A stretch of 53,420 bases of DNA, the filler included, from Basidiobolus ranarum (taxonomy: Eukaryota), in the NCBI GenBank assembly GCA_040143965.1. It is 3 parts of 3 records of this genome, joined end to end, with 100 filler letters (N's around TTAATTAATTAA, not from the genome) between each part and the next. Parts side by side here need not be neighbours in the genome. Positions count along the whole stretch, not along the records: positions 17,858 to 35,591 come from JASJQH010007169.1; 2 more parts are not named here. The stretch is one strand, 5' to 3'. This document shows, in pieces, positions 1 to 53,420 of this stretch (position 1 is its first letter; each line of letters opens with the position of its first letter). The notes below the pieces were generated by a model, which worked only from the letters and a program-made list of their open reading frames with translations, did not search any database and had not been told where the DNA came from. The translations under genes were made by a program, and so were the position numbers.

Positions 1-61
1 TACAGGTTCATTGAACGCTTTACCCTTGGATCTACCCTAACAGTTAGCAAATACTCTTGGT

Positions 62-2154
62 GTTATCCAGAAAAAGCACGAAAACGGCGAAGAGTACCCG
101 ATAAGAAGAATGTGGACTCAGAGGTAGAACAACGACTTAAAAGGTTAGAGAGTATAATACTCTCCTCAAAAATAAAACCTGCTGAAAATACTACCGAACC
201 GGCGATCTCACATAAGCCTGCACCCTCTGAGCCCCCCGAAACCGAACCGTGTAGAGATTCTTTCTTTAATATACCCAAACAGGTACACGGAATAGAGCCT
301 AACGTGTCCCCGCATTGGAATCGTCGTCGGTTTGTAGTCAAAGATGGGCAAATGCCGGATGCAAAACTTCGTAAACGTTTAATAGAAACATATTTTAAAA
401 CCCTTCATCATATACAAGCTATGATACACCCCCAAACGTTTATGCAGCGAGAACAAAGAGGAGAGAATTCGGATCTTTTGATTTTGGCAATTTGTGCTGC
501 AACCTCAATTTTTGTTGAAGAGGCTGAAAACTCCAATACCCCACCATACTACTTGGGAGAACCTTTTGCCTCGCGAGCTCAGCATATAATCCAGCAAAAT
601 TTAATGAAACCGTCTCTAGAGACTGCCCAAGCGCTTGGTACTCTTTTTATATACGAATTTAATGCAGGAAATTTTGGGATTTGCCAAATGTATTTAGAGT
701 TGGCCTTCCATTATATCAAATTATCTAGAATCTATCGATTAGATGAAGACTATCAGGACGACACTCTACTTTCTCCGAAGCTCTGGGTTGAAAAAGAAAC
801 GAAAAGACGGATCTTCTGGCTCATTACCATCAAAGATAGGATTATTAGTAGTGAGCTAGGTGTCCCTCAGCTGGTGGATTTGTTCGACTGTGAAGTTCAG
901 CTGCCGTGCGAGGAGTACTACTGGGAACACAGTCTGCCCATTACCAATGTCGAAAAAATGGATTCTGATGAGGAAGAAATGGCCATAGGCATGTCTTGTG
1001 CACCTACGGGTACACTGTCTTCGCACCCAAATCAATATGGTATCCGCATCAAAATTATCCTGATACTGGGTCAGATAAGTCGCTATGCCAATCGACCAAA
1101 AACCAAACAAATCTTGTCTAAACGGTCTTTAACTGCACGTTTCGCAGTGCTTGAGTATGCCCTTTCGGCATGGTGGCATCATTTGCCTCCTGAATTGAGA
1201 AAAGATGACAACATGAACTCGGAGTCGGTCATCCCTTCAGTGGAGCTGATTCAGCACTACAAAATGGTGTATTACGGAGCAACCATTCTTTTGCATCGAA
1301 CATACCTTGCCCACATGGCTGATTTGTATAATAACACATCGCAATCGGTCAACCCCTCGATCCAAGATGTTGGGATTTCTGTACCTGAATCATGCCGCGC
1401 TTCCATGACCAAGTGCACCTCCACAGCATTTGCGGTGACGAGAATGATCGAGAATTACCAACAATTTAAGCTCTCTTGGTTCAACTTGTTTTCCTCGCAA
1501 ACAGTGTTTCTGGCTTCCACGATTCATCTGAACAACATTTTCTCATCGACGGGGGATCTGAAAGAGCAATCGAAAAAGGCATACGAAATAAACGTCAACT
1601 TTCTTAAAAGTATCAAAGATTGCCGGGCCTTGGCTGAATTTCAGCTTAAAATACTGCAGAAGTTGGAGTTGGTGTGCTCGAATATCAATCGTCATCCGAA
1701 TTCTAAGCAACATCCTGGCACCATCAGTATGCAATGGATTGCCCCTACCTCTACTGGATCGATTACTTGGCAGGACACCCTAGAAGAGGCCTTCGATCGA
1801 TATTGCGACACTCCCTTCAAAGATTTGACGGAGGCATCGCTTCATCAACGAACGGACATTCTTGCGTCACCCGACAATCCATTTAGAGTTGGGTTTAGTC
1901 AGGACGTCATACCACTCCCAGAAATCAACATCAACCTAAATCCCTCACAGCTTCAAGTAGCAGGTGATCCCAATGATCCGAATCCCAATTACAGCTCACC
2001 AGACTTAATAATACAGGAAAAATGGAAATCAGAGCTGAATCCTGTTTGCTATGATCGCTTGTTTGTAGAGAAAATATACCAGGAGTCGGGACTCTCCTCG
2101 GATTTCTTTGACTTTTTCCCGTTATTCGACACTACAGACAACCTTAATATCTAG
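62..2154 (+). CDS. Fungal-specific transcription factor (Fungal_trans/middle homology region); Zn2Cys6 domain not present in window
   Basis: Intronless 680-aa ORF. Basic linker YPEKARKRRR and coiled-coil VEQRLKRLES, then LIETYFKTLH..MIHPQTF, PSLETAQAL, WVEKETKRRIFWLITIKDR and DCEVQLPCEE, typical of Zn cluster TF middle regions. The frame is open back to base 1, so the true start is unresolved. Confidence 0.8.
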
Positions 2155-3570
2155 ATCAGCAAACCGGGACGGGCGGTATATATCGAGTATCTGTATATCA
2201 ACGAGTCACTGATACGCAAGAGATGTTCTGACAAAACCTCGTAGCACTCTGATATGTTACAGTCCACTTCTACTGCGATTGATTTATAAATTTTGACCCG
2301 CGTACTTGTATCCCTCAATTAGCTATTTCCGGTAGAGCAGCCCTATGGGTATGTTGTACCAACATCTTAATTCCAAACTAAATGAATTCCCTGTTTGAGA
2401 TTTCTTTCTCCCTTGGAATCTTTCAATTAATCTTACCAGATATGGCGGGTTATATTATTAGAGTATAATTCTTCTGGATATGGACCTCTGTGTCAAATGC
2501 AAACAAGTGTTAACTCTCTGAAATGCATACTCTGATATAGTCAAATCCATTCAAGTCATCCATATCTACGCTGTGGGTTGAAAGTGTTACAATTGGGAAT
2601 TGTTCACCTATTAGAACAATATCAATTAGCAAATCTAACACCAGTTAATTATGCCAGTTTTGCTCCTATGTAATATATAGCAGGATGTTCCCTGATTTTT
2701 CTCTTTTCATTCACTCTGGGAGAGGCATTTTGACATGCCATATAGGATGATATATTTCGTACTTCACATATTTTACAAGTTTCTTGCCATTCTTTCCACT
2801 CACCCAAATGTATTCTCGGCTTTGATATGTATTCTGAGGAAACCAAAATGTTTGAACCAATTCGAAAAGCAATACAGTGATTAAGAAGTTATTGTTAAGC
2901 AAATAAATAAATATAATATATGTAATTCTCTTCCGTTTTACTCGTTTGGCTAACAACCGTTCTGATACAGTCAATATTAGTAATCGTGTATAGTAATCAT
3001 CAAGATTCTGGTAGCAGAACTCACACACTTGTAATTCTGAAGATGTTGTCCAGCTCAAACAATGTGGCTCACTTTGGTATCACTGTAGTAGTACTATGTG
3101 TAGCTCAGAGGTCAATTCAGGCAAGCTCGAATGTTCAGTTTCATTTTAATAAATAGTAGGAAAATTCATCCATAGATTTGATATGTGGGTTGATTTGTGT
3201 GAATTGTTACTTGATTAATATATATTTACTAACTCAGGTGTGACATATAATACAATGCTTACACCTTGTATAATATATCTATTGGCTATTCACTGAATTT
3301 CATAAGTCAAAACCCTGACATATATTTGATATGCTTATTAAAATCAATATTTTCAAACTGGTCAAACACTCCCCAAAAGACCTTATTATACATTCTTAGC
3401 TCCTAAGAGCAAATACTGATTGTTATTACTTTAAATTTATCACTCAAGTTTAAATATTTACTATGTATTCAACAATAAGAGCCAATCAAATTTCATTATC
3501 TCGACCCTAAATTCTGGCAATAATATCATATAGTTGGATGTGGAAGTGGTGATTAAATCCGTGATAAAAG

Positions 3571-3591
3571 TATATATATATATATATATAT
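3571..3591. repeat. (TA)10 microsatellite
   Basis: tatatatatatatatatatat read directly. Confidence 0.9.
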
Positions 3592-4022
3592 TCAACCCGC
3601 ACTTCTAGTGTGTTTTGTACTCAGTTCAATGAGGTCAAACATCTCTCCATTCCATAGTCACTGGACACCATTCTTCCTAATGTATATGTTGTAAATACCC
3701 CCCTATTCAATAAGGTACGTTATGATTTGCATTGAAAAAAGGGAGTCGGCTACACATATAGTGCACAGTAAACAAAACCCAGTAAGTACAGTATATTTCT
3801 AACAAATACATCTCTATTGTGGCACACCAACCTGTGTGGGTTTTTTAAGGATATTTTTTATTTCCAATGGCCAAGCAATATTCACTAACTATTTTAATAG
3901 AATTGAAATTGAAGAGAACTGATTTCAATACTTTAACATATAAAGGCACTTACGAGGAAATGCTAAAGACAACCAATAAATATACTAAACCGATCACTTG
4001 AAGCTGCTGCCCATTTTCGAAT

Positions 4023-5024
4023 TCACATCGTTGATGAGATGATAAGTGATTGATTGTTAGTTTCCGGGATCCTTCCCGAATCTTCATAGAAAACATCTAG
4101 CGACCAATCTAACAAGAATGGCATTTCAAGAGTGTCGAATCTACTCATGACATAGTTCCACGCTGCACTACGATTAGGCTCCAGTAGAGCTTCTTCAAAT
4201 GTGTTGAGGTACTGGATATTACTATCGATTACCTCCACAGTCGCGATAGAGGAGTGGTTTTCATTTCCAATATGGCCGGCAATGACCGTAGTACCATTCA
4301 GAGTCATCTCTCTAACCTTTTGCAAGGTCTGAAGCCACTCCTGTCGCTGCTCCTTCTCAGGACTATCAGCCACAAGTACATGCATTCCTGCGACAACCAA
4401 GTCAGCAGCTACCAGTGTGTTGACAGAAGGCACATAGACAGATACTACGGGATACGTATCACCACGGCCAATGCGCAGAAATTCCACATTTTCCCCATCA
4501 ATAGCAAGTGTATCGTTGGTAAAAGGTGTTGGAATGTAGGACATCTTTGGAGAATCCCTATAATAAGGATAAGGTCTATAACTGGCTGAACCACCTGCGG
4601 CATTACCTTGTTCAATGCCCTTTACAGACTCGGGGGAACTGTAGACAGGAGTATTGGGAAACACCTTGAGTACTTCCCATACTCCCCAATGGTGATCAAC
4701 ATGCTCATGCGAGATATAGATTGCGATGAGTTTCTTATTCATAGCCTTAAGTTTCTTTGCAAGCTCAGCCCCCTCGGAAGTGCGTAACTGGGAGTCGACC
4801 AGCATCATTTCAGTAGGACCGTGAATGATAGTGGATATGACTAAATGCCCTTCAACGCCTGGGTTATACGGAGTGACTTGCAAAATCGATTGATTATTGG
4901 AGCAATTACTGCAGTGGACTGCAGTAGGGATCTCTTGAGAAAGAACTGGTACGGGGCTCACCACTGCTGGCATCATTGTCAGCATCATAGTAGCTAGCAC
5001 AGATAGAGCCTGGATAGATTTCAT
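4023..5024 (-). CDS. Secreted metallo-beta-lactamase-fold metallohydrolase (bacterial Vmh-like type)
   Basis: Intronless 333-aa ORF. Hydrophobic N-terminal signal peptide; LVDSQL, HxHxDH motif (SHEHVDHHWG), AADLV and terminal IAGH metal ligands. Confidence 0.85.
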   Translation of the reverse strand: MKSIQALSVLATMMLTMMPAVVSPVPVLSQEIPTAVHCSNCSNNQSILQVTPYNPGVEGHLVISTIIHGPTEMMLVDSQLRTSEGAELAKKLKAMNKKLIAIYISHEHVDHHWGVWEVLKVFPNTPVYSSPESVKGIEQGNAAGGSASYRPYPYYRDSPKMSYIPTPFTNDTLAIDGENVEFLRIGRGDTYPVVSVYVPSVNTLVAADLVVAGMHVLVADSPEKEQRQEWLQTLQKVREMTLNGTTVIAGHIGNENHSSIATVEVIDSNIQYLNTFEEALLEPNRSAAWNYVMSRFDTLEMPFLLDWSLDVFYEDSGRIPETNNQSLIISSTM

Positions 5025-5121
5025 ATTTGGCGATGTTTCTGGTATCAGGTAAGGAAGAGTACAGTGAAAGAGTTGTTAGCAGAAAGTTAAGAATGACTTT
5101 ATTTTGAAGAGAGCTATGACC

Positions 5122-5129
5122 TATTTATA
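5122..5129 (-). promoter_or_regulatory. Putative TATA box of the MBL hydrolase gene
   Basis: TATAAATA on the minus strand about 100 nt upstream of the ATG at 5024. Confidence 0.4.
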
Positions 5130-6296
5130 CTTCGGCTGAGTTGGATCAATATACAGATGATACTGACTGAACCAAGCTCAATGTCAAGCATGAAGCATAA
5201 ACAAACGCCGCCGCCATGTGACGATATCTTATTGATTTCTTGACCTTTGAAAGTGGAAGTAGGCAAGAGTCAGGAAAAATATGGAAAAAAGTCAAGTGCG
5301 GATTGGTAATCTGAAGATGCAAACATTGACTAATCCTGAAAAGAAAGTGTATATTATTCTAAACCAATATGACTTGGTGAATGTAATTTATGCGTCCAAT
5401 TCCGAATGGTGGGAGAACTGCCCACTCATTCAAATTTGCTGATTATAATAGTATATAGCGAATAAGAAGCATGGTGCTGATCATTCAGAGTATGTGACGA
5501 GTATATGATATGCAAAGTCAAACCGGATAAACATAGAGGCCAGGTACAGGGCGGGGTTTCCTTAATAGGTTAGCAGCTCCGCTACTAAATAAGCATGTTT
5601 ACACCACGAATCGTCTTTGTAGTCACATTCTTTACAAGTATTACAAACCTAGCAAATGCAATTTAATAGCTTTTGCAAAGGTCACTGATGTGCTAAATGT
5701 ATGACAACTAGGGGAGCGTGGTTAGGTAGAGCGAACCTTTTCGTTTGTTTTAACCTGGTGCCTGCTGTTTACATTTCTAGAGTACTATTCTTTTAGTCTA
5801 GTCACATTCCAAACACATAAATAGCTTCAAACGAAGATTTAACCTCCATACCAGTGGAGGTAAGCGGATACAACCAAGGGTAACATGTTCATACTCCCGG
5901 TAGTATCTTTCTCAATTAGTCTGCTTACTATTTATTATACGTATATATATTGAAATTGATTGTGTATTTCGAAACGGCCAGCCATTGGGGGAGTTGTAGA
6001 CGGAATTAACGCCAAACTGGATCATTTGCTATGATGTGTAATTACATGCTATGTCTGATCAAATCATGTCCAACTTCGTCTATCAAGTTGGATGCCTTTC
6101 AGCAAACTGTTATTGTACGAATTACCAACAATAAAAATCTCTTTTACCCAACGGTCTTGAAGTACTATACTACGCCTTCGAAAGAATCGAGCCACGCCTA
6201 TTTTTACGTTTAAACAATCTTAGGAGCTAATCCAGAGAAGTGTCTTGAATCTAACAATAGACCGGCAGTGTAATCACCCATTTGGATTAAGTTAGA

Positions 6297-6429
6297 TAGA
6301 AGTTCTCAGATATATAGATTTTTCAAAGAAGCCCCAAACTTTGCACATATGTTCCTGGGACCTTTCTTAGCACATTCTACACGTTAGCTTGTTTATATCT
6401 TGACAAAACTATATATCTGAGAACTTCTA
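6297..6429. mobile_element. Short MITE/foldback-like element
   Basis: Perfect 21-bp inverted repeat (6297-6317 / 6409-6429, tagaagttctcagatatatag) with TA at both outer ends. Interior 6327-6386 matches 35148-35207 at 51/60 nt by manual alignment. Confidence 0.55.
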
Positions 6430-7403
6430 AGTAAATTCCTCATGAGAATAATGGGTAATATCTTAGTTCAATATAAGATAACTAAATACTAAGCTATATA
6501 TAGGCAATGCTAATTTCAACAATTCAGTGGCTGTTAAAGCTTTGCAGTACCTTACAGACTTGAAGACAGCTAATTTACCATGAACAATACTATGGGCCTA
6601 TAAGACAGAAGATGATTCAAGACCTTAGCAAACGAAATTATTGTATACCAATGAGTAAGATGTATGATCTCTGGATATATGGTACAAGTGGGAGTAATCA
6701 GGCAAAGTTGAGCTGGCTACTTCTTTGTAGTGTATAATCATAGGAGCATATACAGTACTCCTAGACTTGTGATATGCAACTTAGAGTTCCAAGTTTCAAG
6801 AACACTTCAAACAAAAATAACACTAGTTTCTTAATTAGGAAATCTAATCAAAGAATGGAGTGCAATATTATGGACGGGCTTAATGGAGCTGACACTTGAC
6901 TGAGCGATGTAAAATGATCGAGGCTCATCAAATAGAGAAATAAATGAGTTGTTCGAATCCCATAAACTCCCATTTCGGTTGAAATCAACAAAAAGAAATA
7001 GACTTAGTTGTTGTTCCTTACTTACATTTAAAGATCCGCTTACCATAAGCTAGTCCATGCATCTATGATTAGTTTGCAAATGGCGCGGACCAAGAGCATT
7101 ACCTGAATTATAATACATCCTACCTGGTATCCTTCAAGATGCCTGATGGGTTTGATGTTTCGCTTTTTCAGTACAGTCAATCCATATTTGAATTACTCAC
7201 TACATGTCAACGAACACAAATGCGGTTATCTGTTTATCGACGTAATTTCATCCGATACATTGCTTGATGGTTGAAAACAAATGGTTGGGTAGGGCATTTG
7301 CGTGGCTCAAAAGGACATAAAATCAACCATTTTACACATATTATGGATGATTGCATGTTATTTCATATGCTGAATTTATTAGGAATAAGGGTTATTATTG
7401 TAT

Positions 7404-7850
7404 TTAAACCAGTAAAGTGACGGCAAGAGCTGCAATAGCCACTACTCCAGAGCTCAGTACAAATTTCGATGATGAATTCTTGGTACTTTCAGTTGGCGCC
7501 GCAGTATTATTGGTACTGGGGCTAGATGATGCTAGTTCTGAGGCGCACTCCTTCTTGAGTCCCTCCAGAGTATTAGACGGATCTTCAAGATCCAACTTTT
7601 GGGTGATTAGAGAGCACTTCAAACAATGACTTTCGTAAATGGCGAAAATTTTCTCGGTGCATACACACTGTGCCATCTGAGTTTGGTCAGGCATCTTTCC
7701 TGCCAGTACATCCGTCATGCAAGGCATAGTCCCATAGCATGTGATGCAGTTGGGATCCGAAGTGATATCCGTTAGCTCAACAGCAGGCAGAGCAAGGGTG
7801 GCGCTAGCAAGAGAAGCAATAAGATAGATAGATGAGTGACCAAATTTCAT
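7404..7850 (-). CDS. Small secreted, probably GPI-anchored 8-cysteine protein (CFEM-like architecture)
   Basis: Likely start MKFGHSSIYLIASLASATLA (ATG 7850, signal peptide). Eight Cys including CVC and CLKC, a Ser/Thr-rich stalk, and a hydrophobic C-terminal tail (SSGVVAIAALAVTLLV). 148 aa. Confidence 0.8.
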   Translation of the reverse strand: MKFGHSSIYLIASLASATLALPAVELTDITSDPNCITCYGTMPCMTDVLAGKMPDQTQMAQCVCTEKIFAIYESHCLKCSLITQKLDLEDPSNTLEGLKKECASELASSSPSTNNTAAPTESTKNSSSKFVLSSGVVAIAALAVTLLV

Positions 7851-10019
7851 ATTAACGAAAAAATTGAAGAGAAATTGATGCCAAATTAGATTCTTAAATA
7901 AGAATTTTTGTGAGTTCATGCAATCAGAACACAACGAGGAGCATAATATCGAACATAATTGATGGTAAATGAAGAGAAACTAATTTGGGGTTGGTGTTCA
8001 AAACTATTGAAGATTCACTGTGATGCTTGATGTTGTGCTCTAACGCGTTCCATTAGAATAGTTCTTTTGACATTTCAAATTTAACTGCTACTTGACTTAT
8101 ATTTGTGAATGAGTGCACAAACAAAAAGTCCCACTAAATGTAACACGATGACTTCATAGCAACTTTTGACTAGGCCCTGGATTAATTAGCTCAGATTTTC
8201 TTGTTTATAATACTTGCCAAATGACTGATTATAGTTGTTTGCTGGTAATTCCTACTAGTTAGATGTACAACTCTGATGCTCTTATGAGAGTCGCACAAAT
8301 TTAACGTTCTACCTTCATCCACCTTCATATGGATTAATCAGGGAGGTCGCTGGTGTTAACCGTCATGTGATTCCACTTTTGTTGATAATCTAAACAATTA
8401 ATAAGGATAGCTTATTTCAATATAGGGTTACTACCCTTAATATAGATTTGATACACTGTATATAACAAAATAATTAATTGAACATGCGTTGTTTTGCCTT
8501 TTTAATGGCTCACCTAGCTGTACACAATTTAAGAGTCTTTTGATCCATAGTCCTACTATCCTTCTGCTGTGCTTGCAATGAAACAAATGTACTTGCATCA
8601 CCAGTAGATAACAATGCATTGAAAAGCTGCGTGGTTTTTTGCGCTATTATTGGCGTAGCGGAGGAGTATGTAACCAGTAGCTGGAACCATGTATTCACCA
8701 ATTGTGAGCAAGATTATCTTGATTTATATTTCTTTGAGGGACATACCAAGTATACTCGTGTATTAAAGCGGGCAAGAGCTTGTTGGTAAGACAGATGTAG
8801 CAATATAGGGTTAGATATGGGAAGTGATAAGGATAAAGAAAGAACTTTTTCCAAGAATGTGACGCATGATAGATACTATGTATTTTTGAGCCACCAGGGC
8901 AGACTTGGTATTTTTCATAGGTAGCGTTAAATCAAATATTCTATTTCTTCAAGGAATTTTTGATTGTTGTTTACAAAAGATCCCTCAGATTAGGGGCTGA
9001 CGGTCAAATTTTTGCTGTAATTATTTGATATATGAAGTTAGCCTAGCATAGAGTCCTCAATTCTAGTGAGGCATTCTAATCACTGCGCTACCGGTGCTAA
9101 TATTCAATTGTCTATTCCAGATTTAGTAAACTCGAGCAGCTTAAATACAAAGTGTCAGGAGGAGTATTTTGGTATCGAACGAATAGCTTGCTCTGTTGGG
9201 GCCTAGGTTAAAGAGAGAAAGATTCCCCATATTGAGATGCATATGCGTTACATCAAATTGATTTGAATGCACATGATTTGAATACAGATATTTGTCTTAG
9301 CAAGCAGAAAGGATAACCATTATAGTCTTTGAAAATCCATAGATCAGGGCTCAAATAGGTGTATCATATTATTGATATATCATCAGTCGAAACCAGAGCA
9401 TGCATTTGGATGCATTGATGACATCCCAAAAGCAAATTTCTTCAAATTCCTCCACAGTTCCTCAAAACTTCCTCCTCGATACTTCTTCAAACTCTTAATT
9501 ATTGGTCAGTTGTAGTTCTATTTTCATCAATTAGCACCTAAAGTGCTTTTCAAATACTTGGAGCTAGTATTTCATAGAACTGAGATATCTAGTAACCCAG
9601 TCTTATACTGGAGCTCTAATGCTGAAGGTATACATGCTCAAGACTAAACCTAAATATCATATTTTGAAGCAGTATGTATAGATCAAAAGAGAAGGTGTAC
9701 CAGAGTGTGCAAGAGCAACATTATGATAGAGAAAATGGTGAGGTAGGTATAAATATATCATTCAGAATGAAATCATCAGCAACAGCAACGCTAGGAGCAT
9801 CTTGGCATCTTAATCTTTAAAACTTTACAATTCAGGACTGCTAATGCTTTAATTTGACAATCATATAGTATCTTCAAGATATTGATGTTTCAAATGCTAC
9901 TGATACTAATGAATAGCATACTATGGAGGATATTGCGTAATGGCATCAGGAACCCTCAACAATAAAAGATAATGAAGTTCGGCTCATAAAGTCTTCAAGA
10001 TTTTAATAAATATGTACCG

Positions 10020-11045
10020 ACTTCTCTATCATCTTATCGACCGATATTCAAGAGCACATCCTTTTTTATGTTGCAAATACTTTTCCAAACTTTGACTTTT
10101 CCAGTAAAACCACACATCACCTTGGAACATTAGTAACCATCCAAGATGGACCAGGTTTCATATAAGAAGCCTTGATAAAGGCATAAACTGATGCTCCAGT
10201 GACTCCTATTGATTTACTTTTTATTATGGTGATTTATTTACTCTGAAATACATAATCTTACTTATTGGTGATGGATGCAAGAGGTATGACACTGAAGCAA
10301 AATTACTTTCATAAGTGAAGGGAAAATCCATGTATTAGGATACTTGTCTTAGGACATCTGCAAGCTGATAATATTACCCAGGCCAAAGAGTACATTGACA
10401 ACATAAATATTTCAAATTTGCTCAAGTCTTTGTTATTGATGGCCTTTGGGAAAGAAGAGACGCACTTACAGGTACTGGAGACTTTCGGGACATCTACACT
10501 ATCCCGATTCCCATTCCACAAAAAAGAAATCAAAAGATGTGTTACTTTTTCTGGTGGACCTTGCCACGATATCTTCAAGCACTACACAGTGTAAAAAGTT
10601 CATTAAATATGTGATTGATATGGTCACTTGGAGCTTGTTAAGTTGGTGCCTTGCTTGCGGGGCAATCAACTAGAAGGTCTCTCTCACCGATTCATGTACA
10701 ATAGTCAGAATCAAGAATTAATTGAAAACTTACTGGAATTGGGCATTATCCACACAACTCCACTGCAAGTTTAACTTAAATGTTATTCAGAGAGGGCCTC
10801 TTTTGTAGCATGATGGAAATCGCTTTGAATGGAATTCAGAAACCAAGCAAACGATCCGAAAAGATATATTAGTAAAAAACTCTCTACCAAACTCTCTACC
10901 CTTCAACAATATGTTGCTCAAGGACACTCTGTTGGAACTAATACGCTCTGAATATACTGAGGTCCATAGCAGCCAGCTTTTAACCACACTTTTAGTGGAA
11001 CAAACTTTCTCGAGTTATTCCATATATATAACCAGAGGAAGTGAG
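10020..11045 (+). pseudogene. Degenerate protein-coding remnant, family unassigned
   Basis: Several long ATG-less plus-strand frames broken by stops (e.g. PCIRILVLGHLQADNITQAKEYIDN...EIKRCVTFSGGPCH; GNRFEWNSETKQTIRKDIL...). Confidence 0.3.
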
Positions 11046-11781
11046 TCATACTACCTTACACGGCACTGTGGTTAGTCAGGGCAGGTCCTTTTGTTGAAGG
11101 TGAAGATGTACTTGTTAATCATGAATCTTAATAATGATAAAAGGCTTGCTGGATTGTAATACTCATCAATCAGTAGTCTGCATAATAATAATCGCAATAA
11201 ATATATTCTAGTTACAATGGTGAACTATTCTGGAAGTCAAATTCATCCAATTCCCTTTGAACATATATATTTCTAATACTTTCCATGCTTGTATCCATAT
11301 CTTTCTTAAAAGCATCATGCTCATATTGGACTTTGTTGGCCCTTATTTGACTTCTTTTAAGCCGTGATCAGACCATAAAGTATATTGTACGTTTAAAGAT
11401 AAAAATTTTGGCTATGTTATATTCATATTTAAATACTTGTCTAGTATAAGTGCGATAGTACCATACACCAATCAGATAATGCAAGCATTCAATCAATGCT
11501 TCAATAAATAGTAATAATAGATGTATATCGCTAACTTGTATTTCACTTGTCTTTAGAATTATTTAGAATGACGCAGCCTAATCTACCGCAGATCACTTGC
11601 ATAAGCATAACTGTATATTACGTTGATACAATCTGATAACTTATAACACTAAACTAACCATTTCGAGCAACATGTTCGAGTAAATATGGTATTCATCATT
11701 TTGGTAAGAATATCATTGATACCGACATATTTATAACCCAAATAGTCGTGAAGTTGGTATTAGCTCAGTCATAGCTTAAAC

Positions 11782-12323
11782 AATGCAAATATCCATGGAC
11801 AAGACAATTCTGACATCAAGTATCAATCGGAACCTAGCTTTGAAGTTGAAGGTGGCAGTGTGGAATCTGACCATGGATAAGTTGTTGCTTCTGGATTAAA
11901 TGGTGATAGTTGTATTCTACACCTGGAGGGAGCGTACAAAACCCCACAGGATTCTGAGGGCGGCATAGAAATTGCTCCAACACCACCAGCGGATGATTCT
12001 AATTCTAAAGATGCTTTACCGCCTCAAGCATCAGATTCAGGGTTAAATAGTGAGAGTAACGCTGTACAAGGTACACAGATTCAGTAGATGCTATACCCTT
12101 CTATCTAACCTCACAGTTAGCAAGTACTCTTGGTCAGTCTTTACCTCAGCAAGCATTACCTGATCAGGTTCAAGGGAATTCAGTACAAGCAAGCCATGGC
12201 TTGTCCGATTCGAATCAGTTTGATCAAACATTACATCGAGCTTCACAGCCTAGTGAAGTAGAACAACCTCCTTCACCAGAAGAGCCCGAATCCTCAGGCT
12301 CAAGGTGTAGCAGGTGTAATTAA
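11782..12323 (+). pseudogene. Disrupted Ser/Pro/Gln/Asp-rich low-complexity coding sequence
   Basis: Reads NANIHGQDNSDIKYQSEPSFEVEGGSVESDHG*VVASG...AVQGT, then frameshifts to TDSVDAIPFYLTSQLASTLGQSLPQQ...EEPESSGSRCSRCN*. One in-frame stop and one frameshift. 12074-12134 is homologous to window bases 1-61. Confidence 0.5.
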
Positions 12324-12723
12324 AGGTATGATATCAACACATTATGTGATTAGCATATATTCATTAATGTCACGCATTAAGCAATAAACCATTCAAAGGT
12401 TAAAAATATTAATAATCCATTTGACGTCTTCTAAGCAATGATTAGGCCGCAAAGGTCATAGTGAATTTCAAAGTAGTAATCCTCTTCTAACAATCTTACA
12501 TTTATTTTTAAATGACACTTGTCTACAGCAAATCCCATAATTTCAAACAGCAAGTAAACCCCTCACTCGTATATATCTGAAGATGACGTTTGCTTTGTAG
12601 TATACGATATCAAGCTGTAAACAATGTTAGGGTATCTCAAATGTTTGGAATTAGCCTAACCCTTTGCGGGTAGCGCATTATTACTCATCCACTAGCTTGG
12701 TATTAGTGTCTGTGTTGGGAAAC

Positions 12724-13705
12724 AAAGACTGGGAATGTACTATATACATAATCCTGTAAAGAACAGTCGTAATTTTTTATCGAGGCAAACCCTTCTCTTC
12801 TATAGTACCGATTTCGGAAAAAATTGATGAAAAAAAAATAGTTGGAAAATCTTTTGAGCTCATTAACATGCTACATTCCCATAATTGTACTAATAAATGT
12901 ATTATTGCTTATATATATATTTGACTGCCTTTCGTACTGTTGACTATGAAATGAATATCTACGTTCCAAAATGCCATTCCTGTGCGCATATGACAAGCGA
13001 CTGCTTGAAAACACGTAGGATGAGTCTTTTGCATAAATCATGAAAGAACCCTTAGGGTAACCCTAACCCTAACTTTTTAAATAATTAAGGAAATATATTC
13101 AGTGTTGCAGGAATACGCCGTTGTTCGTTTTGAGTACGTGTGGTAATATTTATAGTGGCCAAGGAGATATGATGTATGTAGCTAATAGTACAGGTACTAA
13201 ATTAAACCTTGAATCACTATAAATTATACTGAAAACCACAAGTTTGCCATATCTATAAAGACTGGTCATGTACTATATATATAATAATCCTATAAAGTAC
13301 AGTCGTAATTTGCTGTTGAAGCGAACGCTCTCCCTTTATAGCATTGATTTCGAAAAGATTGGTAAAAAAAAAGACCCAGAAAATATTTTGAGCTGATTAA
13401 TATCCTATATTCCCGCAATAGTACAAGCCAAAGCATTATTGTTTGTACATAAAGATTGCCGCCATTATTGCTGTAGGCGATGAAATGAATATCTATGTTC
13501 CAAGATACCATTCCTGCGCGTACATGACAAGCAACTACTTGAAAACAAGTAGGATGAGTCATTTTGCATTAACCCTAAATCATGAAATGACCCTAACCTA
13601 GTCCTTTACATGAATAATGAAATATATGAAGTTGTGAGTGCATAAGCAGTTGTAAAGCTTGGATTACTATGAATCATACCGAAAACCACGAGTTTGTGGT
13701 ATCTG
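12724..13705. repeat. Diverged tandem duplication (unit about 530 bp)
   Basis: Collinear shared blocks aaagactgg..atgtactatata, cagtcgtaattt, ttttgagct.attaa, atgaaatgaatatcta.gttccaa, gtaggatgagtc and gaaaaccac.agtttg in units starting near 12724 and 13257. Confidence 0.85.
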
Positions 13706-15906
13706 AAAATTGCTACCTTTATATATCATTTATTAAGGCGTCTATCCGTCGGGTAGAGTGGCATCTACCTGTAACCAAAGTTTCTGAGGGGCTAGTTAGT
13801 TGGAGGATTGTGTAGCAGGTTCCTGCTAATGGTTTCGATTTAGGGCGAAGACATTGATACAGCCGAATAATTGGGAGGTGCTAAGGTTATTAAAGACTTG
13901 GGGAACGCATGAGACTGGCAACAAAGCAGCAAAAACCAAGCGCACCGGAGTAGTCAGAGGCTTGCAACTCTGAGTGAGTGGTCATAAGTAATTACTATAT
14001 TAAAGTTTGACTACCAACTATTTTCATAGTTTTATTATTTTGAATAATTAGCATTAATTATAGGAGATTGATAGTTAAATTTTTGACTAGTTGGGTTGAC
14101 GGTTTATGTATGAATAGTTAATCAGGTAAAGTTCGACAATGTTTTGCGCTAATGCTATCAAGTGTATTCAGTATATATCAAACATATAGTATATCATCAA
14201 ATCTATAGATAAATACTACTTGATTAGTTGTTGCTTATTATAGCCACTTTTGGAACTAAACAATGCATTATTTTGGGCAACAATGGTTGAAGTTTAAGAA
14301 CTCGTGATAATGTACGTTGTGTTGTTATTTACGTAACGTAAGTAACGATGGTGATATCTTGAGATATTTATACTACATATATGGACAGATTCGTTGTTGA
14401 TGTCACAGATTTACTTATTACAAAAGAATCCGTCATTGTCCTTGATGCTGATGGAAAAGTAACAAAATTGATACTTATGAAATTGTAAACCTTTAGCATA
14501 TTAGCATGCATGTATTAATGTAGATGGCGGTACAGCATACTGTCACTGGCGTGATTAACCAGGGATGAGAATTGTGACAGCTCACCTTAATAGTTTTATC
14601 TACAAAAACAGTCAAGAAATCTTAGTAGCATATGACGGTTCATAAACCAAGGTTTAATTCCTTGCTATGCTCTTTATTTGTGATCTATGTGATGCAAATA
14701 CACTAAATTCATAGCCGTTATCTTGACCCAACCTACTTACTATTCTTCACCTTGTTTTTTAGAAAATATTACTACTGATAAATGATACATAAGACTTGTT
14801 CTTGTAGACATTACCATTAGAATACGTACGCTTGGTTTACATTGATATTACCTTCACACTTGAGTAAAGACTCAGCGATGTTAACCCATTTTTCAAGTTG
14901 AATCTAATTAAACTCTAGCTTCTTAATTCTATCAGTGGAGGTTTTTGACCAAACACGATGATTTGTTATCCTGTTGCTTGTAACGGGACAACTGGATCAT
15001 AGTTCTGGGTCGGCGAACCTCCAGTGGCATTCGATTTGGATTCATCCAAGTGTGTTGTAAGTGCTCGAATAGTTGGATGGAGACGTGTCACAAGAGAATC
15101 CATGTTTGGTTGCCAAATTGACAGATCGCAAATGTTGCCATTACACAAATACCCGGCTGCGGTCCTATCACCATTCCTGAACTACTATTGGGAATAGACG
15201 CCTAGGTTGTTATAACGTACAACCAACTCCACATCAGAATATTCTAGGAGATTGAAACAGCCACTCGATTGGTCAGTTATCCATATATTTATATATCCCT
15301 AAAATTGACCGAGGCTGTGTTTCAAAACTGGGATGGCCTTAATTCCCCCACCTGGGTCGGTATTAATCCATTTTTACTCTCAAAGAGAGTTTTTTGTGTC
15401 AATTATGTGGGCATATTGGCTGAGGGCAGCTATAAACTCAAACTTCTGACATCAGCCCCATTACATTCCCTGCTTTCTCATGTGAAAGAGAGTTTGCCGC
15501 ACAGAAGTATTACCGACAAAAGAAACGAACACAAATCCTTACATGCAGAGTTCTGAATGCACTCAATGGCGCATAATGGATACGGGCTTCTCCTTTCCTG
15601 AAAAAGTATTTGATTCAATTTTCAGAGCTTTGCATAGAAATAACACTTGGGCACAAATTTCTGTACTACTTTTAGCTGCTGAATACCTGGAATAGAAACT
15701 CGTCTATTTGTTCCTGTTATGGGCGAGTAATTCTCCAACATAATTGACAGTCCAACAATGCAAGTTAAATGATAATAGAAGTCGAAAGAGCCGCCAACCA
15801 ATAAGAAATTCTACTAATAAAATCATCACCATATTGGTCAATATTGTCGGCAACCTCTTGGTGAATCATGCGCCAAACCCAACATCAAGCATTAACGCAA
15901 GTCAAG

Positions 15907-15914
15907 TATAAATA
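15907..15914 (+). promoter_or_regulatory. Putative TATA box
   Basis: TATAAATA about 45 nt upstream of the ATG at 15956. Confidence 0.45.
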
Positions 15915-15955
15915 GCACATAATGAATCCCAGGAGATTTTATCAATCAACTAATC

Positions 15956-16456
15956 ATGCTTCTCAAATCTCTCCTGTGCACTTTACTTTCCGCTGCTGCT
16001 CTTGTCAATGCAGGATTTGTAGACAGTAAAGGCAAAGATTTGCTCCACGGTAGCCGCTACTACATTGAAGAGTGTGGCGAGGGTAAAGTCAGATACTGGA
16101 ACATCAATGACAAGAAAGAGGTTTATTACTCCAGTGGGAAATTCCCCATTGCAGTATCGCTATATAGCGACAAATGGATTCAGCCTTTTGCTGCCATGGA
16201 CGGAGTTTGGACACCATTGAAAGTCAAAAAAGACAAGGGCGATCAGGAAATCCTACACTTTGACGGCAGAGGAGAGCCTCTATTCATCAGTGGTACCAGA
16301 GATGAGAAAACCAACTGTTACGAGTTATACCAGACGAAACAGAATGGGGACAAGGTGGTTGATATTAGACTTGCTGAGCATGGGCATAGTAACTTGCAAC
16401 TTGGTGGCAACAAATGGATTGCTTCGGTCAGATTTTTGTTTGCCAGTGCATATTAA
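15956..16456 (+). CDS. Small secreted protein, possible Kunitz-STI-like beta-trefoil
   Basis: Intronless 166 aa. Signal peptide ends ALVNA. Mature N-terminus FVDSKGKDLLHGSRYYI resembles the D-x-x-G-x-x-L-x5-Y-x-I Kunitz STI signature. The gene is likely real; the fold call is tentative. Confidence 0.7.
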   Translation: MLLKSLLCTLLSAAALVNAGFVDSKGKDLLHGSRYYIEECGEGKVRYWNINDKKEVYYSSGKFPIAVSLYSDKWIQPFAAMDGVWTPLKVKKDKGDQEILHFDGRGEPLFISGTRDEKTNCYELYQTKQNGDKVVDIRLAEHGHSNLQLGGNKWIASVRFLFASAY

Positions 16457-16879
16457 CAAACCAATCTATATATTCATTTTTGTGTGCTAATCTTTACACA
16501 GTAACATCATACAGCCATTAAACTTACAGTTATTTAACACCAATTTAACCTCCTTATTATGTAATTAAGAATTCATGTAGAATGACATATTGCATTTGCT
16601 GGTACTTCTCTGCATGAATTCTAATAATTTAAGCATTTTCGCACAAATTGGTTATTTAGAGTTAGTTTCGTAGTTATTAGTAATAAATACGGAGTGGTTG
16701 GGTAACTGAGAATTACTGACTACATCGAATTGTGCTGTAGAAACCTCTCTGAAAAGTTGGAAGGCTCTTGGATTAATTTCTATCCAAATACCTCTCCACA
16801 CTGACATATTTAGGGGGATGAAAAGCACCAGATGGCGTGGACTTTATTTAGCTTATTTACTAATCTAAACAAAGTGACA

Positions 16880-17370
16880 ATCATGACATCAATTTTCTAA
16901 GATATGGTGACAAAACTGGAACATATCCATACTTAACTTGATGACCAATGTAATCCAGTTCTGAGGATGTAAATATAGTGTTAAGGGGCACAGGTGGTAA
17001 GCAGAAAGGAAGATACACAGTGTAAAACAAATGGATAATAGGACAAAAACCTGGAATAATGGGGATCAAAAAAGGTGTCTTGGAGGCAAGATATTGCTTC
17101 CAAAGATCTAGCTGGAAGTCTATAGCAACAACTTTTGGCTGTTTTGTTTCATGTAGTTGTCAAGCTGATTCAGAAATAAGAGGGTTATCTTGTTTCAGTT
17201 TCCAGCATGATAGTGGATTTGAAGAAGGTGTGGCTAGCCACTTCTTGACCAGTGAATTTCTGCAGTCATTCAGTTGGAGTAAAAATCTAGCCCTCAGTAG
17301 CACTACTCTGATATGATTATTGGGACAATCTGGACTGTTTGGAGTAACTTTAGAAAAGTGGAGTTGTGAA
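16880..17370 (-). mobile_element. Degenerate non-LTR retrotransposon (LINE ORF2 post-RT region) remnant
   Basis: Minus-strand frame ...IRVVLLRARFLLQLNDCRNSLVKKWLA...SCWKLKQDNPLIS*... resembles the R..L.A.FL / W.KL...NPL region of Mucoromycota LINEs. It is interrupted by stops. Confidence 0.35.
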
Positions 17371-17757
17371 TAGCTTTGTGAGATAATTATTTATTGTCCA
17401 GAAATGAATCATTTATACATTTTGGTTGAAATTGTTGAAGTTTATTGTCTTTATCATATTTGTTATCTCTATCTTTATAAACCTAACTATTTCATATATC
17501 ACATATAAGTTAGTTAGCATTACTTAGTCAAGTATCACTTAGCTGAAAATCGGAACATATATTATATATATATGTGAATAATGTGAGAATTAGCAATTCC
17601 ATATTGGAAATTTCAAACTTGTCCAAATTGCCCCAAAGATAGCTCATTTTACTCCCACAGATGTTCTGAACACAACCCCAGTGTTAGTTTTCTGTATTTC
17701 CATCAAAAAGTATAAATGCTTTATTTCTGGACAATAAACAATTATCTCACAAAGCTA
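17371..17757. mobile_element. Non-coding element with long terminal inverted repeats (MITE-like), truncated by contig end
   Basis: 17371-17432 is the reverse complement of 17696-17757 at 56/62 nt by manual alignment. The interior is AT-rich and non-coding. Confidence 0.65.
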
Positions 17758-17857
17758 NNNNNNNNNNNNNNNNNNNNNNNNNNNNNNNNNNNNNNNNNNN
17801 NTTAATTAATTAANNNNNNNNNNNNNNNNNNNNNNNNNNNNNNNNNNNNNNNNNNNN
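17758..17857. other. Artificial contig linker/assembly gap
   Basis: N44 + TTAATTAATTAA (stops in all six frames) + N44. Confidence 0.97.
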
Positions 17858-18118
17858 AGCAGTTCTGAAGAACTCCCCACTTGGGTGATTCTTGAGATCA
17901 ACAGTATCTACAATACCTTTATCTCAGCTGACTCTGAATTCGAACTGAATCTTGAAGCCTCAGCTGTTCGGGATATTCGTCGTCAATTTCAATCCAACAA
18001 CATCCGCTTGGATATCTTCGATAGAGCGTTCAATGAAGTTCGTACACTTATGTTTAGATACACTTATCCTAGATTCATTAAGATGGGTCAAAAGAGTCTA
18101 GCTGAAACCATGATTTAA
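17858..18118 (+). CDS. 3' end of an RGS-domain protein, paralog of the 7TM-RGS gene at 22133 (5' part lost in gap)
   Basis: IYNTFISADSEFELNLEA...DIFDRAFNEVRTLMFRYTYPRFIKM aligns with IYNTFITTGSEFELNLEA...DVFDHALIEVRNLMFRYTYPRFVKM. Confidence 0.85.
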   Translation, partial: SSSEELPTWVILEINSIYNTFISADSEFELNLEASAVRDIRRQFQSNNIRLDIFDRAFNEVRTLMFRYTYPRFIKMGQKSLAETMI

Positions 18119-18749
18119 TCAACTTAATATGCACGTATTTATTACAATCTTCGAAATATTTAATCAGATAGTTAAATATGATTCATGATTACTCCATTTT
18201 ATAATCACCATAAAATTCCTAACTTGGATTGAGTTAACTAACTATAAATGGGAAAGCTATGTTTGTTTGTAAAATTATTCCAAGTAATATTTCGTCGTCC
18301 TATTCTTCTATATATTGGTTGATTTATGCCAAGTAGATGATTGGTTACTTCAAACCAAATCCCACCATTTTCTTTCCAAAGAATCCTAAAGAAATATTCA
18401 TTGTCATTATTAAAAAAAATATGCCACTGATTTCCACTCGTGATGGATTATCTGATGACGAAATCAATATCGATCAATTACCCTTCATTAAATATGCAGA
18501 TGAAAAGGAAAGAAATTAGATAATTATACTACAATAGGGAACCGATTACGACAGCGAAAACGAGGGGGGTATAGTAAATTAGAATTGATCGCGTGGGATG
18601 CGTACGTAGACCATCCCAGGGTCAATAGGAGAGCAGTAAAGTAAAATTAGATGGTAAGAAGTTCGAAAAGATATATTAAATTCATTATTCATTCTAACTT
18701 CACCAAAAATAGTTTCAATACAGTAAGCAAAAGGTGAATTTAATCCCTA

Positions 18750-19815
18750 ATGTCGGAAGAAAACCATACAGAAGTTCTTAACAGTGAACAAGGTACCAAA
18801 GTATTCATTGGTAACTTGCCTTTTCAAACTACTCAAGAACAATTGAAATCCGCTTTCGAGGGTTATGGAAATATGTAAGCTTCATCTGTTCGCTTGAAGT
18901 TGGATCTATTATTAACTTTTGTTTCTCTTGGATATTTAGTAACGAAGCTACTATTCTTACACGCGGTAAACGTTCTTTGGGTTACGGTTTTATCAACTTT
19001 GAGAAATTAGACGATGCCAAAAAAGCTGTAGGTGAAAAGGACCAATCAGAGTTAGAGGGTAGAGTTTTGAAAGTGGAACTTGCTCGTCCGATGAAGCGTG
19101 ATTCGGAACATGCTAAACAAGTTGAAAATCACACCAACGAAGGTGAGGATGACTCAGCTGACAGAAGAGGAAAGGAAGGTGCTCGTGGACGTGGAAGAGC
19201 TAGACGTGGTCGTGGTGCTGGTAGAGGTAGAGGTCGTGGCGCTAACGAGGAAGATGTTGTACTGGTAAATAATGAAAAGAAATTTAATCATATCGAATTT
19301 CCATTCATTTTATTTGATTTTAGAGCTCTAAAGCCCCCCGTCGTTTCTCTAACAAACGTGATGGTGCTACTGACTCTGCTCAAGACACTGAAAACGGTGT
19401 TGCACAAGTTAGTGAAGAACTAGGTAACCTTGATCTTTCTGAGCAATCAGTTGAAGAGGATGACAGAGCACCCAGAGCTAGACGTGGTCGTAGATTTGGC
19501 GCCAAGCCAAAGGCTCCTCTCGGTGCTCCTTCCACTCAGAGTTTATTTGTGGGCAACTTGCCTTATAGTCTCGAAGCCTCTGCTTTGGAAGGTCTATTCC
19601 CTGACACCAAAATCACCAGATCCCTGATCGTCACCTCCAAGACCGGCCGCTCCAAAGGCTTTGGATTTGTAGAGTTTGAGAAGGAAGAGGATCAAAAGAA
19701 GGTGTTGGAAGAAAACAAGGAGCTTTCTTTGGAGGGCAGGAAGCTTCTCATCAAGGTCGCTCTAGGAGATCCATTCGATTATACCAACTCCAATGAAGAG
19801 AAGGAGGAGCAATAA
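18750..19815 (+). CDS. RRM-RGG-RRM RNA-binding protein (Sbp1/Rnp24-like), 3 exons
   Basis: Exons 18750-18874, 18940-19264 and 19324-19815 with GT-AG introns give a continuous frame. RNP2 VFIGNL / LFVGNL, RNP1 LGYGFINF / KGFGFVEF, and a central RG-rich tract. Confidence 0.9.
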
Positions 19816-20282
19816 ATTCATAAGAGAATATAGCATAATAGTAGTAACGCTATGGTTATGGGGTAACTATGCCGCAGCGACGCGTTCTCGTGAAGAACAT
19901 TTTTTGATTTGGTGTACAAACAACTCGCTTAATTGTTTTTTTAGGAATTTAATTTTCCATTTGTTTCAATTCACCTATCAGATTTCCAACTCCCATAAAT
20001 AAAATGAAACATTCTCCAATCGATTCTTTTTGTTGGCAACACTGAGCCTGGCGACAACTCTGATAGTCACATTTGGTATTATTTGGACATTGTCGGGTGC
20101 CGATCAATGATCAACATGTAACCAAATGAGCTAATCGCTGGGCAATTTGAAGCGTTGTTTGAATGAACGTTTCGAAATTCAGTTTGAAGTTTCTCATGCG
20201 CAAACATAAACGCTTATAAGACTTGCTTCCTTTATTGTTCCCTTCCTCACCAACATTCCTTCTACCCTTTCGTAACATACAA

Positions 20283-21650
20283 ATGAGATGGTATATGCTG
20301 GTATTTTTGGGAAGTGCTAGTTCAGCACTTGGTACATGTAAGTATCCCATCTTCGAATAAACCAGTCCATCATTTACTCACCAATGCTATCTAAATTGCC
20401 GACAATTACACTGCATTGCTTAGTATGTGGTGGTTATGATAATATTTCATGGTAATGGTGCCTTTACATACCTTCTATTCTCTCGGTATACTGATAAAAT
20501 ATGAAAGTGGTATCAATGAGCAATGTATAGTTACCTCGAAACTACTAGGGGCGACGGGAACCTGCGCCAAGACCGGCCTGGCCTTTGGAGAGGTAACTAA
20601 AAAAGTTGAATGGTAATGTCTGTTATCCATCTTTAATGTCTTAAAGGTAGGAAGCATTTGTGATCCAACCCGAAGTAGCGTGTATACATGCGGATTAGGC
20701 TTCGATTGCATTAGAATGGGAAATGACTCACGATTCACATGCCAGAAAAACACCAACGCTGAGGGAAAAAGTGATTACCTTTAAGTGATCTATCTAGTTA
20801 TTCCATTGAGTGTCTAATCTTTTGTAACCGTTAACCCTAACCTGTCTAGTCTGTGGTGGAGAAGAGTTTCTACGATGGTAGGCTGTTCAGAATATTTCTT
20901 TTAGAGTTTGTTCCGTACTCATCAATTGGGTGATACATAGTGGCTTGGATGAAACATGTATATACGAAGATAAATCCGAATATAGTTATGGTATTTGCAA
21001 AAAATTCTCCAGGGTTGGTTTAGCGTTCATTTTGTCATGTATATGTTTCAAACGGAGCTAACACCAAGATGCCACTTTATCAGAGGACATTTACCAGAGG
21101 TAACAGTTTACCCTGTGGAGGACCACGCCAGCTAGAATGGTAGTATTTGTCTTCACTGCCATTGGCCATTCATCCCCCACAAACTTTAATGACTTCTAAT
21201 AGTGCTTTAGGTCTTGAATGCGTGAAAAAATCTCATGGAAGAGGCACATGCAGAAAACCTGGAGAGGTAAGAGATGATAGGTCACTAGTTGGATGTGGAT
21301 ATCGGAATAACGAAGTACCCCGTGTATTACAGATAGGCACGGCCTGTGGAGACTCCAACTCTATGAAATGCTCGTCAAAACTCGAGTGTGTAATAGAGTC
21401 GGGGAGTTCGGTGGGAGTATGTACTCGTAAGGGGCAGGTAAGTTAAAGTACTTCTATTCATTTCAACTTGATCATAGTTTGCTAAGGCATTTCCGATGAC
21501 TTGGAATCAATCTGTTTGTAGATGAGCACCACCTGTATCACCAATATTACGAATATCAATCTTTGCGGGAAAGGGTTGATGTGTGTGCCTAACTTGAATC
21601 CAAAGTTGCCCGGAAAATGTATGCACATCACTGATATTGCAGTAATTTAA
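20283..21650 (+). CDS. Secreted protein with six tandem 4-Cys modules, about 10 exons
   Basis: Manual splicing of short GT-AG introns gives signal peptide MRWYMLVFLGSASSALG followed by six C-x7/9-C-x5-C-x9/12-C modules (e.g. CGGYDNISCGINEQC...GTC, CGGPRQLECALGLEC...GTC), ending TAA at 21648-21650. Confidence 0.75.
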
Positions 21651-22132
21651 CTGGCATCGAGTCAGGATAGATATTAAATATGTTGCTACAAATCCATCTT
21701 AATTAAAAGGGAGCGAAGTCGGATTTTAAACACACATGATATTGAGTGTGGAGTGCAGCTTAATCTAAGATCATTTACAATGCTAAACATTTATGCGTAC
21801 CATAATCATTCTTCCTGGCTAGTGTTTACTCAAATGGTCGTGAGGACAGGGGTTTATTTGTTTATTGGCCTCTCGTTTGCAGTAAGTTTCCTATGGGATC
21901 GACTTTTCATACCAATCTTGGCCGATTTTATGGCTTACATCTCATGTAGCCCTGAACTAAAACTCTACTTTGACCGATGTAAGTTAAGTAAATACAAGCT
22001 TTCCTTACATTCGCATTGACCTTCGATGAATTCGAGTGAACTTATTCCCTTCTTCACACCTTTCCGAAATCTATAAAGGAGTTGGACAAGTATCTTTCTA
22101 GAAATCAGAATTGAAAGTTTACTTGAAACAAA

Positions 22133-23416
22133 ATGGAGTGGAACTTGCAACAGAACATCTATTACCCATTAACCATCATCTGGAATTTGATTTTAATCAT
22201 TTCAACACTTCTTTTTATATCCCAACATCACTCACCGTCCATCAGATATCGTAGCATTACGTTATCTGTTCTAATGGTCATAGCAAATTCCTTGGTCACC
22301 ACGCTTTACTTGGGTCGTGAGCCAGATGTTGAGAGGTTTCCCTGCTTTCTGAATTTATGGATTTCCTCGATCGGGATGCCGCTATGGCTAACTGCGGTTG
22401 CTGGAAGGTTCCTAAGATTGGCATTTTTGTACCATTTCAGTCAAGCTAAACTGGTTGGCAATACGAGTGGAGAGAGATACGTTGATATGGTATCTATCGA
22501 GAAGGGGAGTACCTCTGCCACCTTGATCTTGAATGAAAATTGGTATGCGAAACATCGCGAAAAGTTCACCACGAAGTTCATGGTGAAGGTGATCGCTGGG
22601 TGCATAGCTTTTCAGGTTGCTTTAACATTGATCGTACAAGCGTTCACCACAAGATTTCAAATCACTCCAAAGATGGCCACTGGTAACTGTTTAGTAGGTT
22701 GGGAATTCATCCCAGTTTGGGTTACCTCCGCGTTCTACGTATTTATATTATGCCCTATGTTTATCACTTGGGTACGTGGGGTTCAGGATGCCTATGGGAT
22801 CAAAAGAGAACTGATCGCTGATTTCACTTTGGGTGTATGTGCTTTTCTATTATACGTCGTATTTGCCGCCTTTCCTCAATTACACAGGGTTCGTCTGATA
22901 TTCCCTGCAGCTCATTGGAGTGTTGTGGCCCTAATCATTAGCCACTTTGTCAGTATCATTCTTCCAACCATATACGCATTCAAAGGAGATCCTAAGGCGG
23001 GGAAAACCACTAGTTTGGCCTCGTTTGATTCCATGGTAGAAGATCCACAACAATTTGAGGTTTTCAAAAGATTCACTCTCCGAGATTTCAGTGTGGAGAA
23101 TGCACTATTCTACGAAAGAATCATGAAATTACGAATGAAATGCCAAGATACGCCATACAACTCCGATGGTACTCTCAATACAGAATTGACCTATGAACTA
23201 ACTAACATCTATAATACATTCATCACCACTGGTTCTGAGTTCGAATTAAACCTGGAGGCTGCTACCATCAACAAGATCAAACAACGATTCCAGAGTGAGC
23301 TCCAACCAGATGTATTCGATCATGCTTTGATCGAAGTCAGGAATCTAATGTTCCGGTATACCTATCCACGATTTGTGAAAATGAATCGCAAAGCTTTGGA
23401 GGAAACCCAATTGTAA
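22133..23416 (+). CDS. 7TM receptor-RGS fusion protein (GprK/AtRGS1-like)
   Basis: Intronless 427 aa with about seven hydrophobic segments. IRYRS, FPCFL and DAYGIKRE motifs, and a C-terminal RGS box (FKRFTLRDFSVENALFY, IYNTFI..SEFELNL, VFDHA..EV..LMF..TYPRF). Confidence 0.9.
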   Translation: MEWNLQQNIYYPLTIIWNLILIISTLLFISQHHSPSIRYRSITLSVLMVIANSLVTTLYLGREPDVERFPCFLNLWISSIGMPLWLTAVAGRFLRLAFLYHFSQAKLVGNTSGERYVDMVSIEKGSTSATLILNENWYAKHREKFTTKFMVKVIAGCIAFQVALTLIVQAFTTRFQITPKMATGNCLVGWEFIPVWVTSAFYVFILCPMFITWVRGVQDAYGIKRELIADFTLGVCAFLLYVVFAAFPQLHRVRLIFPAAHWSVVALIISHFVSIILPTIYAFKGDPKAGKTTSLASFDSMVEDPQQFEVFKRFTLRDFSVENALFYERIMKLRMKCQDTPYNSDGTLNTELTYELTNIYNTFITTGSEFELNLEAATINKIKQRFQSELQPDVFDHALIEVRNLMFRYTYPRFVKMNRKALEETQL

Positions 23417-24046
23417 TGTTGTAGATTAAATCTTTCTATTTATGGATACCAATATTAATTCGCTATAAACAATGACTTTCTATACCAAGTAAGCATTTAC
23501 GGATCATAACAAGGAATCGGTTTGGTTAGGGTCATGATCAGGATTACCGTTAAGGTTAGAGACAAGGGGATAAAGGTTTCGCTTATTCATATATTCCGCA
23601 GTGATGAGAACTTTTCAAGTAGCACACAAACGGGTTAGGTCCAGTGCTTAGGGTGTTAGATAAAGCAGTTAGCACCAGTTCAATTAGTAATGGTTTGGAG
23701 AAGCCAAGTGTGAGAATATATCAAGTGAGTCACATTAGTGGGATTATTTGTTCTGCACAATATTATCGCTTTCTGTAATGGTGAAACTTCAAATGATGGT
23801 TATTTCTCCTTGGTGGTGTGATACAATCCAATTTGTGTATCTTTATGAATCGATCAACCTCAAAAGCCGGTAACAATCTGACTAATGTTGTATACATTGC
23901 CGCAAATGATCTGGAAAGACTCATGCACATGGTGTACTGTATATAAGAGGCTTCAATGGTGGGTATTCCTCCACTAACTTCCATTAAACTTTCTCCAGTG
24001 CATGAAAGTGGATTGAAACTCTACTTGTCTTCTAATTCATTGATCT

Positions 24047-25873
24047 ATGACAACGATAAATAAAGTTAATATCGCGAGTGAGCTCACAACTCTCTTACCT
24101 AAAACCCTAATCGATGATCTTGATAGGTCTCCAGGCTCCAAAATCTGGTGGTCTGAATTCTATTTACTGTCTAAATCCGCTACTCCGGTAGTCCTTACAT
24201 ATTTGCTTCAGAATTCCATTCAGTTGGCAAGTATATTCTCCCTGGGTCATTTGGTAAGCTTGAATATTTTGTAACATGGTTTCCTGCTCTTTTGGCTAAC
24301 ATAATACACATTGTAGGGTGCCAATGGTACACGTTTCTGATATATTGCTAGTTATTGAAAAGATCCTAATATTGGATTTCTTTAGAGCTTGCCGTTGCTG
24401 CATTAGCAAATATGTTTGCTTCAGTTACTTGTTGGTCAGTTTCCATTGGTATCTCAACTGCACTTGATACACTGGGAAGCCAAGCTTACACCGGCTCTGA
24501 AGACCCTCATGCGCTAGGTATATATCTTCAAAGAGCTATCGGAATCATGGGGGTCATCTTTGTACCAATCTCCTGCTTATGGTGGAATGCCGAGTATTTA
24601 TTACTCTGGCTGAGACAAGATCCAGAGTTGGCAGCTCTCGCAGGTCAATTCCTAAAATGTCTATTGCCAGGGGCATTTCCTTTTGTTTGCTTCGAATGCA
24701 TCAAAAGATATCTACAAGCACAAGGTACCAATCCCATTGAAATAATTAGTCGATCCCTACTAACTTTCTATATGCAAAGGTATCATGCATGCCAGTACCT
24801 ATGTGCTACTAATCGCCAGTCCAATTAACATGATGACCAATTACTTGTTTGTCTGGAGAGAACCATTTAAACTCGGCTTTATCGGGGCCCCATTGGCCAC
24901 TTCTTGTACATATATCATGATGCTGAGTATGTTAATACTGTATATCAAGTTTGTTGCTGGTGGTGACGCATGGGGTGGTTGGAACAAAAAAGCACTACAA
25001 GGATGGTGGCCATTTTTAAAACTAGGTGAATATTTTCTTGACTATTGGGGTAAAGAATGGTCGCTAAGTTAACCTATCTATTTACAGCATTACCAGGCAC
25101 CATCATGATATGTTGCGAATGGTGGGCATTTCAAGTGTCCGGTTTGGCAGCTGCATATTTCGGTACCATTGCATTGGCAGCTCAGTCCATCGTCTTAACT
25201 AGTTGCTCATTATTCTTCACCATTCCAATCGGTAAGTAGTTTGACGAATACTGCTGGCGTGCTTGTTTTGGTATTGAGTGCTTCTCTCATAGGAATCAGT
25301 ATCGCAGCCAGTAACCGGGTTGGGAATCTTCTAGGAGCTAATCGACCCAATCATGCTCGATTAGTAGCGAACTGCTCCTTAGTCTTAGCCCTCTTGTTTG
25401 GTTTATTCAATTCCACAATATTGTTCTCATTAAGAAATCGATGGGGATATTTATTTAATGACGATGAAAAGGTCATTGCGCTGGTGGCGAAAGTGTTACC
25501 TATTGGCGCCATGTTTCAGGTAAGTGAATGTTGTTAAAATGGATGATTCCGGTTCCATAGTTGAACTTCAATATCGTTCTAGATCTTTGATGGACTCGCT
25601 GGAGTCACTGGTGGTGTTTTGCGTGGGCAGGGAAAACAAAAGATCGGTGCTTACTTGAATATAGTGGCATACTATCTGATAGCTTTACCAATCGGCTATT
25701 GGCTCGCTTTTACTCTCAATTGGGAGTTACCGGGTATCTGGTGGGGTCTGCTATTCGCTTTGGCATTCGTGGCGATTGGTCAATTGATTTCAATCCTCTA
25801 TACTAACTGGCATGAGGAGGCTAGAAAAAGTAGAGAAAGAGTTAATCTAGAAAATGAGACAGGGCTACTCTGA
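24047..25873 (+). CDS. MATE family efflux transporter (ERC1-like), 7 exons
   Basis: Exons 24047-24253, 24317-24326, 24386-24724, 24780-25025, 25088-25231, 25293-25519 and 25583-25873. MATE motifs GHLGANELA, ALDTLGSQAYTG, RYLQAQG, EWWAF, RVGNLLGA and LRGQGKQKIGA. Confidence 0.92.
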
Positions 25874-26059
25874 TTCCCATTCATATAATTAATACTAAAT
25901 CTTCTTGTTAATTCTATACTACATATATTATATTAAATGGAAATGTTGATTAAAATTCCCGCCATCAGTGATTTATTTCTTAGCTGTGTCAAATTCAAAC
26001 AATCTTGACTTCAACATTAATACTAGAAGTGTACCACTCAGGTTTGTCATCAGATTCAA

Positions 26060-26855
26060 TCAATTCTTGACTTTGACGTCGGCACATGAAGTATACCACT
26101 CGGGTTTACCATCACTACCGTTCAACTTCCATCTCCATTGGATGAGATACTCTCCGGGTTTACGATCTTTAGGAATCTTGAAGCAACCACCACAACGTGC
26201 CTTGTCAGAACCACCTGAGAAGCAATTACCATAATTTAATTTGGCAATTGTCCATTTGTTCATTTCCTTTTGGCTTGGATCCTTGGATGTTGGCTTGGGT
26301 GGCATATTGATGTAAACAATATTATTCGGTTCATGTTGGTGAGTCTTGGCAGGCCAGCGGACACATAGTTGTTGACCAGGTTTCTTTATTGCCATGCGAC
26401 CCCACTTGTTCTGTCCATAGGCTTTGCTAGCAGGATTTGCGCGGGTTTCATCCGATCCGACTTCCTCATTCTCTCCGTTCTTATAACGTTTTCCAGTAGA
26501 GCATGCGGGCCAGTTATCTGAGCAAACAAAAGGTTATTTAGAATATTATGATATCATTCAGTGTTACTACGGATATCTTACCAGGATGTGCCTCTGATTG
26601 CTTATAATGACGATTAGGCCAGTCACTATCCAATGTTCCAAAGGGCTTCTTGGGAGTAACGCTACCATTCTTCCCATATTTAACTGGGAATCTACGAGCG
26701 TATCCACGACATTCACCGGCATTATCATCGTAGCTTTTATTCTTTGAATTTTTGAAACGCCAGTCCAAACAATCCACCCATGAATGAGCTTCACTTAAGG
26801 AGACAAAGATAAGGAAAGCAGTCAAAGCTACGGACAAGATTCGAATGTTAATCAT
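26060..26855 (-). CDS. Secreted His1 protein with LPMO-like (histidine-brace) features, family unassigned; 2 exons, 243 aa
   Basis: Exons 26855-26582 and 26517-26060 (64-nt GT-AG intron) join two ORF-track fragments in frame. Signal peptide ends SEA, exposing HSWVDC. Later WPAKTH, PGEYLIQWRW and WYTSCADVKV. Confidence 0.8.
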
Positions 26856-28918
26856 TTCAAATGATTAGATGGAGTGGAAGCAAAGATAAATTCTCTTCTA
26901 GAGAAATCTTTTCAAAAGAATATCTATCTCTTGGTTCGAAAAAGAGTCTTTTATGCAAATCTTCTTATCATATCTAGTTACTTCTATGAAGTCATAGATC
27001 GCCTCACTGAATAGTCATTTGTTGGTTTCTTTATTACTAAGAAACCTTTCAGGTGGTACCAGTTGAAAGATAACATGGGTGATCTCTGGAAATCTCCTTC
27101 CAAATGGGTGTCTCTGAGAAGATTTTCCCTCATAATTTCTTTTGTACCAAGTAACCCAGTGTAAAAGTGCCCTAGAACCACGCTGTATAATCAATATATC
27201 AGATATTTTAATGAAAAAATAATTAAAATTGAACGTACAATGTACTCATCAAATATGCCACGAGAATGAGGTATATATCTCCGATTGGTTGGGCGTATTT
27301 GAAAAAATTCCGTTACTATATTAGGGAATATATTATACACTGACCATTACACCATTACACCCTTACATTAATACTATTATATCAAAGAAACTTAATTCAA
27401 TCTCGCTTTGACATCGACAGATCGAGTTTGGGATGATGATCTCCTTCTCAGTTATACATCTATTGATGCATATTAGGCCAAAGACGTTCTCAGCATCATA
27501 GCCTTCCATCTCCCGTCAGAAATAAGTATTTTTAGCTAGTTAAATAGAGTATCTTGTCTGCGACTTAATTCTAGGAATCTTAGTTAAGATTGAACTATTC
27601 CATAGCTTTACCTCATATCTCTTTCCATCTATCCTGTGGAGAAACCCTGACTCCAGAACCTCTGGTGTTAACAACGGTATGTCATTATGTAGACTGAAGT
27701 GGTGGGAGTCTATGGTCAATGTGGAGAACATCACTCGAGATATTTTCTTTATTAAGCGTAAGCTCGTTATAGAGTGACGTCTGGTGATACCACGGAATCC
27801 TTTCATAGGTGTGCTGATTAGTGTTATCATCTAACGAACCAGGGATTTATGTATACTTTTTCAGGAGCCACCATTCATACTGGTTTGCCATGTCTTCGAA
27901 CATCCTGTTATTTAATGTAAAGAATGAAGCAATCAGTATAGGAGAACGTAAAGGCTGAAGAAGAGAGTCTTGTTAGGTCGGCTTACTCTTAATACAAATA
28001 GAAGTCTAGCATTAAATCGCTCAAACACTATTCATATCCGATGGATTCCGAATCCTTCGATTACATTCCGATCGAACAGTTCTATATTATCAGTCTCGAA
28101 TAGTCATTGGATACGATGCTTACTGTGACATTAGGTGTGAATTTACTAATATACATTTAATAAGAAAGAAGGTAAGAATGCCCAACTCACATATGTACCC
28201 ATATACTGCAATCAAAGTAAACATCATTTTGATTTTACAATAAAATTGATAAGCATCTGACACACTCTTGTTCTCCTCTTACTCTCCTAGATGCTTCCAA
28301 TGTCCTTACAGCAGTGAAGTGGGTAAATGAATCATAGCCAGATACAAATTTTCGTGGGCTTCTATGTATCACAGGATAATAAACATAACCATATATGGAT
28401 TATTACCCTCACACTTTATCTTTTGTTTGGATCAACAAGTGTTACTGCAATCTAGATACGGGGGTAGTTGGCATTCAAAATGAATGAGCAACCTTTATGT
28501 TTCTAAACAATTGACACATTTAGAAACAATGGAACCCCCCAATGATGAACAGAATAAATTTCCCAAATAATTTAAGAATTGTGTGCGAATTTAACTTCCC
28601 GTTACCAGTTACCCGAAAGATGATTCACATTTCACTTCATACGTCATTCAATTTAACAAAAACGTAGCAAGTAATTCCCAATCACATTCATGGTGGCTTA
28701 GAGTTTTGAACCATGATTCGAAGTTAGCTGTTTCAAAAGAAACAGTTGAATCAATACTCGCTTAACACGTCAAGTTAGAGTCGCATATTATCCGTGAAAG
28801 GCAAAGGCCTACATTCGCTCAATAGTTTTAGTGAGATAATAGTCAACAACTTATATGGAATCAAGGTTTTTATTTTTTTAAATATCTGTATTCACAAAGC
28901 CCATCGTGCAAAATCCTC

Positions 28919-29845
28919 TCAGTTACCACTCAAATATTGAGTAAAGAAGCTATCCAACTTCTTCACCGCAGGTCCAACATACTGTTCTTTATCATATAGA
29001 TCAATATGAGTGGCTCCATCTATCAAAAATAATTCCTTTGGTTCTTTGGCTTTCTTATATGCGGTTTCACTGAAGTAAAGGGTATCGGCATCAGTTCCGG
29101 CAATGAGAAGTAGAGGATGTGGCGAGATCAAATCCACATAGTCGAAGGCGGAGAAAGAAGCAAGTTGATCCAAGCTTCTAAAGACGTACCAGTTCTGTGA
29201 ATTAGGATGCTGCGCGCGCGATGTACGGTAATAATCTGTACCTTCGCGGAAGAGTGTACGAGGTGGTGCTGCCTTAGCTGCATCTTCAACAGTGTTGGGG
29301 ACTATATGCTCGAGACGTGGTGCTGCGCCGCGTGCTTCTTTGGTTCTTTCTTTACCAGCCTCCTCTAGATTCTTCTTTAAATCATCTGGAGATTGTGTAC
29401 CACCAAGACCTTCTCTGTACAGCTGTCCGATATCTGCAGCACTAATAGTAGCAACTGCTTTAATACGTCTCTCAGTTTGTGCGGTGAATGGGACGTAACC
29501 ACCCGCAGCACAAATTCCAAGAGCACCAATTCTTTCAGGATCCACTTGGTCTAATGTTGTCAAATAGGATACAGCAGACTTGAAATCTTCTGATCGAGCG
29601 GATGGATCTTCGAGGTAGCGTGGTTCACCTTCACTTTCACCTTGATATCCGGCATCAAATGTTAGGGCAATGAAGCCGAGGGAAGATAAGTGTTTAGCAT
29701 ACAATCCCGCAGTCTGTTCCTTCACACCTCCAAATGGATGTCCGACGACAATTGCAGCACGCTTCTTGCCACTGGAATCCGAAGGAAGGTAAAGTTCACC
29801 TTTGAGGGCAAGTCCATGACTCTGGAAAGTAACCTTTTGGGGCAT
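28919..29845 (-). CDS. Alpha/beta hydrolase, YcjY/PA2218-like
   Basis: Intronless 308 aa. HPFGGVKEQTAGLYA, FDAGYQGESEGEPR, nucleophile elbow GICAAGG (Cys), catalytic region DGATHIDLYD. Confidence 0.9.
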   Translation of the reverse strand: MPQKVTFQSHGLALKGELYLPSDSSGKKRAAIVVGHPFGGVKEQTAGLYAKHLSSLGFIALTFDAGYQGESEGEPRYLEDPSARSEDFKSAVSYLTTLDQVDPERIGALGICAAGGYVPFTAQTERRIKAVATISAADIGQLYREGLGGTQSPDDLKKNLEEAGKERTKEARGAAPRLEHIVPNTVEDAAKAAPPRTLFREGTDYYRTSRAQHPNSQNWYVFRSLDQLASFSAFDYVDLISPHPLLLIAGTDADTLYFSETAYKKAKEPKELFLIDGATHIDLYDKEQYVGPAVKKLDSFFTQYLSGN

Positions 29846-31391
29846 GATGGTTCAAATTGTTTAGATAAATCCAAGGACGACTCGTCTGCAGTTATATAGG
29901 TGCCAGTTGCAAAATCCGCTTTTACATAAGCTGGCCTTTTTTAGCACCTGGGATTGATCTTGCTGATTTGGTTTCACTGTATTTATGCGCTAGTTCCTAT
30001 CCTTCACCTAGGGAAGATAGTCTGCCGCAGTAACCGTAGTGACTCAGAAACTTTGGTTCAATCAGTAAGAAACGTCACGATTGACGCTATACTATTTTCA
30101 TGGACAAATACAAACCAAGCGAACAACATTAAAATTATTGTGGCATGAGTGCACATAATGAGGATAAATCAAAAATCTTGGGATTGTATTGACCCATTTA
30201 GGCTAAATCCAGAAAGATATTCACCCGCCATCATCCTGGTGTTGAATCCCACCTTAGGTAGCGTATTATGATTTATCAAATCTCACCAAATCTCACTTAC
30301 ACCTAAAACAAGTTTTAATGGCCTTTTTTTTGTTGACTCTAGAGTTAAAAGCAAAACATTCGAATAGATATAAACATTCATGTCGAAGTATTCTTATAGT
30401 GGTGTATATTTCACTGGATTTGGAAAGTGTTCCAAATAAACAAATCAAACTTATCCACATCTCGTGCTGACTGTTTCGCTCCTTGATGTACTCACCAACA
30501 CTACTGATATACTCAGTTTAGTCGTCTACAACTCTAGTAGAAAGTACAAAAACAACAAAAAGTATAATAAGCACTCTCTCAGGCAATCGATAATCTTTGT
30601 CATTAACATTTCGGGAGAGTATACTCGCCAATTGGATCGTACTCTCCGAATAATTCTGAAATGTTGATTATCTTCAAGATTGTAACGATACGAAGATTTT
30701 GTGAAGATTAATTATGAGAAGTGTAGTGTAAGTATATATTAATTTCTTCGATTTATTTTCTAATTGTGTAGATATATATAAGATTATATATTCATGTAGC
30801 AATGTGCGTTTTTCGATTGTTTCTTTGTTCCGTAACATGTTTATGTTTCTTTAGATAGCAAGAGGAACTGTCTTTATTGCGCGTCTTTATGCTATTATAT
30901 TTGTATTCAACACATGTTTGATCTACCAATTAAATTAACTACAAAAGGAGATCTTATACAATCATACTTCACTGAGATGATCCATTGGCTACGGTTCAGT
31001 TGATCTAGATATTTGCAGTATTGTTTCACATAGTAAATGGTCACCAACAAAAAAGGTGTTACATGGTTAAAGAGTATGGTTCCTTAAGATGTATACGGAT
31101 ATGTAACTTTATCTTGGAAATTTGAGGTAGTAGTATAGGAATATTCTTGTCATAGCTTTTCTTTCAAAGAAATGAATGTTGTTACGCAATCCAGTTAACA
31201 AAGAAAATAAGAATTACTTACTAAGAAAGTAACATTCTAAGATGTTGTGTTCTCAGAATAATATATATCTAAATAAGAAATAAACAATGTGCACGCAAGA
31301 TATATATACATAATTATATACTACTCTTCTACTTTCTATCTTCACATAATCTTTGCAACGTTAGTACTTACAAGATCCTCAATAATGAAAC

Positions 31392-31473
31392 GGTGAGATG
31401 GCCGAGTGGTCTAAGGCGCTGCGTTCAGGTCGCAGTCTCTCAGGAGGCGTGGGTTCGAACCCCACTCTCATCA
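31392..31473 (+). tRNA. trnL-CAG: tRNA-Leu (anticodon CAG)
   Basis: Acceptor stem GGTGAGA/TCTCATC+A, D arm TGGCCGAGTGGTCTAAGGC, anticodon arm CTGCG-TTCAGGT-CGCAG, long variable arm, GGTTCGAACCC T-loop and a downstream T-run. 82 nt, no intron. Confidence 0.97.
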
Positions 31474-32908
31474 TACTTTTACTTCAGTAGCAGGAGTGTC
31501 CTATTTCTTTTATGCACACTCAAAATTGAGAAATTTCATCATTATGAATACTACGTTTTTGTCTGTCTCTGTTATTTTTGTCAATGGGAAAACAAAGTAG
31601 AGTGCTTTCATTGTCCATGTACTTCCACATTGCTCCCAGATATGTAGTAAAGTGGAACATGACGTCAAGAAGATAGATAATTTTAATCGATTCTAGCTAT
31701 TGTCGAGATTCTTAATTGAATCCGATATAACTGCATATCTTTACCCTAACTCAGCATTTTCGATCAAGCATTCAATTTGAGATATGTGACTTTTAGCTTT
31801 GTTCCAAGATACATTGACATTATATTTGAATTTTTGAATATGAATATTTCTCAAGTCAGTAAGCGGTGAACTACCCGGGTTGCAATCCGAGCTCACCTGG
31901 GGGATTTTAATCACAATTAAGTAATATCGCCCAGATTACATCATTTGAAAACTAATTGTTATTATAAAATAACAGGTAAAAGTTTCCTACTGAGAATTAA
32001 TTTTCTAATAATAATTGCCACCTATTTTGATCAACTAACGAGGTGATATTCAATTGTGGGATTGAAATATTTTTTCAAGAAAGTTGTTGCTGATCAAATA
32101 ATTTCATCTCCAATTCGTTTCCTGATAGAGCAGAGATTCAGGTATATCAATCAATATATACAAAACAGAGTAGATGGAGTAATGTAAACAGATACAGTGT
32201 AGCTCAAGTAACTAAAAATCAAGTGAAATAATAACAATCAATCATGTTAGAGTTATCACGTGGCCTTTAAACTGGAGCTCAACATGATGTGCATCTATGT
32301 ACTGCTACTGTCCACTTTTCCATACATTGCCTCTACTGAACAATGTGACAGTTATGAGTACTTGCTCTGGATTAGGCACTAAGTATATGTGAAAATTAGA
32401 GGGTGATTAGCTCTGCTAGTAAAGAACTGTCATAGTGATGTATCTCTAACAATATTTTTACCTCTGTTGAATCAACGCGGATTTGATCGATCTTAATCAA
32501 TAATTGATTAATCACAAAATTGCAACAGTGGTGAACTCCGTCTATAACTTTTGACTGTCTGTGTTAAATAATAAAGTAACCCAGAGAAAGTCAAGCGGAT
32601 ATGGACTCACAAAATACTTGATATAAGCTTCTTTATTAAAGGTGGCAGCAATACTTCATCTTACCGATCCATAGACTTATTCATCATTAGTGGTATATCA
32701 GTCATGATATTTGATAGAGTATTTAGTCTTGTATATCTAGGATTAAAGGACAGTTACAAAAATGAAAAATCAAATTGATATGATAAATTTAATGGGAAAT
32801 ATTATAATAGAGTCAAGTCTCAATTTTCACAACATTATAGATACAACAGTATCAAATATAGAGGTAGCAACGACTAGAACGAACCTTTAGTAAATAGTAA
32901 GTTGTTTT

Positions 32909-33022
32909 GGCCTGCTGATATATATAGATGCTGATACCAAGAATCTAAGTGAAAACGCTATTCAAAAGGCTAAAGAGCCAAAGGAGTTATTCCTTGTTCC
33001 AGGAGCATCTCATGTCGATCTT
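32909..33022 (+). pseudogene. C-terminal fragment of a paralog of the YcjY-like hydrolase
   Basis: Translates DADTKNLSENAIQKAKEPKELFLVPGASHVDL versus DADTLYFSETAYKKAKEPKELFLIDGATHIDL in the 28919-29845 gene. No flanking ORF. Confidence 0.8.
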
Positions 33023-33239
33023 TCGATATACTAATTGCATCGGCAAAAGGGCAAACTTTGTAATTGATATATACCCACATCTTAACTATTTGCTAATAGC
33101 TCGCTCTTGTATGAAGTGATAGAATTATATATCTAAGCAAGTACATGGTAACGTACTAAGCTCTCAGGTGCTTAGACATCAAAAATTATCAGTCAAAGGA
33201 TTAGGAATCTATCTGGGGTTAGGAAACTTGTTCTTGTTG

Positions 33240-34620
33240 GTTTATAGATGCAAATCCAAATACCTATTCCACACTTGCCTTTGGTTCAAAAAAAAATCGC
33301 GATACAAATACAAATGTATCCTGGTATCGACATAGCTCACAGCGCGGTAGAACATTTGCGTGGGAAGAATAATGACTGTAATGAGTAAACTATCCCTTAA
33401 CGCAGCTGGAAAACTTACGACTGGCTTGTAACGCAGCTCAGAAACATCCAATTGAATTCCGCTCGAAAACATGCAATTGAGTTGTAATGTGGCCAAAAAC
33501 CATAGAATTGTGTTGTAACACAGCTTGAAGATACTTTTTGTAACATAAGATGAAAGCAGGTTTGGTCGCTTAAAATCAAACACTGTTAATAGAATAAAAT
33601 GAAAATAGTTTCTCTAGCATAAATTGAAAACACCTTTAGTAACTTGAAATAAAACTCCTCGATGTACTATAAAATGCAACCACTTTTTGGACTACAAAAT
33701 CTGAACATCGTCACAGAAGTGGAATACACTCAACAGGTTACAACCAAGATCAAACTCCTTCTGTTGAGCAGCCAGCAAGTGTTCAAACCCAATCTGAGTC
33801 AATTTTACTTCTTAAGCAAGTAAAACGTAGTACGAGGTATTTTGACCGTCGGAACTGACATTGTTATCCCTAACATTAAATTAGTAATTAAACTTACTTA
33901 GCATTAGTCTTACCTGCTAAAGTATCCGTAGCTGATTCTCTAGTCAAAACAATAAGCAGTTAGCAAGCGTTGAGACCCAACCTAGCCAGTTTTTACTTCC
34001 AATACCATGATAATTTGAATGATGTGAGTTTCAACAATCAAGGAAATTTTGACATAAAGTTTTGAAGTGGAAAGTTACGCTACAACAAGGAGAAGTTACA
34101 GAATCTAGGTCCAGTTAGAGAATATTCTTTAACCTCTGCCTGATTAAATACCGTAAGCAGATAAAGATCTTGAACAAATTGTAAGATATTAGTTGTCTTT
34201 TGCAGTCAAAGCTACAATAATTCAAATAAGTTACAGTATATTTAATATGACAATGCAAGGATATTTCAAATGATTTGGAATTTTTTTTTATGATAGTAAT
34301 AGAATTACCAGCTGTCAGAATGTGCAAACCGCCCTTAGCTGATAATGAACTGTATCTAATTCTGTTAGCAATTCCCAAATAAATCTTCATTAGTCTCCAT
34401 AATAAAGCTAGGCAATTAATCAATGATTCGATCTGAAGTGTTTGGTGCAGGTGGCTAGCACAGATGACTAGCAGCAAATGATAAAGGCTCTTGAAATCTA
34501 CTGCATCAAAGGAGCTGTTGAATCCAGAATGCCAAGACTGTTTAATCAACAAAAGATTGATCAGGTTTAGCATGGATATTAAGATTTGCCAGTGGCTAAG
34601 ACTGTGTTGGAGTAAACAAG
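33240..34620 (-). mobile_element. Highly degenerate LINE ORF2 remnants (RT motif and zf-RVT-like C-terminus)
   Basis: Frameshifted VLAF(L)D...FDAVD near 34495-34545 (compare VLAFLDIKxAYDxVD of LINE RTs), YLGI near 34375, and LPT...PRCELCRYQDTF...QVWNRYL near 33260-33370. These may be more than one element. Confidence 0.45.
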
Positions 34621-35113
34621 AAATTGTGGCTAACTAGTGATGGGATATACGTAACAATATATTTAAATGCTGTATTTGTTAAGAAATGTAGATCAAAGCT
34701 TTATTTATATTGTGAAGCAGTCATTCTTTGGAAATATATGGCTCACTTTAGCAGATACAATCCACATTTAATCTTGATACAATTTGCATACACATTATTG
34801 CTTAAAACAGATCCATTTCTTTGCATGCATTTTTCAAATGAGAATATCTCTTCATTTACTCCATGCTTTAATGTAGTATTTGTCACATTGCTTAAGCAGA
34901 GCCCAAATGATAGTACTTAATGTTACAAAGGTGATTCCAGTAATCTTGGTAATATTGTACATACTTATATTCAGCACAGTAAGCAAACTCCTAACAGATC
35001 TGGGCTATTCTCAAAATTCACCAACTACAATATTTCAAGATACTCAATCAGTGTAGTTCTCCCATATTTCACTAAGAGATCACTCACTATTCTCAAGAGG
35101 AATATACTTTGAT

Positions 35114-35207
35114 GTTCTCAGATATACAGATTCTTCAAACCTGTGCTAGAAGCTCCAAGCTTTGCACACATGTTCCAGGGACCTTCCTCAACACATTATA
35201 CACATTA
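35114..35207 (+). repeat. Dispersed repeat homologous to 6302-6386
   Basis: gttctcagatata.agatt.ttcaaa plus a 60-nt block with 51/60 identity to 6327-6386. Confidence 0.8.
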
Positions 35208-35506
35208 TTTTGTCTTTCACAACTACTACACCCAAGGTGGAATATGTTCACCTGGGAAACACTGGCATGAGGGTAGGTATCAATCCTTTTCTTGAAGTTT
35301 GACTGAAACTAACCAAATGCACACATTGGTTAAAATTATTAGGTGTCTAAAATCTGTCTTGGCTGTGTGACTTATGGTGACGTTCATGGGGATAGTTTCA
35401 ACTTCACTGAATCACACCAAATGCTGCTACAATAACTAAATGACAGGCTGCGCATTCTTAGGGTATAGATGTTCTGGCAAGGGTAAGGGAGGGTAAGGAT
35501 GAAAAG

Positions 35507-35576
35507 AGGGGGTCTGGGGGATGCAGTCCTCCCAGTATAAAAAGAAAGCAGGGGGTTTGGGGGATGCAATCCCCCA
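35507..35576. repeat. Two tandem G-rich hairpin motifs
   Basis: agggggtctgggggatgcagtcctcccag and agggggtttgggggatgcaatccccca. The second forms TGGGGGAT-GCA-ATCCCCCA. Confidence 0.75.
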
Positions 35577-35591
35577 TGTACACCCTTCTCA

Positions 35592-35691
35592 NNNNNNNNN
35601 NNNNNNNNNNNNNNNNNNNNNNNNNNNNNNNNNNNTTAATTAATTAANNNNNNNNNNNNNNNNNNNNNNNNNNNNNNNNNNNNNNNNNNNN
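35592..35691. other. Artificial contig linker/assembly gap
   Basis: N44 + TTAATTAATTAA + N44, identical to the first linker. Confidence 0.97.
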
Positions 35692-36985
35692 CTTCCGTCC
35701 CTTCGTAAATCACGAGCAGGAACGTTTGCAACAACCTAGACAGGCCTATCTAAAGATGGAAATAGATGGTAGAGTTGCTGAATTACTCAAATTCAGTCAG
35801 AGCTTCAAACTCAAAACACCTATGCCAGCTGCCCTTATTCCTATTCTTGGCAAAGATAAGTCAAAGAAGTCAGATGCTGATTCCAAGGATGAAGATGTCT
35901 CGGAGCCTCAAAAAGAAATTTCAAAACCCAAAACTGTCAATCTGGAGTCTGTTGAGCTAGTCGATGAAAAGGAGACTAAGGCGAAGCCTGTCCCTCCACC
36001 CAGTGAAAGCACTAAGACTACCGAACCACCTACTGCTGCTGCTAGTGTCACTCCGGTACCTGCGGCTAAACCCGCCTCCACCTTTAAATTCAATATCAAA
36101 GCAAGCGAATTTAAGCCAAATCCAACTGCTGCACCATTTATACCCTCCTCTCAACAAAATACCGATAAAAAGCCGAACACAACTGCCGCCTCGTCACCTT
36201 TCTTCGGCAATAAAAATATGAAAAGAGGGCATACTTCAATTAAGGAGATGTTTAAGAATCCAACTACGGCCGAGAAAAGTGAGAATCCTTCTACGATTGC
36301 TCCTACTTGGCCATTTGGACAAAAATCATTCCGTCATCAATTCTCTCACACGACTATTTATGAGGAAGATGGGTATGGGCATAATATTATGGGACAACAG
36401 TACGATCCCTACGTAGCCTACAGATATCCCGTTCAATTTCCAGGAATGCCCTCCATGGGAATGCAACAACCTCCTATGCAATATATGACCTCAGCTCCAT
36501 TTGTTCCCAACATGCAATTCTCCCCCGCAATGGCCCACCCAGGTGGCCCAAGTCCTGCTGTTTACAGTCCTCAAATGACACCAGTCTCAGCTCCAAGAAT
36601 GTACCAGAAAGGGCAGGCCCCACCAGCAGAAGGTCAACACTTCGTACCACCCAACAACTTCCCTCCTCAAGGCAGGGGACCTATGGTTCCTAACATGCCC
36701 CCACAAATGTATGCCTATCCTGGCCCTCAAGGACATGTGATGGTACGTTATCCTACTGAAATGATGCCACACGTCACTGGACCTCCAATGATGGTCCCTC
36801 AACGTCCAGCCATGGATCAGCCACCCATGTCGCCTTTTATTTCTAACGAGCAACCAAATGGTAAATAGTCTAAACCTTTATTTACTTGGATTATTCCTTC
36901 ATAAACAAGATACTAAAATGAATTTTCAACTCGTGATTTAGAAGATTTAACCAACGACCCAGTCACCAGCAACTCTACTTCGTGA
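35692..36985 (+). CDS. PBP1: Ataxin-2/Pbp1 homolog, C-terminal part (5' lost in gap)
   Basis: FRPFVNHEQERL...AELLKFSQSFKLKTPMP conserved fungal Pbp1 block, PAM2 motif FKFNIKASEFKPNPTAAPFIP, and a P/M/Q-rich low-complexity tail. Likely final intron 36861-36941 and last exon 36942-36985. Confidence 0.8.
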
Positions 36986-37440
36986 AACACCACTTGTATC
37001 AATAATTAGATGCTCAATCTACTGAAAGGTCCAAAAAAAATAAAATAAAACTCAAAAACAATGCTATTCAATATTCAATTTCTCACCAGCTAAGCGACAC
37101 TTCATTAGCCCAAGATTGTAAAGTACTGGAAAAAATCACGATTACTTTTTGGCATGCAAAAGTAAATCTTCATATCTGATGATTACGTTGCAATGCAAAT
37201 AAGAGAATGAAGAATTTGATCGTTTATTAATTGGCCACTTAGCCAACTCAATATCCACCATCTTTAATCGTATGAGTATGGAAAAAGTTTGCAGGAATTC
37301 AAGGAATCAATTAATTCATCAAAAATAGTGGATCAAGAATTAAATACAAATGAGTTATTTTATATCATGATGATACCTAGATATCGCTAAAATGCAAATA
37401 TGTTCCAGAAATTTGATGGAAAGTAGACTAAAGTACAAGC

Positions 37441-37797
37441 TTAGAATCTACGGTTGAAATTGGGACGATCACCAGAAGCACGAGGGGTTCTGGGTCCACC
37501 TTGGGCTTCACTGACACGAAGCTCACGTCCGTTAAAACTGAAACCATCTAGAGATTCAATGGCTTTGGGTACAGCGTCTTCATCAAGTTCAACAAAACCA
37601 AAACCTCTGATACGACCAGTATCATCAAGGGGAATACGAACAGACTCGACTTCTCCATATTCTGAGAACACATTTTTGAGTTCTTCCTGGTTGGTACCCC
37701 AAGGAAGGTTACCTACATAGCAAGTCTTGGTTCCGTAAGCACGAACAACGTTCAATGTAGGGAAGGCAGTTCTAGTAAGTCTAGTGAGAGCGTTCAT
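37441..37797 (-). CDS. Single-RRM RNA-binding protein with putative mitochondrial presequence
   Basis: ATG at 37797 (MNALTRLTRTAFPTLNVVRAY, Arg-rich, no acidic residues). RNP2 CYVGNL, RNP1 RGFGFVEL, GRELRVSEA. 118 aa. Confidence 0.88.
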   Translation of the reverse strand: MNALTRLTRTAFPTLNVVRAYGTKTCYVGNLPWGTNQEELKNVFSEYGEVESVRIPLDDTGRIRGFGFVELDEDAVPKAIESLDGFSFNGRELRVSEAQGGPRTPRASGDRPNFNRRF

Positions 37798-38774
37798 AAT
37801 TTCGGTGTGGTGCAACAGAAAAATGGATTTCGATGGCTACATATAACAACGAAATCCCCCTATTTGTATGGATGGAGGATGATCAGGTGACTTGCTACCG
37901 GGGTTATTCAAAATTTTCATATTCTTTCAAATCTTGCAGTAATTGGATATACTTATTGTACTAATGGGTAAATCTTGGCAGCCACTTTTGTTGGAGGAAA
38001 ATTTTTGATTTTGTTGTAGTTATGCTTGAAAGTGTTGACTACTAGAATAGTATGCTTTAAAGCTAAGCCGTTCCAATGTAAACGTCGATAAATAAACGTG
38101 TAAATATGTTTATGAAGTCATAGGTTCGAATAATATATTGCGCATATTATGGTGTAGTCGGCAGCTAGGTCTATTGCCAAGTGAATTTCACTAATTGCAG
38201 CACACGTAAAGCTCATATACGTTATGATGAGATTCTATACCAGTTCACTTTTTAACAAGTGCTCTGCTTATATAGCGAGGGATTCCCGTGTGTACTTTGG
38301 CGTCAAAATATAATAAGGTTTGCAGGCACTAAAAGCAGAGTAGATACAACATTATCGTTTGATGTTTAAGGTTGCTAAAGATTGTTGCTTTTATTAATCA
38401 CTATCTTAAATATAAATAAGCATCATAAGCTAGAAATGGATTTCAATGGTTAACTGTATTGTGAGGGGCTAAAAATATATGCATCTAATCAGTTTAAGTA
38501 TTTGCATGAAATTCCGTGGGGAACCACTTTGTTTCTGTAATTATTGAAAATCGATCCAAGTAAAATCTTCAATAGTTTGGGGAAAAGGGGAAGATTGCCT
38601 ACTTCGGGGGTTTCTTGATTTTGTTCACTTCGCGGGGTCAAAATTTAATATGGAGTCACGTGGACGAGTAGAGTAATTTGTAACATAGCTTTGGTCTCCA
38701 ACTAGAGTTTATTTGGCTGTTTACCCCATCTCATATACAAACTTCCCGTACCTACAATAATTTCTCTGTAAGTC

Positions 38775-39271
38775 ATGTCTACATATGCACAAGAGCTTCC
38801 ACCTCAAGGTGGTTATCCCGCTGTTAGATATAAGCGTCATATTCCCAAGAAAGGTCCTTCCGGGGCAACCCTTTTCATTGGTTTAGCTGTAATCACTGGT
38901 GTCAGTTTTTATCAAGTTTTTGAAGGAATTAAGGAGAGAAGGTAGGAATCTATGCACATAAATATCACATTCGTAACAAAACTTTACTTTTTGCACATTA
39001 TTTAAAAGAAAGTTTCCCACTTGTTTTATTTACCTTGATATTAACATAACGATTAATTCAAAACTTTAGAGAGCTTAAACGTGAAAAAATCTGGTCTCGC
39101 CTACACTTACTTCCTATGCTCCAAGCTGAATATGATCGTGATTCCTATCGTCGTCAACAAGCAGCACTCGCGCGTGAGGCAGAGATAATGAAGGACGTTC
39201 CTGGCTGGGAAGTTGGAAAATCTGTCTACCATACAAAGCGTTACGTTGCCCCCAATATCATCATTGCTTAG
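38775..39271 (+). CDS. NDUFA13: NADH:ubiquinone oxidoreductase subunit A13 (GRIM-19/B16.6), 2 exons
   Basis: Exons 38775-38941 and 39070-39271 give MSTYAQELPPQGGYPAVRYKRHIPKKGPSG...ERRELKREKIWSRLHLLPMLQAEYDR...IMKDVPGWEVGKSVYHT. Absent from the ORF track. Confidence 0.95.
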
Positions 39272-39598
39272 AAATCTTTTGTTGGTTACGTTTGAGAGGT
39301 AATTACGCAAACGAAATAGGCTAAACTGCATCCTCTTCTACTTGCTATGCGTTTGAGTTACCATTAACCTAATAAATTGAGAAAACGATCGGAGTTCTGG
39401 CTTCTTCATTAACATCAGATAGGGGTTTCTCATTAAGATCAATAAAACTTTGCCTAACTATGTGATAAATGACATCAGTCATCATGTTTACTTCTCAAAA
39501 ATACAATCAACATCGCGCTGGTACTGGCATGTTTTTACACGGCCTTCGCTAGATGTTTCAATGGTGATTTATTTACTCTATAATTTTGCAACGGTCCT

Positions 39599-41633
39599 TC
39601 AAAGTTCAGCATTAAAAGAAATAGGATGGCACTCATGAGTACTTAAATTCACAAGGACAATGGTGCTGGTTTCTGAGAATTTTGGAACCAAAATAACCCG
39701 AGTCTGTTGACCGTCAGGGCCTAATATACGAGTGTTGGTTAATAATTCGGTGAACATTTCAAAGTAAATCAGGGTGTACCTTCGACTAGCTGATTAGAGA
39801 ATTCTGGCTGATTTCCGATAAAATAAACGTGCGGACATTCCTGCATAACGAAAGGATCACTCTCTTGAAATGGGTAGCACCCTATAGGAATATGAAAGTT
39901 AGTTTTTCTTCATGTCGGTGTAGTTTAATAAACAAACGTACATAATGTATCGGGTGCCGTCGGTGCAACATGTCTCCACAACAAAGTTTTTACTGCCATT
40001 CCTAGTCGGTCATCTTGTAAGGTGTACTTCATGATATCATCCAAGGTTTGGCCAGATGTTGCTAAAAATCTATGATATATCGGTGGACCTTAGTGAACAT
40101 CATTGCAATTCAGAAAGAGTTCATGTCATGCTACTTACGATGTTCCATCTAACTTGAACCAGTACGGGTTAGTCACATTGTTAAATGAAGACAGATGCTG
40201 ACTTTTGGGGAAGAGAGAGGGGAGCATAGGCTGCTGAGGTAAAGAGGTATTGGCAGGGTCGTTCTCTCCAGGCATAATATCCACATCTACTGACTGGCAA
40301 ATATCATGAAGGAAATCATCCAAGTCGTTGATGGGCTTATCATCATAGGTAGTTTGCTCATGACCGAAGCGTTTCTGTAGAGTGTACAATCAGTTAGTCA
40401 GATCAGTATGCAGTGAAAAAGAAGAACTGCCATCATACGGGTTTCTTTTCGTTTTCAGTAGAATGGATCTTTGAAAGAACATTTCCAGCAAATATCACTC
40501 GAACAATCTTTGAGCTAAATGATTGCTCTTCAACTCCTCCAAGTTCGCCCGTTAAATACTCTTGGAGCATCTCAAGACTAAGTGGTGAGGTTTTACTATC
40601 TCCAATATCTAGGCCTGATATCAATGCAACGTATTTCGATTCTAAGTGCAAGAGTGTAGATTTTGTTAGTACTGCGCGCTTGATGTAGCTCGATTCTTTT
40701 CTTCTTACCTGGGCTTGTAGGGATAGCTTTTGGCTCCTGGGGTAGCATGTTGGGGAAACATATGTCCACGATATCCAGTTCACCTGAGGATCGTTCAATC
40801 CCAAGAACTCCAACAACAATTCCTAGATTAAAGTGAAGATTAGTCACGCATCCTTTAGGGTTTCTATACTGAAGATTTTACCAGTGACAAGTTGCTCAGA
40901 CTTCAAAATGTTTCCATTTAAACTAATACGTCCACTTTCATCTTCTAAAACGATACTATCATTTCCTCCAGCATACTTTTCTCTTGGTGGTGGGGCAATC
41001 ACCCAATGCTAGAAGAAAACAGATTCAGTCATTGGGTTTTACGAAACTCTATCGATTTAAAGTGATTGTCCCAACCTCTTTAGTAACATCGTCGAGAATG
41101 TTTGGCTTATATTCCATTTCTACATATATCGTTCCTATTACGTAGCATAGCTCACCCTCTTTTATATCAAGGACTTTAGAGATATATTTCGGTTTTTTTC
41201 CTGGAAGAGGATAACATAAAATTGAGTGACCAGTTAAGGAGAAAAACAAAGTGTGAAAAAAGAGCAAGAAACCAACCATCGAGATATTCCCAACGAGATT
41301 TCGCTGCTTTAAGAACAGGTTTTCTAAGCTCATGAAGTCGACTATAGTAAATACTAGCGTATTGTTTGTTATTGTATGAACGCTTTCGCAACAATAAAGT
41401 GTCGTTTAGATCGGGTCTATCAACGTAATCAGCAGTCTTACGCTCTAGAGGAATAAAGGATTCTTCGGGGGTTTGTATTCTTAACAGATTTTCCGAAGTA
41501 CTATGGGTTGAAAATAAATGGTGAGCTTTAGGAGGTATATTGGTGAAGAGAAGTGAGACCGTTCCACTATAGAAATGTTTCTTCACCTTTCCACGGTTGG
41601 AAATGTATCTGATGTCTCGTATTCCGGACTCAT
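39599..41633 (-). CDS. POLD2: DNA polymerase delta small (B) subunit, multi-exon
   Basis: Exonic motifs QYASIYYSRL, GTIYVEMEYKPNILDDV, LEDESGR, ALISGL, VIFAGN, MPGENDPAN.SLPQQP, WRHVAPTAPDTL and DPFVMQECPHVYFIGNQ. Start inferred at 41633 (MSPEYETSDTFPTVES) through a phase-compatible intron. Confidence 0.9.
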
Positions 41634-42001
41634 TACAGTTCAAGAGGTCTATGTTGCAACTTGTGAAGCTTACACTATTTCAATAATCCCTATTTCCTTG
41701 AGTAAATCACTGCCCTTGTTTGTTTGTTTGTTTTGATATCATTTCATAGGGAATCTTTCATCAGAAAAGTAAGGTGAATTTTGGAATCAGGCTAATTGGT
41801 ACGATTTGTAATAGATGTTGATATTGTCCTTTCTAACTCTAGAATCGTCATGATTTGTGAATTACAACAATTTCTTAATCTGATACAATTCAAAACCACA
41901 TGATTACCACAGTCAGAGGACAAAAATATTTCTCGAGATTGATATTTCTTGAGTTGAAAAAACATTCTAGTTGACCTTTGATAGAACACAAGAAGCAAAC
42001 C

Positions 42002-42273
42002 ATGGAGACACCTACAGCCAAGTCAACAAAGGTCGAAGCTCCTTGCGACTACAGCGAACTTCAAGAATGTCTGGCCAAGAATCGTGGTGACCGTAGCAAG
42101 TGCTTAAAGGAATGGGAGGCTTTCCAAAAGGCTTGCGCTGAGAAGAAGTAAGTCTCTCGTTATACATTTGAAGCATTTGAATATTTGCGTATCTTTTACT
42201 TACATTCCATGTCTCCTTTCAAAGAAAAAAGACCAACAGCGAAAACTGTGAAACTTGCAAAATACCTCAATGA
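42002..42273 (+). CDS. Small twin-Cys helical-hairpin (CHCH/Coa4-like) protein, 2 exons, 64 aa
   Basis: Exons 42002-42147 and 42225-42273: METPTAKSTKVEAPCDYSELQECLAKNRGDRSKCLKEWEAFQKACAEKKKKTNSENCETCKIPQ. Canonical gtaagt donor. Confidence 0.7.
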
Positions 42274-42737
42274 GCTTGTCTCAAGAAGTTGTCTTCCTTC
42301 GCTTTGCATACCTAGAGAGCGATTATGTAAGCTACTTTTGCTTGACTACCGCCCATAGACAGTGTTGGTACAATTTCAAAATCAATTGAACATCAAAATA
42401 AATATCCCAAACGAATACGAGTACTATGCTTCAGAATTTTAATCATTTCGTGAACAGACGGTGCTATGTAGGCACACCGTGGACCAAATGAGATGTCTGT
42501 TCAAGTAAATGGAATGGCCTATGACGAGAATGCAAATTAACCAAGATTTATTGAGAGCACCAGCATAGGCCATTTACTTGGATTCAAGAACATGCGTGAG
42601 GATTCTATTGTTAATCCTTCTTATGGGAGTAAAATAGTCTAACAAGAGTTACGAGAAATGTCATGAGGATTTTATGAAAAGATCTGCTAAATCATGGAAT
42701 TGATTCAATGTAATGTATTATCATAAAGACTGTCTCT

Positions 42738-43688
42738 TTAACCGATAACGAGGCTATCACCTTCAATGGTATATTCAGGAATCTCAAGATTAAGAGGAGC
42801 AGGTCCTTTTCTAATACGACCAGAGATATCGTAATGGGAACCGTGACAAGGGCAATACCAACCACCATAATCACCAGCCTCACCAATTGGTACACAACCC
42901 AAGTGAGTACAAATACCCAACATGATCATCCATTCGGGTTGCTTAACTCGTTCAGAATCGGTCTGAGGATCTCTCAAATCAGTAACATTGACAGAATTCG
43001 CTTCAGCGATTTCGTCGGAGGTTCTGTGACGAATAAAGACGGGCTTACCACGCCACTTGACAACTACATTTTTACCCTCAGGGATATTAGCCAAGTCAAC
43101 CTCAACCTTAGCCAAAGCTAAAACATCGGCGGAGGCACTAAGGTTGGTAAGGAAGTCGTACACGGTAGCTTTAGCAACAACAGCGGTGGCAAGACCGGTG
43201 GTACCGACCATGAAGTAGGAGAAAGAACGTCCTGAATCTTCACCAGAGTTCTCCTTCTTGTAAGCAGAAAAGTCGGGAACAACAGTTGAATTACGTGAGT
43301 ATGAAGAGTACATGCGCTGTTGTTCGCTAAACTTCAAATGGGCTAAATCGGAATGCAAAGTATTAGAAAAATGACTTGGAAAAGAGGGTTGTATCTTTTA
43401 AATCAATAATTGATTAGCAGGAATCTATCTGTAAAGGGGGAAATATATGCCAAGTAGGCAGTGAAAACAACTTGTAATTCTCATCCCAGTAATAGGGGTT
43501 TTGGAGAAGATTTGACCATCAGAGCGACGAGTAGAAGTAGAGCCAATGCTACTAGGTTGAGAACTCTCCTCGTAGCTGACATTAGGAGCACTCACAAGCT
43601 TTCTGAAAGCAGAAGCAGCATAAGGGGCAGTAATTGGGGTGCGGTTGACGAGAGCCGAAGCAAGTCTAGAAGAAAGGGCAGAAGCCAT
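42738..43688 (-). CDS. RIP1: Cytochrome bc1 Rieske iron-sulfur subunit
   Basis: CTHLGCVP and CPCHGSHYD boxes, SASADVLA, KWRGKPVFIRHRT. Presequence exon starts at ATG 43688. Intron acceptor near 43343; donor ambiguous. Confidence 0.97.
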
Positions 43689-46480
43689 GACGCAAAGCAA
43701 TAAGTAAAGAAAGGAAATGGGTTAGGGTGAAATATTTCAAACGGTTGCCTTCCCCCTTTCAATTTTTTTTTGAACGTGCTATGAATTTGATTATGCGGGC
43801 GAAATCTCGGTTGTTAGCCATTAAAGTCCCCAACCTAACCCCACATTATAGAAGAATTTGTATCAATTCCATAGCCAAATCTGACATTATACTACTGCAA
43901 ATTGGAAGAATATGTTGCACATAGCAGATTATAACGTGAAAAAGATGTGAATGTTTCAAAAACAATTGTTACCCCCAAGCTTGGAAATAACACAAGGGGC
44001 CAGATTGACCATTACCCCATAGCAAAATACCCCAACATATATTATGGCGGATTGCAAGTAGTCAAAGATTCCAAAATTGCTGAGTAAACATTTATCCAAG
44101 TATTGTCACAAGAAAACACACTTCATTCTACTTGATTTATTTGTAACTTGCGATTGGATGGAATTCATTATATTACGGATAGCTTCCTTCACTTATCAAA
44201 ATATAACCTTGATATTCAACATTTGCCCAGCGGTGGGATGTTTATTATTTGCCGTATTTAAACCACCGCCTTGCCCATATTAAGATAAGCAAATATAGCA
44301 CTCTTTTCACGATGCTGGTCGTACTTGAGGCTGTTAGTCAGTGCACTGTAATTCAGCTGCAAGCTCAAGCTCTATGAAATAAATCCAGAAGTACAATGAC
44401 AGATGTGTGAGTTCGACTGTAGATACTAGAATTCATTGCGAAGTGGCGGTTGGAAGGATTTTGAATTCAGCTGCATTCTAGCTTGGCAACTTATTCTTAC
44501 TCTATTCCTTAATTTGGTAGAGTACGTTGTGTACTTTCCCTTATAATCTTGGTATATTGTATGGTTCTTATTGTCTGAGTAATATTTAATGTCAATAATA
44601 TTTAATGGTAGGTGTCACTGACTGATATATGCGACTAACTTGGTATTGAGCAAAACCTGACTAGTGCCAACTAAAATCAGGCCAACAGCAAGAAGACAAC
44701 TTGAAGACTTCTCCGGTGGTGCCGCTAGGCTCTCAAAGTCTTAATTTCATTCGAGGGCTATTCAGAAATGCTATTAGAAGAGACATATTTGAATTAATCG
44801 AACATTCAATTATGCTGTGTTCATTTCTTGGTATATAGTAAGAGCCACTTAAAGTATAGTCTGCATTGACATGACACTAGAATTCGTATGTGGGACAAAG
44901 ATTGGGCTGTATTTTATCGAGGTAGATATCTTACTAGAAAAGGAAGTTGTACCCATTTATTCATGCGATTTAGTAGGTTTCAAACTTCAGCTGCACCCTG
45001 CCAGATATTTATATCAAGATCAATTGCAACGATTATTACTTAAGCAGGAATAGCCCGTATGAAGTAGATATTATTGGAGTTTTTCACTATGTTCTGGGCA
45101 AACTGATGGTAGCAAAATATCCTGAAGTCTCGTTACATGTTACACTGATCTGATATCCATATCAGAGTGACTAGAATACTAAGACCTCATCGTAAACGCA
45201 GCCAGCCAAGAATCTAGGACTCACTTGATCTTAATGAAGATTCAAGGAACCCATGTTAGCTGGTTATCGGGGAATTATTATTACATCTAGAGATACTTCA
45301 CATCATGAGATCTCTTGATCTCTATCCTAGGTTTGACGTATACAAGGCTTCTGGATATACCCAATTAAACCTGAATTCCCCTTGACCAGCTGTTTTCAAA
45401 TATTGATTGTTACTCTCAAGTAACTACCAACCCAGTTCTATTTTCCATCTCGTTCCGAATCTTTCTCTGATCACATCTTATTCTCCTAATGATCTTTGGT
45501 GTGCTTATTAATGGCATTCTCATTCTCATTCCTATTCCCGTGCCCATTAGTGCTGGTTCCTAATGATATCCATGTTGATCTCTCAATCTCTCGAAAACGT
45601 GTTCAAAATCTATCTTTAGCTGCAGCCAATCTGGATGGGTGTTCATGGGCGAGATGGAGGTTAGCGGTGATTACGTACCCTGTCGCTACAGCTGATGGAC
45701 CGTGTCCTATATTGACAATATCCTACCTGATGGTCAAGTGCCCCAGCTGAGCATAGTGCACCCTGGGCTAATCCACGGATACTGGTGGATAGGTGGAGGG
45801 TTGCTCCCTCGACTATAGTTCGTATGGGGAGGATTGCTCGTAAACTGTCCATTAACTGCAATATGGATTACGTTATGTTGGACTGGTGGTGTCCTCGTCA
45901 TGGCCTATCTATATACAAAAGCGTAATGTGTTCCACTTTTGGTCGCTCCTAGATGTATGACAAATCTTTCTGCTGTTAACTCGTCGAATGATAATGAATT
46001 TCGAGTGCGTGGAATGTATAGTATGAGGGTAGATAAGGGAAAGTGGAAATAATGTACTATTGTATTCGCCTGATCGGTACTGGCCCTATATTACTCTGGA
46101 AACGAAATATGCCACATCATACTCTAAATACCACCAGCTATTATGATCCGGTCACATGCATGAATGTGTGATGATGATAGATCTTAATATTTGTCCATTA
46201 AGTTGGCATAATATCTGATCGTAACTAACGGATTCCTATACGTTTGTAGATATCCGAAGGCCTACTGAGTGGTCAAGTAGGTATAATTTTTCCTGGTACA
46301 ACCTTTGATACTTTCTGGTGAAACTTGAGTTTATTCGGTCAAATGAAATTGGATCTGATTCCTCAGCCCCCCATATGAGAACTGCCTTAACTTCACATCA
46401 GAAAGTGGCCTTTTTTTCGTTACAAGTCATTGACGTCGTGACACACTAACGCTAGATCATAGTGCAGTTGGTAGCCTGTA

Positions 46481-46488
46481 TATAAATA
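46481..46488 (+). promoter_or_regulatory. Putative TATA box of ICL1
   Basis: TATAAATA about 100 nt upstream of the ATG at 46588. Confidence 0.45.
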
Positions 46489-46587
46489 GGCCCAGGATAT
46501 CATACTCTCAGCAATTATTCCATAGTCGTTTTCTGAACATCTGGAATATCACTTTTAATAATATCCATTCGACTTTTAGAAGGAACA

Positions 46588-48207
46588 ATGCATACTCGTA
46601 ATTTCGACGAAACCGGTCTATTCCAAGATGAATGTGAGCTCGTTCGTGCTTGGTGGAAAAGTGGCCGTTTCTCCCATGTAACTCGTCCTTATTCGGTTGA
46701 ATCCATCGTATCCAAGCGTGGCAGCTTAAACATTCAATATCCATCAAATACTATGGCCAAGAAGCTTTGGAAGATTGTGAATGAGCACTTTAATAATGGC
46801 TCTGCCTCCCACACCTTCGGTTCTTTGGACCCCGTTCAAGTCACCTGTATGTCCAAGTATTTGGAAACCATTTACGTTTCCGGATGGCAAAGCTCCTCCA
46901 CTGCCTCCACCTCTAATGAGCCTGGACCTGACCTTGCTGATTATCCTATGGATACCGTCCCTAACAAAGTTCACCAGCTCTTTTTAGCTCAACAATTCCA
47001 TGACCGTAAACAACGTGAAGCTAGAATCAAGGCTGATGCTAGAGTCAGAGCAACTATGGAGGAGTTTGATTACCTTCGTCCAATTATCGCTGATGCCGAT
47101 ACTGGCCATGGTGGTATCACCGCTGTTATGAAGCTCGCCAAGATGTTTGTTGAGCGTGGTGCTGCTGGTATTCACTTGGAGGATCAAGCAGCCGGTACCA
47201 AAAAATGTGGCCATATGGCTGGTAAAGTTTTGGTCCCCATATCTGAGCATATCAATCGTTTGGTTGCTGTTAGAGCCCAGTTCGATATTATGGGTGTTGA
47301 AAATTTGATCATCTCCAGAACTGATGCTGAAGCCGCTACATTGATCACCAGCACTATCGATAAGCGTGACCATCCTTTCATCCTTGGTACCGCATCCAAA
47401 CATCTTCGTCCTTTAGCTGAGGTTCTTGAAGAATGCCGTGTTGCTGGTATGACTCCAGTTGAAATCACCCGTGTGGAAGCTCAATGGATGGAAGATGCCA
47501 ACCTTCAAACTTACGTTGAGGCAGTAGCAGATGCCATCAAAAAATCATGCCATTGCGAAAAGGAAGAAATCTTATCCAAGTGGCACTGTCGTGTTGACAA
47601 TCTCTCCAATACCGATGCTCGTCGTTTAGCTAAATCCCTCGGTTTCGAGATTGACTTCAGTTGGGAAAAACCACGTACCGTCGTAGGGTATTATAGATAC
47701 TTAGGTGGTATCAAGAGTGGTATTGCCCGTGCTATCGCCTACTCCCCTTACTCTGACCTCTTATGGATGGAAACTAAGAAGCCTGTGTTGAGCCAAGCCA
47801 AACAATTTTCTGAAGGTGTACACAAGAAGTATCCCCACGCTAAACTTGCATATAACCTCTCACCATCCTTCAACTGGGATGCCGCTGGTATGTCAGAAAG
47901 TGAAATCCACTCATTCATTTCCGATTTGGGTCGTGTAGGCTACTGCTGGCAGTTCATCACCCTTGCTGGCTTCCACTCCAATGCTTTAGGTGTGGATGTT
48001 TTCGCTCGTGATTTTGCTAAGCGTGGTATGTTGGCTTATGTTGAAGGAATTCAACGTAAAGAACGCCAATTTTCCGTAGACACCCTTCAACATCAAAAGT
48101 GGTCAGGTGCCTACTATTACGATGAGCTTATTAACCTCGTCTCCGGTGGTACCGCCTCCACTGCTGCTATGGGATCTGGTGCTACTGAAGAGCAATTCCG
48201 TCACTAA
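46588..48207 (+). CDS. ICL1: Isocitrate lyase
   Basis: Intronless 539 aa. [18 protein letters not shown], catalytic [22 protein letters not shown], and [10 protein letters not shown] (ICL-type rather than methylisocitrate-lyase-type residues). Confidence 0.97.
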
Positions 48208-48566
48208 TTCTCTTAGTAAACCACACTCGAAATCCATTATTTATATAAATGAAACTTAATCACCCATTTAATAACATAATTCAAATGAAATAAATGTAAC
48301 GGTTTCAATTTGATCTTCTTACTAGTAATATTTATGTTGAAAAGTGCTTATAAAATACAGCGTTTTCCATTCAACAAGCTTGGGAAGCGAACATTCTACT
48401 GATAGTTTATGAAAACAACCGAGAAAATATATGTGCTTGTGTTGCTGATAAATAATTTTGTTGGAAAATAAGTGGATATCTGATATGCTAGACTGGTAAG
48501 ATTTATTGTGTTCGCAAAGGTGACGTACTTAATCACGAATTTCGAAAGATCTAATAATAAGAGTGC

Positions 48567-49072
48567 TTAACCGTAAACAAGACGGAAAACATCGTTAAGA
48601 ACCCAGTAGTTGTTACCCTCGGGAACAAGTTGGAAGCATTGGGTAAATTGTTGAGGGTTTTGTTCCTCATCAATCTAACGGAAAGATAAAAATATATTAG
48701 AGACCGTTGCAGTTTGGATGACATGATTGAAATAAATATATACCAAGAGTTGTCCTGTTACACTGATGATGACAGAACCTTGTTGGGGATGAGAAGGTTG
48801 AGCATCTAAAGTGGAAACACGATGCTGAACACGTTGGAAAGGAAGGGAAGCCAACTTCTCAACGATGGCTTTGGAGCCTTGGAATGGTTGACCCTCAAAG
48901 GTTAGCATAGAGCCTTCTCTCTGAAAATAAGAAATATATAAGTCGGCTTGTTTCTAGTCTATTAAGGCTGTGAGGTACTCACATAAAGAGGACTAAGCTC
49001 ATTTCTGCTACGGTCGAAAGTACTATAATAGTAATCAACGAAAGACTTGGCAACAGCTTGGATATCAGCCAT
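48567..49072 (-). CDS. NTF2: Nuclear transport factor 2, 3 exons
   Basis: MADIQAVAKSFVDYYYSTFDRSRNELSPLY / REGSMLTFEG...LPFQRVQHRVSTLDAQP...VTGQLL / IDEEQNPQQFTQCFQL...NDVFRLVYG*. Confidence 0.96.
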
Positions 49073-50811
49073 GATGACGAATAGATAAGGAAGACCGGTG
49101 TGGTAAAGAGAAAGCGTACTTGGCCAACTATTTGAATCAATGAGATTGAAAATGCGTAAGAAAAAAAAATCACTTAATTATGTGATTGACAAATATAGGA
49201 TTAATTACAACGGAGATCTATACCATTATTGGCTCATAATTATAGTAGTTAATAGCAATACCAGTATATTATTTGTTTACGTTGCCTTGTCTATGAGATG
49301 TCAAAATCTGATTTGATGCTTTCATCAACTTTTAACATAACGTATTTCAACCGTCATACTACACATACAAGATGATATGATAGCCTCTACTTAGCAACAA
49401 GTATAAAACTGAAAATCAACAAATTCGTGGCTAGTATAGAACTTGGACATCTGTTCGTCAAGTATATGTATATGAAGTTCTCTAAATAGCATCACTTGTC
49501 AAGATACGATGAGGGTTTTGCTACAACTATCATATATAAAGTCTTCAGGTATTCATCATATGTATATGTTAGTTATTGAAGATGTCAGATATGCGTCATT
49601 ATTTCATTGATTGATTCAATTTCATGGGGTTATATTTTCTCAAGGCAAATTCAATGCCAAGAAAAGGGCGATGAGTAATTCACGTGTTACAAAAGCCTAC
49701 AATGTTACACCCATTATTCACTCATAGAGGTTCTCTTCTGGAACGGAATCAAAAAACCCGATGTTTGCACGTTCAAATCACTCTATTGATTTAGACCCAA
49801 GAGCTTCAATAGAACATTGGAGTCTCCAATTGCGCCTCTCGCAATCACACCATTATATATGCAATAGCCAACTACGTAGGAATGGCTCACCTTACGGTCA
49901 AAACAGCGAATAGATAATTGTCAATCATGGCCAACATATGCTGTACACAGGCTAAAGAAGCACATAATATCTACGCAAAAGTAGCCATTGATTGATATGT
50001 AATCTGGGACTATTTTAAGCAAGAAGTGCACTGGAATAATCTGTTTGATCAGGTTTATTCAAAACAGCCACCACGTTTATTGGATATGAAATCCATCGTT
50101 TACTCTAATAACCCAAGCAAGTTGAAGAGTAGTTTAAACTATTGTGTATCACTAACTACTTTTCCAAAGCCTATTTACATCTGCTGCACCAGTGACACCT
50201 TCGTTACGTAAAATTAGTTGACCCTTGGAGGGGTATGATTGGACCAAATAGTAGCTAAAAGTACACTATGGACTGATATAATTAACTTATCTATATGTGT
50301 TATTGAATCGATTTATACGAGTGTCTTATGAATTAATTGGTATGTCCCCTATCCACCAACGTAAACAAATTTCCTAACTGGAGTGAGAAGTAAGTCTTTG
50401 GAGAACAACCACACAAAATCCACACAAATGGCTGGGGGAAAGCGAGGTAAGATTGGTCTAATTTAAACTAGTGAGTAAATATACATCTGCATTTCTGACC
50501 ATTACACAGTCCAGAGCTTGTTTGCCTGACGCCATTAACCAAATGTGACATCTGGCTAACCAACTTGTGACTTCATTTAACCCCAACCGGGCTATCTGAA
50601 AATACTTGCAATGCAAAGAGCCGACGTCTAAAACTACGGGTAGCCTGAATCACTTGGCTGAAATCAAACAGTTGCATAATGTGTTTGATAAAAGTAGGGA
50701 ACTTGAGTAAATTAGTTAGTCACTCTGTTTATGCATAGAGGCTACATACACATTGTAGTATTCATGTGTATTTAGGGGATAGAGGTGGTCCTACATTGCT
50801 TGCTGATTAGC

Positions 50812-51342
50812 ATGGAGATTGCCAAAGCTGGGGCTAACAATAAATTCCTAGTCTGTAAAAGTTTCAGTTCCGGTCGCAGCTGAGGGAGTAAACCTTTGTT
50901 TTGTTTGATTATTATTATATTTACCGATAGGGGAGACCAGTGGTACAGATTATGTTCCATAATCAATGAATGGGCACTATGATTGGGGTGACCGTCACCA
51001 TCTACTGATTCCAAAGGCTTGCCTCGTGGAAACCCAAGGGCATCTAGACCAGTCACATCAGAATGTCTTCTTCAGATATGACCCAACCAAAACACAATCT
51101 CCCACTTCAGGCTGGATTCCGGAATTCCATTGGCCATCATCTACCAATTCGACGCAGAATCGAGATCATTTATCCACTGTGATTCAGCTCATGTCCATAT
51201 CCACAAGTCGGTCACTCGTTACAAATCAGGTGAATCTATTCTGGAAGGTAATTTCGCTTGCAGATTCATATACTTGGAGATCGCACAATGGACAGCCTTT
51301 AGTGAGCAGTTACGTGATTGGGCCACATCGGCCAACGCCTAA
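50812..51342 (+). pseudogene. Probable disrupted coding sequence, family unknown
   Basis: Overlapping plus-strand frames join by a single-base shift near 51085 (..VFFRYDP/NQNTISHFRLDSGIPLAIIYQFDAESRSF..). Upstream in-frame stops. Confidence 0.3.
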
Positions 51343-51953
51343 AATAAGGCGCTGTGAAAAGCACGCAAGGAAAATCATAAGCTCTTGTTTGGGAAGCATG
51401 ACATAAATAGCAGTGGTACATGATTATACTTATCCTATCAAGGAGGATTAATTGGTCCCATCAGGAATCTGAGAATTAGTGGAATGACTGATATCTAATC
51501 AGCAAATGACAATCAAATTCAATTTAAATCGATTTTCTTGTTATTGTGGTTTCTCGTCATTTCCAGCCAATGGGCGTGGCTTCATCCTTCTCTGTAGGAA
51601 TAGTGCTTTTTATTTTATTGTTTTGGTTTTAGTTAATACATTGTGGCCTGCGTATACATTACAAAGCCATACATATATTATACATATAGGGTGAGAGGGA
51701 GAATGTATCACAGCCGGAGAAAGGCTGGGTGGATGTGCCTTAACTTGAATTCCATTCTGGGAACTCTGTTTAGTGAAACATGTAAGCTGAATGCTCTGGG
51801 TAGGATCGTATAAAAGGGAAGTGAGGAACCCTAGATATCCCAACTCTATTCGCACACTCACTCATCAATGAATATTTGCTGATTACCAAAGCAACATTCG
51901 GCCATTTTACACGCCCTCAAATACATTGCCTCACCCACAAATTATCTTGGATT

Positions 51954-52688
51954 ATGAATACATTAAGCTCATTACCGAATTCAATATTCGATGGTTTTAG
52001 CCATCTAGAGGATGACCTGTTATTGTCCAAACTATGGTCCAATAACGCCTCATCCACCCTAAACTCCTCCAAAACCACCAGCAATGATGGAATGATGGAT
52101 TACACGGAGATAGTAGATGTAGTATCAGACTTATGCTATTCCATCTGGCACATGAATGACGTGCCATTCACTTGTTTTGCTCCCCCAGATTTCAAACAAT
52201 TCTGTCGGTATCTTCTAAACCGCACCCAGCTATCTTGGTCAGTGATCATCATTGGTTTGATGTACCTCCATCGTTACCGTCAGGGACACCCTGATGACTC
52301 AGATTTGTTTGATGAATGCCAGTTGATAACCGTCGCGTTAATGTTGGCCATGAAATTTCACGAGGACGTGACATACAGCAACCGCTCGTGGTCTACAGCC
52401 AGTGGAATCCCGGTGGAAGAACTCAACCAACTGGAGATGTTATTTTTAACAAGCGACTTGGATTTATTCTTGAACTGTGAACAGTACCAAACCTGGCTAC
52501 TCTTCCTGGAAGAGTTCTTATCACATGTAGATAGAATTCAAGCGCAAACATGTTATCTCCCTGTCAGTCCACAATTTCCCAATTTTTTGGAAGAATTACC
52601 TATCACTCCGCTAGACATTGAGACGCAGGTCTCTTGTTTTGACGATTCATTAGCTAGTTGGGATCTTGAATTGTCGGATTTCTTCTAA
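51954..52688 (+). CDS. PHO85-type (PCL/Clg1-like) cyclin
   Basis: First ATG at 51954. Cyclin box FKQFCRYLLNRTQLS..VIIIGLMYLHR, LITVALMLAMKFHEDVTYSNRSWSTASGIPVEELNQLEMLFL. TATAAAAG at 51809. Confidence 0.9.
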   Translation: MNTLSSLPNSIFDGFSHLEDDLLLSKLWSNNASSTLNSSKTTSNDGMMDYTEIVDVVSDLCYSIWHMNDVPFTCFAPPDFKQFCRYLLNRTQLSWSVIIIGLMYLHRYRQGHPDDSDLFDECQLITVALMLAMKFHEDVTYSNRSWSTASGIPVEELNQLEMLFLTSDLDLFLNCEQYQTWLLFLEEFLSHVDRIQAQTCYLPVSPQFPNFLEELPITPLDIETQVSCFDDSLASWDLELSDFF

Positions 52689-53087
52689 ACTCTTTCGAAG
52701 CTTTATCCATCACGCTTCATTCGTCATTTACCCATGCTACTCGTGTACTTTTCAATCGTTTATTTCCCAACTCCCACTCCCAATCGAACCAAATTTTTAC
52801 TCGAATCCTGGCTGATTACAGATGTAATTTTATTCAAAATCACCACCCTTCGTACATTGTACTCGTCCTGCATTAGACTTAAATTTGTAAATAAGTAACA
52901 AAATTCAACTTCTGATCATCGTCACCGTCCATCCCGTACCGTCCGTTCCTATTTCAGTGGAATCATAGTTTTGTAAATGATGTAAATAGTTTCGGAAAGT
53001 CATTTCTGTTGAACATAAATTAGGTAATATTTGTTACCACCTTCATCTCGAACATTTTTCGGATTTCCTCCTACTTCTAACTTGATA

Positions 53088-53420
53088 CAATGAGGAGTGT
53101 CGGGACACCCCCTTAACGAAGGTTTAGTCCTAGCTCCACTTACGACATACCCGTGCTCTTCCCGTAATTAACCGACTGTGATTTTTGCTTAACAGCAAAA
53201 ATCATTCAGGTTTTTATCTTGCTGCAAGGCTTCCTTCAGATCTTTTATAACATAATCCTCCTTGGTGCTATCAAAGTGTTTGGGCGTTGGTTTGTAAATG
53301 ACTACATCAGCAGAGTAACCATCAGTTTTTGTAAGATTTGCAAAAACATTTTTTGCGTGATGACGCCCACTTTTCTTCTGCTCTCTAAAACTACAATGCG
53401 TGTTAATTACATACCCTTAT
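53088..53420 (-). mobile_element. Truncated Fanzor1 (TnpB-derived)-like element fragment with structured 3' end
   Basis: Minus frame 53389-53189 FREQKK...NVFANLTKTDGYSADVVIYK...DLKEALQQDKNL resembles the F.N.I.TDG.S.D motif that precedes RuvC-I in fungal Fanzor1. It breaks off before any DPG and runs into several hairpins (53093-53204). Confidence 0.5.

What the first reader, a model, noticed from the sequence alone, without database searches (positions are those of the whole stretch)
26060..26855. Secreted His1 protein: candidate unclassified LPMO/copper histidine-brace family
Seen: splicing one 64-nt intron gives a 243-aa protein whose signal peptide (…VSLSEA) leaves His as residue 1 (HSWVDCLDW). 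It has a second His in WPAKTH, eight Cys, and C-terminal strands PGEYLIQWRW and EWYTSCADVKV. Established: LPMOs (AA9-11, AA13-17) bind copper with His1 plus an internal His and an axial Tyr/Phe in a terminal (F/Y)xxCxD(V/I) strand, usually preceded by a LQWxW-type strand. Inference: this is an LPMO-fold copper protein. Its HSWxDC...CxGYxR N-terminus matches none of the AA family consensus starts I know, so it may be an undescribed oxidative enzyme or copper-binding family in early-diverging fungi. The ORF track splits it into two anonymous ORFs.
Basis: partly seen in the sequence, partly recalled or inferred. Interest (0 to 1): 0.78.

Follow-up and report, generated by a model that had tools for sequence, protein, structure and literature searches.

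The report
Secreted LPMO-like copper protein gene
This two-exon fungal gene encodes a small secreted protein with the fold and conserved histidine-histidine-tyrosine trio of copper-dependent polysaccharide-cutting enzymes, and it belongs to a widespread family whose function nobody has tested.

Summary
On the minus strand, ATG 26855, one 64-nt GT..AG intron (26581-26518) and a stop at 26060 give a 243-aa protein. It is 4 residues different from a deposited Basidiobolus ranarum model.

The LPMO reading survives every test I could run.
- His24 follows a signal-peptide-like segment.
- His24, His151 and Tyr233 are near-invariant in 147 unselected relatives: 102/103, 135/136 and 128/129.
- AlphaFold models (pLDDT 86 and 89) hit almost only LPMOs of AA9, AA10, AA11 and AA16 in the PDB.
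- Glu231 and Tyr233 align to Glu139 and Tyr141 of AfAA11B.

No known AA family claims it by sequence.
- AA9 is below the Pfam cut-off, and LPMO_10 gives no hit.
- AA11 matches only the last ~50 residues.

The family is not unnoticed, and it is not confined to early-diverging fungi.
- It is a divergent branch of Pfam DUF7492.
- It also occurs in amoebae, stramenopiles and chlorarachniophytes, sometimes fused to CBM1 or to membrane anchors.

Copper binding, site geometry, substrate and CAZy/dbCAN status remain untested. My verdict is a probable new LPMO-type family member, of moderate interest.

The parts
26582..26855 (-). Exon 1 (codons 1-91 plus the first base of codon 92): signal peptide and the N-terminal part of the mature domain
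   Evidence: tblastn of P0001 onto 26855-26583 gives 95.6% identity
26787..26855 (-). Codons 1-23, a signal-peptide-like leader MINIRILSVALTAFLIFVSLSEA: basic Arg5, a 15-residue hydrophobic core, Ser at -3 and Ala at -1
   Evidence: Sequence. The (-3,-1) rule is met directly before the His in 176 of 179 family members. SignalP was not available.
26784..26786 (-). Codon 24 (CAT), His24, the proposed His1 of the mature protein and first histidine-brace ligand
   Evidence: His in 46/46 covering sequences of the close group and 102/103 of the unselected representative hits.
26518..26581 (-). 64-nt intron, GTAAGA...TTTGCTCAG, phase 1
   Evidence: The deposited gene model P0001 and a gap-free alignment of homologues across the junction support it.
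26060..26517 (-). Exon 2 (rest of codon 92 to codon 243, plus the TGA stop at 26060-26062)
   Evidence: 100% identical to P0001 residues 92-243
26339..26341 (-). Codon 151 (CAC), His151 in WPAKTH, the proposed second histidine-brace ligand
   Evidence: Invariant in 46/46 and 135/136 of unselected representative hits. It sits in the loop after strand 141-147 of the model.
26093..26101 (-). Codons 231-233 (GAG TGG TAT), Glu231-Trp232-Tyr233: proposed second-sphere Glu and axial Tyr
   Evidence: These align to E139 and Y141 of AfAA11B and to the Tyr140 position of AoAA11. The residue roles come from PMC12186267 passages. Tyr in 128/129; Glu 78, Gln 16, Asp 11 of 131.
26003..26052 (-). Degenerate copy of the gene's last ~16 codons. 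It lies 62 nt downstream of the original (26065-26114), after the stop and in another frame, and is probably a relic in the 3' UTR.
   Evidence: the repeat finder gives 50 nt at 74% identity with spacing 62. tblastn of P0001 222-242 onto 26066-26004 gives 62% identity. The copy reads ...KPEWYTSSINVEVKIV, with the Cys lost.

Best explanation
The gene encodes a single-domain secreted protein of the LPMO (lytic polysaccharide monooxygenase) fold. It belongs to a pan-eukaryotic, biochemically uncharacterised family catalogued in Pfam only as DUF7492.

Proposed mechanism:
1. Signal peptidase cuts after Ala23, so His24 becomes residue 1.
2. His24's free amino group and imidazole, together with the imidazole of His151, hold one copper ion in a histidine brace.
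3. Tyr233 lies below the copper in the axial position.
4. Glu231, two residues before it, is the second-sphere carboxylate that positions H2O2 or O2, as in AA11 enzymes.
5. The long, family-specific segment between the first strands (about residues 60-133) forms the substrate-facing surface.
6. The reduced copper site then oxidises a glycan. Chitin, chitosan or another cell-wall polysaccharide are the most plausible substrates.

Shown here: the gene model, the fold, conservation of the leader-His junction and of the His/His/Tyr(/Glu) set, and alignment of the Glu-x-Tyr strand with AA11.

Inferred: cleavage site, copper binding, geometry, catalysis and substrate. I put about 0.7 on 'histidine-brace copper protein of LPMO fold outside the current AA families'. 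I put about 0.4-0.45 on 'true polysaccharide-oxidising enzyme'.
For: Gene model.

Fold:
- The AF2 model of P0001 (4 residues different from the window's protein) has pLDDT 86.2 and pTM 0.83 and is a beta-sandwich.
- Foldseek against the PDB gives 44 hits at E<=1e-3. Of the 38 rows shown in that range, 36 are LPMO entries (AA9 4b5q 4.6e-6, AA10 3uam 2.6e-5, AA11 9hdg 1e-4, AA16 7ze9 8.6e-4). The two exceptions are the NIS1 effector and a Wzt carbohydrate-binding domain.
- A second model of a distant protist member, P0106 (pLDDT 89.0), again hits AA10, AA9, AA11, AA16 and PmoD.

Conservation without motif selection (hmmalign of all 259 proteins fetched):
- Among the 147 representative-library hits, His24 is 102/103, His151 135/136, Tyr233 128/129 and Cys236 129/129.
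- Position 231 is Glu 78, Gln 16 and Asp 11 of 131.
- In the 46-sequence close alignment, H151, Y233 and E231 are 46/46 and H24 is 45/46, the other being a gap.

Leader: the His lies at position 13-40 after a hydrophobic stretch in nearly all Met-started members. The (-3,-1) rule is met just before it in 176/179, against 23-72/179 at sites shifted upstream by 1 to 6 residues.

Link to AA11:
- The broad family profile hits AfAA11B at 8.9e-8, AoAA11 at 1.9e-7 and 7p3u at 7.3e-6.
- The family's E-x-Y-x-x-C-A aligns to E139-M-Y141-M-N-C-A of AfAA11B.
- PMC12186267 (passages read) states that His1/His61, an axial Tyr and Glu139 form the AA11 site, and that the Glu plus axial Tyr pairing is unique to AA11.

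Carbohydrate context: two relatives carry a CBM_1 module (P0200 9.1e-11, P0240 1.4e-7).

The protein-language-model Atlas places the protein nearest to clusters auto-named 'Chitin-binding type-4' or 'Lytic polysaccharide monooxygenase' (0.95 and 0.94), then LPMO_10 (0.91) and DUF7492 (0.88).
Against: - Nothing here shows copper binding or activity.
- Foldseek TM-scores are modest (0.24-0.44 on the query) with rmsd 4-14 A and identity 10-20%. The fold assignment therefore rests on the consistency of the hits, not on a close superposition.
- No model coordinates were available to me, so the His24/His151/Tyr233 geometry was never measured.
- My simple cleavage rule is also met two residues further on (A-H-S|W) in 178/179. 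It therefore cannot prove that His is residue 1.
- No curated LPMO model accepts the protein. AA9 scores 21.5 bits against a 27.8 cut-off and LPMO_10 gives no hit at E<=1. The close-family profile finds nothing significant in PDB sequences; the best LPMO is 0.21.
- The DUF7492 match of P0001 is marginal (29.5 against 27 bits) and covers only residues 195-242. The window's exon 2 alone scores 23.4.
- A histidine brace does not guarantee catalysis. LPMO-like copper proteins without oxidative activity are known (review PMC13353379 and PMC12186267, passages).
- Many relatives are membrane- or GPI-anchored, which fits a surface or copper-handling role as well as an enzyme.
Confidence: 0.7

Rival explanations
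1. The protein is a non-catalytic copper-binding protein. It would serve in copper scavenging, buffering or delivery at the cell surface, like the X325/Bim1 LPMO-like proteins, and would not cleave polysaccharides.
For: - LPMO-like histidine-brace proteins without oxidative activity exist and are widespread in fungi (review PMC13353379, passages; PMC12186267 introduction).
- Many relatives end in a transmembrane helix or a GPI-like hydrophobic tail, some followed by cytosolic WW or GYF domains. This fits surface or transport roles better than biomass degradation.
- The family occurs in amoebae and algae that are not known polysaccharide degraders.
- The Atlas lists a BIM1-like cluster at 0.87, a lead only.
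Against: - The window's protein has no anchor. It ends 5 residues after the last conserved Asp.
- No BIM1-like Pfam hit appears at E<=1.
- The second-sphere Glu/Gln position used by catalytic LPMOs is kept: Glu 78, Gln 16, Asp 11 of 131.
- Two relatives carry CBM_1, an architecture typical of enzymes acting on polysaccharides.
- Whether an extra Asp ligand exists, as in X325, could not be tested.
Confidence: 0.22
2. The protein is simply a very divergent AA11 (or another existing CAZy family) chitin-active LPMO that CAZy/dbCAN would already classify. In that case there is no new family.
For: - The only significant sequence link to solved structures is to AA11 (8.9e-8 to 7.3e-6).
- The Glu plus axial Tyr pairing is described as unique to AA11 (PMC12186267).
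- UniRef names for several members read 'Chitin-binding type-4 domain-containing protein'.
Against: - The AA11 match covers only ~50 C-terminal residues of a ~220-residue domain. The close-family profile gives E=0.21-0.34.
- Neither the N-terminal HSWxDC...CxGYxR region nor the WPAKNH motif aligned to any PDB LPMO chain.
- By structure, AA9 and AA10 score as well as or better than AA11.
- Pfam curators built a separate family, DUF7492.
- LPMO_10 hits are absent or sub-threshold: of the 73 proteins scanned appear, at E 0.008-0.12.
- dbCAN could not be run here.
Confidence: 0.12
3. The protein is a secreted beta-sandwich protein with no metal site, for example a carbohydrate-binding or effector-like protein. 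The N-terminal His would then be incidental.
For: Foldseek also lists the Magnaporthe NIS1 effector (3.1e-4, TMt 0.63) and a Wzt carbohydrate-binding domain. Cleavage at His24 is unproven.
Against: Near-invariance of exactly the three LPMO metal-site residues across fungi and protists is hard to explain without a metal site. In addition, 36 of the 38 Foldseek rows shown at E<=1e-3 are LPMOs.
Confidence: 0.04

Closest known systems
CAZy family AA11 LPMOs (AoAA11 4MAH, AfAA11B 9EXJ/9HDG, AfAA11A 7P3U)
   Same: - Secreted fungal proteins of the LPMO fold.
- The C-terminal ...PG.Y.L.W.W...E.Y..CA strand pair aligns significantly.
- The Glu-x-Tyr pair matches E139/Y141 of AfAA11B, a pairing described as AA11-specific.
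- A His at the mature N-terminus and an internal His.
   Different: - Only the last ~50 residues align.
- The N-terminal HSWxDC motif, the CxGYxR and WPAKNH motifs, the eight-Cys pattern and the long 60-133 insert have no AA11 counterpart in my searches.
- Structural similarity to AA11 is no better than to AA9 or AA10.
Pfam DUF7492 (PF24320), an uncharacterised eukaryotic family
   Same: P0001 passes the gathering score (29.5 against 27). Profile-profile comparison of the fungal group with a DUF7492-type group gives probability 99.9% and E 8.4e-32 over 185 columns, with His, His and Tyr in register.
   Different: - The Basidiobolus/Mortierellomycotina branch is marginal to the Pfam model. The match covers only residues 195-242, and most of the relatives scanned fall below the cut-off.
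- This branch has an extra GSDETRANP..KAYGG insert that is absent from the protist branch.
- No paper in the searched library mentions DUF7492 or PF24320.
AA9 and AA10/AA15 LPMOs (Pfam AA9 PF03443, LPMO_10 PF03067)
   Same: These are the best Foldseek hits (4b5q, 3uam, 5ftz, 4oy7). There is a sub-threshold AA9 Pfam match over residues 98-242. The [E/Q]-x-Y-x-x-C spacing matches AA9 as I recall it.
   Different: AA9 is below the Pfam cut-off and LPMO_10 gives no hit for this protein. Identity is 10-20% and TM-scores are 0.24-0.44 on the query.
X325/Bim1 LPMO-like copper proteins
   Same: Histidine-brace, LPMO-like fold. They are widespread beyond biomass degraders, and many relatives of the present family are surface-anchored.
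   Different: There is no BIM1-like Pfam hit and no GPI signal on the window's protein. The catalytic-type Glu/Gln position is kept.

Membership tests
LPMO-type histidine-brace copper proteins (superfamily level) | Signal peptide cleaved so that His is residue 1 of the mature protein | tested here: inconclusive
   The leader has Arg5, a 15-residue hydrophobic core, and S-E-A before His24. The (-3,-1) rule is met before the His in 176/179 relatives but also at +2 in 178/179. No SignalP run or protein data.
LPMO-type histidine-brace copper proteins (superfamily level) | Conserved second histidine | tested here: met
   His151 in WPAK(T/N)H: 46/46 and 135/136 of unselected representative hits.
LPMO-type histidine-brace copper proteins (superfamily level) | Axial Tyr/Phe in a C-terminal strand, preceded by a Glu/Gln second-sphere residue | tested here: met
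   Tyr233 is 128/129; Glu231 is Glu 78, Gln 16, Asp 11 of 131. Both align to E139/Y141 of AfAA11B.
LPMO-type histidine-brace copper proteins (superfamily level) | Immunoglobulin/fibronectin-like beta-sandwich LPMO fold | tested here: met
   AF2 model with pLDDT 86.2. Of the 38 Foldseek rows shown at E<=1e-3, 36 are LPMOs, though TM-scores are only 0.24-0.44. A second family member gives the same picture.
LPMO-type histidine-brace copper proteins (superfamily level) | T-shaped Cu coordination geometry, copper binding, oxidative activity | not testable with these tools
   Model coordinates are not exposed. Cu is not an available ligand. No experiments.
CAZy AA11 | Significant sequence similarity to characterised AA11 catalytic domains over the whole domain | tested here: not met
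   Only ~50 C-terminal residues align (E 8.9e-8 with the broad profile A2). E is 0.21-0.34 with the close profile A1 and 0.032 for exon 2 by phmmer.
CAZy AA11 | Assignment by the CAZy/dbCAN AA11 model | not testable with these tools
Pfam AA9 (PF03443) | Score at or above the gathering cut-off (27.8 bits) | tested here: not met
   21.5 bits for P0001 and 23.4 bits for the window's exon 2.
Pfam LPMO_10 (PF03067; AA10/AA15-type, 'chitin-binding type-4') | Score at or above the gathering cut-off (23 bits) | tested here: not met
   No hit for P0001 at E<=1. Relatives reach only 13.5-17.3 bits (P0044, P0120, P0146). UniRef nevertheless names members 'Chitin-binding type-4 domain-containing'.
Pfam DUF7492 (PF24320) | Score at or above the gathering cut-off (27 bits), and homology over the domain | tested here: met
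   P0001 scores 29.5 bits, but only over residues 195-242. The database's precomputed label is PF24320.2. hhalign against a DUF7492-type alignment gives 99.9% and E 8.4e-32 from the leader-His to the C-terminus.
X325/BIM1-like | BIM1-like domain match and a C-terminal GPI-anchor signal | tested here: not met
   No PF20238 hit at E<=1. The protein ends ...CADVKVKN with no hydrophobic tail.

The most novel reading that the evidence does not exclude
The gene is a member of a still unclassified, pan-eukaryotic LPMO family. This would be a new CAZy AA family, sister to AA11 at most. Its histidine-brace site is ancient in eukaryotes and has been deployed in two ways:
- as free secreted enzymes, in Basidiobolus and Mortierellomycotina, and with CBM1 in some relatives;
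- as membrane-tethered ectodomains coupled to cytosolic WW or GYF adaptor domains in protists. That arrangement would imply a cell-surface copper-redox activity linked to intracellular signalling or trafficking, not to biomass breakdown.
Probability: 0.35. Interest if true: 0.75.

Novelty: new variant of a known kind. Interest (0 to 1): 0.55.

Why it matters
LPMO families have each brought a new substrate or a new biological role: cellulose, chitin, starch, xylan, pectin and copper uptake. This candidate family has three notable features. It has an intact brace and an AA11-like Glu/Tyr second sphere. It is present from zygomycete fungi to amoebae and marine algae. It also occurs in CBM1-fused and membrane-anchored forms. 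It would therefore be a tractable target for finding a new oxidative activity or a non-degradative copper function. Basidiobolus and Mortierella carry several paralogues, so the family may matter for cell-wall remodelling or for feeding on chitinous material. The practical value depends entirely on biochemical proof, which is lacking.

Tried and rejected
- Sequence search of exon 2 and of the close-family profile against PDB chains found nothing significant. Only the broader profile A2 reached AA11.
- A2 was assembled from sequences I had pre-selected by the three motifs. Its 'invariant' H24/H151/Y233 is therefore circular, and I do not use it as evidence. One search, on unselected hits, replaces it.
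- A1 used 46 of the 50 hits. I dropped four short fragments before aligning: P0009, P0025, P0034 and P0050 (177-211 aa).
The organisms behind the 147 representative-library hits are therefore unknown. The taxa named in this report come only from the source names.
- The search for related loci with A2 failed because it had no conserved stretch. With A1 it found no relative in the one-genome-per-species bacterial and archaeal set. This is a pattern-based scan, so it is weak evidence of absence.
- Neighbouring genes are unrelated: RRM, RGS, a MatE transporter and a dienelactone-hydrolase-like protein. No second copy of the gene lies in the window, other than the 3' relic.
- AA18 was considered as a possible home. 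Two papers cite AA18 with Santos et al. 2025 or beside CelOCE (passages). That CelOCE is a bacterial non-LPMO-fold enzyme is my recollection, so I did not pursue it.
  - 'DUF7492' and 'PF24320' returned 0 papers.
  - The searches with Basidiobolus, Mortierella and protist names found nothing on this family.
  - Searches were mostly noise.
  - The library lacks most subscription journals, so absence there is not proof.
- Closed or unavailable: metagenome contigs and viral contigs, SignalP, dbCAN and model coordinates. I sent no complex-prediction job because no protein partner is claimed.
Full report
**1. What is in the sequence**

The finding lies on the minus strand. From ATG 26855-26853 the frame runs to a GT at 26581. 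A 64-nt intron (GTAAGA...TTTGCTCAG, 26581-26518) joins it in phase 1 to a second exon, which ends at the TGA at 26062-26060. Within the ranges scanned, this was the only donor/acceptor pair giving an open frame above 200 aa, and the product is 243 aa.

All quoted motifs and the eight cysteines are present.

The model is not just plausible. A deposited 243-aa Basidiobolus ranarum protein (P0001, 'hypothetical protein K7432_012774') is identical through exon 2 and the junction. It differs from the window's protein at four exon-1 residues, F14L, I16V, D43N and N81S, two of them in the leader. Forty-five further homologues align across the junction without a gap. I used P0001 as the stand-in wherever a tool needed an unspliced protein.

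**2. Relatives**

A word-indexed search with exon 2 returned 50 proteins. Six are Basidiobolus paralogues: four from B. ranarum and two from B. meristosporus. The rest are from Mortierellomycotina or unnamed environmental records.

A profile of 46 of them (four short fragments dropped) was scored against 1.84 billion cluster representatives. It found 418 proteins at E<=1e-3, 183 at <=1e-10 and 47 at <=1e-30.

The distant hits keep three features: a leader followed by HSW..C, a WPAKNH motif, and a C-terminal [E/Q/D]-x-Y-x-x-C.

Two more named searches, starting from distant members, show that the family reaches well beyond fungi:
- Triparma strigata (stramenopile);
- Amorphochlora and Bigelowiella (chlorarachniophytes);
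- Naegleria lovaniensis and Willaertia magna (Heterolobosea);
- many transcriptome records.

A pattern-based scan of one genome per bacterial and archaeal species found no relative. That is weak evidence for a eukaryote-only range.

**3. Conservation of the proposed metal site**

To avoid circularity, I aligned all 259 fetched proteins to the close-family HMM and counted only sequences that cover each column.

Among the 147 representative-library hits, which were not chosen by motif:

| Position | Count |
|---|---|
| His24 | 102/103 |
| His151 | 135/136 |
| Tyr233 | 128/129 (the other is Phe) |
| Cys236 | 129/129 |
| Position 231 | Glu 78, Gln 16, Asp 11 of 131 |

In the close group, His151, Glu231 and Tyr233 are 46/46 and His24 is 45/46, the remaining one being a gap.

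The alignment A2 also shows these residues invariant. Its rows had been picked by those motifs, so I do not count it.

**4. The leader**

The window's protein starts MINIRILSVALTAFLIFVSLSEA|HSW. It has a basic residue, a 15-residue hydrophobic core, and small residues at -3 and -1.

In 179 Met-started relatives, the von Heijne (-3,-1) rule is satisfied immediately before the His in 176. At positions shifted upstream by 1 to 6 residues it is satisfied in 23-72.

The same crude rule is also satisfied two residues later (A-H-S|W) in 178/179, simply because Ala and Ser are conserved. The rule alone therefore cannot fix the site, and SignalP was not available. That the His always directly follows the leader is what one expects of an LPMO, but cleavage remains inferred.

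**5. Fold**

AlphaFold2 with the 46-sequence alignment gives mean pLDDT 86.2 and pTM 0.83. The model has about eleven strands forming a beta-sandwich and a long irregular segment (about 69-133) between the early strands.

Foldseek against the PDB returns 44 matches at E<=1e-3. Of the 38 rows shown in that range, 36 are LPMO entries:
- AA9, best 4b5q at 4.6e-6;
- AA10, 3uam at 2.6e-5;
- AA11, 9hdg at 1.0e-4;
- AA16, 7ze9 at 8.6e-4.

The two exceptions are the NIS1 effector and a Wzt carbohydrate-binding domain. TM-scores are only 0.24-0.44 on the query and identities 10-20%. The protein is therefore LPMO-like but close to no solved family.

A second model, of the distant protist member P0106 (pLDDT 89.0), gives the same list of AA10, AA9, AA11, AA16 and PmoD hits. 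Model coordinates are not exposed to me, so I could not measure the His-His-Tyr geometry.

**6. Relation to known families**

Pfam results for P0001:
- DUF7492 (PF24320) scores 29.5 bits against a cut-off of 27, covering only residues 195-242.
- AA9 scores 21.5 bits against a cut-off of 27.8.
- Neither LPMO_10 nor BIM1-like appears at E<=1.

Of 52 representative hits scanned, the only catalytic-domain family that recurs is DUF7492, mostly below its cut-off.

Profile-profile comparison of the fungal group with a DUF7492-type group (Naegleria-like branch) gives probability 99.9% and E 8.4e-32 over 185 columns. It runs from the leader-His to the C-terminus, with the two His and the Tyr in register. 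It also shows that the GSDETRANP..KAYGG segment is an insert of the fungal branch. The window's protein is therefore a divergent member of DUF7492.

Against PDB sequences:
- The close profile finds nothing significant.
- The broader profile reaches AA11 and only AA11: 9exj 8.9e-8, 4mah 1.9e-7 and 7p3u 7.3e-6. The match covers ~50 C-terminal residues.
- It places the family's E-x-Y-x-x-C-A on E139-M-Y141-M-N-C-A of AfAA11B. The exon-2 phmmer alignment does the same for AoAA11.

Passages of PMC12186267 state that AfAA11B binds copper with His1 and His61. They also say that all AA11 structures have an axial Tyr with a Glu and an Asn in the second sphere, and that the Tyr-plus-Glu pairing is unique to AA11. 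The present family shares that pairing.

AA11 is thus the closest known family, but about 170 of 220 domain residues have no detectable AA11 counterpart. dbCAN could not be run, so CAZy status is open.

AA18 appears in two recent papers, cited with Santos et al. 2025 or beside CelOCE (passages). That this enzyme is unrelated in fold is my recollection.

**7. Hints to function from relatives**

- Two relatives carry a CBM_1 module (9.1e-11 and 1.4e-7). This is the architecture of polysaccharide-active enzymes.
- Others have Thr/Pro-rich linkers and hydrophobic C-terminal tails.
- Others have a transmembrane helix followed by WW or GYF_2 domains, and one has TSP1 and EGF modules.
- The window's protein is the bare catalytic domain.
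- The neighbouring genes (RRM, RGS, MatE transporter, dienelactone-hydrolase-like) give no functional clue.

**8. Explanation and rivals**

Most likely (0.7), this is a secreted histidine-brace copper protein of LPMO fold from the uncharacterised DUF7492 family. In this reading His24 (amino group and side chain) and His151 bind copper. Tyr233 is axial and Glu231 is the second-sphere residue.

Whether it cleaves a polysaccharide (my estimate 0.4-0.45) or serves as a copper-binding surface or scavenging protein like X325/Bim1 (0.22) cannot be decided from sequence. The retained Glu/Gln position and the CBM1 fusions favour catalysis. The anchored forms and the taxonomic spread favour other roles.

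A divergent but already classifiable AA11 (0.12) and a metal-free beta-sandwich protein (0.04) are the remaining rivals.

**9. Novelty**

LPMO-like proteins are a known kind. This family is catalogued (a Pfam DUF, and automatic 'chitin-binding type-4' or 'LPMO' names). However, no paper in the searched library mentions DUF7492 or PF24320, and I found no characterised member. I rate it a new variant of a known kind, with interest 0.55.

Its claims of restriction to early-diverging fungi and of complete anonymity do not.

Noticed in passing
window 26003-26052 (minus strand), compared with 26065-26114: A 50-nt degenerate (74%) direct copy of the gene's last ~16 codons lies 62 nt downstream, after the stop and in another frame. 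It reads ...KPEWYTSSINVEVKIV, with the conserved Cys lost. It looks like a relic of a small tandem duplication at the 3' end.
   Followed up: partly
window 24370-25873 (+): A multi-exon MatE (MATE efflux transporter) gene converges on the LPMO-like gene; their 3' ends are about 190 bp apart. Pfam MatE hits fall on three ORF pieces.
   Followed up: partly
window 18815-19815 (+), 22127-23416 (+), 28919-29851 (-): Other neighbours are an RRM-domain protein, an RGS-domain protein, and a dienelactone-hydrolase/PETase-like alpha/beta hydrolase (the PETase match is below its cut-off). None is obviously linked to the finding.
   Followed up: no
relatives P0114, P0133, P0140, P0204, P0238: Protist members of the family have the LPMO-like ectodomain followed by a transmembrane helix and a C-terminal WW or GYF_2 domain. 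This architecture is not known to me for LPMOs.
   Followed up: partly
relatives P0200 and P0240; P0079: Two relatives carry a fungal-type CBM_1 cellulose-binding module. One 784-aa relative carries TSP1 and EGF-like modules and a hydrophobic C-terminal tail.
   Followed up: partly
window 26582-26855 compared with P0001: The window's protein differs from the deposited B. ranarum protein at four exon-1 residues (F14L, I16V, D43N, N81S), while exon 2 is identical. The window therefore comes from another isolate, haplotype or assembly. Basidiobolus has at least six paralogues of 63-72% identity.
   Followed up: no
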